Shown here: positions 1 through 54,891 of the stretch, in pieces | Layout of the letters: every line of letters starts with the position of its first letter | Position numbering within the stretch: the stretch's first letter is position 1 | DNA from: Candidatus Latescibacterota bacterium | GTDB taxonomy: Bacteria; Latescibacterota; UBA2968 | Length of the DNA: 54,891 nt | Direction of reading: 5' to 3' | Assembly (NCBI GenBank): GCA_022822565.1 | Contig: JAJEAX010000417.1 | Span: forward strand, 1 to 54,891 | Program-made: the position numbers and the translations under genes | Notes under the pieces: generated by a model | Database searches by the model: none | Seen by the model: the letters and a program-made list of their open reading frames with translations, nothing else | Told to the model about the DNA's origin: nothing

Positions 1-37
1 CAATCAAAACATCTGTATCAATCAGAAATTCACTCAT
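1..37 (-). CDS. PIN-domain toxin (VapC-like), first 12 codons only; continues past window edge
   Basis: ATG at 37-35 overlaps the antitoxin stop (ATGA). Reads MSEFLIDTDVLI, the Asp-containing first strand typical of PIN domains. Confidence 0.5.
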   Translation of the reverse strand, partial: MSEFLIDTDVLI

Positions 38-258
38 TTCTCATACCTGTGCTGATCGCGAAGGTTACGAACATAAGAGATACCATCAGAAATGTCTTCT
101 CGATCTTTCCAGAGACCAAAAAATGAAGATGATTTCATCGCTTCCACTTTGTCCGCTTCTTGAATATGAACCTCTCCTGTGACCCCTTCATCAATTTCCC
201 GCAGTGTTTCAAGCGGTATGAAGACGCCGTTTTCATATTTTACAGGAATTGATCGCAT
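34..258 (-). CDS. small antitoxin-like protein (DUF104 / AF2212-like)
   Basis: 74 aa. N-terminal VKYENGVFIPLE-type motif. Stop overlaps the start of the downstream PIN ORF. Confidence 0.6.
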   Translation of the reverse strand: MRSIPVKYENGVFIPLETLREIDEGVTGEVHIQEADKVEAMKSSSFFGLWKDREDISDGISYVRNLRDQHRYEK

Positions 259-317
259 AATGAACGCTCCTTTTTTTGACTCCCCACGGCTATCTAATTC
301 ACGCCATCCTTGTGATA

Positions 318-346
318 AATTTACTCAGCTTTGAGAAATAGGTCAA
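318..346 (-). promoter_or_regulatory. sigma70-like promoter for antitoxin/PIN pair
   Basis: Minus strand TTGACC (346-341), 17 nt, TAAATT (323-318), about 60 nt upstream of the ATG at 258. Confidence 0.3.
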
Positions 347-356
347 GGGATCGCCT

Positions 357-1523
357 TCATTCCACTAACTCTGCGCCATTGACTGCTGAACAAACGTAAA
401 TCTCAGGCGTCAAACCCGTTGTCCTGGGATATTGTTCATTTATCGCATCTGTCAGGGCTGGTACAGCATCTCGTTCGACGATATTCACAGTACACCCTCC
501 AAAACCCGCGCCAGTCATCCGCGCGCCGAACACCCCCAGCACATTTAGAGCGATTTCTACCAGCAGATCGAGTTCTTTACCACTCACCTCGTAATCATCT
601 CGCAAACTCTCGTGGGATGTGATCATCAACTGTCCAAACCCCGACAAATCCCCATCCTTGAGCAATGCGACCGCCCGTTGCGTGCGTTCATTTTCCGTTA
701 TCACATGGCGGCACCGCTTCAGCACTGTCTCCGACAACGCACCACCGTAAATATCCAGAATTTCCATCGACACATCGCGCAGTGCCCTTATATCTTTCCC
801 CATTGCTCGCGCGAGAAGCGAAACCCCACTTTCACAGGCAGACCGCCGATCATTATATGCCGAATCCGTCAGACCTCGCGTCACGCCCGAGTTGCAAATC
901 ACAATCTGAATATCGTCGCCAAAAAGAGGGACAAGCTCAAACGAAAGATCGCGGCAATCGAGAAACAGCGCGTGACCTGCCCGGCCATTTGCCGAGATAA
1001 ACTGATCCATGATCCCGCAATTAACACCCACAAAATGATTTTCTGCGCGCTGTCCCAAAAGAGCCAGATCAGGCCCGCTTATTTCAATGTGATTTAACAC
1101 AACCATCCCCTTCCCCACCGCCATCTCCACAGCAGCCGAACTGCTCAATCCCGCCCCCATAGGCACATTGCCCACAATCGCCGCATCAAAACCACACAGC
1201 GAATGCCCGAGCTTTTGAAACTCGCGCACCACGCCCTTTGGATAATTTGCCCAATTGCCCAGTGCCTCCAACACATCATCGACCCGGAACTCAGCCACCT
1301 CTTCGTGCATCGCCGAGTAAATCCGCACCCGCGAATCAACTCTCGACCGCGCAGCAACAACCGCCCAGCGGTCAATTGCCGCGGGAAACACAAAGCCCTC
1401 ATTGTAATCCGTGTGTTCCCCAATCAAATTGACGCGCCCCGGTGCCTGCACGGTGACATCCGCCTGCCCCTCAAAAACCGATTCAAAAGCGTCTCGCGCC
1501 TGTGTGATAATAGGATGCAACAT
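357..1523 (-). CDS. galK: galactokinase
   Basis: 388 aa. GRVNLIGEHTDYNEGFVFP galactokinase signature and PMGAGLSSSAA GHMP-kinase ATP motif. Confidence 0.95.
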   Translation of the reverse strand: MLHPIITQARDAFESVFEGQADVTVQAPGRVNLIGEHTDYNEGFVFPAAIDRWAVVAARSRVDSRVRIYSAMHEEVAEFRVDDVLEALGNWANYPKGVVREFQKLGHSLCGFDAAIVGNVPMGAGLSSSAAVEMAVGKGMVVLNHIEISGPDLALLGQRAENHFVGVNCGIMDQFISANGRAGHALFLDCRDLSFELVPLFGDDIQIVICNSGVTRGLTDSAYNDRRSACESGVSLLARAMGKDIRALRDVSMEILDIYGGALSETVLKRCRHVITENERTQRAVALLKDGDLSGFGQLMITSHESLRDDYEVSGKELDLLVEIALNVLGVFGARMTGAGFGGCTVNIVERDAVPALTDAINEQYPRTTGLTPEIYVCSAVNGAELVE

Positions 1524-1528
1524 CGAAA

Positions 1529-3685
1529 TTACCCCTTCTCAACTTTTCGCATCGCCCACCGGATCTCCTCTGCCGTCATATCCGGATCTGAGGGATTGAT
1601 GAGATTGCCAAAAATATCTGCCCCCACCACATGCTTTCGCAAACCAGGTCCCCGCAAAAGCGACGTAATGTGAATTTGCATGTGATAGCCGCGATCCACG
1701 CCATCTGTTGGTGCTTGCATCAATGCCAGGCTGTAGTGATACGGCGCACCAAACAACTCGTCTAACCCGCCGAGAACATCGCGCAACCCCACTGCCAGAT
1801 CGCGACGATCTTCCCCATCCAAATCCAGCAAACTCGCAACATGTGCCTTTGGTACAATAATTACATCATAGGGAAATTGTGCGGCAAACGGAACATAAGC
1901 CAGCACATGGGGGCGATCGACGAGAATTCGCCGTCCATCTTCGGCTTCGACGCGATTGGCATCGCACACAAAACAGCGTCCCGTCTTCTCGCGATGAGAT
2001 TCAAACATAGCCAATTGCGGTTTCACCATCAAATCCGGAATCTCGCAATACGCATAAACCTGTCCGTGCGGATGCGGCTGAGAATTGCCCATCACCGTGC
2101 CCCGATTCTCAAAAATCAGCGGATACACAACATCAGGCTCCTTTCCCAACCGATCGTAAATCTCTGCCCATGCGTCAATCACCTGAACGAACGCGTCCAA
2201 AGATAGCGTTGACAAACGCTGTGCGTGATTCGGTGTATAGACCACCACCTCGCACACACCCCGAGAGGTGCGCGAGAGATATGGACCCAATTGCGCCTGC
2301 GTTTGATAGGCGTCCAATACCAGCGTGGGAAAATCGTTCTCGAATGTCCACACGCCCTTGTAATTGGGATTTACAGCGCCCGTCGCGCGCGTATTCCCGG
2401 GACAGAGATAGCATTCGGGGTCATAAGCCTTATCATCTCCTCCCTCCATAAGCTGCGTTTCTCCGCGCCAGGGTCTGTCTGCGCGATGGGCGGCGATATT
2501 GACCCACCGATTCCAAAAAGGATTAAATCGCTCCTCCTGCACAACCCGATACCCCTGAGGATGAAGGCGATGCCAGTGATAGGCGGATTCCAGCGTCTCA
2601 TGTAGCGTTTCCCTCGCAACCCATCCCATATCGCGCTCAATGCGACTCGCATCGGCAATAAGCGTTGCGGGATCGCCACTTCGCGGCGGTCCAATCGTTT
2701 CGGGAATCGCCTGGCCGGTTACCTCGCGCGCGGCTTCCAAAATCTCCCTCACGCTCACGCCCTGTCCCCTACCGAGATTGTACGTCGCAGACCGCCCCCC
2801 TGCCAACAACATATCCAGGCTCTTAATATGGGCATCGGCTAATTCCACCACAGAAATATAATCTCGTACAGCCGTGCCATCGAAGGTTGCATAATCATCG
2901 CCAAATACTGTCATCTGTTCGCACTGCCCCAAAGCCACTTGCAACACAATGGGGATCAAATGTGTCTCGGGATCGTGATCTTCACCAATCAGCCGCGAAG
3001 GATCGGCACCTGCGGCATTAAAATAGCGGAGAACAACATATCTTCCACCAGCCTCTCCCTCGGCATGCCGCAACATGCGTTCATCCATCATTTTCGTAAT
3101 GCCATAGACATTCGTGGGAATTTTTAGTAGCGCAATATCTTCTTCGGAGAGTTTGAAAGCGATGTGTTTTTTATACCACCTCAAAAGTGTCTCAAAATCC
3201 ACCGCAGCAGGCATTAACTGACTTTTCTCAAAGCCACCATCAGCGATCCATTTCCGCTGATAATTTTCCTTCAAGGGAATGTGTTCTGCGCGGGGTTCGC
3301 CATACGTCGCCGCCGTAGATGATTTCACAATGGGCAATCCTTTGCCCACATCCAACAAATTCTGAAAAGCAATCACATTATTCTCAAAATATTTGTACGG
3401 CATATCTTGAGATTCTCCTACCAGTGTCCGAGCGGCAAAATCGATAATGCCACAAAAATCGTGACTATCAAAAACAGAAGCCAGAGCACTGCGATCGAGC
3501 AAATTGACATGCTCGAAACAAAATTGCTCTGGCCCATACACCCGTTCAAACAGCGTAACAACTTCCCGGTGTCCCTTTGACAGGTCATCGAGCACCACAA
3601 CCCGGCGGTGATCTTCCAACAAACGCCGCACCACGTGACTGCCAACATAGCCTGCTCCACCTGTCACCAAAACAGCACCTACCAT
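1529..3685 (-). CDS. fused UDP-glucose 4-epimerase (N-terminal) / galactose-1-phosphate uridylyltransferase (C-terminal)
   Basis: 718 aa single ORF. The first ~380 residues have GGAGYVGSH Rossmann and YGITK (YxxxK) motifs and end in HWHRLHPQGY, like the GalE C-terminus. The rest has CYLCPGN zinc and HPHGQ active-site motifs of class I GalT. Confidence 0.85.
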   Translation of the reverse strand: MVGAVLVTGGAGYVGSHVVRRLLEDHRRVVVLDDLSKGHREVVTLFERVYGPEQFCFEHVNLLDRSALASVFDSHDFCGIIDFAARTLVGESQDMPYKYFENNVIAFQNLLDVGKGLPIVKSSTAATYGEPRAEHIPLKENYQRKWIADGGFEKSQLMPAAVDFETLLRWYKKHIAFKLSEEDIALLKIPTNVYGITKMMDERMLRHAEGEAGGRYVVLRYFNAAGADPSRLIGEDHDPETHLIPIVLQVALGQCEQMTVFGDDYATFDGTAVRDYISVVELADAHIKSLDMLLAGGRSATYNLGRGQGVSVREILEAAREVTGQAIPETIGPPRSGDPATLIADASRIERDMGWVARETLHETLESAYHWHRLHPQGYRVVQEERFNPFWNRWVNIAAHRADRPWRGETQLMEGGDDKAYDPECYLCPGNTRATGAVNPNYKGVWTFENDFPTLVLDAYQTQAQLGPYLSRTSRGVCEVVVYTPNHAQRLSTLSLDAFVQVIDAWAEIYDRLGKEPDVVYPLIFENRGTVMGNSQPHPHGQVYAYCEIPDLMVKPQLAMFESHREKTGRCFVCDANRVEAEDGRRILVDRPHVLAYVPFAAQFPYDVIIVPKAHVASLLDLDGEDRRDLAVGLRDVLGGLDELFGAPYHYSLALMQAPTDGVDRGYHMQIHITSLLRGPGLRKHVVGADIFGNLINPSDPDMTAEEIRWAMRKVEKG

Positions 3686-3813
3686 ATCTGCTCCTCTACA
3701 GAATGGTGTACAACGGAGAAAAAATTATCACTTTGCACACAAATATACACATTGAACAAGAAGAGACTGAACTATTTTCACAACGCGATATATACCTCGC
3801 ATTTGTTTTGAAC

Positions 3814-3842
3814 TTGACATCTTGTCATAAAGGCCTTACTTT
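3814..3842 (+). promoter_or_regulatory. candidate greA promoter
   Basis: TTGACA (3814-3819), 17 nt, TACTTT (3837-3842). Confidence 0.3.
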
Positions 3843-3894
3843 CTACACATATAGACGACACGTTGTCCTTTTCTGTTATGCTGTGTGTAAAAAA

Positions 3895-3943
3895 AGTCTA
3901 TCTCGAAACCCAGTATCGGCTTCCGAGATAGACTTTTCATTTC
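3895..3943 (+). promoter_or_regulatory. stem-loop in greA 5' leader (possible attenuator)
   Basis: Perfect 11 bp stem AGTCTATCTCG (3895-3905) / CGAGATAGACT (3924-3934), then TTTTCATTTC. It ends 14 nt before the greA ATG. An A-run lies on the 5' side. Confidence 0.35.
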
Positions 3944-3956
3944 ATGGGATATTATT

Positions 3957-4430
3957 ATGAACCGCGTTTACTTAACCAAAAACGGGTATGAGAAAATTCG
4001 AACTGAGTTGATCCGTCTGCAAACCAAAGAACGACCAACTGTCATAGCGGCGATCAAAAAGGCACGCGAGTTTGGCGATCTGAGCGAAAACGCCGAATAC
4101 CACGCAGCCAAAGAACGACAGGCATTTCTCGAAAAGAAAATTGTCGAATTGCAAGAAAAACTCACGAACTCGGAAATTATCGACGAAAGCCAAATCCCCA
4201 AAGACAAAGCCTATTTGGGTGCAACGGTTAAATTACAGGATAAAAAAAATGGCAGAGAAATGCAGTACACGCTGGTCACTGTAGATGAAGCCGATTTTGA
4301 TCAAAATAAAATATCGACAGCATCTCCCATTGGCAAAGCTCTGTTGGGAAAACGCGTTGGCGAGGTCGTCGATGTACAGGTGCCCGTTGGCATACTCACT
4401 TATGAGATTCTCGATATATCGAGAGATTGA
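3957..4430 (+). CDS. greA: transcription elongation factor GreA
   Basis: 157 aa. N-terminal coiled-coil region with GDLSENAEYHAAKE motif and a C-terminal FKBP-like domain. Confidence 0.95.
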   Translation: MNRVYLTKNGYEKIRTELIRLQTKERPTVIAAIKKAREFGDLSENAEYHAAKERQAFLEKKIVELQEKLTNSEIIDESQIPKDKAYLGATVKLQDKKNGREMQYTLVTVDEADFDQNKISTASPIGKALLGKRVGEVVDVQVPVGILTYEILDISRD

Positions 4431-4467
4431 GTTTTTTTACAATTTTTTTGTCTTTCAAATCACAAAC

Positions 4468-4505
4468 AAAAAGGGCAAACCGACATCTGTCGGTTTGCCC
4501 TTTTA
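4468..4505. terminator. bidirectional intrinsic terminator between convergent greA and rplQ
   Basis: 12 bp stem GGGCAAACCGAC (4473-4484) / GTCGGTTTGCCC (4489-4500), flanked by an A-run and a T-run. Confidence 0.7.
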
Positions 4506-4519
4506 AAATGCATAGAAGG

Positions 4520-4966
4520 TCAGGCTTCTTTTTTCTTTTCTTCTCCAGCTTCCTCTTCTTCAGCAGAAGTGTCAGACTCCGTTTCCACATCATCAGTTTC
4601 GGATATTGTGCCATCGACCACCAGCTCGATCAAACACAATTCGCTGCTGTCACCTCGTCTGGGACCGAGCTTGAGAATGCGCGTATATCCGCCACTTCGA
4701 TCAGCATAAGAAGGGCCAATTTCTTCAAATAACTTTGTGAGCACCACCTTATTCTGAATGCGTCGCAAGACTTGACGCCGCGCATGCAAGTCGCCACGCT
4801 TGGCAAAAGAGATCAATCGTTCAGCGACACCGCGCAATTCTTTCGCCTTCGGCAGTGTAGTACGCACCTTGCCTTTGTCAAACAGAGATGTGGCCATATT
4901 GTTGAGCATGGCTTTTTTATGGCTCGCCGTGCGACCCAGTTTTCTGCCCCTTTTCCCGTGCCTCAT
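4520..4966 (-). CDS. rplQ: 50S ribosomal protein L17 (acidic/lysine C-terminal tail)
   Basis: MRHGKRGRKLGRTASHKKAM N-terminus. Last gene of the alpha operon. Confidence 0.95.
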   Translation of the reverse strand: MRHGKRGRKLGRTASHKKAMLNNMATSLFDKGKVRTTLPKAKELRGVAERLISFAKRGDLHARRQVLRRIQNKVVLTKLFEEIGPSYADRSGGYTRILKLGPRRGDSSELCLIELVVDGTISETDDVETESDTSAEEEEAGEEKKKEA

Positions 4967-4977
4967 TGGTTTCCTCG

Positions 4978-6021
4978 TTAAAAATCGTCGTCCAAAACCG
5001 AGATGTGATCAGATTCGGCAGCGACGTCTTGATATTTGCTTACATCAATGCCAAATGCAATGCCTAAATCTTCGAGAATAGCTGTCAATTCATTGAGCGA
5101 TTTACGACCAAAATTGCGGAATTTGAGCATTTCGTTTTCCGTTTTTTGAACGAGATCTTCAAGTGTTATAATATTGGCAGCTTTTAAGCAATTGGCCGAC
5201 CGCACCGACAATTCCAACTCATCGACAGGCCTCTTGAGCAGTGTTGCAATGCGGCGCGTTTCCTCATCGACAACTTCTTCTAATTCTTCTTCTGGCTCTT
5301 CTTCAAAGTTGATAAACAATTCGAGATGGTCTTTCAATATGCTCGCGGCATGCGCCACTGCATCATCGGGGCGCACAACGCTGTTTGTCCAAACAGCCAA
5401 TGAAAGTTTATCGTAGTCGGTCTGCTGTCCCACTCGCGCATTATCGACTTCATAATGCACTTTGCGGATTGGGGAAAAAGCAGCATCCAGCACAATGGTC
5501 CCCATGGGCTGCTCTATCTGCTTGTTCGCCTCTGCCAGCACATAGCCCCGGCCTTTTCCAACGGTGACTTCCATGTCGAGCACACCGTCTTTGTCGAGTG
5601 TTGCAATATGCAAATCGGGATTCATCACTTCGACATCAGCATCGACTTGCAGATCGCCAGCCACGAGTTCTCCCGGTCCTTCTTTTTTTACATATAGCAG
5701 TTTGTCTGCATCTGTATGCACGCGCAGACAAACTTCCTTGAGATTTAGAACGATTTCCGTCACATCTTCCTCGACGCCCTCGACCACGGTAAACTCGTGC
5801 TGAATCCCTTCAATTTTCACGGCTTTAATAGCTGCCCCCTCAATAGAGGAGAGCAAAACGCGGCGCAGTGCATTCCCAATCGTAGCACCAAACCCGCGCT
5901 CGAGAGGTTGAACACTAAACAGGCCGTAATTGTCACTCAGGCTTTCTTCATCGATCTGTACAAATCGAGGCATTTGAAAATTTTTCACGTCCATAAACAA
6001 AAGCTCCTGGTGCGCGTCCAT
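4978..6021 (-). CDS. rpoA: DNA-directed RNA polymerase subunit alpha
   Basis: 347 aa with RpoA NTD and CTD. The ATG at 6021 overlaps the rpsD stop by 1 nt. An alternative ATG lies 27 nt downstream. Confidence 0.93.
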   Translation of the reverse strand: MDAHQELLFMDVKNFQMPRFVQIDEESLSDNYGLFSVQPLERGFGATIGNALRRVLLSSIEGAAIKAVKIEGIQHEFTVVEGVEEDVTEIVLNLKEVCLRVHTDADKLLYVKKEGPGELVAGDLQVDADVEVMNPDLHIATLDKDGVLDMEVTVGKGRGYVLAEANKQIEQPMGTIVLDAAFSPIRKVHYEVDNARVGQQTDYDKLSLAVWTNSVVRPDDAVAHAASILKDHLELFINFEEEPEEELEEVVDEETRRIATLLKRPVDELELSVRSANCLKAANIITLEDLVQKTENEMLKFRNFGRKSLNELTAILEDLGIAFGIDVSKYQDVAAESDHISVLDDDF

Positions 6022-6650
6022 TACTTGGAGTAAAGCTCAACAATGAGCTGCTCTTCAACAGGCGTCGGTATATCATCTCGCTTTGGATATTCTACAAGCG
6101 TACCACTCAAATTCACTTTATCTACCGAAAGCCAGGACGATTGACCTCCATCACCTGTGCGCTTGAGTGCATCGTGAATAAGTTGCATCTGGCGACTTCT
6201 TTCTCGCACCTGCACAGTATCTCCCGGCGAAACCTGGAATGAGGGAATATCCACGGTTCGTCCATTGACAGCAATGTGGCGATGTCTCACGAGTTGCCGC
6301 GCTGATTTTCGAGATGGCGCAAAACCCAAACGATATATCATGTTGTCCAGGCGACATTCGAGCATCTGCAAAAGCAACTCACCCGTCACACCCTTTCTGC
6401 GAGCGGCTTTTGAATAATACGTGCGAAACTGGTTTTCCAGCACGCCGTAGATACGCTTTGTTTTTTGTTTTTCTCGGAGTTGAAGTGCGTATTCCGATGG
6501 CTTTCGACGCATATTTTGTCCATGCATGCCGGGCGCATAACTTCGTCGGTCAAATGAACATTTGTCCATTTGACATCGCGCACCTTTGAGAAACAATTTC
6601 ATACCTTCTCGTCGGCACAATTTACAACTCGAGCCAGTGTATCTCGCCAT
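6021..6650 (-). CDS. rpsD: 30S ribosomal protein S4
   Basis: 209 aa. MARYTGSSCKLCRREG N-terminus with a Cys cluster. Confidence 0.96.
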   Translation of the reverse strand: MARYTGSSCKLCRREGMKLFLKGARCQMDKCSFDRRSYAPGMHGQNMRRKPSEYALQLREKQKTKRIYGVLENQFRTYYSKAARRKGVTGELLLQMLECRLDNMIYRLGFAPSRKSARQLVRHRHIAVNGRTVDIPSFQVSPGDTVQVRERSRQMQLIHDALKRTGDGGQSSWLSVDKVNLSGTLVEYPKRDDIPTPVEEQLIVELYSK

Positions 6651-6673
6651 TCAATATCTCCCTGTTTTCTGTG

Positions 6674-7057
6674 TTAAACGCGACGTCGCTTAGGAGGGCG
6701 GCACCCATTGTGTGGAATTGGCGTAACATCTTTGATCGCTGAAATTTCCAATCCAGCCCCCTGTAGCGAGCGCACGGCGGCTTCTCGTCCAACGCCAGGT
6801 CCTTTGACCCAGACTTCCACCCGACGCAAACCCATTGCCATCGCCTCTCGCGCCGCATCCGTAGCAGCCAGCTGAGCAGCATAGGGTGTGCTTTTTCTAG
6901 ACCCCTTAAACCCCACTTTTCCCGTTGATGACCAGGAAATAACTCTGCCTTCACGATCACTCAAGGTGACAATAGTATTGTTAAAACTGGCATTGACGTG
7001 TGCGACGCCATGAGCTTCAACGCGTCTATTCCGTCGTCTCCCTCTTCTGACTGCCAA
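6674..7057 (-). CDS. rpsK: 30S ribosomal protein S11
   Basis: The ORF-track start at 7147 would overlap rpsM by 58 nt. An in-frame TTG at 7057 follows AAGGAGGAG by 6 nt and gives a normal 127 aa S11 ([15 protein letters not shown]). Confidence 0.9.
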
Positions 7058-7088
7058 ACGACTCCTCCTTTGATTGTCCTGCGTTTTG

Positions 7089-7463
7089 TTATACAGTTCG
7101 TCTTCGGCTGCCAATACTGGGTTTCTTTCCCTTGCGCGTCCTGGCATTGGTGCGCGTTCGCTGGCCTCTCACCGGCAATCCCCGACGCCACCGCAAACCG
7201 CGATAGCATCCAATATCCATCAATCGCTTGATGTTCATGGCAACTTCGCTTCGCAGGTTTCCTTCAACCTTGTATTCGCCTTCAACAACTGAGCGCAATT
7301 TAGCGACTTCCTCATCAGTCAAAGTATCTACGCGCGTATCAGGCGAAATCTGTGTCTGTGTCAAAATCTTTTGGGACGTACTCAAACCTATGCCCAAAAT
7401 ATATGTCAACGCAACTTCCACGCGCTTTTCTCTGGGAATATCTACACCTGCAATTCGGGCCAT
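7089..7463 (-). CDS. rpsM: 30S ribosomal protein S13
   Basis: 124 aa. [16 protein letters not shown]-terminus. Confidence 0.96.
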
Positions 7464-7484
7464 GTTATTGCGTCTCCTATGAGG

Positions 7485-7601
7485 TTATCCCTGTCGCTGT
7501 TTATGTCGCGGGTTGACTTTGCAAATCACGCGCACAACACCGCGTCGGCGAATAATTTTACAGTGATTGCAACGACGGCGAACAGATGATTGGACTTTCA
7601 T
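7485..7601 (-). CDS. rpmJ: 50S ribosomal protein L36
   Basis: Not in the ORF track because it is under 60 aa. Hand translation gives [38 protein letters not shown]. Confidence 0.9.
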
Positions 7602-7628
7602 AAATAAATCTCCAGCATTTAAAATAAA

Positions 7629-8972
7629 TCAGGCTCGGCGCCCTCGAATACGACCTTTTTTCATAAACCCATCGTAGTGGCGCATCAACAAATGCGATTC
7701 AACCTGCTGTAAAGTATCGAGTGCCACACCGACCATAATCAACAAACCCGTGCCGCCAAACACTTGTTCGAGACCTGGATGAACCCCCATAGAATTAATA
7801 ATAAAGTATGGGCCAACGGCTATTGCAGCTAAGAAAATCGCACCTGGCATGTTGATTCGCGTAAGCACCCGGTCAATAAAGTCTGAGGTGCGTTTGCCCG
7901 GTCTGACGCCGGGAATAAATCCGCCTTGCCGTTTCATATTATCGGCCAGATCAATCGGATTAAACACAATGGCGGTATAAAAGTAGGCAAAGAAAATGAC
8001 CAGCAATGAGTAAATCGACCAGTAGGGCAATGACACCCAGGACATACTCGGCGTAAAAGCGGCCGCAAAATTTTGCATAAATTCATTATTAGGAGCAAAT
8101 CCGGCCATTGTCGCAGGTAAAAACATAATGGCCTGAGCAAAAATAATAGGCATCACGCCAGAAGTATTGACTTTAAGCGGTATATGTGTGCTTTGCCCAC
8201 CATATACCCGCCGCCCAACGACGCGTTTGGCGTATTGTACCGGAATTCTACGCGTCCCCTGTGTGATGAGCACCACCAGGGCAGTCAATGCAACAACGAT
8301 AACTAAAACAGCTATTTCGATCAAAATTGGTTTGTCATTGGTCACAAAATCCCGATATTCCTGCCGCACGACAAAGGGCAATGCCGCAATAATACCAATA
8401 AAAATAAGTAGCGACATCCCATTGCCGATGCCGTGTGCATCAATCTGTTCCCCCAACCACATAATAAACACGGTTCCGGCAGTAATTGTCAATACAGTCA
8501 ACAGACGGAAGCCCCACCCGGGATAGAGTACGACCGAAAGGCCCGTTTCTGGCGACTGAAGGCTTTCCAGAAAAAAGCTCACGCCCAGAGACTGCGCTGC
8601 TGCCAGTGCAACTGTGCCATACCGCGTATATTGAATGATTTTTTTGCGCCCTGCTTCACCTTCTTTTTGCAACTTTTGGAGGGATGGCACCACAGCACCC
8701 ATCAATTGAAAAATAATGGACGCACTAATATAGGGCATAATACCCAGAGCAAATACCGTTGCACGGGTAAACGCCCCACCTACAAACATGTCGTAGAGGC
8801 CAAAAATCGTCTGGCTGGTGCCTGCAAAAAATTCACCCAGAGCAACCCGGTCTATTCCGGGTATGGGAATCTGCCCACCCAGGCGATAAATCGCCAAAAT
8901 ACCCAGCGTAAATAATACCTTATTTCGCAGTTCCGGAATCTTAAAAACGCTCTTGACGCTCTCGAGCAACAC
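7629..8972 (-). CDS. secY: preprotein translocase subunit SecY
   Basis: 447 aa polytopic membrane protein in the canonical position. Start is GTG at 8972 or TTG at 8969, after GAGGAGG. Confidence 0.95.
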   Translation of the reverse strand: MLLESVKSVFKIPELRNKVLFTLGILAIYRLGGQIPIPGIDRVALGEFFAGTSQTIFGLYDMFVGGAFTRATVFALGIMPYISASIIFQLMGAVVPSLQKLQKEGEAGRKKIIQYTRYGTVALAAAQSLGVSFFLESLQSPETGLSVVLYPGWGFRLLTVLTITAGTVFIMWLGEQIDAHGIGNGMSLLIFIGIIAALPFVVRQEYRDFVTNDKPILIEIAVLVIVVALTALVVLITQGTRRIPVQYAKRVVGRRVYGGQSTHIPLKVNTSGVMPIIFAQAIMFLPATMAGFAPNNEFMQNFAAAFTPSMSWVSLPYWSIYSLLVIFFAYFYTAIVFNPIDLADNMKRQGGFIPGVRPGKRTSDFIDRVLTRINMPGAIFLAAIAVGPYFIINSMGVHPGLEQVFGGTGLLIMVGVALDTLQQVESHLLMRHYDGFMKKGRIRGRRA

Positions 8973-8991
8973 CGCCTCCTCTCAGCCGTGC

Positions 8992-9456
8992 TCAGTCGGT
9001 TTTGGCCGCGCCACCGATGTTGGCCTCAACTTGTCCCCCAGCTGCAAGAACTTTTTTTGCTGCTGCAGCTGATATCGCCTGAACCCGAATCTGTAATGGT
9101 GCAGAAATTTCGCCTCGCCCCAAAATCTTCACAGGGCGTTTTGTAGAGGAAATCAAATCTGCGTTTTTGAGCACTTCAGGGGTAATCTCACCCGAAAGTT
9201 CTCTTTCCGCCAGGTCGTCGAGATTTACGACCTGATAGGTCACCCGAAAAGGGTTGTTAAACCCAACTTTCGGCAAGCGCTGCTGCAGGGGCATTTGTCC
9301 CCCTTCAAACCAAACTTTGCGCTTGGATCCCGAGCGCGCCCGCTGTCCTTTGTGCCCTTTGCCCGCAGTTTTACCTGTTCCGGAGCCAGGACCAATGCCC
9401 AAACGTTTCTTCTTAAAAGTTGCCCCTTTGGGCGGAGAGAGATTCCCTAGTTTCAT
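8992..9456 (-). CDS. rplO: 50S ribosomal protein L15
   Basis: True start taken at the internal ATG (MKLGNLSPPKGA...). The longer ORF-track start would overlap rpmD. Confidence 0.92.
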   Translation of the reverse strand: MKLGNLSPPKGATFKKKRLGIGPGSGTGKTAGKGHKGQRARSGSKRKVWFEGGQMPLQQRLPKVGFNNPFRVTYQVVNLDDLAERELSGEITPEVLKNADLISSTKRPVKILGRGEISAPLQIRVQAISAAAAKKVLAAGGQVEANIGGAAKTD

Positions 9457-9472
9457 TCTCACATCCCGCGTT

Positions 9473-9664
9473 TTATGTTTCTTCAACTTTGACCAGATGT
9501 GCAACAGCCGCCAACATACCGCGCAATTGAGGAGAGTCAGCGTGTTCCACAGTATGCCGAATGCGGCGAATTCCCAACGCATCCAGAGTTTGTTGTTGTT
9601 TTTTTTGTCGCTTAATTGCACTGCGAATTTGTGTAATCCTCAGTATTTTTTGCTCGCCCATCAC
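9473..9664 (-). CDS. rpmD: 50S ribosomal protein L30
   Basis: 63 aa. ...[16 protein letters not shown]... Overlaps the rpsE stop by 4 nt. Confidence 0.92.
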
Positions 9665-10179
9665 TGCCCCCGTACAGAAACCAATTCGGATTCTTCTACA
9701 CCGCGCAATAGTGCAAACATTCTCGCATCTTTCAACCGTGTCAATCCCTCCATCGCGGCTTTAACAGCATTCTGGGGGTTTTGCGACCCCAATGACTTTG
9801 TCAACACATTTTGAACGCCAGCCAGTTCCAAAACCGCACGCACACCGCCTCCTGCAATAATACCCGTGCCGGGTGCGGCGGGTTTGAGCAAAACGCGAGA
9901 AGCGCCAAACTTTCCAATAATCTCGTGCGGCAATGTACCATCAACGACTGGCACGCGCACCAGATTCTTTTTTGCCTCATCAGCAGCTTTGCGAATAGCT
10001 TCAGAGACTTCGCCCGCTTTCCCCATCCCAATGCCTACAATACCTTTTTTATCACCAATTACACAAAGCGCGTTAAAAGCAAAACGCCGTCCACCTTTGC
10101 GAACGTGAGAGACCCGCTTAATGCTGTTGTTGATGACGATTTCCGTCAGATCTAAACCCGCGGCTTCAATTCTGCCCAA
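9661..10179 (-). CDS. rpsE: 30S ribosomal protein S5
   Basis: 172 aa. TTG start 6 nt after AAGGAG. Confidence 0.95.
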
Positions 10180-10195
10180 AATCGACTCCTTAACA

Positions 10196-10570
10196 TTAAA
10201 ATTTCAATCCGCCTTCGCGTGCACCTTCTGCCAATGCTTTGATACGGCCGTGATAGAGATAACCGGCACGGTCAAAAACAACCTGCGAAATTCCAGCTTC
10301 CTGCGCTATTACAGCCAGAGCTTTGCCCACCTCGCGACTCCTATTGCATTTGCCTTCAACAGTTTTTAACTGATCTTTGAGTTGCGGAGTATTTGAGGAT
10401 ATCCCCATTAGAGAACGTCCATTCACATCATCAATCAATTGCGCCTGAATATGTTTCAGGCTCCTAAAAATCGTCAGACGCGGGCGATCAGCCGTTCCCA
10501 GAAGTCTCTTTCTAATACGCATCTGACGGCGCTTGTGCATCTTTGTCTTTTTAATTTGCTTGTCTGCCAT
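10196..10570 (-). CDS. rplR: 50S ribosomal protein L18
   Basis: 124 aa. ...[16 protein letters not shown]... motif. Confidence 0.95.
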
Positions 10571-10586
10571 TAAACAACCTCAAAGT

Positions 10587-11153
10587 TTAAGCTACTGCGG
10601 CCTTGCCAGCCTTGCGCCTCACATATTCGCCGTTATAGCGGATACCTTTCCCCTTATAGGGTTCGGGAGGCCGAATACTTCGGATGTTCGCCGCTGTGCG
10701 TCCCACGAGTTCTTTGTCGGCCCCACTGACCTTAACCAGTGCCTGAGAATTTTCTATCTCAGAGGGCGGGGCATCGATACTAAATTCAATTCCCTGAGGT
10801 GCTTCAACCGTCACTGTATGGCTGAACCCCACGTTGATGTCCAAATTCTTCCCTTTCATATCTGCGCGATACCCCACCCCAACAACTACCAGTTGCTTCT
10901 CAAAACCAGCCGAAACGCCCTGAATAGCATTTGCCAATAAGGCACGCGTGAGACCCCAAATAGATTTGTGATGTCGATCTTCGGGATCTTGTACCGTAAC
11001 CGAAAGGGATTCGCCCTCTTGATTGACTTGAGTGAGCGGATGTAAAGGCACCTGTAAAGTCCCTTTAGGCCCTTTTATTTCCGCCTGTGTGTCCCCTAAT
11101 TGCACATTGACGCCACCTGGAACGTCAATCGGCTGTTGACCTATTCTCGACAC
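10587..11153 (-). CDS. rplF: 50S ribosomal protein L6
   Basis: GTG at 11153 lies 6 nt after GGAAGGAG and gives the VSRIGQQPIDVP N-terminus. The ORF-track start would overlap rpsH. Confidence 0.92.
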   Translation of the reverse strand: MSRIGQQPIDVPGGVNVQLGDTQAEIKGPKGTLQVPLHPLTQVNQEGESLSVTVQDPEDRHHKSIWGLTRALLANAIQGVSAGFEKQLVVVGVGYRADMKGKNLDINVGFSHTVTVEAPQGIEFSIDAPPSEIENSQALVKVSGADKELVGRTAANIRSIRPPEPYKGKGIRYNGEYVRRKAGKAAVA

Positions 11154-11173
11154 GATGCACTCCTTCCAGACCT

Positions 11174-11569
11174 CTACCAAATGCTGCAAATAACTTCACC
11201 ACCAACACCTTCTCGACGCGCAGTACGATCAGTCAAAACCCCTCGTGATGTCGATAAAATAGCGACACCTAATCCATTGAGTATTCGCGGGATTTCGTCT
11301 TTGCTCACATATTTTCGCAAACCGGGGCGACTTTCGCGCTTCACCCCTTGAATCGCGCTTTCCTCGTCGGAGCTGTATTTGAGATAAAGGCGTAAATAAC
11401 CCTGTCGGTTGTCATCAATATACGCATAATTGTGAACAAAACCGCTTTCTTTAAAAATACGGGCAATTTCGCGCTTCATCCTGGAACTCGGAATATCCAC
11501 TTTGCGATGTCCAGCGCGACATGCATTGCGCACACGCGTCAACATATCGGCTATTGGATCCGTCATCAT
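11174..11569 (-). CDS. rpsH: 30S ribosomal protein S8
   Basis: Start at the MMTDPIADMLTRVRNA methionines. The upstream extension would overlap the S14 gene. Confidence 0.92.
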   Translation of the reverse strand: MMTDPIADMLTRVRNACRAGHRKVDIPSSRMKREIARIFKESGFVHNYAYIDDNRQGYLRLYLKYSSDEESAIQGVKRESRPGLRKYVSKDEIPRILNGLGVAILSTSRGVLTDRTARREGVGGEVICSIW

Positions 11570-11586
11570 GTGTGCTTCCCCCTCAA

Positions 11587-11772
11587 TTACCAACTTGCTT
11601 TTGTCACGCCGGGAATCTCACCAGCGAGAGCCAACTCGCGAAAACATATACGGCAAATCCCAAATTTGCGCAAATAACCACGTGGCCTGCCGCACCTGTG
11701 ACATCGGTTATAGCGTCGGACCGCAAATTTCTGTTTGCGCTTTGCTTTGGCAATCATAGACTTTTTAGCCAT
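11587..11772 (-). CDS. rpsZ: 30S ribosomal protein S14, zinc-binding type Z
   Basis: 61 aa. [23 protein letters not shown]. Confidence 0.95.
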
Positions 11773-11803
11773 ATTAAACCTGACCTCGTGTTAATTCTTT
11801 TAT

Positions 11804-12352
11804 TCAATCTTGATTTTGAAACGGCATGCCCATTCCGTTGAGCAGTTCAAAAGCCTCTTCATCGGTAGAGGCCGTGGTGACCAGAGTCACATCAAGGCCG
11901 CGAATTTTATCGATCTGATCGTAGTCAATTTCGGGAAAAATAATCTGTTCTTGAATGCCGAGCGTATAGTTGCCTCGCCCATCAAATGAGCGTATTGAAA
12001 GGCCGCGAAAGTCGCGAATACGCGGCACAGAAAAATTAAAAAATCGATCGATAAATTCGTACATACGAGATCTGCGAAGGGTGACAGCACAGCCAATGGG
12101 TACACCCTGTCGCAGCTTAAAATTTGAAACGGCTTTTCTCGCCCTGCGAATGGAGGGACGCTGTCCTGCAATGCGGGTCAAATCTTCAACAGCATTTTCG
12201 ATGACCCTGGCATTGAGGACGGCTTCACCAACGCCCATGTTTAAAACAACCTTTTCTAATTTGGGTACCTGCATGCGATTTTTATACCCAAACCGCTGGA
12301 TGAGCGCAGGTACAACTTCATTTTCGTAGTATTCTTGTAATCGGGTTGCCAT
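11804..12352 (-). CDS. rplE: 50S ribosomal protein L5
   Basis: Internal ATG ([14 protein letters not shown]) preceded by GAGGA. The longer ORF would overlap rplX. Confidence 0.93.
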
Positions 12353-12362
12353 GTCGTCCTCG

Positions 12363-12683
12363 TTATTCAGCTTCGGGAATTTGCTCACCACTTTTTTGAG
12401 CAATTCGCACACGCGCTCCGTCTTCAAGGCGTTGAATGCGAATCCTAGTCCGCTCATCGGTTTGCGGATCGACGATCATGAGATTGGACACATGCAAGGG
12501 TGCTTCCTTTTCCACAATACCGCCTTGCTGATTATTGGGATTGGGTCGCGTATGGCGCTTGACATTGTTAATCCCTTCCACCAGCACGCGTTTTTTCTTT
12601 GGCCATACATTCAAAACGCGCCCGCGTTGACCAGTATAAACACCGCTTATCACTTCAACTTGATCACCCTTGCGTATCTTCAT
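12363..12683 (-). CDS. rplX: 50S ribosomal protein L24
   Basis: 106 aa. [17 protein letters not shown] motif. Confidence 0.95.
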
Positions 12684-12706
12684 CTCAACACACTTACCTT
12701 TCTTTC

Positions 12707-13075
12707 TTATATCACTTCAGGTGCCAAAGATACAATGCGCATAAATCGCCTCTCGCGCAACTCTCGGGCGACAGGTCCAAATATGCGCGTCCCTCGAAGT
12801 TCGCCCTCTTCGCTGATCAAAACGGCAGCGTTGTCATCAAATCGAATATAGGACCCATCTGCCCTTCGCGTCTCTTTCTTTGTGCGGACAATCACGGCAC
12901 GAGTAACATCACCGCGCTTTACACCGCTGTTTGGCTGTGCATCTTTAACTGAAACCACAACAGTATCACCGAGTTTGGCATACTTGCGTTTGGTGCCCCC
13001 TAAAATGCGAAAGCACATCACCTTTCGGGCTCCTGTATTATCCGCGCAATTTAATACCGAATATTCCTGGACCAT
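12707..13075 (-). CDS. rplN: 50S ribosomal protein L14
   Basis: 122 aa. [16 protein letters not shown]. Confidence 0.96.
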
Positions 13076-13086
13076 GTTTTCTCCGC

Positions 13087-13347
13087 CTAATGCGCCTTTT
13101 TGATAATTTCCACCAACCGCCAGCGTTTGGTCTTACTCAAAGGCCGCGTTTCAACAACCATCACTTCATCACCAGTTCTGGCTTCATTGCTCTCATCATG
13201 TGCTGCCAATTTTGAACGTCTTTGCATAACTTTTCCATAAAGGGGGTGTGGCACCTGCCGCCGTACCTCAACGACAATTGTTTTATTAGATTTGTCGCTG
13301 ACTACCAGCCCTACACGTGTTTTGCGATGTCTGCGAGTTTCCACCAT
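13087..13347 (-). CDS. rpsQ: 30S ribosomal protein S17
   Basis: 86 aa. ...[16 protein letters not shown]... Confidence 0.95.
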
Positions 13348-13367
13348 ACAGCAATTCTCCTTAAAAA

Positions 13368-13580
13368 TTACGCATTGGGAAGTTCGCGAATACCCAACTC
13401 GTGTTCGCGCAACACGGTTTTTAGCCGAGCGAGATCCCTACAAGCATCTCGAAACGCAATTGGATTATCGAGCTGACGCGTAGCCAACTGAATGCGAAGA
13501 TTCACAAGTTCATCTTCCTGTTCAGCAATTCTTTCCCTTACATCGCTTGCGGTTAGATCTCGAATTTCATTCGGTTTCAT
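13368..13580 (-). CDS. rpmC: 50S ribosomal protein L29
   Basis: 70 aa. ATGA overlap with the rplP stop. Confidence 0.93.
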
Positions 13581-13993
13581 TCGTGCCCCCCGCGTTCTAC
13601 AAAGCGGACTTTAATGGGCAATTTCTGGCCGGCCAATTTGATTGCGCGTCGCGCGCTTTCGCGCGGCACGCCCTCAATTTCAAACATGATCCGCCCGGGT
13701 TTGATGACTGCTACCCAGTATTCGGGATTGCCTTTGCCTTTTCCCATCCGGGTCTCTGCCGGCTTAACCGTAAGGGGTTTATCTGGAAAAACGCGAATCC
13801 AAATTTTCCCACCGCGTCTCAATGCTTTGGAAATCGCCACGCGGGCAGCTTCGATCTGTCTGTTGGTAATCCATCCCGGTTCAAGGGCCTGCAAACCGTA
13901 TTCGCCAAAAGAAATATTAGCCCCTCGAGAGGCCATACCTTTGCGACGCCCCCTCTGCTGCTTTCTCCATTTAACCCGTTTTGGCATTAACAT
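13577..13993 (-). CDS. rplP: 50S ribosomal protein L16
   Basis: 138 aa. [15 protein letters not shown]. Confidence 0.96.
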
Positions 13994-14015
13994 AATAGCG
14001 CTCCTGTCCCTACGC

Positions 14016-14663
14016 TTAAGTTGCCAGGACGTCCTGGCCCATTTTTTCCCCGTGACAGATCCAAACTTTTACCCCTACAGTACCCGAGGTTGTATAAGCA
14101 GTAGATCTGGCATAGTCTATGTCAGCGCGAAGTGTATGGAGTGGAACGCGCCCTGCAGGCTCTGATTTTTCAACGCGAGACATTTCCGCTCCACCAAGAC
14201 GGCCTCCACACACAACTTTAATCCCTTCAGCCCCCATGCGCACCGCCGAAGCAACGGCTTTTTTCATTGCGCGGCGAAATGAGACGCGTTGCTCGAGTTG
14301 TCGGGAGATATTATCAGCGACGAGTTGGGCGTTGAGTTCCGGTCGCTTAATTTCGTTAATGTTGATATAAATTTCTTTACCTGTCAGATGCTTTAACTCA
14401 TCTCTCAATTTATCGACCTCTGCGCCTTTACGCCCAATTACAATCCCAGGACGAGCAGTGTGAATCGAAATTGTCACCCGCTTAGGCGCACGATCAATGT
14501 CTATTTGTGCGACGCTCGCTCGCTGCAGACGGCTGGTAATATATCGTCTGAGCATGAGGTCTTCTTGAAGCAGGCTGGCAAAATCGCGATTGGCAAACCA
14601 GCGCGAGCGCCAATCTTTGACAATCCCTAACCTCACTCCGATTGGATGCGTTTTCTGGCCCAA
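14016..14663 (-). CDS. rpsC: 30S ribosomal protein S3
   Basis: 215 aa. [16 protein letters not shown] start 6 nt after AGGAG. Confidence 0.96.
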
Positions 14664-14672
14664 AGTGATCTC

Positions 14673-15014
14673 CTATTCCTCGTCTGAAACAACCAGCGTT
14701 ATGTGGCTATATCGCTTGCGAATCATACCGGCAGCACCACGTGGCTGAGGACGCAACCGCTTTAACGCGATACCTCCATCAACAAATGCTTCTTTCACAA
14801 AGAGCGCGTCTTCAACCGCGGATTCTTCTTCGCGGTTGATCGCATTTGCAACCGCGGATTGCAAGGTGCGCTCTACTACACGCGCGGCCTTCTTAGGTGT
14901 AAATTGAAGGATGTGGAACGCTTCTTCCACATCTTTACCCCGCACGAGATCAACCACCTGTCGTACCTTGCGCGGTGAAATTCTTGAATAGCGCAATATC
15001 GCCCGAGCTTCCAT
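14673..15014 (-). CDS. rplV: 50S ribosomal protein L22
   Basis: 113 aa. ...RISPRKVRQVVDLVRGK... Confidence 0.95.
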   Translation of the reverse strand: MEARAILRYSRISPRKVRQVVDLVRGKDVEEAFHILQFTPKKAARVVERTLQSAVANAINREEESAVEDALFVKEAFVDGGIALKRLRPQPRGAAGMIRKRYSHITLVVSDEE

Positions 15015-15036
15015 TTAAAATTCCCGTCTCAAAATA

Positions 15037-15327
15037 TCATTGCAAAGAAGTGGCGCGTTCAGTAGATCGTCCCGCGCGTGCGCCCCGATGCGTACGCGTG
15101 GGGGCAAATTCACCGAGTTTGTGTCCCACCATGTTTTCTGTAATATAAACGGGGATAAATTTATTTCCATTGTGTACAGCCAGTGTATGGCCAACAAATT
15201 CTGGCGCGATTGTCGATCGTCTCGCCCATGTCTGAATAACCCGTTTATTACCAGCTTTATTCATCTGCTCGATCTTTTTTATGAGACTCGGCTCAATAAA
15301 AGGCCCTTTTTTAATTGACCGTGCCAT
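15037..15327 (-). CDS. rpsS: 30S ribosomal protein S19
   Basis: 96 aa. [15 protein letters not shown]. Confidence 0.96.
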
Positions 15328-15343
15328 AAAATAATACTCCTGA

Positions 15344-16168
15344 TTACTTGCGTCGCTGAATGATCATTTGGTCAGATTTATTTTTCTTTTTTCGCGTTTT
15401 ATATCCTTTTGTGGGTTGCCCCCAGGGCGTCACTGGATGCCTGCCGCCTGTTGCCCGACCTTCTCCACCACCGTGAGGATGATCAATTGGGTTCATAGCA
15501 ACACCACGCACTTTTGGACGTTTGCCCAACCAGCGAGTCCGTCCCGCTTTTCCGACAACGACATTTTCATGCTCTAAATTGCCGACCTGCCCAATGGTCG
15601 CATAACACGATACCAAGACCTGCCGACGCTCGCCAGAAGGCAGACGAAGAGTTGCAAAATTGCCTTCTTTAGCCATCACCTGAATTTCAGCACCCGCCGA
15701 GCGACCAATTTGTCCGCCTTTTCCTGGCTTGAGTTCTACATTGTGCACATTGCTACCCAAAGGAATATTCGCCAGAGGAAGCGCGTTGCCAGAGCGAATC
15801 TCTGCATCTGCACCAGAGGCGACCTCATCGCCAACACTTAAGCCAATAGGTGCCAAAATATAGCGTTTTTCACCATCGACATAATGCAAGAGTGCAATGC
15901 GTGCCGATCGATTTGGATCGTACTCAATGCTATGCACAATTGCAGACACACCGACTTTATCGCGCTTGAAATCAATTCGACGATACTGGCGCCGATGCCC
16001 GCCACCGCGACGACGGCTCGTGATACGCCCCCGATTATTGCGTCCCCCAGATTTTTTATTGGGTTCAACAAGTGATTTCTCAGGTGTATTTTTGGTAATC
16101 TCTTCAAAAGAAGAGACTGTCTTAAATCGCAACGAAGGCGTTAATGGGCGAAACTTCTTGACCGGCAT
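15344..16168 (-). CDS. rplB: 50S ribosomal protein L2
   Basis: 274 aa. ...[13 protein letters not shown]... Confidence 0.97.
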
Positions 16169-16173
16169 GAGAT

Positions 16174-16449
16174 TTATCCTTCAAAGAAGTCGATGCTGTG
16201 TCCATCGGCAAGGGTGACAACGGCCTTTTTCCAGTTGGAACGACGGCCCTGAAATCGTCCAAGTCGTTTGATCTTACCGTGTACTGTGCTCGTATTGACT
16301 TTTACGACCTCGACCTCAAACATAGCTTCAACCGCACGCTGGATATCGACTTTGTTTGCACCGCGGAGAACTTCAAATACATATTTATTCTGACTTTCTT
16401 GCAAATTAGAAGCCCGCTCTGTAATAACGGGACGCCGAATAATCTGCAT
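16174..16449 (-). CDS. rplW: 50S ribosomal protein L23
   Basis: Internal ATG ([13 protein letters not shown]) just after the rplD stop. The longer ORF would overlap rplD. Confidence 0.92.
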
Positions 16450-16457
16450 AGAATTTT

Positions 16458-17090
16458 TCACGAGGCCCCCCACAGAGCTTGAATGCGAGAAACTGCGCCG
16501 CATGTGAGAACAAGAACATCGGCATTGACCACATCATAAGTGGAAACTTGCGAAACGGGTAATACGGAAAGTCTGGGGATATTCCGACAAGATTTGACGG
16601 TATTTTCAGCAACACCATCTGTCAAGAGCAATATCTTTTGTCCCTGAATTTCAAACATTTGTGTCATCTGTGCCATTCGCTTTGTTTTTGGCTCCTCAAG
16701 CTCAAAGTCTTCCAGGACAGATATGGATCCGCCGAGTGCTTTTTGCGAAAATGCCGAGCGTATAGCCAGTTTTTTGACCTTCCTGGGCACCCGTTCCTGA
16801 AAATGCCTCGGTCTGGGACCATGGGCTATCCCACCGCCGATCAAAATAGGCGACCCAGCAGTGCCCTTACGAGCGCGACCTGTGCCTTTTTGTCGATACA
16901 TCTTCCGTTTTGTCCGATTGACTTCTGAGCGAGTTTTTGTCGAGGCATTGCCCTGCCGCTGATTGGTCAAATACGCTTTAACAACATAATAGATTGCGTC
17001 AGCCGATGGTTCAATTCCAAAAACTGTTTCGGGTAGCTCCATCGAGCCAACTTCTTCACCTTCAAGATTGCAAACATCAACAGATGCCAT
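16458..17090 (-). CDS. rplD: 50S ribosomal protein L4
   Basis: 210 aa. ...YRQKGTGRARKG... Confidence 0.95.
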   Translation of the reverse strand: MASVDVCNLEGEEVGSMELPETVFGIEPSADAIYYVVKAYLTNQRQGNASTKTRSEVNRTKRKMYRQKGTGRARKGTAGSPILIGGGIAHGPRPRHFQERVPRKVKKLAIRSAFSQKALGGSISVLEDFELEEPKTKRMAQMTQMFEIQGQKILLLTDGVAENTVKSCRNIPRLSVLPVSQVSTYDVVNADVLVLTCGAVSRIQALWGAS

Positions 17091-17107
17091 AATAGCCTTA
17101 CCTCAAA

Positions 17108-17731
17108 TCAGTTGCGCTTCTCAATAACAACAGGAGCTCCCTTACCGCCTGGCACGGCACCTTTTAAGAGGAGCAAGTTTTGATCGGTATCTACACTCAC
17201 GACCTTTAAGCCCCGAACAGTTACCCGCTCGTCACCCATATGGCCTGCCATGCGCATCCCCTTAAACACCCGTGAAGGATTCGAGCTTTGACCTATTGAA
17301 CCAGGCGCGCGATGCCGGTCTGATTGTCCATGGGTTTTGGGGCCACCTCTGAATCCGTGACGCTTGACACCGCCCTGAAATCCACGACCTTTTGATCGGG
17401 CAGTGATATCGACTACCTCGCCTGCCTCAAACATACTGACATTGAGCGTCTCGCCTATAGCATATTCGGAGACATCATCAACGCGAAATTCTGCAAGACC
17501 TCGATGGGGATTAACACCTGCCTTCTTGAAAACCCCCTGATCCGCGCGGTTTAGCCGATTGGACCGAATCTCATCATATCCAATTCTCAAAGCCAAATAC
17601 CCATCCGAATCCCTATTTTTAATCTGGACAATAGGACACGGAACAACTTCGAGAACTGTGACAGGCACCAGCATTTCTGCGTCATCAAATGCCTGAGTCA
17701 TACCGATTTTTTTTCCGATCAATCCCAGCAC
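17108..17731 (-). CDS. rplC: 50S ribosomal protein L3
   Basis: 207 aa. LGLIGKKIGMTQAF. GTG start. Confidence 0.96.
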   Translation of the reverse strand: MLGLIGKKIGMTQAFDDAEMLVPVTVLEVVPCPIVQIKNRDSDGYLALRIGYDEIRSNRLNRADQGVFKKAGVNPHRGLAEFRVDDVSEYAIGETLNVSMFEAGEVVDITARSKGRGFQGGVKRHGFRGGPKTHGQSDRHRAPGSIGQSSNPSRVFKGMRMAGHMGDERVTVRGLKVVSVDTDQNLLLLKGAVPGGKGAPVVIEKRN

Positions 17732-17733
17732 GA

Positions 17734-18042
17734 TTACACCTTGATTTCAATATCGATACCCGCAGGTAGATCCAGTTTCATCAGGGCATCTACCGTTTGG
17801 GGTGTTGAGTTGTGAATGTCGATAAGGCGCTTGTGTACGCGCATTTCAAACTGCTCACGCGCTTTTTTATCGACATGTGGAGATCGCAATACTGTATAGA
17901 GCGAACGCCGCGTCGGCAGAGGAATGGGGCCTGATATGAGCGCCCCAGTCCGTTTTGCTGTCCGAACAATTTCTTCAGCGGAACGATCCAGTGCATTGTG
18001 GTTGTATGCTTTTAGTCTAATTCTAATTTTTTGTGCAGGCAC
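17734..18042 (-). CDS. rpsJ: 30S ribosomal protein S10
   Basis: 102 aa. ...[12 protein letters not shown]... GTG start. Confidence 0.96.
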
Positions 18043-18062
18043 AGGGCTTCCCTTTGCGGTTC

Positions 18063-19256
18063 TTATTCAACAATTTCAGTAATCACACCCGAGCCAATGG
18101 TTCGACCACCTTCCCGCACGGCAAATCGCAGTTCGGTTTCCATAGCGATTGGCGTAAGCAGTTCCACAGACATGGTCACATTATCGCCGGGCATCACCAT
18201 TTCTACGCCTTCGGGCAACTCTACCTTGCCAGTCACATCCGTTGTGCGAAAATAGAACTGGGGTTGATAGCCGGTAAAGAAGGGCTTGCTCCGCCCCCCC
18301 TCTTTATCTGTCAGCACATAAACTTCGCCTTTAAACTTTCTGTGGGGGGTCACTGAACCTGGCTTGGCAACCACCATGCCGCGTTCAAGATCCTCTTTGT
18401 CAACACCGCGAAGCAACAAACCGACATTGTCACCAGCCCTGCCCTCATCCAGCAGTTTGCGGAACATTTCCACGCCCGTAACTGTTGTCTTGCGACTTTC
18501 GCGAATGCCCACAATCTCAACTTCCTCACTGACATTGACCACACCGCGTTCAATGCGCCCAGTACCTACAGTACCTCGCCCAGTAATCGTAAACACATCC
18601 TCAACTGGCATCAAAAAATCTTTGTCAATCTCGCGCACAGGCTCTGGAATATTTTCATCTACGGCTTCCATCAGCTCCCAGATACAGGCACAATCTTCGG
18701 AATCGGGATCGTCAGACTCTAAAGCTTTGAGAGCAGATCCCTGAATCACTGGCACATCATCACCGGGAAAGTCGTATTGATCCAACAACTCGCGGACTTC
18801 CAGATCGACCAGTTCGAGCAATTCTTCATCATCGACCATATCGACTTTATTCATAAATACCACGATAGAAGGCACATTAACCTGGCGTGAAAGCAGAATA
18901 TGCTCACGCGTCTGAATCATGGGACCATCTGCGGCACTAACGACCAGAATCGCGCCATCCATCTGCGCGGCACCCGTGATCATGTTCTTCACATAGTCAG
19001 CATGTCCGGGACAATCTACGTGGGCATAGTGCCGATTTTCTGTCTGGTACTCCACATGGGCCGTATTAATGGTGATTCCACGCTCTTTTTCTTCGGGTGC
19101 TTTGTCAATGTCATCAAAGGGCATAAAATCGGCAAGTCCCTTGGCTGCCAGCGTCTTGGTAATAGCGGCAGTCAGCGTGGTTTTACCGTGATCGACATGC
19201 CCAATTGTGCCGATGTTGACATGAGGTTTGTCCCGTTCAAATTTTTCCTTCGCCAT
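18063..19256 (-). CDS. tuf: elongation factor Tu
   Basis: 397 aa. [18 protein letters not shown] and NKVD G-motifs. Confidence 0.98.
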
Positions 19257-19301
19257 ATTTTCCTCCTAAAAAGATCGAACGAAAGTAAAAAACGCGTTCG
19301 C

Positions 19302-21395
19302 TTAAGTTGCAAATACATTGACTGAAGAGAGAATGTCTTCAGCGATGCTCTGCGGCATTTCCTCAAATTTGGAAAATTCCATTGAATAAATCGCGCGGCC
19401 CTGTGTGATAGACCGCAACTTTGTTGCATAACCAAACATTTCACTCAGCGGCACAGTAGCCGAGATGACCTGTGCATCGGGGCGGTTGACAATGCCTACA
19501 ATATGCCCTCGACGCGCATTCAAGTCACCCATAACATCGCCCATATAATCTTCGGGCACAACGACTTCCACATCAAAAACAGGTTCCATAAGATAAGTTT
19601 TAGCCCTTCTGGCAGCCTCTTGAAAAGCCATTGAACCTGCAATCTTGAAGGCTATTTCAGAAGAATCAACATCGTGGTAGGAACCGTCAAACAATTCGAC
19701 TTTGACGTCATCTATTGGATATCCCGCTAAGACTCCCCCCATCATCGCTTCCTGAATTCCCGCACGTACGGCAGAGATATATTCAGACGGAATTGCACCA
19801 CCTGTAATTTTGTTCTCAAAAACAAGTCCCTTACCAGACTCACCGGGCTCCAGATTGATAACAACATGGCCGTATTGACCACGACCACCACTTTGGCGGA
19901 CAAAACGCCCGTGAATATTTTGAACAGCGTTGCGGATGGCCTCTTTGTAAGTGACCTGTGGTTTGCCAACATTGGCCTCAACCCTGAATTCGCGCTTGAG
20001 GCGATCTACAATAATCTCCAGATGCAATTCGCCCATTCCCGAAATAATGGTCTGTCCGGTGTCGGGATCAACAGCTACGTGAAAAGTCGGGTCTTCTTCG
20101 GTCAACTTGCTCAATGCGACGCCAAGCTGATCCTGATCGGCCTTGGTTTTTGGCTCAATTGCCACAGAAATTACGGGCTTGGCAAACTCCATTGCTTCCA
20201 GTATCACAGGTTCTTTTTCCTCGCACAGCGTCTCTCCTGTTGCCGTGTCTTTTAGCCCAACAACAGCTGCGATATCACCCGCGAACACCGCATCAATCTC
20301 TTCCCTCTTATCCGCGTGCATTCGCAACATACGTCCGATGCGCTCGCGTTTGCCCTTGTTGGCATTGAGAACATAAGAACCTTTATTTAGCTGACCTGAA
20401 TATACGCGGAAGTAAGTCAACCGCCCAACATAAGGATCTGTCATCACCTTAAAAGCCAAAGCCGCAAAAGGTACTTCGACGGAAACCGGACGAGAGACCC
20501 CAATGTCGAAATTTTTGAGATCGTGTCCCACAATTTCCGGCACATCATGAGGCGAGGGCAAATATGCGACAATAGCATCTAACAAACGCTGCACGCCTTT
20601 ATTCTTAAAAGCCGACCCACAAAGCACAGGCACAGCAGCACTGTTGATTACAGCCTGGCGCAAAGCAGATCTAATCTCATCTTCGCTGATATCTTCACCT
20701 TCGAGAAATTTTTCCATCAAGGTATCGTCAAAATCTGACACAGCTTCCAGCAATTGCTCGCGGCCTTCATAGGCGCGTTCTGCCAGATCGTTTGGAATAC
20801 TATCTTCCGTAAACCTGGTGCCTAAAGAATCATCCTCGTATGTCACGAGCTTCATCTTGATCAAATCAATCAAGCCCGTAAACATCTCCCCAGCCCCCAC
20901 GGGCAACTGAACGGGAACAAAATTGGACGCCAACCTTTCGCGCATCATTTCCACTACGCGGTCAAAATCGGCACCCGTGCGATCCATTTTGTTGATAAAT
21001 GCAATCCGGGGGACGGAATATTTATCGGCCTGACGCCAGACAGTTTCCGATTGGGGTTCAACACCTCCAACCGCGCAAAACAGCCCTACAGCACCATCTA
21101 AAACGCGCAATGACCGCTCGACTTCGGCAGTAAAATCAACATGCCCTGGCGTATCGATAATATTGATGCGATGGTCATCCCAAAAACACGTTGTAGCCGC
21201 CGACGTAATGGTAATACCACGCTCGCGCTCTTGAGCCATCCAGTCCATGGTGGCCGCACCATCGTGCACCTCCCCCATCCTGCGCAAAATGCCCGTATAA
21301 TAGAGAATTCGCTCGGTTGTGGTGGTTTTGCCTGCGTCAATGTGCGCCATAATTCCGATATTTCGGGTGCGCTCTAAGTCGTATTTTTTTGCCAT
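19302..21395 (-). CDS. fusA: elongation factor G
   Basis: About 697 aa. AHIDAGKTT. Start taken at the ATG at 21395 ([14 protein letters not shown]), because the ORF-track start is a GTG abutting the rpsG stop. Confidence 0.96.
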
Positions 21396-21404
21396 CTTAT
21401 TCAC

Positions 21405-21872
21405 TTACCAGCGATAATGCGCAAATGCGCGATTAGCTTCTGCCATGCGATGCGTTTCTTCTCGTCGCTGCATTGCACGTCCTTGTCCGTTTGCTGCATC
21501 CACAAATTCACCGGCCAGACGCTGAGCCATCGTCTTTTCGCTCCGTTCTCTGGCAAATAAAATCAACCAGCGAATAGACAGCGCAAGACGTTCATCGGGA
21601 CGGACTTCTTCTGGCACCTGGTAAGTCGCACCACCGACGCGGCGCGACCTCACCTTGACGACAGGTTTGACATTGTCAAGTGCTTTTTCAAAAGTCTCTA
21701 AACCGGAATTTCCACTTCGCGCTTCAACCAAATCGAGCGCTTCGTAAAAAATTTGCTCCCCAACACTCTTTTTGCCCTTGCGAAACAAGCAGTTGACAAA
21801 ACGCGTCACCAACAGACTGCTGTATTTGGGATCTGGAGCCAGATGTCGTTTTTCCGCTCGCCGTTTTCGCAT
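21405..21872 (-). CDS. rpsG: 30S ribosomal protein S7
   Basis: 155 aa. Ends ...RAFAHYRW. Confidence 0.96.
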
Positions 21873-21899
21873 ATCGGGATATACCTTTTTTTACAGTAA

Positions 21900-21929
21900 G
21901 GGGGATACACCACCAAGGTGGTATCCCCC
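21900..21929 (-). promoter_or_regulatory. strong stem-loop in the rpsL-rpsG intercistronic region
   Basis: mRNA sense GGGGGAUAC...GUAUCCCCC (9 bp) extended by about 3 further pairs. No T-tract follows. Confidence 0.4.
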
Positions 21930-21957
21930 ATGTTTATCGAATAATAGGCACTTGGGA

Positions 21958-22329
21958 TTAACCCGCTTTTTTTGTGCCGTATTTGGAACGACCCTGTTTG
22001 CGGTCTTCCACGCCAGTTGTGTCGAGTACGCCCCGAAGAATGTGATACCGAACCGAAGGAAGATCCTTGACGCGACCACCTCGGATGAGTACCACGGAGT
22101 GCTCCATGAGATTGTGTCCTTCACCTGGAATATAGGCTGTTACTTCAAGACCATTCGTCAGCCTGACACGCGCTACTTTGCGCAGAGCTGAATTGGGCTT
22201 TTTGGGCGTTGTAGTATAGACACGTGTACAAACACCGCGTTTTTGAGGACAGGCTCTCAAAGCGGGGGCAGAAGAACGCTTGCGCTTGGTTTTCCGCCCC
22301 TTCCGAACCAGTTGATTAATTGTGGGCAA
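21958..22329 (-). CDS. rpsL: 30S ribosomal protein S12
   Basis: TTG at 22329 lies 5 nt after TAAGGAGG and gives the canonical (M)[13 protein letters not shown]-terminus, 123 aa. Confidence 0.95.
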
Positions 22330-22383
22330 CTCAACCTCCTTAATTATGGGAGACTTGTAATATACCTGGTACAATGATAGCTG

Positions 22384-25300
22384 TCAAGCATTAATTGGAG
22401 GTAATCCAACGCTTTCAGTGCTCTCTTCTGCGAGGGCTTCAAAGACCTGCGATTCTTCCACCACATCTGTATCCAAATCGCGATATTTCAAAGCACCTGT
22501 ACCGGCGGGAATGAGGTGCCCGATGATCACATTTTCCTTTAATCCCAACAGCGCGTCAACTTTACCCTGTACTGCTGCTTCGGTAAGCACGCGGGTAGTT
22601 TCCTGGAAAGACGCTGCCGAAATGAAACTCTCGGTCAAAAGAGAGGCTCGGGTAATCCCCAACAAGACGGGATTGTTAGTTGCGGGATCGCCCCCTTCGG
22701 CGATGACCTTTTCATTTTCTTCGAGGAAGCGGAACCGGTCAACGAGTTCGTCTTCGAGAAAATTGGTATCTCCAGGATCTGTCACCTGCACTTTCTGCAA
22801 CATCTGCCGGACTATGGTTTCAATATGCTTGTCATTGATTTTCACACCCTGGAGCCGATAAACCTGCTGAATTTCGTCGAGGAGATATTCCTGGACTTTC
22901 CGGTCTCCCAGAATAGCCAGAATATCGTGTGGATTTACCGACCCCTCAGAGAGACGATCACCGGCGGTCACATGATCACCTTCTTGTACGCGCAAATGTC
23001 GTCCGTAGGGAATGGTGTATTTTTTTTCTTCGCCCTCATCAGCCGTGACCAGGACAACACGCGAGCCTCTCACCATACCACCAAAACGCACCGATCCGTT
23101 GATTTCTGTTACCACAGAAGCCTCTTTGGGGCGGCGCGCCTCAAAAAGCTCAGCAACACGCGGCAAACCACCTGTAATATCTCGTGTTTTGCTGCGTTCT
23201 CGCGAAATTTTAGCCAGTGTATCGCCAGCTTCTACTCGATCGCCATCGCGCACCACCAGACGCGCTCCGAGGGGAATGATATAATGGCCCAGTTCTTCGC
23301 CATCTTCATCGACAACCAGAATGTGCGGAGATAAGGTGCGATCTCGGTGCTCAATCACGACCAGTCCAGCAATGCTGGTGGTTTCATCAATCTCTTCGCG
23401 ATATGTCATCCCTTCTACGAGATCCACAAACTGAACCCTACCAGCTTTGGGCGATACAATTACATTATTATAGGGGTCCCATTCGTAGAGTGCCTGGTCC
23501 TCTTCCACATCTTGCCCCTCCCGCACGCGCAACACGGCCCCATGCGGTACATGGTAGTGCCCCCCTCTTACACGCCCCTGATCATCCTGTACTTCGATCT
23601 CGCCATTCCGCCCGACCACAACCCACGAATTTTCATCGCGCTGGACAGACTCGAGATGCGTAAAGATGACTTTCCCCGCACGCTTTGCACCAATCTCAGC
23701 CTGCTCGGCAATGCGGTTGGTAGTACCACCAATATGAAAAGTGCGCAATGTCAATTGCGTTCCCGGTTCACCCACACTCTGGGCAGCGATAACACCCACA
23801 GCCTCTCCAATATCAACAGGTAGCCCGGTGGCGGGATTGCGACCATAACAGGCCATACAGACCCCTCGCCGAGTTTCACACGTCAGCACGGATCGCACAA
23901 AGACGCCTTCAATGCCTGCATCGGCAATTTTATCGGCCAATTCTTCATCTAATAAAACGCCTGCGTCAACAATGCGGTCACCTGTAATGGGGTCTTCCAC
24001 ATCCTCTAGCACTGTGCGTCCTACAATGCGGTCAGACAGCGATTCAACAACTTCTTCTCCTTCTTTCAAGGCTTCCATTTCAATGCCTAATATCGTTCCG
24101 CAATCGGCTTCAGAAATAACCACATCTTGCGACACATCCACCATGCGACGCGTCAAGTATCCCGCTTCAGCGGTCTTCAAGGCCGTATCGGCCAAACCCT
24201 TGCGACTACCGTGCGTCGAAATAAAATACTCGAGCACGGTCAGACCTTCTTTAAGCGACGAAATAATAGGTGTTTCAATAATTTCGCCAATCGCTCCCGT
24301 CAATTTCTTTTGCGGTTTATTCATCAGCCCGCGCATACCACCGAGTTGCTTGATCTGGTCGTCGTTGCCTCGCGCGCCTGAATCCTTCATAATCCAGATC
24401 GAATTGAAGCCATTTTCGGCTTTTTCAAATGCACCAATCATGGCCTGGGCAATGTGATTAGTCGTATGCTGCCACACATCAATCACTTTGTTGTAGCGTT
24501 CGCCCTCAGTAATAGCCCCAATCGCGTGTTGTTCAATAATTTTTTCTACTTCGTCCATAGCACCGGTAATCAACTCTTCCTTTTCGGGAGGCACGACCAC
24601 ATCGCTCACCGCAATCGAAATACCCGACCGCGTCGCATAATCGTATCCCAACTGCTTCAATCCATCGAGAAAATCTGTCGTAATGCGGTTGCCATTCCGG
24701 CTGTGGACTTCAGAAGAAACTTTGCGGATGCCTTTGTCATCGATCAACTCATTGATAAAGGGCATCGTTTCTGGGATAATTTCATTAAAAATGACGCGCC
24801 CAACTGTAGTTATCAAAAGTTTGCCATCAATGCGAACGCGCACGGCTTCGTGCAAGCCAATGCGTTCAAAATCATACGCCATGCGGGCTTCACCGGTACT
24901 GCTAAAGGTTTTGAGGTCCTCTTCCTTACCGTGAACAATTTTTGTCAGATAATACAGGCCCAATGCTATTTCCTGGGGTTTATCGACCACAACAGGAGAC
25001 CCATCGGCGGGTTTGAGCAAATTGTTTGAAGACAGCATCAATACCCGCGCTTCAATCTGGGCCTCGAAAGAAAGTGGCAGATGCACGGCCATTTGGTCAC
25101 CGTCAAAATCGGCATTAAATGCCGCACAGACCAGAGGATGAATGCGAATGGCTTTGCCTTCCACGAGCACGGGTAAAAACGCCTGAATCCCCAGGCGGTG
25201 CAATGTCGGGGCGCGATTGAGTAAAACGCAGTGGTCCTGAATAATTTCTTCGAGGATATCCCATACTTCGACGCGTTCGCGTTCGACCAATTTCTTTGCA

Positions 25301-26475
25301 CTTTTAACGGTTTGCACAAGCCCCTTTTCTTCGAGCCGCCGAATAATAAATGGCTTGAATAATTCCAGAGCCATATGTTTGGGTAGGCCGCATTGATAAA
25401 GCCTCAAATGAGGATCGACCACAATCACAGAACGGCCCGAATAATCGACGCGTTTACCCAAAAGATTCTGTCGGAATCGGCCTTGTTTACCCTTGAGCAG
25501 ATCGGAAAGCGACTTGAGGGAACGGTTGCCATCACCTCGAACAGCACGGGACCGGCGACCATTGTCAAACAGAGCATCTACAGCCTCTTGTAGCATGCGT
25601 TTTTCATTGCGTAAAATGACTTCGGGCGCTTTGATTTCAATCAGTTTTTTTAGCCGATTATTTCTATTGATCACGCGGCGGTATAAATCATTGAGGTCCG
25701 AGGTTGCAAATCGCCCTCCCTCTAAGGGTACAAGAGGACGCAAGTCGGGCGGGATGACGGGAATCACATCGAGAATCATCCAATCGGGCTGATTGTCCGA
25801 TTGACGGAAAGCCTCAACGACCTTGAGGCGTTTGAGCGCCTCCTGTTTGCGTTGCACCGAAGTCTCGAAACGAGCTTGCGTTCGCAATTCTGCAGACAAA
25901 TCCTCAATATCGATATCAGACAGCAGCTTTTTGATCGCACCAGCCCCCATATCCACATCAAACGAATACCCCTCGTCTTCTAGTTCAATCACTTCATCTT
26001 CTGTCAACAAATCTTTGGATTTGAGATCGGGCGCGTCGCCGGGATCAAGCACCACATACGATTCGTAGTAAATGATCCGCTCGAGATTGCGAACGGAAAG
26101 ATTGAGCAAATATCCCATGCGAGATGGCAGAGACTTAAAAAACCAGATATGTGTCACCGGAACCGCCAATTCGATATGCCCCAGCCGTTCTCGTCTGACT
26201 TTCGATTGGGTCACTTCTACCCCACACCGATCACACACCACCCCCCGATATCGAATGCGCTTGTATTTACCACAATGGCACTCCCAGTCTTTAACAGGTC
26301 CAAAAATGCATTCGCAAAATAAACCATCGCGCTCGGGCTTAAAAGACCGATAATTGATGGTTTCCGGTTTGGTGACCTCGCCCCGAGACCACCCGCGGAT
26401 GGTCTCTGGCGAAGCCAGTTGAATGCGAATCGAATTAAAGTCTAAGGGTTGATTGGCAAAATTGGTATCGGCCAC
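22384..26475 (-). CDS. rpoC: DNA-directed RNA polymerase subunit beta'
   Basis: 1363 aa. NADFDGDQM catalytic motif. GTG start after AAGGGGG. Confidence 0.98.
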
Positions 26476-26514
26476 GAGAGAACCCCCTTTTCAAATCTTA
26501 TGTCGTCAGTCTAT

Positions 26515-29500
26515 CTACGCGCTTTCGAGTACCACGTCCAAACACAGGCTTTGCAATTCTTTAACCAGAACATTAAATGATTCCGGCACACCGGGTTCGG
26601 GTGGATTTTCTCCCTTTACAATGGTCTCGTAAATTTTGGATCTGCCCGCCACATCGTCGGACTTGACAGTGAGCATTTCCTGTAACATGTGTGCAGCACC
26701 ATAAGCTTCGAGCGCCCAAACTTCCATTTCCCCAAAGCGCTGTCCACCAAATTGGGCTTTGCCGCCCAAAGGTTGCTGGGTGACCAGTGAATAGGGTCCA
26801 ATCGAACGCGCGTGAATCTTATCACTGACCAGATGCGATAGTTTCAACATATAAATGATGCCGACCATCACTTCTTTATCAAATGGTTCCCCTGTTTGAC
26901 CATCGTAAAGGAGTGTTTTTCCGTTTTCGGGCAAACCAGCTTCTCGCAACATATCCTGGACATCGTCCATGCTCGCGCCATCAAACACAGGGGTCGCAAA
27001 GTGGAGGTCCAGTTTGTGGGCTGCCCAACCCAAATGGGTTTCGAGGATTTGGCCGAGATTCATGCGAGAGGGTACACCGAGCGGATTCAAAACCAGGTCA
27101 ATAGGTGTACCATCGGGCAAATAGGGCATATCTTCTTCGGGCACGATAATCGAAATCACACCCTTATTGCCATGTCGTCCAGCCATTTTATCCCCTACCA
27201 TCAGCTTTCTTTTTCGAGCGACATATACCTTGACCAGTTGCACAATGCCCGGCGGGAGTTCATCTCCGCGTGCGATTTTTTCAAGCTCTCGCTCGAGTTC
27301 TTCTTCAGCCTGCTGCACCACGTAAGCGGCCAGTTCAATCAGTCGATCTACTTTTTGGGTTATCGCTGGACTATCACACCAATCCCCGTCGGGTGTTACA
27401 GCGCCCAAGTCAAATTTTTCCAGCGACCTTTCATTCAGCGCCGTGCCAGCCTTTACAACCACCTTGCCGTCTTCATCGCGCAGGGTATTGACTTTGCGGT
27501 TTTTGAGAAGAGCCAAAACCTGCTGGTCGCGGCTTTGTTTCAATGACTCAATCTTGTCAGAAATGCGTTTTCTGGCAGCCTGGGTCTTTTCTTTGTCTTC
27601 ATTTCGCGTCTTTTCATCGCGCTCTTTACGAGAAAAAACTTTGCGATCCATGACCACGCCATCCATTCCCGGGGGAGCTTTGAGCGATGCATCGCGCACA
27701 TCGCCAGCCTTTTCGCCAAAAATCGCACGCAACAAACGCTCTTCGGGCGACAATTCGGTTTCGCCCTTTGGGGTCACCTTCCCAACGAGAATATCACCCT
27801 GATTGACCTCTGCCCCCACGCGAATGATGCCGTGTTCATCGAGATTGCTAACAGCCTGCTCACTCACGTTGGGAATTTCACGCGTAATTTCTTCTGTGCC
27901 GCGTTTGGTATCGCGGACCTGGAGTTCAAATTCTTCAATGCTAATTGACGTGAAGATATCCTTTTTAATGAGCCGTTCAGAAACAATAATGGCATCTTCA
28001 AAGTTGTATCCATGCCACGACATAAACGCCACGAGCACATTGGCACCCAGTGCGAGATCCCCTCTATCTGTGGCACAACCATCGGCTAATAACTGCCCCT
28101 TTTCAACTTTATCCCCTACCTGTACGGCTGGGCGCTGGTTGATACAAAAATCTTGATTGGATCGCTTGAATTTGGTCAGATCGTAAATGTCTTCATCAGA
28201 CAGCGAAATGGTTTCAAGACTGCGGCTTTTTCTGCGCTTAACGACAATTTTATTGGCACTGACATACGTCACAACACCGGCGTTTTTCGCAATGATCACA
28301 GCTTTTGAATCAACGGCAACTTTGCGCTCGAGGCCCGTTCCAACACGCGGGGCGTCCGTGATCAGGAGAGGCACACCTTGCCGCTGCATATTGGACCCCA
28401 TCAACGCGCGGTTGGCCTCATCGTGTTCGAGAAAGGGAATGAGTCCGGCGGCGGCACTCACAAGCTGGAAGGGTGAAACGTCCATATAGTCAATCACTTC
28501 GGGATCAACCACGGGAAAATCGCCTCGCCGCCTCGCCTGCACGACAGTATTTTGAAACTCGCCCTTATCATCAAGCGCCAGATTGGCCTGTGCAATAGTA
28601 TGGCGATCTTCTTCGTCGGCAGGCAAATATGCAATATCCTGTGAAACTGTGCCATCTTTGACCTTCCGATAGGGCGTCTCGAGAAAGCCAAAGGGATTGA
28701 CCTTGGCATACGTTGCCACAGACACAATCAGGCCAATATTTGGGCCTTCTGGCGTTTCGATAGGACAAATGCGACCATAGTGCGTGTGATGCACATCGCG
28801 CACCTCAAACCCCGCCCGATCGCGCGTTAATCCTCCAGGTCCCAATGCCGACAAACGACGTTTGTGGGTCAATTCGTCAAGCGGATTGATTTGCTGCAAA
28901 AACTGCGATAATTGGCTGCTGCCAAAAAAGGCCTGAACCACAGTAGATACAGTCCGCGCGTTGACCAGATCATGGGGGGTAAGTTGCTCAGAATCGCGCA
29001 AACTCATGCGTTCTCTAATCGTGCGCGCCATGCGTGCCAAACCAATACTAAATTGCTTGGAGAGCAGTTCGCCAACAGAGCGCACCCGCCGATTGCCCAA
29101 ATGATCAATATCATCGGTAAACCCATCCCCCATGGCCAGGATGAGCAGATAGCCAATGACGCTAATAAAGTCATCGATACACAGCATGGTGAAGTCGAGC
29201 GGAATATTATCGATCATATCCAAACGCTGGTTAATGCGATAGCGCCCAACAGTACCCAAATTATAACGCCGAGGACTGAAAAAATGTCGCTCGAGCAATC
29301 CGCGCGCAGTTTCAATATTGGGTGGATCGCCAGGGCGCAGCAGGCTATAAATCCGCGCGAGTGCTTCTTCCTCGTTGTCACACGGATCTTTGTCCAGCGT
29401 ATTGGTAATAATCCCGCCATCGTTTTCGGGATCTATATCCATCACCGTGATTTTGTCGATCGCATTTTCCTCAAGGGCTAAGAGATCTTCCTCCGTCAAC

Positions 29501-30279
29501 GTGGTATATGCTTCGACAATCACTTCTCCCGTCTTTTTGTTAACCACATCTTCTGTAACAATGCAATCAACGAGTTCTTCAGTAACTCTGACTGTGGTAT
29601 CACCGTGAAAAATGCCCAGAATTTCCTCGGACTTGTCAAACCCCAAAGCTCTCAACAAAGTCGTAACAGGCAATTTGCGTTTGCGGTCGATATGAACGTA
29701 CATAATATCGTTGATATCGAGACTAAATTCGAGCCAGGCTCCGTTGTCGGGAATGATTCTGGCTGAAAATAAACGCTTGCCATTAGGATGAATGGAGTCG
29801 TCAAAAAATACGCCAGGAGAACGGTGTAATTGGCTGACGATCACACGCTCTGAGCCATTGATGACAAATGTACCTTCATCGGTCATCAGTGGCAATTCGC
29901 CTAAAAACACTGTCTGCTCGACGATATCTTTAATGCGAAATTCGCTATTTCCCTGCTTTTCGCGGGAAACCAGGCGAAGTGTCGAACGCAGAGGTACGGC
30001 ATGAGTCGTACCGCGTTCGAGACATTCTTGTACATCGTATTTAGGAGTTCCAACGGAATAATCTACAAACTCTAAAGAATAGAGATTGTGGGCGTCTGTG
30101 ATCGGAAAGATACCCTGAAAGACTCCCTGTAGCCCTTGCTTTTCGCGTGCTACAGGCGGTGTATCCTTCTGTAAAAACCAGTCATAAGAATCGAGCTGGA
30201 TATCCAGCAGATTCGGCATTTCGATTGCAGACGTGAGAGTTCCATACGATTTCCGGTCAATAAATCCTCTATCTGCCAA
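26515..30279 (-). CDS. rpoB: DNA-directed RNA polymerase subunit beta
   Basis: 1254 aa. TTG start 9 nt after AGGAG. The conserved N-terminal block begins before the first internal Met. Confidence 0.98.
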
Positions 30280-30352
30280 GGGCTCACGCTCCTGTGCTGG
30301 AAGGCTAACGGTCAGTTACGGATTTGTATTGCTGCACAAACTTACGACAACC

Positions 30353-30727
30353 CTACTTGAGTTCCACCACCGCACCGGCTTCTTCCAGTTCTGCCTTGAT
30401 CTGTTCGGCTTCTTCTTTTTCCACGCCTTCTCTTACGGTATTGGGAGCCCCATCAACCAGAGCTTTGGCTTCTTTAAGGCCCAATGAGGTAAGGCCGCGC
30501 ACAACCTTGATCACCTGGATTTTTTTATCCCCAGGAGACGACAAAACCACATCGAATTCTGTCTGCTCTTCTGCGACAGGAGCAGCATCGCCGCCACCGC
30601 CGCCGGGTGCTGCAACAACAGCTGCCTGTGCAGTCACACCAAACTTTTCCTCAAGAGCTTTGACCAATTCGGCCAACTCGAGCACTGAGAGTTTTTCAAT
30701 TTCGCTAATAATGGATTCAACAGCCAT
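30353..30727 (-). CDS. rplL: 50S ribosomal protein L7/L12
   Basis: ATG at 30727 lies 7 nt after GGAGG ([18 protein letters not shown]). Gly/Ala hinge. Confidence 0.95.
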
Positions 30728-30772
30728 GAACATGCCTCCGTCCAACAGTGAATTGGGTGTGTAATAAGCGGT

Positions 30773-31306
30773 CTATTCGCCGCTTTCTTCATCTTTTTTT
30801 TCAGCAACAGCTTGAAGTGTACCAACGAGTTTTTGCAAAATACCATTCAGCGTAAAGGCGAGACCACTTATCGGGCTTTGCATTGCAGATACCATCTGGC
30901 CCAGCAGAATATCGCGCGAAGGTATTTGGGCCAGCCTCTCTATCTGGTCTGCGACAAATATCTCGCCATCGATATACCCGGCTTTAATCGCGGGCTTGCC
31001 ATCGGTTTCTTCAGCGAATTTGGTCAGCACGCGGGCCGGTGCTACGGGGTCTTCATCGGCGCAAACAAGCCCCGTGGGACCGAGGAATACATCGTCGAGC
31101 CCTTCGACTCCGGCTTGTTTAACCGCCAATTTAGCCAACCGATTTTTTATTACGCGATAAGAAACCGATTCCTCGCGGAGTTGTTTTCGCAACAGGGTGA
31201 ATGAAGGAACGTCTAACCCCGTAAAATCAGTTAGATACACCCCCTTAGCCCGTTTTAAGATATCTGTCAATTCTGCGACAGTAGCCTCTTTTTCAGCAGT
31301 TGGCAT
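30773..31306 (-). CDS. rplJ: 50S ribosomal protein L10
   Basis: ATG at 31306 follows AAGGAAGG. The ORF-track start is a TTG overlapping the rplA stop. Confidence 0.9.
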
Positions 31307-31323
31307 TTCTGTACCTTCCTTAA

Positions 31324-32025
31324 TCAATTGGCCGCCAGCGCCGTGCGGTCCAGGCGGATGCCCGGCCCCATTGTAGTAGATAATGTGACCGAGCGCATGT
31401 ACTGCCCTTTTGTAGCAGCTGGACGCGCTCTAATAATTGCATCGATCAATACCTGGGCATTTTCCCGAAGGCGCTGTGCATCAAAAGACGCTTTGCCCAC
31501 AGGCGTATGCACATTGGCCGTTCTATCGACTCGATATTCTACACGCCCCGCTTTGGCTTCCTGTACCGCACGCGCCGCATCGGGCGTCACTGTGCCACTC
31601 TTGGGATTGGGCATCAGACCTCGAGGTCCAAGAATGCGTCCCAATCGTCCGACCTGCCCCATCATGTCGGGCGTAGCAATAGCCACATCGAAATCTGTCC
31701 AGCCACCATTGATCTTTTCTACCAGGTCTTCGGCTCCTACAAAATCTGCCCCCGCCGCTTCGGCAGCAGTAGCAGGCTCCCCTTTGGCAAAAACTGCAAC
31801 GCGTACGGATTTGCCCAACCCGTGTGGCAAGACGACTGTGCCGCGCACGAGTTGATCGGCTTGCCGGGGATCAATGCCCAGCCGAAACGAAATCTCAACC
31901 GTTTCGTCAAATTTCCGAGTGGGCATTTTCTTTAAGATGTCAATGGCGTCGGCCAGACCGTAATGCGTTTGGCGGTCAAAAAGCGCAGCCGCTTGTTTAT
32001 AGCGTTTGGATTGCCCTCGTGCCAT
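31324..32025 (-). CDS. rplA: 50S ribosomal protein L1
   Basis: 233 aa. ...[22 protein letters not shown]... Confidence 0.96.
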
Positions 32026-32037
32026 ACATACCTCCGG

Positions 32038-32463
32038 TCAATTGTTGACGGTCAGGCCCATACTGCGAGCCGTCCCTGCAATCATGCGCTTGGCAGCCTC
32101 GACGCTGCCCGCGTTGAGGTCTTGAACTTTCATTTCTGCAATTTCCTGTAGTTGGGCATCGGTCACGGACCCCACTTTGTCCCGGTTGGATTCCGGCGAC
32201 CCTTTGGCAATCCCCGCAGCCCTTTTGAGCAACACAGATGCAGGTGGGCTTTTCAACTCGAAAGTAAAGCTCCTATCTGCATAAACCGTGATAATCGCGG
32301 GAATGATCAAACCCTGTTTATCTTGAGTTTGTGCATTAAAAGCTTTGCAAAACTCCATAATATTGACGCCGTGCTGTCCCAAAGCCGGACCAACCGGTGG
32401 TGTGGGAGTCGCCTGCCCAGCGGGAATTTGCAACTTGATTGTCGTGAGAACTTTTCTCGCCAT
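32038..32463 (-). CDS. rplK: 50S ribosomal protein L11
   Basis: 141 aa. ...[26 protein letters not shown]... Confidence 0.97.
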
Positions 32464-32476
32464 TGGTGCCTCTCAA

Positions 32477-33013
32477 TTATCGCGATTCGACAGCTTCTTC
32501 AACCTGCAAAACATCTAATTCTACGGGTGTATTGCGCCCAAAGATACTAACCATTACTTTGATCTTGCTCTTTTCTGGATTGATGTCGTCAACCAGGCCA
32601 ATAAAATCGCTGAACGGGCCATCTATCACCTTGACGCGATCACCTACTTGATAGGGTACATCAGAGGTTTCCTCGACCGGACGACGCTCAATTTGCCCCA
32701 AAATGCGGTTCACTTCTTCTTCGCGCAAAGGTTGCGGTCTTCGGCCTGGACCGACAAAGCTCGTCACGCCCGGCACACTGGTGACAAAATAGAGGGACTC
32801 TTTGTCCATATCCAGTTCAACCAAAAGGTAACTGGGCAAAAATTTCTTGAGGGAGGTCGTTTTCCGTCCATCCTTCATCTCGACGACTTCTTCAGTTGGC
32901 ACAATCACCCGACCAATTTTGTCGCCGACATCGATGTTTTCTTTGGCGGCCTCAATATAGCTCTTGACCTTATTTTCGTGCCCAGAATAAGTGTGGACAA
33001 CATACCATTTCAT
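32477..33013 (-). CDS. nusG: transcription termination/antitermination factor NusG
   Basis: MKWYVVHTYSGHENKV N-terminus and a C-terminal KOW domain. The ORF-track start is an upstream TTG. Confidence 0.94.
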   Translation of the reverse strand: MKWYVVHTYSGHENKVKSYIEAAKENIDVGDKIGRVIVPTEEVVEMKDGRKTTSLKKFLPSYLLVELDMDKESLYFVTSVPGVTSFVGPGRRPQPLREEEVNRILGQIERRPVEETSDVPYQVGDRVKVIDGPFSDFIGLVDDINPEKSKIKVMVSIFGRNTPVELDVLQVEEAVESR

Positions 33014-33043
33014 CAGTCGAAGACTCCCTGACAAAAAATCCCG

Positions 33044-33229
33044 TTAAATCAGGATAAACTCCATAATACTCGCCAAAAAAGTATCTACAATATAAATGAA
33101 TCCAGCCAGTGCAAGTGACAATATAAGCACTATTGTGGTTGACGATTTGAGTTCGTCACGAGTAGGCCAGGTGACCTTTCCCATTTCAACTTGCACTTCG
33201 CTGAGAAATTGACTGATTTTGCCAAACAT
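33044..33229 (-). CDS. secE: preprotein translocase subunit SecE
   Basis: 61 aa from the ATG at 33229, with a single C-terminal TM segment. The longer ORF would run into tRNA-Trp. Confidence 0.88.
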   Translation of the reverse strand: MFGKISQFLSEVQVEMGKVTWPTRDELKSSTTIVLILSLALAGFIYIVDTFLASIMEFILI

Positions 33230-33244
33230 AAGAAAATAAAAAAA

Positions 33245-33320
33245 TGGCAGGCCAGGCAGGACTTGAACCCGCAACCGTCGGTTTTGGAGACCGATGCTCT
33301 ACCAGTTGAGCTACTGACCT
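33245..33320 (-). tRNA. tRNA-Trp (anticodon CCA)
   Basis: Hand-folded 76 nt cloverleaf. Acceptor AGGTCAG/CTGGCCT, anticodon loop CTCCAAA, T-loop GTTCAAGTC, encoded CCA end. Confidence 0.9.
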
Positions 33321-33332
33321 ACCCAAAAACAA

Positions 33333-33408
<76 letters not shown>

Positions 33409-33433
33409 GTTGGGCAATCCCCACTTGAGATTC

Positions 33434-33510
33434 TGGAGCGGGAAACGGGACTCGAACCCGCGACCCTCAGCTTGGAAGGCTGACGCTCTGGCCAACTGAG
33501 CTATTCCCGC
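33434..33510 (-). tRNA. tRNA-Gly (anticodon TCC)
   Basis: 77 nt. GCGGGAA acceptor, anticodon stem TCAGC/GCTGA with loop CTTCCAA, GGTTCGAGTCC T-arm, CCA end. Confidence 0.9.
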
Positions 33511-33520
33511 CCGACTGTGT

Positions 33521-33552
33521 ATAAAAAACGACCCTTTTCTATAAAAGGGACC
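33521..33552 (-). terminator. terminator-like hairpin 10 nt upstream of tRNA-Gly
   Basis: Minus strand CCCTTTT-ATAG-AAAAGGG followed by TCGTTTTTTAT. The location between two co-oriented tRNAs is unusual. Confidence 0.3.
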
Positions 33553-33586
33553 GGTATTGCCAAAAAATATTTTTCCGAGAATTGAC

Positions 33587-33615
33587 AAGATATGAAAAAG
33601 GGAGTCTCAGGTCAA
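33587..33615 (-). promoter_or_regulatory. internal promoter-like element in the tRNA-Tyr/tRNA-Gly spacer
   Basis: Minus strand TTGACC (33615-33610), 17 nt, TATCTT (33592-33587). Confidence 0.3.
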
Positions 33616-33708
33616 GGAGAATTTTGTATAATTCAAACCTGCGATAGATCAAAAAAGGTGAGTCGGTATCTTGTGTAAATTGTTTTGAGGGGAAACAGTT
33701 GGAGTTTT

Positions 33709-33794
33709 TGGTGGGGGGTGGCGGATTCGAACCACCGAAGGCATAAGCCAGCAGATTTACAGTCTGCCCCAGTTGGCCGCTTTGGTAACCCCCC
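33709..33794 (-). tRNA. tRNA-Tyr (anticodon GTA), long variable arm
   Basis: 86 nt. GGGGGGT acceptor, anticodon loop CTGTAAA, variable arm, GGTTCGAATCC T-arm, CCA end. Confidence 0.9.
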
Positions 33795-33812
33795 AAATTG
33801 TACAGGCTTCAA

Positions 33813-33841
33813 AAAATACCAGAAGACATTTCGATAGTCAA
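33813..33841 (-). promoter_or_regulatory. promoter of the tRNA/secE-nusG cluster
   Basis: Minus strand TTGACT (33841-33836), 17 nt, TATTTT (33818-33813), about 20 nt upstream of tRNA-Tyr. Confidence 0.4.
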
Positions 33842-33870
33842 GACCAAAATCGCTCACCGCCAATTGCAGA

Positions 33871-33899
33871 TTGACAAATCTGCCGACCTTTACTATTTT
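33871..33899 (+). promoter_or_regulatory. promoter of the divergent isomerase gene
   Basis: TTGACA (33871-33876), 17 nt, TATTTT (33894-33899). Confidence 0.4.
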
Positions 33900-33957
33900 C
33901 CGAGTTCAATTTTCGGCAGTTAATCTTCTATCAGATGCCTGGTGTGAAAGGAGCAAA

Positions 33958-34872
33958 ATGACCGATCCTATTCAAAATTATGCGCGTATTGGTATTGTTC
34001 ACTTTATGGCCTATAAAGCTTGTATTGGCGGCGAAGGTCCCATTTTGGAAACCCTGGAAAAAATCGCCCTTGATCCCTATTTCCAGGTCGTTGAGGTTAC
34101 CCACATGAAAGACCCACAGGTGCGAGCACAAGCACGCGACCTGCTCACCGCTGCCCACATGGATGTGGCATTTGGCGCACAACCCATTCTACTGGGCAAC
34201 CAGTTCAATATCAATGCCCCTGATGTCGCCCACCGCCAAAGCGCTGTTGACGCTGTCAAAGCGGGAATTGACCAGGCCGAAGAACTCGGTGCTCCAGGCT
34301 GTGCTCTGCTTTCAGGCGCAGATCCGGGTACCGAGGGCCGCGAGGAAGGTCTCGACCTGCTGGTAGATTCACTGAGTCAACTCTGCGAGTATGCCGGCGA
34401 AAAAAATATGGATATTGTACTTGAGACCTTTGACCGCGTACAGTATGGCAAAAATTGTATTGTGGGACCTAACGCCCTCGCCGTTGAAGTCTCAAATCGC
34501 CTCAGACGTCAGTATCCCCACTTTGGCCTGATGCTCGATTTGAGCCATTTCCCACTTCAGGGTGAAAGCACGGCTTACGCCATCAACATCGCCCGGGATC
34601 ACATCGTCCACATGCACGTTGGCAATTGCGTGATGTCCAATCCCAATCACCCGGCCTATGGCGATAACCACCCTCGTTTTGGCTGCGAAGATGGTGAAAA
34701 CGACGTACCCGAAGTAGTGGAATTTCTCCGCGAACTGCTCAATATCGGTTATCTCGACCCCGATAAGCGCCCCATCTTGAGCTTTGAAGTCAGCCCGATG
34801 GAAGGAGAATCCTCAGAAATCATTATTGCCAATGCCAAGCGCGTGCTCGACGAGGCGTGGGCGCAAGTCTAA
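33958..34872 (+). CDS. sugar phosphate isomerase/epimerase (xylose-isomerase-like TIM barrel)
   Basis: 304 aa from the ATG at 33958, after GAAAGGAG. Pattern of LETFD / LDLSH / HMHVGN metal-ligand-like motifs. Family call made by eye only. Confidence 0.6.
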   Translation: MTDPIQNYARIGIVHFMAYKACIGGEGPILETLEKIALDPYFQVVEVTHMKDPQVRAQARDLLTAAHMDVAFGAQPILLGNQFNINAPDVAHRQSAVDAVKAGIDQAEELGAPGCALLSGADPGTEGREEGLDLLVDSLSQLCEYAGEKNMDIVLETFDRVQYGKNCIVGPNALAVEVSNRLRRQYPHFGLMLDLSHFPLQGESTAYAINIARDHIVHMHVGNCVMSNPNHPAYGDNHPRFGCEDGENDVPEVVEFLRELLNIGYLDPDKRPILSFEVSPMEGESSEIIIANAKRVLDEAWAQV

Positions 34873-34886
34873 ACGCGCACCAAACT

Positions 34887-34931
34887 AAAAAAGCCGGGCT
34901 TTCCCAAAAGAGAAGGTCCGGCTATTTTTTT
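34887..34931. terminator. bidirectional intrinsic terminator
   Basis: AGCCGG...CCGGCT stem flanked by AAAAA and ATTTTTTT, between convergent genes. Confidence 0.6.
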
Positions 34932-34944
34932 AATCGCGAAATAC

Positions 34945-35691
34945 TCAATTCCAATATTCACTTTGTGCAGGAGGTCCAGACTTTAATGCCCTGTGAATCA
35001 ACAGGCCCAAAACACGCGTAAAAATCACCAGTAAAAAAAAATTAAACACCGAAGTCAGCACCAACCCCACCCAGGCCAACTGTCCCAATATCAAACTGCC
35101 GAGCAGAGATATCCCGAACAGACCAAAACACGCTTGAATATAGTCGAATCGAACAATCTGGCGCAAATCCCTCCAAACAGGCCCCGGCTCAAATACCATC
35201 CACACACGTCCCTTAGCGGCAAATCGCGCAAATACAACAGGAAAAAAGCCGTAAAAAAAGATGACCATAAGTGTAATCAACAGCAACAGAGGCGCGGTTT
35301 CTTCTACAGAACTCGGTATCAAACCCAATACCAAAATCACCATCGAAAAACTCGCAAATCCAATGACGCCATATCCCAGGACAATGAGGAACAACCAGAA
35401 GCCCGCTACTCCGTAAGCCCACCAATTGCTCCACGAAGGCAAGCTCAGTGATTCAGTACCGTTGAGTGCATCGACAAAAATCCGGTATAAGTAACCCCAG
35501 GCAATGAACAAAAGGCCAAAGGTTACAATCAACAACACGCCCCCTATTCCAAACCCAATTTGTCCGGTGAGAATCAGATTCAGCACCAGTGCGAGTAGCA
35601 AATTTAATGCGCCGCCAGGGACAATTTTTTGCCACCATCCAGGCGTCTGCAACACAGTGCGGAGTGTATTAAATAAAATAATGCCAAACAT
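34945..35691 (-). CDS. multi-pass membrane protein, DUF4013-like
   Basis: 248 aa from the internal ATG (MFGIILFNTL), 13 nt after the upstream stop. GY..R......LP.WS.WW pattern and about 6 TM segments. Confidence 0.6.
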   Translation of the reverse strand: MFGIILFNTLRTVLQTPGWWQKIVPGGALNLLLALVLNLILTGQIGFGIGGVLLIVTFGLLFIAWGYLYRIFVDALNGTESLSLPSWSNWWAYGVAGFWLFLIVLGYGVIGFASFSMVILVLGLIPSSVEETAPLLLLITLMVIFFYGFFPVVFARFAAKGRVWMVFEPGPVWRDLRQIVRFDYIQACFGLFGISLLGSLILGQLAWVGLVLTSVFNFFLLVIFTRVLGLLIHRALKSGPPAQSEYWN

Positions 35692-35704
35692 AGCTTTCCA
35701 CGTG

Positions 35705-36898
35705 TCAGACTGCGTCGAGTGCCCGTCCAATATCGGCAATAATATCCTCGGCGTCTTCAATGCCCACGGCATAGCGCACCAACTCATCGGCAATGCCAAT
35801 TGCCAATCGGTCTTCGCGTGCCAATTCGTAATACGAAATAGATGCGGGATGCGAAACAAGACTCTCCACACCTCCCAGGCTGGCCCCTATACACGGAATT
35901 CGCAAGCGGTCAATAAAACCCAGCGTACCTGCCTCATCCGCATCTAAATCAAAACTCACCAGGCCACCAAATCCACGCATCTGCGCTTTGGCAACACCGT
36001 GGTGTGGGTGGCTTTCCAAACCGGGATAATACACGCGCTTTACCCGATCGTGTTTTTCCAAAAACCGCGCCAACATTAGCGCCGTTTCATTTTGCTTACC
36101 CATTCGCAGTGGAAAAGTCTTGATCCCCCGGATCAGCAAATAAGCACAATGCGGATCAATCACACCTCCCAAAATACCCCGATAGTCTCGAATTGCACCA
36201 ACCAGAGGCGCGTTGCCCAGCACAGCGCCAGCCATCAAATCGTTGTGTCCACCCAAATACTTGGTCGCTGAATGAATGACCAGATCGACGCCAAATTCGA
36301 GCGGGCACTGGTTTAAGGGCGTGGCAAATGTGCTGTCAATAATTGTCTTGACCCGATGCCTTTTTCCAATGTCAACCAACTTTTCCAGATCAATCACATT
36401 GAGATGGGGATTTGTCGGAGATTCAGAAATAATCACGCGCGTATTATCCTGGATTGCGCCTTCCAATTCGGCGTAATCACCCGCGTGAACAAATGTGGTT
36501 TCAATGCCAAATTTTTTTAACACCATCTGGCAAAATTGCGCGGTTTTGCGATAGCAATCATCCATAATCACCGCGTGGTGCCCGGTTGAGAGCATGCCCA
36601 GCAGCGTGGTTGTTACAGCACTCATACCCGAGGAAAATAAAATAGCGGCCTCTGCGCCTTCCAATTCTGCCAGCTTGGATTCTGCTGCATGCTGTGTTGG
36701 ATTGCCATAGCGTCCGTAGTCAATCTGTGGGTTTTTGCCCGCCACGAATGCCTTAACCGCACGTGTATCTTCAAATACATAAGTCGATGTTTGCGCAATG
36801 GGCACTGTCAGAGAATTTCCCCAGTGTCCCCTTTCTTCACCTGCATGTACAGCCCGTGTCCCCGAACAGGGGCCGTGCGTTTCGCACTTTTCAGACAT
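35705..36898 (-). CDS. Cys/Met-metabolism PLP enzyme (cystathionine gamma-synthase / beta-lyase / gamma-lyase family)
   Basis: 397 aa from the ATG at 36898. SATKYLGGHND PLP-lysine motif. Exact specificity cannot be assigned. Confidence 0.85.
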   Translation of the reverse strand: MSEKCETHGPCSGTRAVHAGEERGHWGNSLTVPIAQTSTYVFEDTRAVKAFVAGKNPQIDYGRYGNPTQHAAESKLAELEGAEAAILFSSGMSAVTTTLLGMLSTGHHAVIMDDCYRKTAQFCQMVLKKFGIETTFVHAGDYAELEGAIQDNTRVIISESPTNPHLNVIDLEKLVDIGKRHRVKTIIDSTFATPLNQCPLEFGVDLVIHSATKYLGGHNDLMAGAVLGNAPLVGAIRDYRGILGGVIDPHCAYLLIRGIKTFPLRMGKQNETALMLARFLEKHDRVKRVYYPGLESHPHHGVAKAQMRGFGGLVSFDLDADEAGTLGFIDRLRIPCIGASLGGVESLVSHPASISYYELAREDRLAIGIADELVRYAVGIEDAEDIIADIGRALDAV

Positions 36899-36908
36899 GC
36901 GCCATCTC

Positions 36909-36937
36909 CAAAAAAAGCGGAGCCACAAAAGCCCCGC
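36909..36937 (-). terminator. leader terminator T2 directly upstream of the PLP-enzyme SD
   Basis: Minus strand GCGGGGC-TTTTGTG-GCTCCGC followed by TTTTTTTGGAG. Confidence 0.5.
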
Positions 36938-36945
36938 GCAGTACG

Positions 36946-36972
36946 CAAAAAAACCGGACTAAAAAGCCCGGT
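36946..36972 (-). terminator. leader terminator T1
   Basis: Minus strand ACCGGGC-TTTTTA-GTCCGGT followed by TTTTTTTG. Confidence 0.5.
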
Positions 36973-37053
36973 TTTGGGAATAACTTTTTAGCGACTTGTT
37001 TAAAGTGGCTGCAATATGCCGCAAATCACCACTCGCCATAGCTGTATTTTGGG

Positions 37054-37082
37054 AATGTAACCAAAACCCTCAACCCTGTCAA
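37054..37082 (-). promoter_or_regulatory. promoter of the PLP-enzyme leader
   Basis: Minus strand TTGACA (37082-37077), 17 nt, TACATT (37059-37054). Confidence 0.4.
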
Positions 37083-37105
37083 CCTCCGCATTGAGCATCT
37101 AATTT

Positions 37106-37150
37106 TATCTGCGCCCATCTGCGCCATCTGCGTCCATCTGCGGATACCTG
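37106..37150 (-). repeat. tandem decamer element, copy A
   Basis: Plus strand TATCTGCGCC CATCTGCGC CATCTGCGTC CATCTGCGGATACCTG, starting 5 nt after the thrC stop. Confidence 0.8.
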
Positions 37151-37154
37151 TCAA

Positions 37155-38519
37155 CTATCGGTTGGCTTCAATCCGGTCGAGAATCGCCTTTTTTACTGCA
37201 TCGATCTCAGGGGGCAACACAACGGGTTCATTGCGGTAATGCGGGCTTACCCCCCATTCCTGTAACTGATCCCGATGATATCCGAGCTTAAACTCACTAA
37301 ACTTCAACCCGTGAGCCGTTGAAATCACGATCACGCGATCGCTTTTCTGAATTACGCCCCTGTCAATCAACTTGAACAATGCCGCGAAAGCCACCCCGGT
37401 GTGCGGGCATGCAAACAAGCCCGTACGGTCGGCACGCGCAGCCGCATCGGCCAATTCTTCTTCGCTGGCTTGTTCTACGACACCGCCGAATATTTTGAGC
37501 GTTTGAATCGCTTTTTCCCGACTCACCGGATTGCCGATCTGGATCGCACTGGCCAATGTCGGCTGTGCCTGAATCGGTTCAAAACGATCAAAATTCTTTT
37601 CAAAACTTCGATAGAGCGGATTGGCCCTATCGGCCTGTGCAACCGCAATGCGCGGCAGTCGGTCAATTAGCCCAAGGGCCTCCATTTCGAGAAAGCCTTT
37701 GCCCAGCGCACTCACATTGCCCAGATTTCCGCCGGGAATCACAATCCAATCGGGCACTTCCCAATCAAATTGCTGTACCAACTCGATGCTGATTGTTTTT
37801 TGCCCCTCCACCCGCAGTGAATTCATCGAATTGGCCAAATAGATATTTTCCTCGTGGCAAATCTCCTGCACCAGCCTCATACATCCATCAAAGTCGGTCT
37901 CCAAACTCAGCACCAGTGCACCATTGGCCAGGGGCTGCAAAAGTTGTGCAGTCGAGATTTTGTCCCTCGGTAAAAAAACCACCGATTGTATGCCCGCCGC
38001 TGCACAATACGCAGCCAATGCCGCCGAGGTGTCCCCAGTAGATGCACACGCAACCGCCGGAATACGCTTCCCTTCAAATAGCATCTGTTTCACCATGGAT
38101 ACCAGCACCGTCATGCCCAAATCTTTGAACGATCCCGTATGGCTATTGCCGCATTGCTTAACCCACAAATCGTCAACGCCAATTTCTCGCCCCAAACGCT
38201 CGGCCCAAAACAGATTGCTACCCCCCTCGTACATCGACACCACATTGTCTTCGTGAACCACGGGGCAGACCAGTTCTTTTTTCCCCCATACAGAACTGCC
38301 ATAAGGCCATTTCGTCGTCATATAACGCTTATCAAATAACCCGCGCCAATAACTGCCCGGCTTGCGTTTGAGCATCTCCATATCGTGCGCCACTTCGAGT
38401 AACCCTCCGCACTTTGGACATGCGTAAATCACATCCGTCAACGCATATCGCCCTTCGCATCCGTGAAAACACCGAAACCAAGCATTGTAAGTTGTATCGT
38501 TCATATTTTCGTTACGCAT
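37155..38519 (-). CDS. thrC: threonine synthase (long form with N-terminal Cys-rich segment)
   Basis: PLP-fold motifs ([12 protein letters not shown]). N-terminal FRCFHGCEG...CPKCGG. Start is the ATG at 38519 or 38504, neither with a clear SD. Confidence 0.9.
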
Positions 38520-38577
38520 TATGACAAAACTCAGCACAAATGCACTAAACTCGCCAACACTTCCACATATCACAGAA

Positions 38578-38838
38578 TTATTTCAATGGAGCTATTTTGC
38601 CGGGATCCTCTAAATCTTGCGCTCGTTCCCAAGCTGCCCGCAATTCCGCTTGATGCAAAGACGCCCAGCGAAGCACAAGTCGTTGCTCTCTTGTTGGCAA
38701 GAAGCCTTTTAGTACTTCAAGAGTTTCAATTCCAATAACTGCCTGGTTATCACCATACAGTGCGTGAAAATGCGCTGGCGGATGTTCTCTAAAATGAATT
38801 TGGATGATAATTCCGTAAAAGCGACAAAGTTCAGGCAT
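38578..38838 (-). CDS. DUF4160 domain protein
   Basis: 86 aa. [29 protein letters not shown] matches the DUF4160 signature. Overlaps the upstream gene by 8 nt. Confidence 0.75.
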
Positions 38839-39115
38839 TCTCAATCGCAACTTGTGCGCCCGACATTACTTCGTCCACAGACTTGCCCGTGAGTTCCATA
38901 TATAGCGCGTCAGAACAAATATCCAGATCATCGCCCCAGGCTATTGCACCCCCATCTGCTACGCGCACAATCTCGAAGAATGCGCGATCATTCCAGGCAG
39001 CAAACACGCCACGCCCAGCCATATCTGATAAGTCTATCTCTCCCTCGATTCCGTCCGAATAGCGCACCCAGATGCAATAACCATCACGCGGTTCCACTGC
39101 AATTGGTCGTATCAT
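38831..39115 (-). CDS. DUF2442 domain protein
   Basis: 94 aa. ...YCIWVRYSDGIEGEIDLS...ICSDALY pattern typical of DUF2442. Confidence 0.7.
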   Translation of the reverse strand: MIRPIAVEPRDGYCIWVRYSDGIEGEIDLSDMAGRGVFAAWNDRAFFEIVRVADGGAIAWGDDLDICSDALYMELTGKSVDEVMSGAQVAIENA

Positions 39116-39141
39116 TGCACTTCTCCTTTTGCTACCGTTTC

Positions 39142-39189
39142 AATTATCCTAACAAACAAAAGTGTAGCAACAACGCCATTTTGTCAACC
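39142..39189 (-). promoter_or_regulatory. conserved promoter module, copy 1 (upstream of DUF2442/DUF4160)
   Basis: Minus strand GGTTGACAAAATGGCGTTGTTGCTACACTTTTGTTTGTTAGGATAATT. TTGCTA, 17 nt, ATAATT. 42 of 49 aligned positions match copy 2. Confidence 0.5.
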
Positions 39190-39297
39190 GTATTTCAAAA
39201 TATCCCGACATTTTGGACTTGCTGCATACGTCATTTTGACATATAACTTAAGAATGGAAAGAGTCATATTTGATTCACGTCGAGGAGATCAATAAAC

Positions 39298-39705
39298 ATG
39301 ACCACTAAAGAACAATATGGAACTTCTGAACTGGAGAGGGACTTTGGACAGTTGACATTCGGAAATGCCCTATCCAGCTATCGAACAGGAGAAGAAAAAA
39401 GCCAGAGAGCGTTTGCTGGTTTTTTGGGCATTTCACCTCAAAGCCTTTGTGACATAGAAAAAGAAAGAAGGATTCCAAGCCCCAGTAGAGCAGCCAAAAT
39501 TGCCAGACAACTCGGCGAGCCAGAAAGCTTCTGGGTACAGCTTGCGTTACAGGATATGCTTCGAAAAGAAAATTTGAACCTCGTTGTTTCCATACTCGCG
39601 GAAGACTATCTGGCTCAAGAGGCGAAACAAGGTAAACGTGCGGATTTCGAAAAAGTCTTAAAGGCCGTGCCACATGTCGAACCAGCAGAACATGATCGGA
39701 TCTAA
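39298..39705 (+). CDS. XRE-family HTH transcriptional regulator (orphan)
   Basis: 135 aa. ...SQRAFAGFLGISPQSLCDIEKERRIPS... HTH_3 pattern. Confidence 0.8.
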   Translation: MTTKEQYGTSELERDFGQLTFGNALSSYRTGEEKSQRAFAGFLGISPQSLCDIEKERRIPSPSRAAKIARQLGEPESFWVQLALQDMLRKENLNLVVSILAEDYLAQEAKQGKRADFEKVLKAVPHVEPAEHDRI

Positions 39706-39862
39706 ATTCAGGCCATCTCCCAGGTTGCCCACAAAGATAGATCTATTTCATGACGTCTCTTTGCCAAATTATCCAATTGTGCCATCGCTGTCCAGATTGT
39801 ATTTCGCATTATACTGCTCATCGCCTTGACTTAACCCGAACTGTGCTACAAACTGCAAAAAA

Positions 39863-40258
39863 TCATTTCCTGAAAGAACTCTTGCTGATATACCCATATT
39901 TGCCACCGATTTTCACCCAAGCTAAGCCCTCCGAAAAAATGACGCTGATAAAGTCAAATTGCGGATTGATAACATATTTACCTGACTTGTTGATATACCC
40001 CCATCTATCACCGATTGCCACATGAGCCAATCCCTCTGAAAACAGCCAAGCATCGTCAAATTGTGGTTTGATAACATATTCTCCTGATTTGTCGATATAA
40101 CCCCACCTACTATCAATTTTCGCAGAAGCCAAACCTTCTGAAAAAGGTCGGGCATCCTCAAATTGTGGTTTGATAGCATATTGTATTTCGGCCTCAATCG
40201 AAACAGAGCGAGAAAATAACACGGTTGAGAATATCAGGATGTATAACAGCCTGGTCAT
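39863..40258 (-). CDS. secreted WG-repeat (KWG-type) protein
   Basis: 131 aa with a signal peptide and three FSEGLA...WGYI(D/N)KSG.YVI.PQF repeats. Confidence 0.75.
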   Translation of the reverse strand: MTRLLYILIFSTVLFSRSVSIEAEIQYAIKPQFEDARPFSEGLASAKIDSRWGYIDKSGEYVIKPQFDDAWLFSEGLAHVAIGDRWGYINKSGKYVINPQFDFISVIFSEGLAWVKIGGKYGYISKSSFRK

Positions 40259-40320
40259 TGCCGCACCTTCCTTTCTTGTAATTTATCCTGAAGTTTTTCC
40301 TACGTCAAAACTGTATGGCA

Positions 40321-41271
40321 TTAGTCGTTTTTGTTCTTCATGTAGTCACACCAACCGCACAAGGGAGAACTATCCAGTTCTTCCGGCAAAATGTTATCAC
40401 CGCATCTGATACATATATGCGTTGCTTCATGATCGCAGTAGGCGCACTTCCTTTCAGAGATCACATACGATTCTTTTGAGCACTCCGGGCATGAAACATA
40501 GGGAAACTCATTACCATCTGTAAACGATAGATACAGTTCCCAACTCAACTCATCCGAGATCGCTCTGGGAATCAATTCTTCGGCTGTTTCCCCATTCCCA
40601 CAAGCACGACACTGCAATGAGACTTGGTCTCGTGGGGAGTTCGTTGGTGTCGCCATCAGCAGGTCAGCTCCACACTCTACACAGTGCAGATTCTCCACTG
40701 CTCCAAAGAGAGTTGGCGAGTTCCAATCAATTGATTCTATCGTTTCATCACATGCTATACGCTCCACTTGGTAAACCTCGGCGATCTGTAGCATTTTGTC
40801 CCAAGTCCTCTCACCAAGGAGGTCCCTAGGTTCTTCGTGCAATTCTCTATCAATGAAGTCCCTGAGTAAAACAAAGGCATTGGCTATTACGCTCTTAAGT
40901 GCCTCTGCATTGATGGTTGAGTAGTAGTGTTCGACATTATTGCGGGCCTTCCGAATATTCTCGAATTTTTTCCAGTTAGTCGTGATTCCAATGGCCGAGA
41001 AACGCTCTTGAATCTGATGGCTATCTACAGTCTTTCGTCCAGTACCTACAGCGACAACCTTCCCCGCGGGATTCTTCTGGAGTTGTACTTGTGCCTTGAT
41101 CAGAACCTCATTTGATTCTGGAGGAGATTTGCGTCTTAGGGCTTCCTTGTAGAAAAGCAACAGTCCGGCATAGACATTTCGGACAGAAGCAAGCAGCCTG
41201 CGACGGCTTCCATCTTCATAGTCCTCAATCCCAACCTGAATTGCCTCAATGGCGTTTGTCAGCAAATTCAT
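40321..41271 (-). CDS. hypothetical protein: HEPN-like helical N-domain + three C-terminal zinc ribbons
   Basis: 316 aa from the ATG at 41271, 6 nt after GGAGG. RKARNNVEH fits the HEPN Rx4-6H motif. CxxC pairs: CVEC...CRAC, CPEC...CAYC, CIRC...CGWC. Confidence 0.55.
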   Translation of the reverse strand: MNLLTNAIEAIQVGIEDYEDGSRRRLLASVRNVYAGLLLFYKEALRRKSPPESNEVLIKAQVQLQKNPAGKVVAVGTGRKTVDSHQIQERFSAIGITTNWKKFENIRKARNNVEHYYSTINAEALKSVIANAFVLLRDFIDRELHEEPRDLLGERTWDKMLQIAEVYQVERIACDETIESIDWNSPTLFGAVENLHCVECGADLLMATPTNSPRDQVSLQCRACGNGETAEELIPRAISDELSWELYLSFTDGNEFPYVSCPECSKESYVISERKCAYCDHEATHICIRCGDNILPEELDSSPLCGWCDYMKNKND

Positions 41272-41376
41272 AGTGGCCTCCATATAACTCGTCAATGTAC
41301 CATGAATTACTGCCTGGGAGAACGAAGGTGAAATGCACAACGGATTTTTTTATCGAATTGCTACGAGATTTTGTTT

Positions 41377-41679
41377 TCATTTCACCAACCCCTTCTGGCG
41401 TCCGCGGCGTAGGGTGCGTTTTTGATCATTGGAACTTGAAGGATAGGCGGTGATGACGCGTCCATCTCGTATGACTACCTTGCGATTTGCAAGCCGGCTC
41501 AACGTTTGTATCTCTCGCTTTCGGATCTCGATTTCGCGGTTGGCATCCCGGTTACGCATAAAATAGGTCTCACCGTCAATCTTTGTTCCACACGCGAGAA
41601 TGATCGGAATATCTGACTTGCGAATGCCGCGCTGTTGCATGCGCGTTTTGGCAGGCCGTGTGTAGATTATGTCGGTCAT
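41377..41679 (-). CDS. DUF4258-like small protein (putative toxin component)
   Basis: 100 aa. ...TRPAKTRMQQRGI...RVITAY resembles the DUF4258 core. ATGA overlap with the upstream gene and an AAGGAGG SD. Confidence 0.5.
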   Translation of the reverse strand: MTDIIYTRPAKTRMQQRGIRKSDIPIILACGTKIDGETYFMRNRDANREIEIRKREIQTLSRLANRKVVIRDGRVITAYPSSSNDQKRTLRRGRQKGLVK

Positions 41680-42755
41680 TTGTCGCCTCCTTCTTTTTCA
41701 GTTTCGGAATTGGTCTTTTGAGAATCCACTTTCTGAGATTCCATTATTTTTTGCTTCAAATCAGGATGCTTAGATTCCATATCCTCTATATTTTGCTTCA
41801 AATCCTGCTTTGGATCCGTAGAAACTATCCCCGCGAGACTGTCCCCGTCCAAAATATCATAGATACCCGGCAATTTGTCTTCGAGCCACTTTGCACGTTT
41901 CTCACCTGCGTCTTCCGCCATCAGTTCTTCGGGAATCTCGGAAAGCCGCACATGGCCCGTTTCAAGAGTCCTTCTGGCTTTTGAGGAACCGTTAGAAATA
42001 TAGTCGAGCTCTTCTCGGCAGATGTCATAGTAGGGAAACTTGTACTGCGATCTGAAATTGAGATCCCCTTTGTCCACATCAACGACATCGGGAATGGCAA
42101 GTTCACCTGCTAAGTTTCGCAAATAGAGAACGAATGGGTTTATTTTTATCGATTCAAAGGCGGGTTCAAAGGCGTAGCCGTCAGTATCTAACAGGTCTTC
42201 ACCAAAGATATCGGCACTGGCGATAGAAGCCTTATCCCCATCGGATCCCCACTCCGCGAGTACCGCGGCCTGGCTGAATTCTGCTGACCAGGTACCGCCC
42301 GTGGCCCTTATTTCGTCCAATCGCACCAGCATGTCTTCCACCTCTTTCAATTTCTCACGTCGTTGGGCAAGACTGCCCTCAGCCAGAAGCACAAAAAAGA
42401 GCGGTGCCATGTTGATGATCTCGGTGGCATTGACACCATATCGGCGTTTGATGAGATCGTAGGCGAGTCGGGTCTTTGGCGCGATCTGTGCGCCGATCTG
42501 GACGCGGTCAGGGTTGTCGGCATGTGTCTTATCGGACTCGGGAAGCGGCAAATCGCCGGTGAGTACACCTGTATCGACGCTTAGTGCCCTGGCCAAGCCA
42601 TTCAGAGTATGCACTTGAGATTTTTGGGATCGTTGTGGCTCATTTTCCAAGCGTTGGATCGTGCGGTCAGAAATTTTAGATCGTTCAGCAAGTTTGAGGC
42701 GTGTCAGTCCTCTCTGTTCTCGTAGGGTGCGAAGGCGTTCAGGATCGATTTTCAT
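41676..42755 (-). CDS. XRE-family HTH protein with large uncharacterised C-terminal domain
   Basis: 359 aa from the ATG at 42755, 7 nt after AAGGAG. N-terminal LREQRGLTRLKLAERSKISDRTIQRLE HTH. About 290 further residues without a recognisable motif, then an acidic/lysine tail. Confidence 0.7.
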   Translation of the reverse strand: MKIDPERLRTLREQRGLTRLKLAERSKISDRTIQRLENEPQRSQKSQVHTLNGLARALSVDTGVLTGDLPLPESDKTHADNPDRVQIGAQIAPKTRLAYDLIKRRYGVNATEIINMAPLFFVLLAEGSLAQRREKLKEVEDMLVRLDEIRATGGTWSAEFSQAAVLAEWGSDGDKASIASADIFGEDLLDTDGYAFEPAFESIKINPFVLYLRNLAGELAIPDVVDVDKGDLNFRSQYKFPYYDICREELDYISNGSSKARRTLETGHVRLSEIPEELMAEDAGEKRAKWLEDKLPGIYDILDGDSLAGIVSTDPKQDLKQNIEDMESKHPDLKQKIMESQKVDSQKTNSETEKEGGDK

Positions 42756-42815
42756 GGTGAGACTCCTTGATGAAGTTTTCACGGCGAGACTGCTTAAATT
42801 TGAGATGCTGTAAAT

Positions 42816-42834
42816 GTAATAAAATTTTTATTAC
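42816..42834. promoter_or_regulatory. AT-rich perfect palindrome in the promoter region of the large XRE gene
   Basis: GTAATAAAA-T-TTTTATTAC. Confidence 0.4.
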
Positions 42835-42871
42835 GATACAATAGACAAATATTCTAAAATAATTATTTTAT

Positions 42872-42902
42872 AATAGGATATTTACGGCATAAATATCCTA
42901 TT
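42872..42902. promoter_or_regulatory. 13 bp perfect inverted repeat (candidate operator)
   Basis: AATAGGATATTTA-cggca-TAAATATCCTATT. Confidence 0.45.
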
Positions 42903-43054
42903 TAGGACATTTCGACCTCGTTCTGATCTTCTGCGGAGGTCGCCTGAAGTTGTCAGCGTCACCAAGAGAGACAAACGCGGACATTTTGATGTATTCCGCC
43001 CTCGGGCCTTATTCCTCGGATGTGGCGTGGGTTTGACCAATGCCGTCCGTTGCA

Positions 43055-43091
43055 CAAAAAAATACCGCCCTCCCGATATTGGGAGAACGGC
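43055..43091 (-). terminator. intrinsic terminator downstream of vapBC (repeat copy 1)
   Basis: Minus strand GCCGTTCTCCC-AATATC-GGGAGGGCGG-TATTTTTTTG. 37 nt identical to 44967-45003. Confidence 0.7.
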
Positions 43092-43236
43092 GTAGAATGG
43101 GCTGGTGCGCCAGCGTACAATCTTAACCGCATCAAATATCTCTTTTCTTGTCCATAATTGGTTACCTCGCACAGAGTTGTCCATGCACTCAATCAATGAT
43201 TACAAGATTTCTGAGTTTTTCCTATACTTGAGAATT

Positions 43237-43638
43237 TCACCAAATGGTTTCAACATCTGATTGCTGGATTCGATAATCTGTTGTGACAAGTGGCAGGCGG
43301 AGGTGCTGTGCTGTTGCCGCAATCATACGGTCTGGCATATCGGGTATTTGATCACGCGGAATATTTTCTAATTCTTCTGCAATCGCAAGATCAAAAGGGA
43401 CAACTTTGAATCCCGAATCGGATCGGTGCAATGTAGCTTTCAAATCAATTAAATTCTGTCTGGGCAACCGCTTTTTCTCAGTCAAGTATATAACCTCTAC
43501 AATTGTTACTGATGACACATAGACTGGGTGACCCGATGTAATGGCCTCTCGAATAGCTTGGCGAGCAACAGATGAAAGGTCTGACGATCGTGCTAAGAAC
43601 CAGATAAATGAATGCGTATCTACAACCAGAGACATCAC
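43237..43638 (-). CDS. vapC: PIN-domain toxin VapC
   Basis: 133 aa. MMSLVVDTHSFIW..., ...IVEVIY..., ...DRMIAATA..., ...VTTD acidic residues characteristic of PIN. Confidence 0.85.
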   Translation of the reverse strand: MMSLVVDTHSFIWFLARSSDLSSVARQAIREAITSGHPVYVSSVTIVEVIYLTEKKRLPRQNLIDLKATLHRSDSGFKVVPFDLAIAEELENIPRDQIPDMPDRMIAATAQHLRLPLVTTDYRIQQSDVETIW

Positions 43639-43649
43639 GCCTAATCCTT

Positions 43650-43931
43650 TTAATCAAATTTATGCCACATGTCTTTTCGGACTTCGGCTATGTCTCGGGC
43701 GGTTATTGGATTCATCTGATCCCACAGGCCTTCGGGATTAAAGAGCTTGCCTTGATCAAATTCTGACGCATCTGGTGCGTTTTCCATAGGAACGAGTTGA
43801 AAAGCCGAACCATCTTCCTGCGTAATAACCACTTTCTCTCCATTGGCCGCTTCTTTGACCAATGCCGCAAGACAGTTTTCCGCCTCTGTAAGATCAATTT
43901 TGTACATGTTTTTCGCCTCTTTGGTGTTCAT
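43650..43931 (-). CDS. vapB: antitoxin (Phd/YefM-like) of VapC
   Basis: 93 aa, or 85 aa from the ATG at 43907 which has the better SD. ...LAALVKEAANGEKVVITQEDG... pattern. Confidence 0.7.
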   Translation of the reverse strand: MNTKEAKNMYKIDLTEAENCLAALVKEAANGEKVVITQEDGSAFQLVPMENAPDASEFDQGKLFNPEGLWDQMNPITARDIAEVRKDMWHKFD

Positions 43932-43971
43932 TATTGCTTCTAACGGCTGAGTGCAATTCCCATGTAATTTT

Positions 43972-44020
43972 AATTATACCCAAAAACAAAAAGTGTCGCA
44001 ACAACGCGATATTGTCAACC
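43972..44020 (-). promoter_or_regulatory. conserved promoter module, copy 2 (upstream of vapBC)
   Basis: Minus strand GGTTGACAATATCGCGTTGTTGCGACACTTTTTGTTTTTGGGTATAATT. TTGCGA, 17 nt, TATAAT. Confidence 0.55.
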
Positions 44021-44033
44021 ACATTGCTTAAAG

Positions 44034-44753
44034 TTACACCGCTATACCAACTTGTAGCGCGGCATCATAGCCCCCTGTCGCGGCATTGGCAATCACATTT
44101 GTCAGTTGGTATTGGAATGCATTGGCTGGCGAACGAAAAAGGCCATCGTCGGTATTTTTCATGGGATTCTGTCCCCGAGCAGAATATTCCGTTGTATTGA
44201 ACACAGCCGTATTGATTTCTTCGGGAAAAGCCAATTGCGATGTTGCCGCCAATCCATTATTCAAAAAAACTTGAAAATGAATATGCGTTGCTCTGCCCGG
44301 ATACCATCCCGGATAAACCGTTGCAAATGTGGCATTTCCATTCTCGTCGCTCAACTGAATACCTCTGCAAAAAGTCTGTCCACTTGCATTGACACCACCA
44401 GGCTGATTGGAAAATCCGGAATAAACCCCACGCGTATCACAATGCCACACATCGACGCGAGCATTGACAATTGGAGTACACCCAGCATTTGCATTCACCA
44501 CTTTCAAAGTCAAATTAAGCGGCACGCCCGATGTGTCTTCCGCAATATCCCGTCGAAAATATTCGGGATTATTGCTTAAATTTAATGGAAAAGGCCCTGC
44601 TGTTTCTCGCGGTATTAAGATGCAACTTCCCTCACCCAGGAGGGGATCTTCACCACCGGTGACCGAATCCTTTTTGCAAGCCTTCATAATCAGGCCTCCA
44701 ACGCCCATCAAACCAACGCTTCCCACGCGCTTCAAAACATTCCTTCGATTCAT
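44034..44753 (-). CDS. Tat-exported intradiol ring-cleavage dioxygenase-like protein
   Basis: 239 aa. MNRRNVLKRVG twin-arginine signal. YPGWYPGRATHIHFQV motif typical of the intradiol dioxygenase fold. Confidence 0.7.
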   Translation of the reverse strand: MNRRNVLKRVGSVGLMGVGGLIMKACKKDSVTGGEDPLLGEGSCILIPRETAGPFPLNLSNNPEYFRRDIAEDTSGVPLNLTLKVVNANAGCTPIVNARVDVWHCDTRGVYSGFSNQPGGVNASGQTFCRGIQLSDENGNATFATVYPGWYPGRATHIHFQVFLNNGLAATSQLAFPEEINTAVFNTTEYSARGQNPMKNTDDGLFRSPANAFQYQLTNVIANAATGGYDAALQVGIAV

Positions 44754-44966
44754 TCTTCTTCTCCAAAATAAACGCGGTTACACAACTCTAAAATTCGATG
44801 CTCAAATCAGAAGACACACTTTATCGCCTGTCTTAGTCATTATTTGAGACACACGACAGCCCACTTCGTTCCCATGAAAATTGTAATAAACTGTTAAACT
44901 CGTTACAGTGCGTTCCTCCTTTTTCATTTAGCGGAAGAATGGGTCTTCTGTAGAGGGATCGACTGG

Positions 44967-45003
44967 CAAAAAAATACCGCCCTCCCGATATTGGGAGAAC
45001 GGC
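44967..45003 (-). terminator. intrinsic terminator downstream of the Bat operon (repeat copy 2)
   Basis: Identical 37 nt to 43055-43091, with a further ~18 nt of partial identity on the high-coordinate side. Confidence 0.7.
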
Positions 45004-45129
45004 ATTGAATGAGCTATGGCGATGGACAGGCGCTTGTGTTCTTCACATATGTAGAAAACCTGGAAGAATGGCACTCATAACTCTATATCCTTTACCAAAC
45101 GCGTTCTACGTCAAAAAATTATCGCCTTC

Positions 45130-45897
45130 TCAAATTCGCTCCAATGCCCGCGCCTCAATCCAGCCGCCGAGGCCAGAGCGCAGGCGCACCAGCAACCACC
45201 TACCTTCAACGCGCTCAATCTCGACCTTGGTGCCCTCGTGGAGCGTGAACACCTGTAAAAAATCAGAGCCGGGTCCGCTGCGGCCAATGGCCTCATCCAC
45301 CAGAATGATAGCTTTGGGAATGCTGTGTTGATGCGCCTTAAACGCCAGCATAGCCGCACTGCCCAAAAGTCCGCCAACAAAAACCACCAGCAGCACCCCC
45401 CACAGCAAACGACGGACCGGCACAAAAATCCAACACACCGCCACACCGCCTATGAAAAAAACAAACACGCAAACCATAACTGCCAGCGCGTCGAGGGTAA
45501 AAAACGCAAAAAATGCTTGCAAAACCCGCGTCAAAATATTGGCATCATCTTCGCTTTCTCGATCTATCTTCTGGGCATTGGCAAACTGCAAATTCGCCAG
45601 AACATCCCGATCGCCCGGCATCAAATTCAAAGCGCGTTCATAAGACAAAATCGCACGCCCGAGTTGCGCGTTTTTAAAATACGCATTGCCCAGATTATAA
45701 TATACCTCACCGTTGTTCAGCCCCTGTGCAACAACGCGCTCATAAGCCGAAATCGCCGCCTCAAAATCCCCGGCGCGATAGTGCTCATTGCCCCGATTGT
45801 ACAGCGCGACAAGAGCTTCTGAGGCGGATACTGCATCCACGCCAAGTATCGCAATCGCGACAACGGGGTATAACAGCCGTTTGATCACCGTCCTCAT
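45130..45897 (-). CDS. batE: BatE-like TPR + SH3b membrane protein
   Basis: 255 aa from the ATG at 45897, 2 nt after the batD stop. TPR repeats, TM segments, C-terminal SH3-like ...GWIEARALERI. Confidence 0.75.
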   Translation of the reverse strand: MRTVIKRLLYPVVAIAILGVDAVSASEALVALYNRGNEHYRAGDFEAAISAYERVVAQGLNNGEVYYNLGNAYFKNAQLGRAILSYERALNLMPGDRDVLANLQFANAQKIDRESEDDANILTRVLQAFFAFFTLDALAVMVCVFVFFIGGVAVCWIFVPVRRLLWGVLLVVFVGGLLGSAAMLAFKAHQHSIPKAIILVDEAIGRSGPGSDFLQVFTLHEGTKVEIERVEGRWLLVRLRSGLGGWIEARALERI

Positions 45898-45899
45898 AA

Positions 45900-47738
45900 C
45901 TAAATACACCGCTCCAACGCACCGATCAAATCTTCGGCCTGCGCGAACAACGCCTGCATCTGCGCTTCCGAAATCTGCCCTGGCGCAAACCGCGCCTGAT
46001 CGCATTGACCAAATACGTCCTGAACACCTGCAATCACCTGTGCATCTACACCGTGCTCCACCAGCACAGAGCCAATATGATCCGCTGTCAAACCCGCCGC
46101 AGAGAGATTGGTTCGATCTGCGACAAACTGCGACAAAGACCTGTGAATTTCCCCGTGAAAACCCGCGCTATCTCCCGCCTCCATTAACCCTTTCGCCCTG
46201 CCCAACCGCTGCTGTGCTTCCGAGCGCGAACGCCTCCTGCGCGCATAAGCCACATCGCCTACCAGACGCGCGCGATGACGCCGATAAGCATACGCGCCAA
46301 CCACCCCCAAAACGGGAACCAACTGCAAAAGCCAAAACCCACTGCGCTGATAGAGTAACAAGCCCTGATCAGCCAGATGGATTCGGTCGGGCTTGATATA
46401 CCGAATATCGCTCCCCAGCGCACGCACTTCTTCACCACGCAAACCATCAACCGGCTGTGGCGCCAGTTCACCTGGCGTCACGTGCAACGCAATGGGTTCG
46501 GTCTGTACGGTTTTATACCGCCTCTGTACAGGATCGAAATAGGCCAGAGTAAAAGGCGGTAATATCACCTGCCCCGCTCTTTGCGGGATCGCCACATACT
46601 CAAAAGTTTTTTTTCCACTTATACCTTGCTTTTGTGTTTCCAAATTCGTCTTGGGATCATAAAACTTAAACCGCGCCCGGTCAGGACGAATCGGCTCGTC
46701 AATCGCGTGCAAATTACCCGCTCCCTGTACCACCACCTTCACAGCAACGGGATCGCCGGCTTTTACCTGATCTGGAATCGCCTCTGCGCGCATCTCAAAT
46801 TGCCCAACAGCGCCGCCAAACCCCTTCGGCGCACCAGCGGGCAACGGTCTCACCTCAATTTCAATATCGCCTGACCGCACTGTCACCTGCTGCGTATCAA
46901 ACGCACTAAATGGGTCAAAATCGAACAGACCGCGCGACCGTCGCCCCGCAACAATTTCGCAATTCACCTCAAGTTGCTCCAAGGTGTGCTTACCTGCCGT
47001 TGTCGGAAACAGTGCCAAACGCTTGAGCAACGCCGTATTAAACGCGCGCCCATCGACAACCTCTCGCTGCATATTCAAACGCTGGGCATCAAAAACAGTC
47101 TCTGCCCAAAATCCCGTAAATGTCGGCACATGGCCGTATTGCACATTTCGCAAATCATAACGCGTAAACAATTTATACGTCACCCCCACTTGTTCCCCCA
47201 CATAAACCATCCGCTTTTCGGGAATCGCCTGCAAAAACAAGTTTTGTTCAATCTCCCGAATCTCTGACCCTCCCATTGACCGTCCCGTTGATGGCGCGGG
47301 GCGCGTCTGCGGACGACCACTCCTTTTCACGACCTCAACGCGCACCTGATCAGACCGAATCGTCTTACCATCATGAGCCAACTGTGCCGGACCGAGCACA
47401 TAAGTGCCTTGTCGCTGTGCGCGAAAGGAGAAATGATATGTCGTCGTGCGCTTTGTTGTCATCTCGCCATTGACAATATTGACGGACATTGACGTAGAAG
47501 ACGTACTACCCGTCAATTGCAGCCCATCAGGCGTGGGAACCTGGGGTGCAGACACACGCCCCATCTGCGCAGCCTCAACCTCCACAGTGAACTGAATCAG
47601 ATCGCCAACTTCGACACGCGTTCGATCTACTGAAGCCCGCATCGTCACATCCTGTGCATCAATCCCCTGTGCCCACAATAGAGCAAACAAAACACCGCAC
47701 AAAAATATCCACCTTTTCCTACCACGCATTGCCATCAT
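45900..47738 (-). CDS. batD: BatD-like oxygen-tolerance protein
   Basis: 612 aa. Signal peptide, large periplasmic region, late TM segment. Position after the TPR BatC. Confidence 0.75.
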   Translation of the reverse strand: MMAMRGRKRWIFLCGVLFALLWAQGIDAQDVTMRASVDRTRVEVGDLIQFTVEVEAAQMGRVSAPQVPTPDGLQLTGSTSSTSMSVNIVNGEMTTKRTTTYHFSFRAQRQGTYVLGPAQLAHDGKTIRSDQVRVEVVKRSGRPQTRPAPSTGRSMGGSEIREIEQNLFLQAIPEKRMVYVGEQVGVTYKLFTRYDLRNVQYGHVPTFTGFWAETVFDAQRLNMQREVVDGRAFNTALLKRLALFPTTAGKHTLEQLEVNCEIVAGRRSRGLFDFDPFSAFDTQQVTVRSGDIEIEVRPLPAGAPKGFGGAVGQFEMRAEAIPDQVKAGDPVAVKVVVQGAGNLHAIDEPIRPDRARFKFYDPKTNLETQKQGISGKKTFEYVAIPQRAGQVILPPFTLAYFDPVQRRYKTVQTEPIALHVTPGELAPQPVDGLRGEEVRALGSDIRYIKPDRIHLADQGLLLYQRSGFWLLQLVPVLGVVGAYAYRRHRARLVGDVAYARRRRSRSEAQQRLGRAKGLMEAGDSAGFHGEIHRSLSQFVADRTNLSAAGLTADHIGSVLVEHGVDAQVIAGVQDVFGQCDQARFAPGQISEAQMQALFAQAEDLIGALERCI

Positions 47739-48459
47739 ATCGCCTGCCCCGCAACTTCAATTTGCGTCGCTTCTGGGATTCTTCTTCTCGCGCTTTCATA
47801 GCATTGAGAATCCGCGCCGCCTCCTCGGGCGTCATCTCTCTGGGATCGGGCTGCTCGCCCTGCTGTTGATTCTGTTGATCCTGCTCATCCTGGCCCTGCT
47901 GGTCCTTTTTATCCTGTTGATTCTGATCCTGCTGTTGATCCTGCTGGTCTTGCTGATCCCGATTATTCTGATTATTCTGTTGATCCTGGTTTTGATCTTG
48001 ATTTTTATCCTGTTCATCTTGCTCATCCTGCCCATCCTGATCCAGTTTTTCCAATGCCAATTCCAGATTAATTTTGGCGTCTATATCATCCGGCTTCTGT
48101 TCCAGTGATTTTTTATAAGCTCCCACAGCTTCCTGGAACTTCTCCTGCCGAAACAGCGCATTGCCCAAATTGTAGTGTGCAGCAGCAGACATATCCGGAT
48201 GAGTGCCTTCGGTGGCACGCCCCATCTCCTGCATAGCCTCGGCATATTTACCCTGCTTGTAGAGCGCATCGCCAGCATTAAAATGCAACTCCGGTCGGGG
48301 TTGCCCTTCTTGCTGCGCTTCCAAATACCGACGCAATGCCGCTTCGTACTCCCCCTTCTCAAACAGCGCATTGCCCTCTTCATTCTTTTTTGCCACGGGA
48401 TCGAGGAATGTCCACCCCAGAAATGGCACCGCCAGCAAAACATATAAAAATCGCGTCAT
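47719..48459 (-). CDS. batC: BatC-like TPR protein with Q/D/N-rich low-complexity region
   Basis: 246 aa. N-terminal TM, TPR repeats, about 65 residues of Q/D/N, then a basic tail. Confidence 0.75.
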   Translation of the reverse strand: MTRFLYVLLAVPFLGWTFLDPVAKKNEEGNALFEKGEYEAALRRYLEAQQEGQPRPELHFNAGDALYKQGKYAEAMQEMGRATEGTHPDMSAAAHYNLGNALFRQEKFQEAVGAYKKSLEQKPDDIDAKINLELALEKLDQDGQDEQDEQDKNQDQNQDQQNNQNNRDQQDQQDQQQDQNQQDKKDQQGQDEQDQQNQQQGEQPDPREMTPEEAARILNAMKAREEESQKRRKLKLRGRRYDGNAW

Positions 48460-48500
48460 AAAAAAGCCTCTTAGTCGTCAGTCCTCAACTCCTCGCCTTT

Positions 48501-48560
48501 CATCTGCGTTTATCTGCGTTCATCCCTGCTTACACCCGCAGGGACATGCCTGCGGATACC
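48501..48560 (-). repeat. tandem decamer element, copy B (with palindromic insert)
   Basis: Plus strand CATCTGCGTT TATCTGCGTT CATCCCTGC...GCAGGGACATGCCTGCGGATACC, abutting the batB stop. Confidence 0.75.
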
Positions 48561-49586
48561 TCACCCCTCAAATCGCCCGCGCCATGCTTCTTCACTGCGT
48601 CGCCGATCCGATAACAGGGCTTCACTCACAAAACACAACAGCGCAAGAGCCAGCGGCCATTGAAACCTGTGAATATACTGTGCGTAACGCTGCGTCCCCA
48701 AATCGCGCTTCTCCATCTCTGAAATCCGTTCATGCACCGCCTGCAATCCAATCCCTCCGCCGCTGGCACGCACATATAAACCATCGGTCACACGCGCAAT
48801 CTCCTTCAGAGTTGCTTCATCCAACCGCGTCTTGACAATCTTGCCCTCAGAATCCTTCAAATAATCTACCCTATCGCCATCGCGAATCGGGATTAACTCA
48901 CCTTCCGCAGTCCCCACACCCACAGCAAAAATTCGCACATCTTCTTCTGCTGCCGCTCGCGCTGCAGCAATGGGATCACCCCCGTGATTTTCGCCATCTG
49001 TAATCAAAATGAGCGCTTTGTATTTCCCATTGCGCGACCCAAATCCTCGAATGGCTGCGCGAATCGCTTCGGCAACTGCTGTACCCTGCTCTGAAATCAA
49101 TGTGACATCGGCCTGTCCTAAAAACATCTTTGCCGCACCATAATCCAATGTAAGCGGACAGAGTACATGGCTATACCCGGCAAAAGCTACCAGACCGATG
49201 CGGTCGCCTTCAAGGCGATCGATCAACCCCTCAATTTCAAAACGCGCGCGATCCAGCCTGTTGGGCTTAATATCCTCGGCCAGCATACTCAACGACGTAT
49301 CCAGAACAATCACCAGATCGACACCCCGGCGATGAATCAATTCCAATTCGGTGCCAAACTGCGGTTGTACCAATGCCAGAATTAAAAAAATAAACCCGAC
49401 ACACATCAGTGCAGATTTTATGCCTTGCCGCATGCGACTGACACCCGAAGCGAGTTTATCCATCAGTTCGGGAGCACCAAACGCATATAGCGCCCTGCGC
49501 TTGCGCCGAAAAGCCCACCAGTAAAAAAGCGCGAAAACAGGCACGCACAAAAGAAAATAAAAAGCCTGTGGATCGCCAAATCGCAT
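48561..49586 (-). CDS. batB: VWA-domain membrane protein BatB-like
   Basis: 341 aa. N-terminal TMs. DLVIVLDTSLSM MIDAS motif. Confidence 0.85.
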   Translation of the reverse strand: MRFGDPQAFYFLLCVPVFALFYWWAFRRKRRALYAFGAPELMDKLASGVSRMRQGIKSALMCVGFIFLILALVQPQFGTELELIHRRGVDLVIVLDTSLSMLAEDIKPNRLDRARFEIEGLIDRLEGDRIGLVAFAGYSHVLCPLTLDYGAAKMFLGQADVTLISEQGTAVAEAIRAAIRGFGSRNGKYKALILITDGENHGGDPIAAARAAAEEDVRIFAVGVGTAEGELIPIRDGDRVDYLKDSEGKIVKTRLDEATLKEIARVTDGLYVRASGGGIGLQAVHERISEMEKRDLGTQRYAQYIHRFQWPLALALLCFVSEALLSDRRRSEEAWRGRFEG

Positions 49587-50582
49587 CTACGGCAACCTCC
49601 GAAATCGCGTATTGCCCAGCACCAATTCCAATGATAGCAACGCCAACCCGGGATAGAGAAACAGGTGAAACAACTCGCGATAATCCACATATTCGCGCAC
49701 TTTGATCTCTGTCTTTTCCATTTCGCCAATCTCGGCGTATATCTCCTCCAGCTTTTCTTCACTCGTCGCTCTGAAATATTTTCCACCTGTTGCATCCGCC
49801 ACTTTTTTAAGCGTCTCTTCGTCTATCTCAACTTTGACCGGCACAAATCGCTTACCAAAAATCCCATCGACCTCCTGCATAATCGTTCCCCTGCTACCCG
49901 CACCAATCGCATAAATGCGAATACCCACAGCCTCTGCTGCTCGCGCCGCGGTCATCGGGTCGATCTCACCGCGATTATTCTTCCCATCTGTCAATAAAAT
50001 AATCACCTTGCTCTTGGCCTCAGATTCTCGCAAACGATTCACCGCAGTTGCAATACCCAAACCAATCGCAGTGCCATCCCAGTCTTTGCCGGCAATTTCA
50101 ACGCCATCGAGAAAACTCAAAAACACGCCGTAATCCAGCGTAAGCGGGCATTGCGTATAGGCTTCTGCGGCAAAGACCACAAGCCCCAGACGATCATTGG
50201 CGCGGCCCTGTGCAAATTGCGCCACCACCTCTTTGCACACTTCCAACCGCGTCTTGCGCTGGTCTGCCAGATCTTTCGCCTCCATACTGCTCGACACATC
50301 AATTGCCAGCGCAATATCAATGCCCTGACTTAAAATTTCTCGGCCCTCGCGCCCCGACTGCGGCCGCGCCATCGCCGCGATGAGCAAAGCCAGAGCCACA
50401 CAGCGAAACGCGATCAAACAATGCCGCAACCTCAGCGAAAAAGATGGGCCAATACGCCGAAAAAGGCGCGTATCGGAAAAACGAATGCGCCCCGACTTGC
50501 GCCTTTCGCGCCCAATATAGCGATAGATGAGTACCGGAATAAACAACAGGAGCAATAACCACTCCGGATTGGCAAAACGCAT
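49587..50582 (-). CDS. batA: VWA-domain membrane protein BatA-like
   Basis: 331 aa from the ATG at 50582. DIALAIDVSSSM MIDAS motif. TAGATG junction with batB. Confidence 0.85.
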   Translation of the reverse strand: MRFANPEWLLLLLFIPVLIYRYIGRERRKSGRIRFSDTRLFRRIGPSFSLRLRHCLIAFRCVALALLIAAMARPQSGREGREILSQGIDIALAIDVSSSMEAKDLADQRKTRLEVCKEVVAQFAQGRANDRLGLVVFAAEAYTQCPLTLDYGVFLSFLDGVEIAGKDWDGTAIGLGIATAVNRLRESEAKSKVIILLTDGKNNRGEIDPMTAARAAEAVGIRIYAIGAGSRGTIMQEVDGIFGKRFVPVKVEIDEETLKKVADATGGKYFRATSEEKLEEIYAEIGEMEKTEIKVREYVDYRELFHLFLYPGLALLSLELVLGNTRFRRLP

Positions 50583-51499
50583 CACTCGGCTACCTCCTGC
50601 GTCACAGAAGGTGTAACCAGAGTGCTCACAATGTCGCGCACGCTATCCATCGCCTCGCGCGCCATGTAATCACGCGGTGCAAATTTGGCAAACTTGACCC
50701 GGTCTGCTTCATTCAAAAAACTTTCTATAGCCATCACCAATTGGTCGTCAAACGCCTGAGCACGCAGATCCCGCCCAATTTCAAACGTCGTACGCTCCAG
50801 TGCCTGTACGGGAGTTTTTTCTTCCAAACACCGCCTCAAAACAGCCGACAATAGAGAATAATACTGCCGGTAATTTTCCTGCTCTATCAGCCCCAACTGC
50901 CCCACTCTGTCCAATTCCTCTAACCAGTTGACAGGCGGCGGGGGCAACTCGGATCTGGGGCGACGCCTGCGTCGATAAACATACCAGACCAATCCTGCAA
51001 GCAATAGAATCAGCCCGCCAACCGCCAGCCAAAACCACACGGGAATCTGTGCCACCACAACCATCGGAGGCTTCACATCGCGAATATCCGTTGTGCCTTC
51101 TGGTCTGACACTCCGCACCAATACATCAATGGGTTGCGACGTAATTTTTCCAGAATCTCCCTCTGCATCGACAAAATGCACAGAAACGGGTGGCACGCGA
51201 AATGCGCCCACCTGATAAATCGCCAGCACGATGTCTTGCGTTTCCCGCACCCGTCCATTTTCAAGTTGCTCTGTTTCAACCCCGCCCGTGTACCGAATTT
51301 CAAATGGCTGGGGAAAATCTTTCTCATACGAGATTTCCGCCTTATCATCAGCCCCGCGATGGATGCGCAGACGCAAAACAAAAGGGTCGCCAATTGTAAT
51401 GGTATCGCGGTCAACCCCTGTCAAAAATTCTACCGCTGCACTGATCGGAACCGGTTGTATTCCGAACCAAATTGCGAATAAAAAATAAATCGCACGCAT
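50582..51499 (-). CDS. membrane protein: BatD-N-like periplasmic domain + TM + DUF4381-like C-domain
   Basis: 305 aa. Signal peptide, VDRDTITIGDPFVLRLRI similar to the BatD N-terminus, TM then RRRRRPR, and a C-terminal ...EADRVKFAKFAP... DUF4381-type tail. Confidence 0.6.
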   Translation of the reverse strand: MRAIYFLFAIWFGIQPVPISAAVEFLTGVDRDTITIGDPFVLRLRIHRGADDKAEISYEKDFPQPFEIRYTGGVETEQLENGRVRETQDIVLAIYQVGAFRVPPVSVHFVDAEGDSGKITSQPIDVLVRSVRPEGTTDIRDVKPPMVVVAQIPVWFWLAVGGLILLLAGLVWYVYRRRRRPRSELPPPPVNWLEELDRVGQLGLIEQENYRQYYSLLSAVLRRCLEEKTPVQALERTTFEIGRDLRAQAFDDQLVMAIESFLNEADRVKFAKFAPRDYMAREAMDSVRDIVSTLVTPSVTQEVAE

Positions 51500-51520
51500 T
51501 ACCGTCCATTATGCTCCATC

Positions 51521-52876
51521 TTATATTGCGCCTGAAGTCCAATTGAATTGCAACCACGACATCACCGAATACGGCAACACAACCACCTCGCGGTGTGTTT
51601 TGGCCGTGCCGTACCAAAAATTGTTGGCCTGCCCAATGATCAGTTCTTGCACCAGAGTTTCACCCCGCCACAGAGAAACCGTCAGCACGGGATCATTCAG
51701 ACTATCTGCGGCGGATTTATCCACTTGATCGGGAAACTCGGCAACGACCAGATTGTGAACGCGGTCAATCAAATCTTCAATGTTGGCGTCCTCTTTGACA
51801 ACGCGCCTATCTCCTACCACCACCTGCCATAAGCCATCCCCATCTTTTGCACAATTCACCACGCTGTCTCGATAGGCCAACCGCACGCGATCAACTCCTG
51901 TGCGATCAAACTCAAAAACGCGCTTGTAACGCAATTGGCTCAATGGAATATCCAGAGATTCTGGGAGCAATTGTTCGACGATAAACACCTGGGGACGACT
52001 CATTATGCGCCCATACCACAGTTTCTGCCGATTATTGGGAACGCGCTTGCCCAACAACAGCGTATTGGGCACTTCGTTATCTATTAAATGCAACACAACT
52101 TTGTAATCCGGATTGTCGAACCCGTAAGTTGTGGGATCATCCACCGCCTCTTTGTGAAAAGAGGCAACGCGCTCATCTTTCAACTGTCTCAACAATGTCA
52201 AAATCTCGCGCGCATCAGCCCGCTCTTTTATCGGCTGAACGAGATGCCACTTCAACCCATCCCGCACGACCTCATAAACACCTCCAGGCGTTTGGAAATA
52301 CGCCCGCGAAACCAGATCGGGATCAAAGGAAAACGCCCGCGTATCGCGCAATGCCATCAGCGGACGATTAAACCGCGCGCGATATTGTTTTTTTGTCAAT
52401 ACAACCTTATCCCCTCCCGACCAGGTCAGATAGCACCCCTGCTTTGAGGGAATATCATCGCCAAAAAACAACCACACGGGATCGCCTGATACCGGTTCAA
52501 ATCGCACCTCAACCACGGGCGGATCCAGCCCAAAATCGGCGAGATTAGTCCCTGCGTAATCGCCTTCATCAATCACGACACGACCGCGTTCAACAATCTG
52601 TGCGATCTCGATCATACCCTCAAATTCTATCCAATCTGCAGGCACTTCTATCGGCGCGATCAGCACCCACTCATTGCCGCGCTTCTCAGCGATAAAGTGC
52701 CCGTAGTCATTGGTCAATGTCAACCGCGCAACGCCGTGCCGCTGAACTTCAATAAACGCATTCTTCGCCTCAATCTCGCGTTGTTCCTCTGCCATGCGAG
52801 GGCGTTCAAATAAAAAGACAAACCCCACCAGGCCCAAAAGCAAAACCGCCAAAATCGCTGTCACCTTAATACCCAC
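51521..52876 (-). CDS. DUF4340 domain protein
   Basis: 451 aa from the GTG at 52876, after AGAGGA. N-terminal TM. Usual partner of GldG-type proteins. Confidence 0.7.
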   Translation of the reverse strand: MGIKVTAILAVLLLGLVGFVFLFERPRMAEEQREIEAKNAFIEVQRHGVARLTLTNDYGHFIAEKRGNEWVLIAPIEVPADWIEFEGMIEIAQIVERGRVVIDEGDYAGTNLADFGLDPPVVEVRFEPVSGDPVWLFFGDDIPSKQGCYLTWSGGDKVVLTKKQYRARFNRPLMALRDTRAFSFDPDLVSRAYFQTPGGVYEVVRDGLKWHLVQPIKERADAREILTLLRQLKDERVASFHKEAVDDPTTYGFDNPDYKVVLHLIDNEVPNTLLLGKRVPNNRQKLWYGRIMSRPQVFIVEQLLPESLDIPLSQLRYKRVFEFDRTGVDRVRLAYRDSVVNCAKDGDGLWQVVVGDRRVVKEDANIEDLIDRVHNLVVAEFPDQVDKSAADSLNDPVLTVSLWRGETLVQELIIGQANNFWYGTAKTHREVVVLPYSVMSWLQFNWTSGAI

Positions 52877-52890
52877 AATTTTTTCCTCTC

Positions 52891-54279
52891 TCAACGCCTG
52901 CGCCACCAGACCAGCACGCCCGCGACAATTGGAATACCAGGTAGCGCCAGCCAATACACCCACCGAATCCAAAATTCATCTCCAGGATTCAATGTCAGCG
53001 GGCGAAAAAGCGTACTTTTGGGCCGAATCGTAATTTTATCACGCGCCCTGAGCAACCAATTCGCTGCATTCATAAACAAATCGCCATTGCCCGCCACTTC
53101 CACAAAGCGATTGCTCGCAAAATCCGAATCGCCAAATACCACAATCCGCGCCCGCGCGCCACGCCGATCATCACCCGCCTTTGCAGCAATAGTGGTCGGG
53201 CCTTCCACGACCATCGCCAGCCACAGCGGTCCCGGGCGATCTGCCCCCGATGTGTATTCTACCGCCTCTTTGTCTTTGGCGGAAACAGCGTCTAAATTGG
53301 TCTCGCTCCAACTATTCGGCGAGGACAGCACCAGCGAAGAAACATCAGCACCAGGCAAAGATCCCACGCGTTCCATAGAGCGCGTCAGCGGATAAAACGT
53401 CTGCAATCCCGAGTGCTTATCCGTAATGGGATGTTTGCTGTAATGTGTCGTCACAGGAACCGAAAAATCCGCGCCCGGCAGCACCTGGCTTTTATCAACC
53501 ACAAAATCATTTCGCAGGCCAATAGACCACTTGTGCAACAGCGGCTCAAGCCCCGTATCGATGAGAGGATCCAACAAAAAGAACGCCGTCCCACCCTGAT
53601 TGAGATACGTCGCAACAATATCGATCTCTGCTGGCAAAAACGGGCGTTTTGGTCCCGCGACAATCAGCGCATCACAATCTTTTGGCACGCGCTGTGATTG
53701 CGCCAGCACCAGGGATGGACGCACATCGTGGTTGCCTTCTATGAGCAACTTCTTGATCCCGGAAAATCCCTGCTCTGATTGATCGTCGGGATGCGCCTCA
53801 TCGTGTCCCCCCACAAAATATACCACCTGCCGCTCTTCGCTCATCAAACGCGCAATGCCATTGGTCAGTGCCTTTTCTGAAGTTTCCTGAATCCGCTCTT
53901 CCCGATTGCCGTATTCGATCACCGAAACACCATATCGCGTCACAGTATATCGCCTGGCCTCAATCGGCTCTCTGTCGGGATCGACAAACCGGTAAGCAAA
54001 ACGCCTCGAATGATAGGCGTACTGCTTGAGCAAATGCTCGTAATCGCGCTGCTCTGCTTCGCGGAAAAAGGCCACCACATTGACGTCCTCAGACAAATTT
54101 TCCAAAAGAGAAATCGTTTGGGGCGACAGCGTATAAAGACCGCGAGCCGTCAGGTCAAAGCGCGCGTGATACCGCGTGGTCAAAAAATTAACCACTGCCA
54201 GAATACACAGCGTGATCAACACTGCCACAAGGGCATTAGACCCGTATTTCAATATCCGATGCGATAAAAATTTGGGCAT
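52891..54279 (-). CDS. GldG-like ABC-transporter auxiliary component (ABC_transp_aux family)
   Basis: 462 aa. N-terminal TM, ...RFDLTARGLYTLSPQT... motif, C-terminal TM ending WWRRR. Confidence 0.75.
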   Translation of the reverse strand: MPKFLSHRILKYGSNALVAVLITLCILAVVNFLTTRYHARFDLTARGLYTLSPQTISLLENLSEDVNVVAFFREAEQRDYEHLLKQYAYHSRRFAYRFVDPDREPIEARRYTVTRYGVSVIEYGNREERIQETSEKALTNGIARLMSEERQVVYFVGGHDEAHPDDQSEQGFSGIKKLLIEGNHDVRPSLVLAQSQRVPKDCDALIVAGPKRPFLPAEIDIVATYLNQGGTAFFLLDPLIDTGLEPLLHKWSIGLRNDFVVDKSQVLPGADFSVPVTTHYSKHPITDKHSGLQTFYPLTRSMERVGSLPGADVSSLVLSSPNSWSETNLDAVSAKDKEAVEYTSGADRPGPLWLAMVVEGPTTIAAKAGDDRRGARARIVVFGDSDFASNRFVEVAGNGDLFMNAANWLLRARDKITIRPKSTLFRPLTLNPGDEFWIRWVYWLALPGIPIVAGVLVWWRRR

Positions 54280-54329
54280 AAAATTATCCTCTACCTCTCC
54301 TCAGTCTCCACTTCCCTCTCACCTGTATC

Positions 54330-54363
54330 CATCTATGTTCATCTGCGTTCATCTGCGGATGCG
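54330..54363 (-). repeat. tandem decamer element, copy C (overlaps the ackA 3' end)
   Basis: Plus strand CATCTATGTT CATCTGCGTT CATCTGCGGATGCG. The ackA stop at 54339-54341 lies inside it. Confidence 0.75.
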
Positions 54364-54891
54364 CCTTTCAAGTATGCGGCTACTGCGCGTGCCACAATAA
54401 CTTCTTCGTCGGTTTGGACAATCAGAACGGCGACTTCGCTGTTAGATGTCGAGATTATCCCCTCTGCGGGAGGATCGACATTTGCGGTCTCGTCGAGATG
54501 AACGCCTAAGTATTCGAGACCGTTACAGACACGCTGGCGCACATTTGCTCCGCGTTCGCCAATTCCCCCGGCAAAAGCAATCGCATCCAGACCACTCAGC
54601 GCGGCAGAGCAAGCACCGATTTCTCTTTTGATCCCATAACAAAATGCCTCCAGAGCAAGACGTGCGCGCGCGTGTCCTTGTTGAGAGGCTTCTTCAAGAT
54701 CGCGCACATCGCCGCTAATACCCGAAATACCGAGCAAACCGCTTTCTTCTGACAAGATGCGGCTCATCTCGCTTGTCGATAAATTTTCGCGGTCCATTAT
54801 ATAGGGAATAATGAACGGGTCAATAGTTCCAATGCGCGTGCTATTGATGATACCCGCTTGAGGCGAGAAGCCCATCGAGGTATCTATGGAT
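54339..54891 (-). CDS. ackA: acetate kinase, C-terminal part (5' end outside window)
   Basis: The open frame continues to the window edge (..SIDTSMGFSPQAGII..GTIDP..). ASKHA-family motifs. Confidence 0.85.
   Translation of the reverse strand, partial: SIDTSMGFSPQAGIINSTRIGTIDPFIIPYIMDRENLSTSEMSRILSEESGLLGISGISGDVRDLEEASQQGHARARLALEAFCYGIKREIGACSAALSGLDAIAFAGGIGERGANVRQRVCNGLEYLGVHLDETANVDPPAEGIISTSNSEVAVLIVQTDEEVIVARAVAAYLKGASADERR

Follow-up and report, generated by a model that had tools for sequence, protein, structure and literature searches.

The window analysed here, a stretch of 54,891 nucleotides, belongs to a draft Candidatus Latescibacterota MAG of 4.6 Mb in 433 contigs (genome G000), whose close relatives are likewise named Candidatus Latescibacterota MAGs. 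It carries three copies (A, B and C) of a short tandem element, all of them flanked by minus-strand genes. The initial annotation had placed the copies at 37106-37150, 48501-48560 and 54330-54363, and each of the three was confirmed at its position. On the plus strand they read as (Y)ATCTGCG units repeated every 9-10 nt, with GAT at the end. Pfam agreed with the gene names assigned earlier: a PALP enzyme (threonine synthase-like, thrC) at copy A, a VWA/BatA protein (batB-like) at copy B and the C-terminus of an acetate kinase (ackA) at copy C. The genes downstream of the three copies encode a Cys/Met PLP enzyme, a TPR protein and an ABC_transp_aux protein, respectively. The features of the three sites are as follows.

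Copy A, behind thrC:
37106..37142, minus strand: four units in tandem, sense CGCAGATG GA/G/GG ..., with periods of 10, 9 and 10 nt
37143..37145, minus strand: 5' cap, ATC in the sense direction and GAT on the plus strand
37084..37146, minus strand: entire insert of 63 nt (cap, four units and a unique 22-nt tail); of the 21 genomes in the genus, 11 lack it at the orthologous site
37075..37083, minus strand: distal copy of a 9-bp target duplication, sense GTTGACAGG; empty sites read ..GATAGTTGACAGGGTTGAGGG..
37147..37155, minus strand: proximal counterpart of this 9-bp duplication, beginning with the final base of the thrC stop codon TAG (37155-37157)

Copy B, behind the batB-like gene:
48460..48560, minus strand: whole mosaic spacer of 101 nt between the batB-like (VWA/BatA) gene and the TPR gene
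48501..48518, minus strand: two intact units
48524..48549, minus strand: 26-nt hairpin micro-element H1, sense GCATGT-CCCTGC-GGGTGTAA-GCAGGG
48555..48557, minus strand: 5' cap ATC, 3 nt after the batB stop codon TGA (48561-63)
48460..48500, minus strand: purine-rich module (AAAGGCGAGGAGTTGAGGACTGACGACTAAGAGGC T6) bearing the SD of the next gene

Copy C, behind ackA:
54330..54357, minus strand: three units, the 3'-most decayed (CATAGATG)
54358..54360, minus strand: 5' cap ATC
54280..54329, minus strand: purine-rich tract up to the SD of the ABC_transp_aux gene
54280..54360, minus strand: whole block, in place of a gene of about 1.1 kb that most relatives have

Copy A starts 12 nt past the thrC stop codon. 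Its tail ends in TGCGGAG, a weak inverted match to the cap (ATCCGCA / TGCGGAG, 6-7 nt), and the distal 9-bp duplication includes the -35 box TTGACA from the promoter of the gene downstream. In copy B, H1 splits the third unit between CGCAG (48550-54) and ATG (48521-23). The ackA reading frame enters copy C and ends at a TGA (54339-41) in the second unit, its last 7 codons being encoded by the repeat.

Unit, cap and placement of the arrays

The element had been proposed to be dispersed, and the genome-wide pattern search bore this out. It returned 153 tandem matches (overlapping) in G000, which were chained to 128 arrays; 104 of these survived a stricter filter. Since the reversed control pattern gave 0 matches in every genome searched, the tandem pattern lies far beyond chance. 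Most of the 128 arrays were short, with 64 having two units, 51 three, 10 four and 3 five. The octamer CATCTGCG occurred 278 + 233 times in G000, where a random 8-mer is expected about 70 times per strand.

On the gene-sense strand the consensus is a 5' cap (A)TC followed by units CGCAGATG(G/A)A, which can also be written as (A)TC plus CGCAGAT plus a spacer. The spacers between units were GGA (49), GAA (42), other 3-mers (32) and 2-mers (26). A period of 9-10 nt, as noted in the initial annotation, was thus found throughout, with 10 nt in 83% of the spacings and 9 nt in 17%. The motif GGATACC, also counted as part of the consensus there, did not hold up: CATCTGCGGATACC occurs only three times in G000, and conservation upstream of the units is limited to ATC (85-87%). 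The arrays are polar. Their 5' edge is crisp and their 3' edge decays, and a near-unit matching at 6 of 7 positions followed the array in 37 of 98 cases and preceded it in 5 of 98. These 3' near-units are mainly CACAGAT or TGCAGAT, i.e. CpG transitions. The sense strand of the arrays is 67% purine and 12% T, and the 10-nt unit CGCAGATGGA contains no GGG run.

Genes in G000 were called with our own heuristic (3,914 genes, 90% coding). The orientation of the arrays relative to genes, first described as fixed, is biased rather than fixed: between co-directional genes 52 arrays were in sense and 14 in antisense (79% sense, p=3e-6), and a further 14 arrays lay between convergent and 12 between divergent genes. 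Coding sense strands carry a GC skew of +0.059, which confounds contig GC skew as a guide to replication direction for array orientation in the draft G000. Proximity to stop codons was borne out. Out of 64 arrays with a sense upstream gene, 45 overlapped its stop or lay at most 12 nt from it, against 10.2 expected from uniform placement within the same spacers (P<1e-5). The stop codon was fused directly to the cap (TGA/TAA+TCCGCAG) in 17 arrays, and in 15 cases an ORF terminated inside the array. Random location and orientation across the genome, which the initial annotation had named as an outcome contrary to its reading, did not occur, and both are non-random. The genes adjoining the arrays are functionally unrelated.

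The median spacer between co-directional genes of G000 is 36 nt, and at empty sites the SD lies within a few bases of the stop codon. Since the spacers are this short and the SD follows the stop this closely, the point directly after the stop may be the only neutral one for an insertion. The position and orientation of the arrays would mainly reflect a survival filter. In the sense direction the array RNA is predicted to be purine-rich, C-poor and unstructured and should neither terminate nor mis-fold a polycistronic transcript. The antisense RNA would resemble a Rho-loading site, being rich in C and poor in G. Arrays between convergent genes abut the stop of the sense-strand gene (median 10 nt, vs 80 nt on the other side); this is not predicted by pure tolerance and is awkward for a passive reading.

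The family is not confined to G000. An exact 21-mer was found in 18 of the 20 other genomes of the genus and, in a first sample, in none of 4 other genera of the family or 16 genomes of the order. The two-unit 18-mer CATCTGCGNNCATCTGCG was searched in 168 genomes of the phylum. Within this genus it was found in 19 of 20 genomes, counts per genome ranging from 0 to 135; a genus of another family has it in 19 of 31 genomes, with up to 155 matches, and a genus of a third family in one of two, with essentially none elsewhere among the 168. The other genera have the same cap, unit, spacer variants and stop-codon fusion in different surroundings. The decamers of genus g25 precede a conserved tail of about 60 nt, and G078 has GAAGCGT heptamers in place of GAAGTGT. 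An identical unit and cap in three families, in lineage-specific contexts, is also awkward for a passive reading and hard to account for without recent horizontal transfer or a conserved recognising factor. A phage origin was rejected, with 0 matches among viral contigs.

Several of these observations are those expected of a functional cis-element. The arrays would then be multivalent DNA sites, or 3'UTR or intercistronic RNA sites, for a conserved sequence-specific protein that would affect termination, mRNA decay or translational coupling, and the copies would have been recruited to many operons like transcription-factor sites on mobile repeats. The sense bias (52:14), the stop-codon adjacency (45 vs 10.2 expected), the crisp 5' boundary, the abutment of the sense gene's stop even between convergent genes, and the same 8-nt core and ATC cap in three families with otherwise unrelated contexts all argue for it. 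It is opposed by the functionally unrelated neighbouring genes, by the 9-nt spacings (17%), which break helical phasing, and by the near-identity of units among loci, which points to copying and not to convergent evolution of sites.

Turnover of the arrays and their neighbouring modules

Six regions were compared over 21 genomes of the genus, or over a five-genome subset. At the thrC site, 10 genomes were filled and 11 had an intact empty site; the filled arrays had 2, 3 or 4 units depending on the genome, and the 9 bp duplicated around the insert are unique sequence. At the site of copy B, nine relatives have an unrelated native spacer of 23 nt with its own stop codon and SD, and other genomes carry different mosaics, one of them without any decamers. 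At the site of copy C, the gene of about 1.1 kb was lost independently in several lineages, and an array fills the junction in G000 and G009. A further site near the window is empty in G000 and carries 0, 1, 2, 3 or 4 units in relatives, single-unit 'seeds' included, together with ACTGACT heptamer tracts of 2 to about 25 copies. Array turnover on contigs C58, C347 and C341 was comparable, and gain or loss of arrays was seen between species whose flanks are 90-97% identical. Modules either insert into the short spacer that separates a stop codon from the following gene or take its place, and the number of units then alters in situ. The unit number probably changes by replication slippage.

The duplications flanking the inserts were 2-5, 8, 9, 9-11, about 19 and 22 nt long, and an exact 8-mer duplication flanked 8 of 92 copies, compared with 2-3 in controls. 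A uniform target duplication was not found. No donor loci were found for the unique 3' tails of the inserts, which are single-copy in G000.

The change of unit number in situ at orthologous sites and the single-unit seeds at one site would also be expected if each array were a local microsatellite, arisen in place by slippage of a chance seed with no transfer between loci. We find this scarcely credible. The same unit and cap recur across three families and over 100 unrelated loci, which already contradicts it, and subfamilies share terminal variants such as ..GACACAGATAAAAGGCAA. Moreover, the reversed control pattern gave 0 matches, and one insertion has a clean empty site and a 9-bp duplication.

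The arrays have regular neighbours. A purine-rich continuation towards the next SD had been noted for copies B and C, and it is real and recurrent: purine or heptamer tracts lie 3' of 19 arrays and 5' of one. The heptamers ACTGGGG, ACTGACT and GAAGTGT co-occur with decamers. The commonest 3' partner is a GC hairpin with a GTAG head (GTAGGGGCG-loop-CGCCC, 103 copies); 23 arrays have it within 80 nt on their 3' side and one on its 5' side. The order of modules is regular, as in BIME-type mosaics, and runs from the stop codon through the cap and decamers and a purine/heptamer tract or GTAG hairpin to the next gene. A module consists of the (A)TC cap and 1 to 5 or more units, usually followed by one of these partners and then by the SD or promoter. 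An inverted unit within 160 nt on the 3' side was seen in only 2-4 of 113 arrays, and terminal variants of the inserts, e.g. ..GACACAGATAAAAGGCAA, are common to subfamilies.

That the element is not simply a terminator, as had been stated for copy A, was confirmed. The arrays fold no better than shuffled sequence (z-scores -0.1 to -1.6), and no Rfam family matches the arrays of the window or the relatives' loci; a terminator or structured RNA was ruled out on both grounds.

The decamers are themselves invaded. All of the approximately 30 array-type copies of the 26-nt hairpin H1 interrupt a decamer unit at one point, after CGCAG and before ATG, and no duplication accompanies them. The hairpin is polymorphic. 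It is present in copy B of G000 and missing from that array in G002 and G012, present in the thrC array of G013 and not in that of G000, and present in one array of G000 on C58 and not in the relatives' counterpart. H1 can hold a second nested hairpin, and it was not found in the other array-carrying genera. The arrays may thus serve as landing pads for this micro-element. Nostoc reportedly contains very small mobile dispersed repeats (SDRs) of 21-27 nt, said to have been described by Elhai and co-workers in 2008. H1 would resemble them in being a tiny hairpin insert without target duplication, at a fixed position in another repeat, polymorphic and able to be nested; its sequence and its host repeat are unrelated to theirs.

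These data bear on the functional cis-element introduced above. Species whose flanks are 90-97% identical differ in whether an orthologous site holds an array, copy number runs from 0 to 135 per genome within one genus, the unit number is free to vary from 1 to 5 or more, and 26-nt inserts split units without apparent penalty. Neither constant helical phasing nor conservation at orthologous regulatory regions, both expected of a phased binding array, was found. We regard a functional cis-element as possible but doubtful. The initial annotation had suggested a binding array for a DNA- or RNA-binding protein, or an mRNA processing or stability element. Site turnover, unit-number polymorphism, the spread of copy numbers within the genus, insertion signatures, nested invasion and the 17% of nine-nt spacings argue against a conserved phased array, or a processing element, that serves the neighbouring genes, and a trans-acting factor that recognises the unit is still compatible with the data. 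The annotation had set its proposal against membership of a REP/MITE family. The behaviour that we observed is largely REP/MITE-like, with presence/absence and unit-number polymorphism, insertion signatures and a nested micro-element.

Candidate mobilising and recognising functions

Two Pfam families, PF01797 (Y1/RAYT) and PF00078 (reverse transcriptase), made up the enzyme profile search. PF01797 had no match in G000 or in seven further members of the genus, among them the array-rich complete genomes G004, G014, G017 and G020. Its matches elsewhere are ordinary IS200/IS605 copies without decamer repeats. A REP-RAYT system was rejected, given that the array-rich closed genomes lack PF01797 and that no RAYT flanked by arrays was found. 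PF00078 had no match in G000, in the array-rich complete genomes G004, G008 and G017 or in other array-rich genomes, and its absence speaks against retro-insertion of the SINE-like or group II kind. In the draft G000 we found no gene, transposase-like or other, flanked by inverted arrays, no repeated ORF near arrays and no parent insertion sequence with matching ends. An element gene 5' of the CATCTGCG strand was considered as well, and the genes there are ordinary housekeeping genes.

Two sequence resemblances were also set aside. Pairing with the 3' end of 16S rRNA involves only GTGATCC (7 nt), which is found in about a quarter of the caps, and was judged coincidental. The likeness of TATCCGCA to a DnaA box, from which it differs at one position, was dropped; TATC is the cap in only 24% of cases.

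Another reading is dedicated transposition, in which the array would be the recognised end of a non-autonomous element and the enzyme would be encoded elsewhere. This could take the form of SINE-like target-primed reverse transcription from the repeat tail, or of one-ended HUH/rolling-circle transposition from A|TCC. Both versions would fix the 5' end and leave the far end and the duplications variable. The cap end is indeed fixed and the distal end variable and locus-specific, the number of terminal units varies, and the duplications at the flanks differ in length, the one at thrC being 9 bp of unique sequence. The patchy, burst-like phyletic distribution fits too. Against this stand the absence of PF00078 from G000, G004, G008 and G017 and of PF01797 from G000, G004, G014, G017 and G020 (elsewhere it belongs to ordinary IS200/IS605), the housekeeping nature of the genes 5' of the CATCTGCG strand, and the fact that no autonomous copy with array ends was found. 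We consider dedicated transposition quite unlikely.

Origin of the arrays and relation to known repeats

Turnover, burst-like copy numbers, the insertion signature, a nested parasite, unrelated neighbours and irregular phasing together indicate mosaic repeat DNA and not a conserved regulatory array. Our best reading is that the arrays are repeat DNA of the STRR, Xanthomonas-heptamer, BIME or BrickBuilt kind and not a demonstrated regulatory site. On balance, we lean towards the view that they are one module of non-coding, selfish or neutral mosaic intergenic repeats carried by a few Latescibacterota genera. Copies would spread by a non-canonical copy-paste process, e.g. template switching or illegitimate recombination, perhaps with an enzyme. 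The arrays are expected to lengthen intercistronic spacers and 3' UTRs and may in some cases provide a gene with its stop codon and a few residues at the C-terminus. We do not think that the flanking genes are specifically regulated by them.

No mobilising enzyme was found and the flanking duplications are not uniform, and both points count against this reading. A trans-acting recognition factor is its main rival, and we retain it because the unit and cap are identical in three families and because the arrays abut the stop of the sense gene between convergent genes. Put more specifically, the decamer and ATC cap would be the recognition or template sequence of a trans-acting system, either a binding protein or a non-canonical copying enzyme, which would be horizontally mobile among Latescibacterota genera and would add or spread units in a polar manner from the cap end, immediately behind stop codons. 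This specific proposal seems unlikely to us. If it were true, the arrays would not be passive junk: they would record a novel means of DNA writing, or serve as a tunable element between cistrons.

Read as mosaic repeat DNA, the arrays have their closest precedent in the heptamer arrays of Xanthomonas and Nostoc. The dispersed heptamers GGGAATC of Xanthomonas and GGGGA(T/C)T of Nostoc (STRR) differ from one close relative to another, and no function is known for them (Rehm et al. 2015, PMC4692102, where the Calothrix STRR report is cited). Like them (PMC4692102), the decamers are short units arranged head-to-tail at about 100-200 loci per genome, are biased to non-coding DNA between aligned ORFs and under-represented between divergent ORFs, have the purine/G-rich strand in sense and neighbours of all functional classes, and vary extensively in length and sequence among close relatives. 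Unlike the heptamers, the decamer unit is 10 nt long (9 in 17%) and has no G-runs and hence no G-quadruplex. The decamers also have an (A)TC 5' cap and a polar decay gradient, are the specific target of a nested 26-nt hairpin and belong to the phylum Latescibacterota. Their arrays usually have 2-3 units, whereas heptamer arrays have four or more.

The arrays also share features with BIME/REP elements and GTAG-tagged REPs (Di Nocera et al. 2013, PMC3733652). Both are mosaics of short motifs placed after coding regions in unidirectional or convergent spacers, and both are species- or genus-specific (PMC3733652). Such mosaics are probably co-transcribed with their neighbours (PMC3733652), as the arrays may be. 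The GTAG hairpin GTAGGGGCG-loop-CGCCC that accompanies the arrays is of the GTAG-REP type (PMC3733652), and among the modules described here a REP palindrome with a GTAG head fits that neighbour only. Unlike a REP, the decamer array is non-palindromic and unfolded, and no repeat-flanked RAYT was found. As for a MITE, empty-site polymorphism was observed; terminal inverted repeats are rare (2-4 of 113 arrays), and no parent IS was found in the draft G000.

Composite non-coding intergenic repeats with an internal tandem unit of variable number between subunits and a limited host range are known as BOX elements in Streptococcus pneumoniae. The BrickBuilt elements of Porphyromonas gingivalis share with the decamers a composite, intergenic organisation, a variable-number internal tandem unit between subunits and a limited host range (Klein et al. 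2015, PMC4596501). BrickBuilt is a minisatellite-MITE whose brick measures 23 nt; a genome has about 19 copies, which end in inverted repeats and show promoter activity (PMC4596501). In contrast, the decamers have a 10-nt unit and more than 100 copies, inverted ends are rare, and there is no constant leader or tail in this genus.

The initial annotation did not recognise a described repeat family, and no description was found in the literature that we searched. The decamer family is undescribed and, with about 100 arrays in G000, is a new example of the long-known and unexplained short tandem intergenic repeats. Such repeats behind stop codons were reported decades ago as cyanobacterial STRR and later as the Xanthomonas and Nostoc heptamers, and are still unexplained. 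The decamers offer a clean case in an uncultured phylum, with many closed relatives for comparison. Their cap, their polarity gradient, the dated gains and losses, a unit-specific parasite and a unit shared by three families without a reverse transcriptase or RAYT open the origin of such repeats to tests by comparative genomics. In practical terms, the arrays break assemblies and alter the 3' ends of genes, and they could be useful strain markers. The repeats occur at many contig ends of the draft G000.

Hairpins within and beside the decamer units

A small hairpin lies in the window:

48524-48549, minus strand: 26-nt hairpin micro-element, GCATGTCCCTGCGGGTGTAAGCAGGG

The draft genome holding the window, G000, carries about 30 copies of this element (for example on contigs C58, C125 and C315), and these are positioned exclusively between CGCAG and ATG of the decamer unit. 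The 26-nt hairpin lacks a target duplication. Its presence differs between species and it is confined to the window's genus. At the thrC site of the relative G013 (L010) and on G000 contigs C125, C188, C383 and C409, a second small hairpin (..CCCCGTATAAAAACACTACGGGG..) sits within the first, which gives three levels of nesting: the unit, the hairpin and the hairpin inside it.

A family of GC hairpins in G000 also often occurs immediately 3' of decamers. This GTAG-headed family, GTAGGGGCG-(variable loop)-CGCCC(GTC), has 103 copies across the genome (e.g. C58, C211 and C394) with an orientation bias to sense (51:18). None was observed at the window's three array sites, and we did not find a RAYT with GTAG-headed hairpins on its flanks.

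Surroundings of the arrays in the window

Rfam matches in the window include:

33248-33510, minus strand: three clustered tRNA genes (RF00005)
36967-37042, minus strand: SAM_alpha riboswitch (44 bits, gathering score 36, E=1e-6)

The SAM_alpha match is contained in the leader of a Cys/Met PLP gene. It lies shortly downstream of both copy A, the array after the thrC stop codon, and a TTGACA..TACATT promoter, whose -35 box was duplicated by the copy A insertion.

At the ackA end, the site of copy C, most relatives have a gene of ~1.1 kb between ackA and the ABC_transp_aux gene (window 54280-54360; loci L052-L067). This gene was lost in at least four separate ways: it is cleanly deleted in G008 and G020, partly deleted in G005 and G012, and the repeat stands in its place in G000 and G009.

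The spacer near window ~52,900 is empty in G000 (21 nt). Its orthologue in G008 (L057) holds an (ACTGACT)n heptamer tract of ~25 copies, an expansion in one species; relatives have 0-4 copies. Heptamer-bearing mosaics also contain ACTGGGG (L032), which we take to be the reverse complement of cyanobacterial STRR1.

Caps, variant units and arrays of another family

About a quarter of the arrays have GTGATCC in their caps, the exact complement of GGAUCAC at the 16S rRNA 3' end (relatives; ..GGCTGGATCACCTCCTTTCT). We judged this complementarity coincidental, because most caps are without GTGATCC.

A long array of at least 10 copies of a variant unit, AAGGCAGATA, occupies C369:~1-160 of G000 and continues into a normal decamer array at the contig end. 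Since many decamer arrays in G000 are positioned at contig ends, the family is probably both a cause of assembly breaks and under-counted.

In g25, a genus of another Latescibacterota family, the arrays precede a conserved tail of ~60 nt (..CGCAGAATAGTAGAAACAAGACGATCC..GAATCGTTCAAGT..TTCAGGATTGCTATA; L253, L256, L262, L264, L270), about 20-40 nt upstream of the next start codon. An Rfam search of these arrays with their tail gave no match. The same genus also has array pairs, both head-to-head and tail-to-tail (L244, L269, L270).

Follow-up and report, generated by a model that had tools for sequence, protein, structure and literature searches.

Four open reading frames on the minus strand (39863-42782) of a 54,891-nt stretch of DNA from a Latescibacterota-type genome, the whole of which is called the window here, raise the question of whether they constitute one defence system or several independent elements. 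They encode an XRE-family protein, a DUF4258-like protein, a 316-aa protein and a WG-repeat protein. An ORF check found all four genes, and the quartet described in a first-pass annotation is therefore real; the further claim of that annotation, that the four genes make up one novel system, is contradicted by the neighbourhood data. Our analysis suggests that this 2.9-kb stretch is probably a mosaic in which three modules, namely the XRE-DUF4258 pair, a PDC-S64 cassette and the WG-repeat protein, have been inherited independently of one another. It lies in a variable island of toxin-antitoxin and defence genes, with the Bat operon on one side and a threonine-synthase-like (PALP) gene on the other (Table 1).

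Table 1. Features of the locus and of the region upstream of it, in window positions
Feature	Position	Strand	Evidence or detail
Secreted WG-repeat protein, 131 aa	39863..40258	minus	PF14903 (WG_beta_rep), E=4.5e-36, three repeats
Indel block of ~1.06 kb with the HEPN/zinc-ribbon gene	40312..41376	minus	Alignment A6
PDC-S64-family protein, 316 aa from ATG, predicted RNase defence effector	40321..41271	minus	PADLOC PDLC05058, E=8.9e-47
Conserved ~25-nt tail after the DUF4258 stop, 3′ edge of the pair module	41352..41376	minus	Alignment A4
Small basic DUF4258-family protein, 100 aa, putative RelE/ParE-superfamily toxin	41377-41679	minus	PF14076, E=7.7e-5, 23.4 bits
Large XRE-family HTH protein, 359 aa from ATG, putative antitoxin/repressor	41676-42755	minus	Pfam HTH_31/HTH_3, residues 7-61
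Non-coding upstream region of the XRE-DUF4258 module (promoter/operator and leader)	42756..43054	minus	Alignment A3
I3, AT-rich inverted repeat	42816-42824/42826-42834		9-nt perfect arms
I2, AT-rich inverted repeat	42850-42875		13-nt pair, 92%
I1, candidate operator, perfect 13-nt inverted repeat	42872..42902		AATAGGATATTTA-N5-TAAATATCCTATT, arms 42872-42884/42890-42902
Terminator-like 49-nt hairpin and T-run repeat, 5′ edge of the XRE upstream region	43055..43103	minus	43091..43064, 11 pairs
Second D1 hairpin copy, just downstream of the Bat operon	44967..45015	minus	

Conservation of the gene neighbourhood

In the 80 genome loci checked, the XRE-DUF4258 pair adjoined a homologue of the 316-aa protein once, in a close Latescibacterota relative at the same chromosomal site (L004), and in the other 79 the homologue stood without the pair. 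Three further loci in which the pair lies beside such a homologue (L001-L003) are metagenome contigs from equally close relatives. The trio is thus limited to near relatives at one syntenic site, and the genes are not co-conserved elsewhere, a result that the first-pass annotation had itself named as speaking against its proposal. No other neighbour family occurred in more than six of the 80 loci, and those that recurred did so at the genus level only.

DNA alignments locate the boundaries of the modules. The locus with the closest XRE protein (L099, 86% identity) occupies the same Bat..PALP site but lacks the PDC-S64 gene. Its DNA aligns with that of the window up to the DUF4258 stop codon and resumes about 55 nt 5′ of the WG start, with about 70 unrelated nt between (alignment A6); this indel block of about 1.06 kb, which has clean edges, is present in the window, L001 and L004 and absent in L099. 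The tail of about 25 nt that follows the DUF4258 stop is conserved in the window, L001, L004, L096 and L098, after which the sequences diverge by cargo (alignment A4). Upstream of the PDC-S64 ATG, L015 and the window have only about 30 nt in common, and the per-module sequence identities among relatives are incongruent. Since there is no terminator between the modules, the PDC-S64 gene may be transcribed by read-through from the XRE promoter; even if it is, the gene is independent of the XRE-DUF4258 pair.

The XRE-DUF4258 pair

In the window and in L001-L004, L084-L090, L093-L100 and L103-L105, a DUF4258-like gene of 92-104 aa either overlaps the XRE gene or comes directly after it. The pairing is kept in all related loci with enough downstream sequence, and one genome carries three paralogous pairs. 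Translational coupling had been proposed from an ATGA overlap and Shine-Dalgarno sites, and both features were confirmed: read from the sequence, the XRE stop (TGA, 41678-41676) falls within the DUF4258 start codon (ATG, 41679-41677), giving ATGA at 41679-41676, and GGAGG lies 6 nt upstream of the ATG.

The XRE protein, of which 683 homologues were found, may alternatively start at a GTG at 42782, giving 368 aa. It consists of an HTH (residues 1-65), a conserved helical region of about 200 aa, a hypervariable segment (residues 141-205) and a conserved acidic C-terminal tail (alignment A2). As first noted, it is oversized for an antitoxin-like protein, the family ranging from 320 to 390 aa. Its AF2 model (pLDDT 64.7) is confident in the HTH only, and its matches among solved structures are HTH domains only, the best being the N-terminal domain of CapH (7t5u, 43% identity, target TM 0.82). 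No recognisable fold was found for the C-terminal region in the AF2 model and solved-structure searches.

A conserved upstream region of about 350 nt belongs to the pair. It contains ATTTAAGCAGTCTC..GAAAACTT..AAGGAG, and its mean column identity is 77% over six loci, three of them paralogues within a single genome (alignment A3). The perfect palindromes reported at first in this region, with 13-nt and 9-nt arms, are both present, together with a 13-nt pair of 92%. I1 is conserved in the window, L004, L096 and L097, and its arms differ together between the window (T..A) and L097 (C..G), leaving the symmetry perfect; I1 is a candidate XRE binding site. I2 and I3 are more weakly conserved than I1 across the paralogues and may be chance repeats in AT-rich DNA. 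The hairpin element at the 5′ edge belongs to the direct-repeat family D1, two copies of which bracket a dioxygenase-Phd-PIN block in the window. The same hairpin occurs about 310-340 nt 5′ of the XRE start in L001, L003, L004, L096, L098, L099, L103 and L105.

The DUF4258 assignment of the small protein rests on PF14076, for which the window copy, at 23.4 bits, lies just below the curated cut-off of 25 bits. The family was matched by 10 of 12 locus relatives (best E=4e-8) and is present in most of 120 homologues, some of which NCBI calls DUF4258. The window copy carries the substitutions H9P, Q33K and D36G. His9 is found in 116 of 117 aligned sequences and Pro9 in the window copy alone, so that the conserved N-terminal His of the HAxxRMxQRG motif is missing from this copy and not from the family. 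Given the replacement of this near-invariant residue, the putative toxin encoded in the window is probably attenuated. DUF4258 has been tabulated as a BECR toxin family of the RelE/ParE superfamily, with the gene order antitoxin then toxin (PMC11980606).

XRE-DUF4258 is a self-contained bicistronic unit, most likely an autoregulated type II toxin-antitoxin-like pair. Bound to the conserved palindrome as a dimer, XRE would repress its own operon. The small basic DUF4258 protein is predicted to be an RNase with the BECR fold, in the RelE/ParE superfamily, and would be neutralised through binding by the long C-terminal region of XRE; the antitoxin role of this C-terminal region is a guess on our part. 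The toxin-antitoxin layout proposed at first stands for the pair (antitoxin first, overlap, HTH partner, palindrome) but not for a co-conserved system that includes the 316-aa protein.

The 316-aa HEPN/zinc-ribbon protein

The 316-aa gene has GGAGG 6 nt before its ATG, and an alternative TTG start at 41340 would give 339 aa. The protein matches PADLOC profile PDLC05058 over its full length (residues 2-283 against profile positions 9-285 of 305) and a second PDC-S64 profile, PDLC05059, with E=8.7e-11; among 40 aligned homologues, the two profiles matched 40 and 39, respectively. R110, N111, E114 and H115 of the sequence R110-N-N-V-E114-H115 are invariant in this alignment, and conserved along with this RNxxEH motif are six CxxC pairs that form three zinc ribbons (Cys 197/200, 221/224, 261/264, 276/279, 287/290 and 305/308). 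A DZR zinc ribbon was matched in 27 of the 40. The HEPN-like Rx4H motif and the three zinc ribbons of the first description are thus borne out, and the PDC-S64 match and the invariant RNxxEH agree with its view of the protein as HEPN-like and defence-associated. In the AF2 model (pLDDT 92.1), the N-terminal HEPN-like domain is helical, with a beta-hairpin insertion at residues 59-81. The best Foldseek match in the PDB is the HEPN protein 2hsb, a weak one (E=0.7, probability 0.84, target TM 0.63), followed by the HEPN proteins 8xeh_D (0.59) and 1wty (0.51), all with E>0.1; sequence-profile matches in the PDB are to zinc ribbons only (eL37, RPA12).

The 111 homologues of the protein come from many phyla. 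Their genes are found in type I R-M operons (L022, L023 and L026), next to pAgo (L045) or Ppl (L038) and in an Hma-like helicase/DUF1156/DUF499 cluster on a Methylomonas plasmid; 14 plasmids and 11 viral contigs carry one. The neighbours of the window gene are toxin-antitoxin pairs, not R-M genes. The PDC-S64 cassette most likely encodes a stand-alone abortive-infection-type RNase, in which RNA would be cut at the RNxxEH HEPN site, with the three zinc ribbons serving as the nucleic-acid- or trigger-binding part.

The WG-repeat gene

The 131-aa WG protein is a shortened form of a 384-aa protein in relatives, aligning with the N- and C-terminal parts of the L001 protein. A -35/-10-like site lies 5′ of its gene (40308-40280); promoter-like sites in the region show no clear enrichment (9 versus 5.3 ± 2.2 in shuffles). 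The window and L099, in the latter of which the WG gene directly follows the pair, have this upstream region and its TTGACG -35-like site in common. This conserved upstream region of its own marks the WG gene as a separate unit, in agreement with the promoter suggested for it at first. The WG protein is predicted to be secreted and would be functionally unrelated to the other two modules.

Alternative explanations

It is conceivable, though we consider it unlikely, that the XRE-DUF4258 pair, instead of being an autonomous addiction module, serves as a conserved regulatory front end of two genes that drives or gates downstream defence cargo, here PDC-S64. By the mechanism that would go with this, to which we give an equally small chance, stress or infection would relieve XRE repression and turn the cargo on by read-through. 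In all loci examined, the gene 3′ of the pair is co-directional with it, and in L095, L103, L104 and L105 this third gene has a 4-nt overlap with the DUF4258 stop. No same-strand terminator was found 3′ of the pair, and for these reasons the pair may be functionally tied to its cargo rather than fully autonomous. A terminator-like hairpin insulates the 5′ side of the pair, the nearest structure to the XRE HTH is CapH, and the cargo is recurrently conflict-related: PDC-S64 in the window, L001 and L004; PADLOC TmtA (Tiamat, E=2e-120) in L098, with a 77% identical protein in L100; a ResIII helicase resembling a type IV REase in L087 and L104; and WD40 giants with small proteins in front in L096, L097, L103 and L105. 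However, given the general operon bias, finding 8 to 15 loci all co-directional by chance is only modestly unlikely, the gene after the pair in L099 is the non-defence WG gene, and PDC-S64 nearly always occurs without the pair. One cargo stands behind three XRE variable-segment types and one XRE type occurs both with and without that cargo, which argues against XRE-cargo co-evolution. Ordinary toxin-antitoxin pairs (Phd/PIN, Gp49/HTH and DUF2442/DUF4160) are abundant in these islands, which fits a plain hotspot. In a more extended form, which we regard as slightly less likely again, a portable autoregulated head (insulating hairpin, palindromic operator, repressor and small BECR protein) would capture and control diverse immune cargo of one or several genes. 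Cassettes would insert just after the DUF4258 stop, with XRE residues 141-205 as a sensor that diversifies, and such a head would represent a new class of defence regulator in Latescibacterota and Gemmatimonadota-type genomes.

A role outside defence is very improbable. The HEPN/zinc-ribbon protein would then have a housekeeping function, binding nucleic acid or processing RNA, and the pair would be an ordinary transcription-factor operon. The eL37 and RPA12 ribbon matches might suggest this, as might the names of some homologues, which are those of ribosomal or RNA-polymerase zinc-ribbon proteins. These names, however, reflect short ribbon motifs only; the family has a patchy, mobile distribution (on plasmids and viral contigs, in type I R-M operons, beside pAgo) rather than one of conserved core-genome synteny, and the presence of several copies of the pair within a genome is typical of toxin-antitoxin-like elements.

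Least probable of all, and largely refuted by the neighbourhood data, is a new type of toxin-antitoxin or abortive-infection system whose obligate components, three or four in number, are XRE, DUF4258, the HEPN/zinc-ribbon protein and perhaps WG: the genes do share a strand, with short spacers and no terminators, the trio is retained at the same site in three or four close relatives, and in L015, the sole close relative with the pair deleted, the PDC-S64 gene is frameshifted (a single case and possibly an assembly error), but the HEPN gene is missing from the genome with the closest XRE, the pair is seen with at least five other cargo types, module identities are incongruent, and the WG gene, whose product ranges from 131 to 384 aa, is preceded by an upstream region of its own.

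Comparison with known systems

On the mosaic reading, each gene falls in a catalogued family, and what had looked like a novel four-gene system drops out of the list of candidates. Regulators of the CapH/CapP and BrxR/CapW types are placed before varied defence systems. The XRE-DUF4258 pair resembles them in being a two-gene unit before diverse defence genes and in its XRE HTH, which is nearest to the CapH N-terminal domain; the PADLOC capH match is restricted to this HTH (residues 2-69). It differs in that the partner is a DUF4258 BECR-like protein and not a CapP metallopeptidase, no peptidase family having been matched in the window pair by family profile searches, and in that there is no WYL domain. 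The repeated occurrence of the pair immediately ahead of various defence genes offers a testable lead on how little-studied phyla regulate or stabilise such cassettes.

With type II DUF4258 toxin-antitoxin modules, the window pair shares the match of its small protein to PF14076, the overlapping antitoxin-then-toxin genes (PMC11980606), an HTH-type partner and a palindromic upstream site. The reported partners of DUF4258 are short, for example HicB-type in Synechocystis (PMC4963859) and MqsA fusions (PMC11980606), whereas the partner here has 320-390 aa, with an extension of about 290 aa beyond the HTH and a hypervariable segment. Large co-directional cargo is regularly found 3′ of the pair, unlike in those modules, and the window copy lacks the conserved His9 and falls under the Pfam cut-off. 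DUF4258 toxins thereby gain a distinct long XRE partner and a multi-copy family with a hypervariable segment.

The HEPN plus zinc-ribbon architecture had been said to match no known defence system, which is incorrect: the protein belongs to PADLOC PDC-S64, and the validated HEC-08 shares its architecture (bioRxiv 10.1101/2024.01.29.577857). PDC-S64 was described by Payne et al. as a single-gene phage defence candidate, PDCs being defined by their embedding in known defence systems (bioRxiv 10.1101/2024.01.29.577857). The window gene agrees with it in its full-length HMM match and as a stand-alone gene without a conserved partner, and those of its homologues that lie within type I R-M operons fit the PDC definition; it differs in lying outside R-M, BREX and DISARM, behind a toxin-antitoxin-like pair in a toxin-antitoxin-rich island. 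Like HEC-08, the PDC-S64 protein is the product of a single gene, is of similar size, and has an N-terminal HEPN with Rx4-6H followed by several C-terminal zinc ribbons. Mutating the His of the Rx4-6H motif abolishes defence by HEC-08 (bioRxiv 10.1101/2024.01.29.577857), and the PDC-S64 protein may work analogously. There is no convincing sequence relationship between the two: the HEC-08 HMM gave E=0.076 for the window protein and faint matches at E<=0.1 in two of the 40 family members (best 0.074), and DUF3644, the type of the N-terminal HEPN domain in HEC-08, was found in one of 40 members, with no Pfam DUF3644 match. The two share an architecture and are possibly very distant homologues. 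Widespread and mobile, with an invariant RNxxEH motif, three zinc ribbons and the architecture of HEC-08, the PDC-S64 candidate is a straightforward target for testing.

Results

Sequence features of the cluster

The first-pass annotation described the sequence features of the region accurately. An ORF check placed the four minus-strand genes at the same positions, and the start codon of the DUF4258-like gene overlaps the stop codon of the XRE gene as ATGA with a GGAGG 6 nt upstream, which bears out the coupling and the strong Shine-Dalgarno sequence. The Rx4H motif (R110-N-N-V-E-H115) and three zinc ribbons (six CxxC pairs) of the 316-aa protein were found as described, as were the two perfect palindromes upstream of the XRE gene, where a third inverted repeat has a 92% match. 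An Rfam search of 39000-45500 gave nothing credible; one SAM-III match, far under threshold, was read as chance.

Table. Features of the window
Feature	Position	Strand	Remarks
tRNA cluster (Trp, Thr, Gly, Tyr)	33245-33794	minus	~5.4 kb from the island
DUF4160/DUF2442 TA-like unit	38578-39115	minus
HigA-like HTH gene	39298-39705	plus	apparently orphan
WG-repeat protein	39863-40258	minus	131 aa; three WG repeats, E=4.5e-36 (Pfam)
Putative HEPN/zinc-ribbon protein	40321-41271	minus	316 aa from ATG
DUF4258-like protein	41377-41679	minus	100 aa; PF14076 23.4 bits, slightly under the 25-bit cut-off
Codon 9 of the DUF4258-like gene	41653-41655	minus	Pro
XRE protein	41676-42755	minus	359 aa from ATG; Pfam HTH at residues 7-61
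Hypervariable segment of the XRE protein	42141-42335	minus	residues 141-205
Inverted repeat, perfect	42816-42834		9-nt arms; upstream of XRE
Inverted repeat, perfect	42872-42902		13-nt arms; upstream of XRE
Hairpin + T-run element, copy 1	43055-43103	minus	49 nt; copies 94% identical
Phd-like/PIN TA-like unit	43237-43931	minus
Hairpin + T-run element, copy 2	44967-45015	minus	49 nt

The HEPN/zinc-ribbon gene is an indel in a variable island

Rather than one four-gene system, the cluster is a mosaic within a variable island. Locus L099 encodes the XRE protein most similar to that of the window (86% identity), and does so at the same chromosomal place, between a Bat operon and a PALP/threonine-synthase-like gene; there the XRE-DUF4258 pair is followed directly by the gene for a 384-aa WG protein, and the HEPN gene is absent. 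DNA identity between L099 and the window extends as far as the DUF4258 stop codon and resumes ~55 nt before the WG start codon; between these boundaries a ~1.06-kb block in the window and in the metagenome contig L001 stands against ~70 unrelated nt in L099. Protein identities are likewise incongruent between the two modules: relative to the window, the HEPN/zinc-ribbon protein is 90% identical in L001 and 80% in the genome L004, whereas the XRE protein is 58% and 78% identical, respectively. At locus L015 the HEPN gene is present but the pair is not intact, and the sequence shared with the window ahead of the HEPN gene ATG is limited to ~30 nt.

The L015 copy (L015:7416-8947) comes from another Latescibacterota genome, where it occupies the corresponding site by the Bat operon. 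A ~40-nt remnant of a DUF4258-like gene (EIEIRKREIQT) lies right after a hairpin element, followed by an opposite-strand HTH gene and a frameshift-split HEPN/zinc-ribbon gene (204 + 112 aa); the cause is either decay of both modules or an error in the long-read assembly.

The WG protein varies as well: it has 131 aa in the window, whereas the L001 and L099 forms have 384 aa. Both termini of the long form are matched by the short copy, indicating deletion of internal repeats. The two hairpin elements flank a dioxygenase-like/Phd/PIN block, and many related genomes carry the element ~310-340 nt ahead of XRE-family genes. A shared terminator, a recombination site delimiting island cassettes and a REP-like repeat are all possible identities for it. 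In L103 and L105, a Gp49/HTH pair immediately precedes the XRE module.

Scanning a single genome for each species, we obtained 80 loci that encode a homologue of the 316-aa protein, in Latescibacterota (76-80% identity), Acidobacteriota, Gemmatimonadota, Verrucomicrobiota, Proteobacteria, Cyanobacteria and Bacteroidota. The first-pass annotation had proposed checking co-conservation of the XRE, DUF4258 and HEPN genes; by tblastn, the first two adjoin the third in one of the 80 (L004), the other cases being three metagenome contigs (L001-L003) from relatives as close as L004. When neighbours within 6 kb were clustered, each family was present in at most 6 of the 80 loci, the recurring ones reflecting genus-level synteny, and a looser test of immediate neighbours again revealed no recurrent partner family. 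The upstream neighbour is co-directional and within 200 nt in 50 of 77 cases, a pattern that marks a gene lying within other operons; a hidden fast-evolving upstream partner was ruled out, as these 50 neighbours are mutually unrelated. Sampled neighbours include type I R-M methyltransferase, specificity and restriction subunits, a pAgo and Ppl. Homologues also occur on 11 viral contigs and 14 plasmids, one of them adjoining a helicase/DUF1156/DUF499 cluster.

The XRE-DUF4258 pair is a conserved unit

Homologues of the XRE protein number 683, and in all related loci with enough downstream sequence a gene for a 92-104-aa DUF4258-like protein either comes straight after the XRE gene or overlaps it; the pair is thus a real conserved unit. 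Relatives of the XRE protein were found at only 12 loci in the metagenome scan and at none in the viral scan. Conservation begins ~350 nt upstream of the XRE gene (77% column identity in orthologues and paralogues) with the hairpin element, whose spacing from the XRE start is constant in many genomes, and ends ~25 nt after the DUF4258 stop codon. The 13-nt palindrome is perfectly symmetrical both in the window (T..A) and in L097 (C..G), and this change on both arms supports a candidate dimeric-repressor site or hairpin.

PF14076 is matched by 10 of 12 locus relatives of the small protein and carried by most of 120 homologues, which places the family in DUF4258 by profile; a PDB search found no relative. 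DUF4258 is among the BECR-fold toxin families of the RelE/ParE superfamily, with the order antitoxin-then-toxin and activity unknown (PMC11980606). Position 9 is His in 116 of 117 aligned homologues, the window copy being the sole case of Pro, and this copy also carries Q33K and D36G at positions more than 90% conserved. These substitutions suggest that the predicted toxin is probably attenuated or inactivated here.

Because the AF2 model of the XRE protein (pLDDT 64.7) is poor outside the HTH, the fold search was confident for HTH domains only. Single-sequence and profile searches of the PDB also returned HTH domains only, and the ~290-aa C-terminal part showed no recognisable fold in the model, profile or fold searches. 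The hypervariable segment is 23% identical to that of L004, with flanks at 88-93%, and falls into at least four sequence types among homologues; a conserved acidic tail of ~16 residues ends the protein.

Genes downstream of the pair

The gene directly downstream of the pair differs between loci. It encodes the HEPN/zinc-ribbon protein in the window, L001 and L004, the WG protein in L099, a PADLOC TmtA protein in L098 (E=2e-120; 77% identical in L100), a ResIII helicase resembling type IV restriction enzymes in L087 and L104 (displaced downstream in L004), a small protein followed by a WD40 giant in L096, L097, L103 and L105, and a SocA/Panacea pair in L089. We take the TmtA model to belong to the Tiamat system; a literature search on TmtA and Tiamat together retrieved nothing. 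One 6.34-Mb contig (ERZ25068511) carries three paralogous pairs from a single genome, two with WD40 giants (L096, L097) and one with TmtA (L098).

The small proteins of L097 (L097:6460-7065, 201 aa) and L103 (L103:6337-7026, 229 aa) are 72% identical and contain an RNEFVH/RNKFIH motif that may be another HEPN-type Rx4H site.

The next gene was co-directional in all loci examined, it overlaps the DUF4258 stop codon by 4 nt in L095, L103, L104 and L105, and no same-strand terminator was found after the pair. Together these observations leave room for the main rival explanation, a possible though doubtful one, in which the pair is a control head for whichever gene lies downstream. A specific partnership with the HEPN/zinc-ribbon gene is made less likely by the occurrence of that gene independently of the pair elsewhere, by the XRE sequence types, which do not track the downstream gene, and by the abundance of ordinary TA pairs (Phd/PIN, Gp49/HTH, DUF2442/DUF4160) in these islands.

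Family and fold of the 316-aa protein

Of the PADLOC analysis proposed in the first-pass annotation, the assignment of the 316-aa protein stood: it matches PDC-S64, a single-gene phage defence candidate family, over its full length (E=8.9e-47), as do 40 of 40 aligned homologues. The RmrA match of the XRE protein did not, as it covers the HTH only and there is no HExxH motif; an ImmA/IrrE-type fusion was ruled out. No paper was retrieved under the name PDC-S64.

The AlphaFold model (40 sequences) is confident (pLDDT 92.1, pTM 0.79). Its top PDB fold matches are the HEPN proteins 2hsb (probability 0.84, target TM 0.63), 8xeh_D and 1wty, all with weak E-values, and R110, N111, E114 and H115 are invariant among aligned homologues. 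Sequence profiles detected nothing except zinc ribbons, Pfam, NCBIfam and PHROGs gave zinc-ribbon fragments at most, and single-sequence and profile searches of the PDB returned zinc ribbons only. The HEPN assignment is likely, short of proof. In a fold search of BFVD, the top match was an uncharacterised protein of a siphovirus.

Discussion

We favour, with moderate confidence, a reading in which three modules lie side by side: a TA-like pair that would regulate itself and whose toxin would be degenerate, an inserted stand-alone HEPN/zinc-ribbon protein, predicted to be an RNase and a defence candidate, and a secreted WG protein that would be unrelated to either. A role outside defence appears improbable, and the single obligate system of the first-pass annotation, largely refuted by a trio that is not co-conserved and a HEPN gene that is an indel, is scarcely tenable. 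The value of the locus lies mainly in the lead that the pair may control downstream genes and in the easy testability of PDC-S64.

The genes described here extend families already known but uncharacterised. PDCs comprise 145 candidates for phage defence, all untested, whose genes were found inside BREX, DISARM or type I R-M systems (bioRxiv 10.1101/2024.01.29.577857). The combination of HEPN with three zinc ribbons had seemed to fit no nameable defence system; besides the PDC-S64 match, it has a validated precedent, since HEC-08, a HEPN and zinc-finger defence protein, was validated experimentally in the same paper. The two share an architecture, although they are barely connected at the HMM level, the HEC-08 HMM giving faint matches from 2 of 40 homologues and DUF3644 from 1 of 40. 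By profile, the 316-aa protein is thus a member of PDC-S64, with HEC-08 taken as its analogue.

What the first reader, a model, noticed from the sequence alone, without database searches (positions are those of the whole stretch)
40321..41271. HEPN-like domain fused to three CxxC...CxxC zinc ribbons
The N-terminal ~150 residues are predicted helical and contain NIRKARNNVEHYY, which is R-x4-H with a polar residue after the Arg, as in HEPN RNases. The C-terminal ~130 residues carry CVEC-x25-CRAC, CPEC-x12-CAYC and CIRC-x14-CGWC. Zinc ribbons could provide nucleic-acid or partner recognition for a HEPN nuclease. The ATG at 41271 lies 6 nt after GGAGG, which argues against the longer ORF-track start.
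Basis: inference. Interest (0 to 1): 0.6.

Follow-up and report, generated by a model that had tools for sequence, protein, structure and literature searches.

The report
HEPN RNase with three zinc ribbons
This gene encodes a stand-alone protein that joins a predicted RNA-cutting (HEPN) head to three zinc-binding ribbons; it belongs to an already catalogued, untested candidate anti-phage family (PADLOC PDC-S64) and is a distant relative of the validated defence protein HEC-08, so it is real but fairly ordinary.

Summary
Window 40321-41271 (-) is an intact 316-aa gene. It has an R-x4-H motif (R110-N-N-V-E-H115) and six CxxC pairs forming three zinc ribbons. Small corrections: the CxxC spacers are x20, x11 and x14, and the Shine-Dalgarno spacer is 5 nt.

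Homologues are almost all 310-320 aa, which supports the ATG at 41271. R110 and H115 are each kept in 243 of 244 relatives, and the cysteines are near-invariant.

The protein matches the PADLOC model PDC-S64 at E 9e-47. This is a single-gene "phage defence candidate" that has not been tested. A profile-profile comparison links the family over its full length to HEC-08 (probability 97.5%). HEC-08 is a HEPN(DUF3644)+zinc-finger protein shown to defend E. coli, and its defence needs the motif histidine.

The N-terminal domain alone gives only moderate matches to DUF3644 (probability 72-78%, E about 1e-5). Foldseek gives HEPN structures as its best-probability hits, but none is significant. The AlphaFold topology fits the canonical HEPN layout.

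No neighbouring gene is conserved across 45 loci. The family is patchy (7 of 168 genomes in the phylum), occurs on 15 plasmids, and here lies in a low-GC toxin-antitoxin islet.

Verdict: a new member of a known kind, and probably a trigger-activated RNase defence protein. This scan has already reported HEC-08/PDC-S64-type proteins in at least eight other genomes.

The parts
40321..41271 (-). CDS of the 316-aa HEPN-triple-zinc-ribbon protein, with the stop codon at 40321-40323. Member of PADLOC PDC-S64.
   Evidence: Translation. PADLOC PDLC05058 E 8.9e-47, covering residues 2-283 of the protein and positions 9-285 of the 305-position profile. 111 homologues of about 316 aa.
41277..41281 (-). 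Shine-Dalgarno GGAGG, 5 nt upstream of the ATG at 41271.
   Evidence: Sequence read directly. The start is supported by the N-termini of homologues.
40732..41271 (-). N-terminal HEPN-like domain, residues 1 to about 180. Helices are H1 3-20, H2 23-48, beta-hairpin insert 59-81 plus short helix 84-94, H3 100-115, H4 122-142, and extra helices to 181.
   Evidence: AF2 domain model pLDDT 94.4, pTM 0.90. hhalign to DUF3644 probability 72-78%. Best-probability Foldseek hits are HEPN proteins.
40927..40944 (-). Predicted catalytic motif R110-N-N-V-E-H115 (Rx4H), at the end of helix 3.
   Evidence: R is kept in 243/244, N in 239/244, E in 242/244 and H in 243/244. It aligns with the RNKMVH motif of the HEC-08 family and the R(D/N/H)xxxH motif of DUF3644.
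40600..40683 (-). Zinc ribbon 1: C197-x2-C200 ... C221-x2-C224.
   Evidence: The four Cys are kept in 243-244 of 244 members. Weak NCBIfam ECs_2282_CxxC match, E 1.7e-4.
40435..40491 (-). Zinc ribbon 2: C261-P-E-C264 ... C276-x2-C279.
   Evidence: Cys kept in 241-242 of 244. Profile match to the eL37 zinc ribbon, E 9e-4.
40348..40413 (-). Zinc ribbon 3: C287-x2-C290 ... C305-x2-C308.
   Evidence: Cys kept in 237-240 of 244. The last ligand is Cys in 202 and His in 32 members.

Best explanation
The gene encodes a single-protein immune effector of the PDC-S64 family. Its N-terminal HEPN domain is predicted to be a metal-independent ribonuclease whose active site uses R110 and H115. By analogy with other HEPN enzymes, two copies of the motif would meet across a homodimer. 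The three C-terminal zinc ribbons are inferred to form the regulatory or recognition module. They would hold the RNase inactive or off-target until an infection-derived cue (a phage protein or nucleic acid) is sensed. RNA cleavage (host tRNA, rRNA or mRNA, or invader transcripts) would then stop phage or other mobile-element propagation. Shown here: the architecture, conservation of the motif and zinc ligands, PDC-S64 family membership, homology to HEC-08, stand-alone gene organisation, and a patchy, mobile distribution. Inferred: RNase activity, dimerisation, the trigger, the target and the defence phenotype.
For: - PADLOC PDC-S64 match at E 8.9e-47. PDC systems are candidates found embedded in BREX, DISARM or type I RM systems and are untested.
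- Full-length hhalign to a 34-sequence HEC-08 family alignment: probability 97.5%, E 6.9e-12, 289 columns, motifs in register.
- BLASTP to a HEC-08 member: E 1e-5 over the N-terminal 130 aa.
- HEC-08 is a DUF3644-HEPN plus zinc-finger protein that defends E. coli. Mutating the motif histidine (H128) abolishes defence (bioRxiv 10.1101/2024.01.29.577857).
- hhalign to DUF3644: probability 78% for the full alignment and 72% for the N-domain.
- The AF2 topology fits the canonical HEPN description.
- The motif and Cys ligands are near-invariant in 244 members, and the gene is under purifying selection.
- No conserved neighbour was found in 45 genomic loci.
- Neighbours include RM methyltransferases, MADS mad2, PifA, integrases and other PDCs, each in only one or two of 150 neighbours.
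- The family is on 15 plasmids, 12 of them conjugative or mobilizable.
- It is present in 7 of 168 genomes of the phylum and in 2 of the 20 other genomes of the genus.
- Here it lies in a lower-GC islet (0.43-0.47 against 0.50-0.56 in the flanks) together with VapBC, DUF4160/DUF2442 and XRE genes.
Against: - No member of PDC-S64 has been tested, and full-text search found no paper that names it.
- The HEPN assignment by fold is not statistically secure. Foldseek E-values are about 1.
- The N-domain alone matches the HEC-08 profile only weakly (probability 23%, E 9e-4). Much of the 97.5% full-length score therefore comes from the Cys-rich half.
- The PADLOC HEC-08 model itself scores only E 0.076.
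- Known defence systems are not consistently adjacent. No neighbour family recurs in more than 2 of 150 neighbours.
- In this window the immediate neighbours are toxin-antitoxin-like and regulatory genes, not classical defence systems.
- Nothing here shows RNase activity, a dimer, or what the zinc ribbons bind.
Confidence: 0.65

Rival explanations
1. The molecular machine is the same (a HEPN RNase with zinc ribbons), but its target is conjugative plasmids or other mobile elements rather than phages. It would work like the Ishtar proteins, which clear plasmid RP4.
For: Ishtar1 and Ishtar2 are single proteins with an N-terminal DUF4145 or DUF3644 HEPN domain. They cause plasmid loss with little cost to viability (bioRxiv 10.64898/2026.07.06.735840). 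The N-domain here matches DUF3644. The family itself travels on conjugative and mobilizable plasmids, which fits inter-element competition.
Against: The Ishtar C-terminal domains are beta-sheet/alpha domains, not zinc ribbons. The closest validated relative by full-length profile is HEC-08, which was scored against phages. No anti-plasmid data exist for this family.
Confidence: 0.13
2. The protein is the toxin or effector of a multi-gene module with the upstream XRE (368 aa) and DUF4258-like genes, and perhaps the downstream WG-repeat gene. The XRE protein would act as repressor or antitoxin.
For: All four genes are on the minus strand with short gaps (105 and 62 nt). No terminator-like or strong promoter-like site was found between them on that strand. 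The same XRE / DUF4258-like / HEPN-ZnR / WG order occurs in a Latescibacterota relative, with 77%, 88%, 80% and 71% identity.
Against: The synteny is limited to that one very close relative. In another same-genus genome the gene follows batE directly, with only a 23-aa remnant of the DUF4258-like gene. A same-order homologue has none of these genes within 1.5 kb. Across 45 loci no neighbour family is conserved. XRE and DUF4258-like overlap by 4 nt and look like a pair of their own.
Confidence: 0.08
3. The protein is a housekeeping or stress-related RNA-processing or ribosome-associated zinc-ribbon protein, with no role in conflict with mobile elements.
For: The zinc ribbons resemble ribosomal eL37-, S27- and L32-type ribbons at weak E-values. 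Some sources auto-name homologues 'RNA-binding Zn-ribbon protein involved in translation' or 'ribosomal protein L37E'. Many loci have no recognisable defence neighbour.
Against: The distribution is patchy (7 of 168 genomes; 2 of the 20 other genomes in the genus), relatives include several broken copies, and the family is carried on plasmids. None of this suits a housekeeping gene. The ribosomal matches cover only about 30 residues of a generic C4 ribbon. The family was picked up because members are embedded in BREX, DISARM or RM systems.
Confidence: 0.07
4. The N-terminal domain is not a HEPN nuclease. It would be a different helical fold, or a catalytically inert HEPN used for binding, and the conserved R/H motif would serve another role.
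For: Foldseek gives no match at E<=0.001 in the PDB, and some top hits are unrelated helical proteins such as MCL-1 and nuclear receptors. There is no Pfam hit to any HEPN family at E<=1.
Against: The hits with the highest Foldseek probability and TM-score are all HEPN proteins: Csm6' 8pe3 (probability 0.75), HEPN-MNT toxins 8xeh and 8xdj, and 2q00 and 1wty with target-normalised TM 0.5-0.6. The motif position and the helix 2-3 insert match the HEPN definition. Profile-profile matches to DUF3644 and HEC-08 keep the motifs in register.
Confidence: 0.07

Closest known systems
PADLOC phage defence candidate PDC-S64 (model PDLC05058; Payne et al., bioRxiv 10.1101/2024.01.29.577857)
   Same: Direct HMM membership at E 8.9e-47 over about 90% of both protein and profile. 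It is a single-gene system of about 305-340 aa.
   Different: Nothing structural differs. This is a new member from an uncultured Latescibacterota-like lineage. The family is a computational candidate chosen by guilt-by-embedding and has not been tested.
HEC-08 (Hma-embedded candidate 08), a validated single-gene anti-phage protein
   Same: It has an N-terminal DUF3644-type HEPN domain with Rx4-6H, followed by an array of C-terminal zinc ribbons. Full-length profile-profile probability is 97.5%. The motif histidine is needed for defence in HEC-08.
   Different: It is a separate family. The HEC-08 HMM scores only E 0.076, and pairwise identity is about 26% over the N-domain only. HEC-08 relatives are about 350 aa with eight conserved CxxC pairs (four zinc sites), against six pairs (three sites) here. 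HEC-08 lacks the beta-hairpin segment in the same form.
DUF3644 (PF12358) / EC042_2821-like HEPN family of Anantharaman et al. 2013
   Same: The helix-1 and helix-2 signatures and the R-x4-H motif align (probability 72-78%, E 2-4e-5). The 2013 survey already lists fusions of this family to zinc ribbons and its occurrence in R-M operons.
   Different: There is no Pfam hit at E<=1. DUF3644 proteins from the same phylum carry a different, non-Cys C-terminal domain and often sit beside type I RM genes.
PD-T7-4 and DS-38, other validated HEPN + zinc-finger one-protein defences
   Same: They have the same overall plan, a HEPN nuclease plus a zinc-finger module in one protein, and they defend against phages (bioRxiv 10.1101/2025.01.08.631726).
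   Different: No PADLOC PD-T7-4 model matched at E<=1. The cited paper notes that zinc-finger modules differ between such proteins and probably act differently. DS-38 was not compared directly here.
HEPN-MNT type II/VII toxin-antitoxin toxins (for example Shewanella SO_3166)
   Same: They are among the best structural matches to the N-domain (8xeh, 8xdj: target-normalised TM about 0.5, rmsd 4.5-6.7 A). They use an Rx4H RNase motif.
   Different: They are about 130-aa proteins paired with an MNT nucleotidyltransferase antitoxin. Here there is no MNT, no conserved partner, and 130 extra residues of zinc ribbons.

Membership tests
HEPN superfamily | Conserved Rx4-6H motif with a polar residue after Arg | tested here: met
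   R110-N-N-V-E-H115. R is kept in 243/244, N in 239/244 and H in 243/244.
HEPN superfamily | Four-helix up-down core with a variable insert between helices 2 and 3, and the motif at the end of helix 3 / start of the loop to helix 4 (Anantharaman 2013) | tested here: met
   AF2 DSSP gives H1 3-20, H2 23-48, insert 49-99 (beta-hairpin plus short helix), H3 100-115 ending in the motif, loop 116-121 and H4 122-142. pLDDT 94. Definition quoted. This is a prediction, not an experimental structure.
HEPN superfamily | Significant structural similarity to solved HEPN domains | tested here: inconclusive
   Foldseek against the PDB gave no hit at E<=0.001. The best-probability hits are HEPN proteins (Csm6' probability 0.75; 8xeh, 8xdj, 2q00 and 1wty with target-normalised TM 0.5-0.6), but E is 0.8-2.8.
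HEPN superfamily | Profile-level homology to an established HEPN family | tested here: met
   hhalign to DUF3644 gave probability 77.9% / E 1.8e-5 and 71.8% / E 3.5e-5, with motifs in register. The strength is moderate. A bridging protein (L025) hits the query at E 1e-8 and DUF3644 at E 2.3e-4.
HEPN superfamily | Homodimer with a composite active site, and RNase activity | not testable with these tools
   No multimer prediction or biochemistry was available.
PADLOC PDC-S64 | Match to the family HMM over most of its length, as a stand-alone gene | tested here: met
   PDLC05058 at E 8.9e-47, 158 bits, protein residues 2-283 against profile positions 9-285 of 305. The second model PDLC05059 scores E 8.7e-11. 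No conserved neighbour.
HEC-08 | Match to the HEC-08 HMM (PDLC04162) | tested here: not met
   E 0.076, 10 bits, partial. True HEC-08 members in the same phylum score E 1e-88 to 1e-98.
HEC-08 | Shared ancestry and architecture (HEPN plus a zinc-ribbon array) | tested here: met
   hhalign of family against family gave probability 97.5%, E 6.9e-12, 289 columns. The N-domain alone gives only probability 23%, E 9e-4.
   No DUF4145, Abi_2, AbiU2, AbiV or other HEPN Pfam family at E<=1.
PD-T7-4 | Match to the PADLOC PD-T7-4 models | tested here: not met
   Not among the PADLOC hits at E<=1.
HEPN-MNT toxin-antitoxin | Adjacent MNT nucleotidyltransferase antitoxin gene | tested here: not met
   The neighbours here are a DUF4258-like gene and a WG-repeat gene. 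No recurrent neighbour in 45 loci.

The most novel reading that the evidence does not exclude
The triple zinc-ribbon array would be a distinct sensor that gives PDC-S64 its own trigger and target, different from HEC-08, PD-T7-4 and DS-38. One possibility is docking on the ribosome or on a structured RNA through eL37- or S27-like ribbons, so that the HEPN head cuts rRNA, tRNA or translating mRNA only when a phage or plasmid factor exposes the site. Another is an Ishtar-like anti-plasmid role. Either would make this a mechanistically new branch of HEPN immunity in little-studied phyla (Latescibacterota, Acidobacteriota, Gemmatimonadota).
Probability: 0.12. Interest if true: 0.55.

Novelty: new member of a known kind. 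Interest (0 to 1): 0.3.

Why it matters
This record adds a well-supported member from an uncultured soil or sediment lineage to a candidate defence family that nobody has tested. It ties that family (PDC-S64) to the validated HEC-08 by full-length profile homology. It also gives precise residues to mutate: R110, H115 and the three Cys4 sites. If PDC-S64 is shown to defend, the roughly 1,660 cluster representatives found here would gain a function. They span Acidobacteriota, Gemmatimonadota, Latescibacterota, Planctomycetota, Proteobacteria and plasmids. Comparing three-ribbon and four-ribbon versions could then show how zinc-ribbon modules control HEPN RNases. As a discovery it is incremental: the architecture was noted in 2013 and validated in relatives in 2022-2025.

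Tried and rejected
- Pfam and NCBIfam scans gave no domain call for the N-terminal half. They returned only weak, sub-threshold zinc-ribbon hits.
- A profile search of PDB sequences returned only eL37/L32-type ribbons, with a best E of 9e-4.
- Foldseek with the whole-protein model was uninformative. I re-modelled the N-domain alone. HEPN proteins rose to the best-probability hits but stayed non-significant.
- The first related-loci run with the diverse alignment failed because it had no conserved 7-10-column stretch. A closer alignment worked.
- I looked for a conserved partner gene by all-against-all BLAST of 391 neighbour ORFs from 45 loci. None was found. That rejected a two-gene toxin-antitoxin reading and a fixed link to the XRE and DUF4258 genes.
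- Family tallies of 150 flanking proteins showed no recurrent family, with a maximum of 2 of 150. I could not demonstrate statistical defence-island enrichment.
- No homologue was found in 50,697 phage records. One metagenomic siphovirus protein has the same N-domain fold in BFVD.
- A literature search for 'PDC-S64' found nothing.
- An earlier scan note says that HEC-08 equals DS-38. I did not verify this and do not rely on it.

Full report
**1. The observation**

The minus-strand ORF 40321-41271 translates to 316 residues without a stop. The mechanical ORF list extends it to a TTG at 41340, giving 339 aa. The ATG at 41271 is the better start for two reasons. It is preceded by GGAGG (41281-41277) with a 5-nt spacer. 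Also, 111 homologues from a 5.8-billion-protein collection are nearly all 310-320 aa and begin M-[D/N/S]-L-L.

The string NIRKARNNVEHYY starts at residue 105, which gives R110-x4-H115 with Asn at 111. The six CxxC pairs start at residues 197, 221, 261, 276, 287 and 305.

**2. Conservation**

I first aligned 41 sequences reaching down to 33% identity. R110, E114, H115 and eleven Cys were invariant, as were N6, G14, D17, R25, R31, G36 and K42 in the first two helices.

I then aligned 244 family members. These came from the homologue search and from an exhaustive hmmsearch of 1.84 billion cluster representatives. That search found 1,663 representatives at E<=1e-3 and 511 at E<=1e-30. The results were as follows:
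- R110 is kept in 243, N111 in 239, E114 in 242 and H115 in 243.
- The Cys ligands are kept in 237-244.
- The last ligand (C308) is Cys in 202 and His in 32, which still binds zinc.

dN/dS against two relatives is 0.29 and 0.14. The features are real and selected.

**3. Family assignment**

Pfam and NCBIfam give nothing for the N-terminal half. They return only sub-threshold zinc-ribbon hits. PADLOC-DB gives a strong hit to PDC-S64 (PDLC05058, E 8.9e-47, about 90% coverage of both protein and profile). It also gives a marginal hit to HEC-08 (E 0.076) that spans the motif and the first ribbon.

PDC systems are 145 'phage defence candidates' derived from genes embedded in BREX, DISARM or type I RM loci. 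They were added to PADLOC untested (bioRxiv 10.1101/2024.01.29.577857).

The same preprint describes HEC-08. [quoted passage not shown] It protects E. coli from phages, and mutation of the histidine of its Rx4-6H motif (H128) abolishes defence.

**4. Testing the link to HEC-08 and DUF3644**

I retrieved DUF3644 and HEC-08 members from genomes of the window's own phylum. I then expanded HEC-08 to a 34-sequence family alignment. The comparisons gave these results:
- **PDC-S64 against HEC-08, full length:** hhalign probability 97.5%, E 6.9e-12 over 289 columns. The match runs from helix 1 through RNxxxH to the last ribbon.
- **Pairwise BLASTP to a HEC-08 member:** E 1e-5 and 26% identity over the first 130 residues, with the motifs aligned.
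- **PDC-S64 against 13 DUF3644 proteins:** probability 77.9% and E 1.8e-5 for the full alignment, and 71.8% and E 3.5e-5 for the N-domain alone. The motifs are in register in both.
- **A bridging protein:** a 258-aa HEPN + two-ribbon protein (L025) hits the query at E 1e-8 in the N-domain and 1e-4 in the ribbons. It hits Pfam DUF3644 at E 2.3e-4.

One caveat matters. The N-domain alone against the HEC-08 profile gives only probability 23% and E 9e-4. Much of the full-length score is therefore carried by the Cys-rich half.

HEC-08 relatives have eight conserved CxxC pairs, against six here. PDC-S64 is thus a shorter sister family of HEC-08, not a member of it.

**5. Structure**

AlphaFold2 with the family alignment gives a confident model (pLDDT 92.0, pTM 0.80). 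A model of residues 1-182 alone gives pLDDT 94.4 and pTM 0.90.

The predicted secondary structure is H1 3-20, H2 23-48, a beta-hairpin at 59-81, a short helix at 84-94, H3 100-115, a loop, and H4 122-142, followed by further helices. The motif RNNVEH occupies 110-115, so it sits at the end of H3 and runs into the H3-H4 loop. An insert lies between H2 and H3. This is the arrangement Anantharaman et al. (2013, PMC3710099) give as characteristic of HEPN domains.

Foldseek against the PDB found no match at E<=0.001. The hits with the highest probability and TM-score are all HEPN proteins:
- Csm6' 8pe3 (probability 0.75)
- HEPN-MNT toxins 8xeh and 8xdj (rmsd 4.5-6.7 A)
- 2q00 and 1wty (target-normalised TM 0.6)

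I rate this structural evidence as supportive but inconclusive. In BFVD one metagenomic siphovirus protein shares the fold (E 7e-4, TM 0.66).

**6. Genomic context**

Across 45 loci from GTDB species genomes, all-against-all BLAST of 391 flanking ORFs found no conserved neighbour. Among the 150 nearest flanking proteins no Pfam or PADLOC family occurs more than twice. The families seen include type I, II and III methyltransferases, a restriction enzyme, MADS mad2, PifA, other PDCs and integrases.

On a Methylomonas plasmid the gene directly follows a DUF1156/DUF499 pair. It is followed there by an integrase, a RelE/ParE pair and a multiubiquitin/ThiF pair. On a Ralstonia plasmid it lies near a restriction endonuclease. 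tblastn finds the family on 15 plasmids, of which 7 are conjugative and 5 mobilizable, and in no phage record.

Hosts span Latescibacterota (closest, 76-80% identity), Acidobacteriota, Gemmatimonadota, Binatia, Planctomycetota, Verrucomicrobiota, Chloroflexota, Firmicutes, and Alpha- and Gammaproteobacteria. Within the window's phylum the family is in 7 of 168 genomes. Within the genus it is in 2 of the 20 other genomes, and one of those copies is split into two frames. Several other copies carry in-frame stops. This is the pattern of a mobile, dispensable, stand-alone gene.

**7. The local setting**

The gene lies in a 6.5-kb stretch of lower GC (0.43-0.47 against 0.50-0.56) between thrC and a bat operon. 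The stretch also holds DUF2442/DUF4160, an orphan XRE, a WG-repeat protein, a 368-aa XRE protein overlapping a DUF4258-like gene by 4 nt, and VapBC.

No terminator-like site separates the DUF4258-like gene from the HEPN gene on the minus strand, so co-transcription is possible. The XRE/DUF4258/HEPN/WG order recurs only in one very close relative. A second genus member has the HEPN gene right after batE, with only a 23-aa remnant of the DUF4258-like gene. A same-order homologue lacks all three within 1.5 kb. I therefore treat the XRE/DUF4258 pair as a separate module.

**8. Mechanism**

The best-supported reading is a one-protein immune effector. In this reading a HEPN RNase head is controlled by a triple zinc-ribbon tail.

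The following are shown here:
- the architecture
- near-invariance of the motif and zinc ligands
- PDC-S64 family membership
- homology to a validated, His-dependent defence protein
- stand-alone organisation
- a mobile, patchy distribution

The following are inferred:
- dimerisation into a composite R/H site, as in other HEPN RNases
- the RNA target
- the activating cue
- whether the outcome is abortive infection

A related possibility is an anti-plasmid role. The Ishtar proteins have a DUF3644 or DUF4145 HEPN domain plus a different C-terminal domain (bioRxiv 10.64898/2026.07.06.735840).

Other HEPN + zinc-finger one-protein defences (PD-T7-4, DS-38) are validated, and the cited paper notes that their zinc-finger modules differ (bioRxiv 10.1101/2025.01.08.631726). 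The PADLOC PD-T7-4 models do not match this protein.

**9. Novelty and score**

The architecture was already listed in 2013: the EC042_2821/DUF3644 family is recorded as fused to zinc ribbons and occurring in R-M operons. The family is catalogued as PDC-S64, and a sister family is experimentally validated. Earlier notes of this scan report HEC-08/PDC-S64-type proteins in at least eight other genomes, mostly in E. coli, often as P2-like prophage cargo. I reached the same reading independently before consulting those notes.

This is a new member of a known kind. It is interesting mainly as an untested family with clear mutational targets and a non-model phylogenetic range. Interest is 0.3.

Noticed in passing
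L039 8001-8944 (= G086, L075/L078), Latescibacterota chromosome OZ242320.1: The 76%-identical homologue is split into two frames (204 aa plus 112-125 aa). It sits directly after batE, without the XRE and DUF4258 genes. A 23-aa remnant of the DUF4258-like gene lies upstream. It is either a decaying copy or an assembly frameshift.
   Followed up: partly
L044, L047 and L064 (first 546 nt of the match in each): Three further homologues carry in-frame stops or frameshifts within the HEPN domain. In L047 the stop comes right after the EH of the motif. This suggests frequent inactivation.
   Followed up: no
L025 1423-2199 (-), genome G003 of the same phylum: A 258-aa shorter variant has the same HEPN head (RRRNRIEH) and only two zinc ribbons. 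It bridges PDC-S64 (BLASTP E 1e-8) and Pfam DUF3644 (E 2.3e-4).
   Followed up: partly
L009, L013, L016 and L021 (DUF3644 loci in the same phylum): DUF3644 HEPN proteins without zinc ribbons lie next to ORFs that look like type I RM specificity or methylase subunits. These are embedded-in-RM contexts within the window's own phylum.
   Followed up: no
L079 (Methylomonas sp. DH-1 plasmid NZ_CP014361.1, 220420-233367): The homologue lies immediately downstream of DUF1156 and DUF499 genes (MADS-like). It is followed by an integrase, a DUF1778-RelE/ParE pair, an XRE regulator and a multiubiquitin/ThiF pair. Together these form a compact plasmid defence island.
   Followed up: no
window 41377-42782 (-): A 368-aa XRE-HTH protein overlaps a 100-aa DUF4258-like gene by 4 nt. 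The DUF4258 match is sub-threshold (E 7.7e-5, 23.4 bits against a cut-off of 25). The pair is conserved at 77% and 88% identity in one close relative, and looks like a separate toxin-antitoxin-like module with an unusually large HTH partner.
   Followed up: partly
window 38500-45100: The islet between thrC and the bat operon has GC 0.43-0.47 against 0.50-0.56 in the flanks. In relatives the same slot after batE holds different cargo: VapBC + XRE + DUF4258 + HEPN-ZnR + WG in L027, and HEPN-ZnR only in L039. It looks like an insertion hot spot.
   Followed up: partly
BFVD entry A0A8S5V3T9 (Siphoviridae sp. cttKr9, 302 aa): This is the only significant structural match to the N-domain in any library (Foldseek E 7e-4, TM 0.66, 18% identity). 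It is a phage or prophage-borne uncharacterised protein with the same fold.
   Followed up: no
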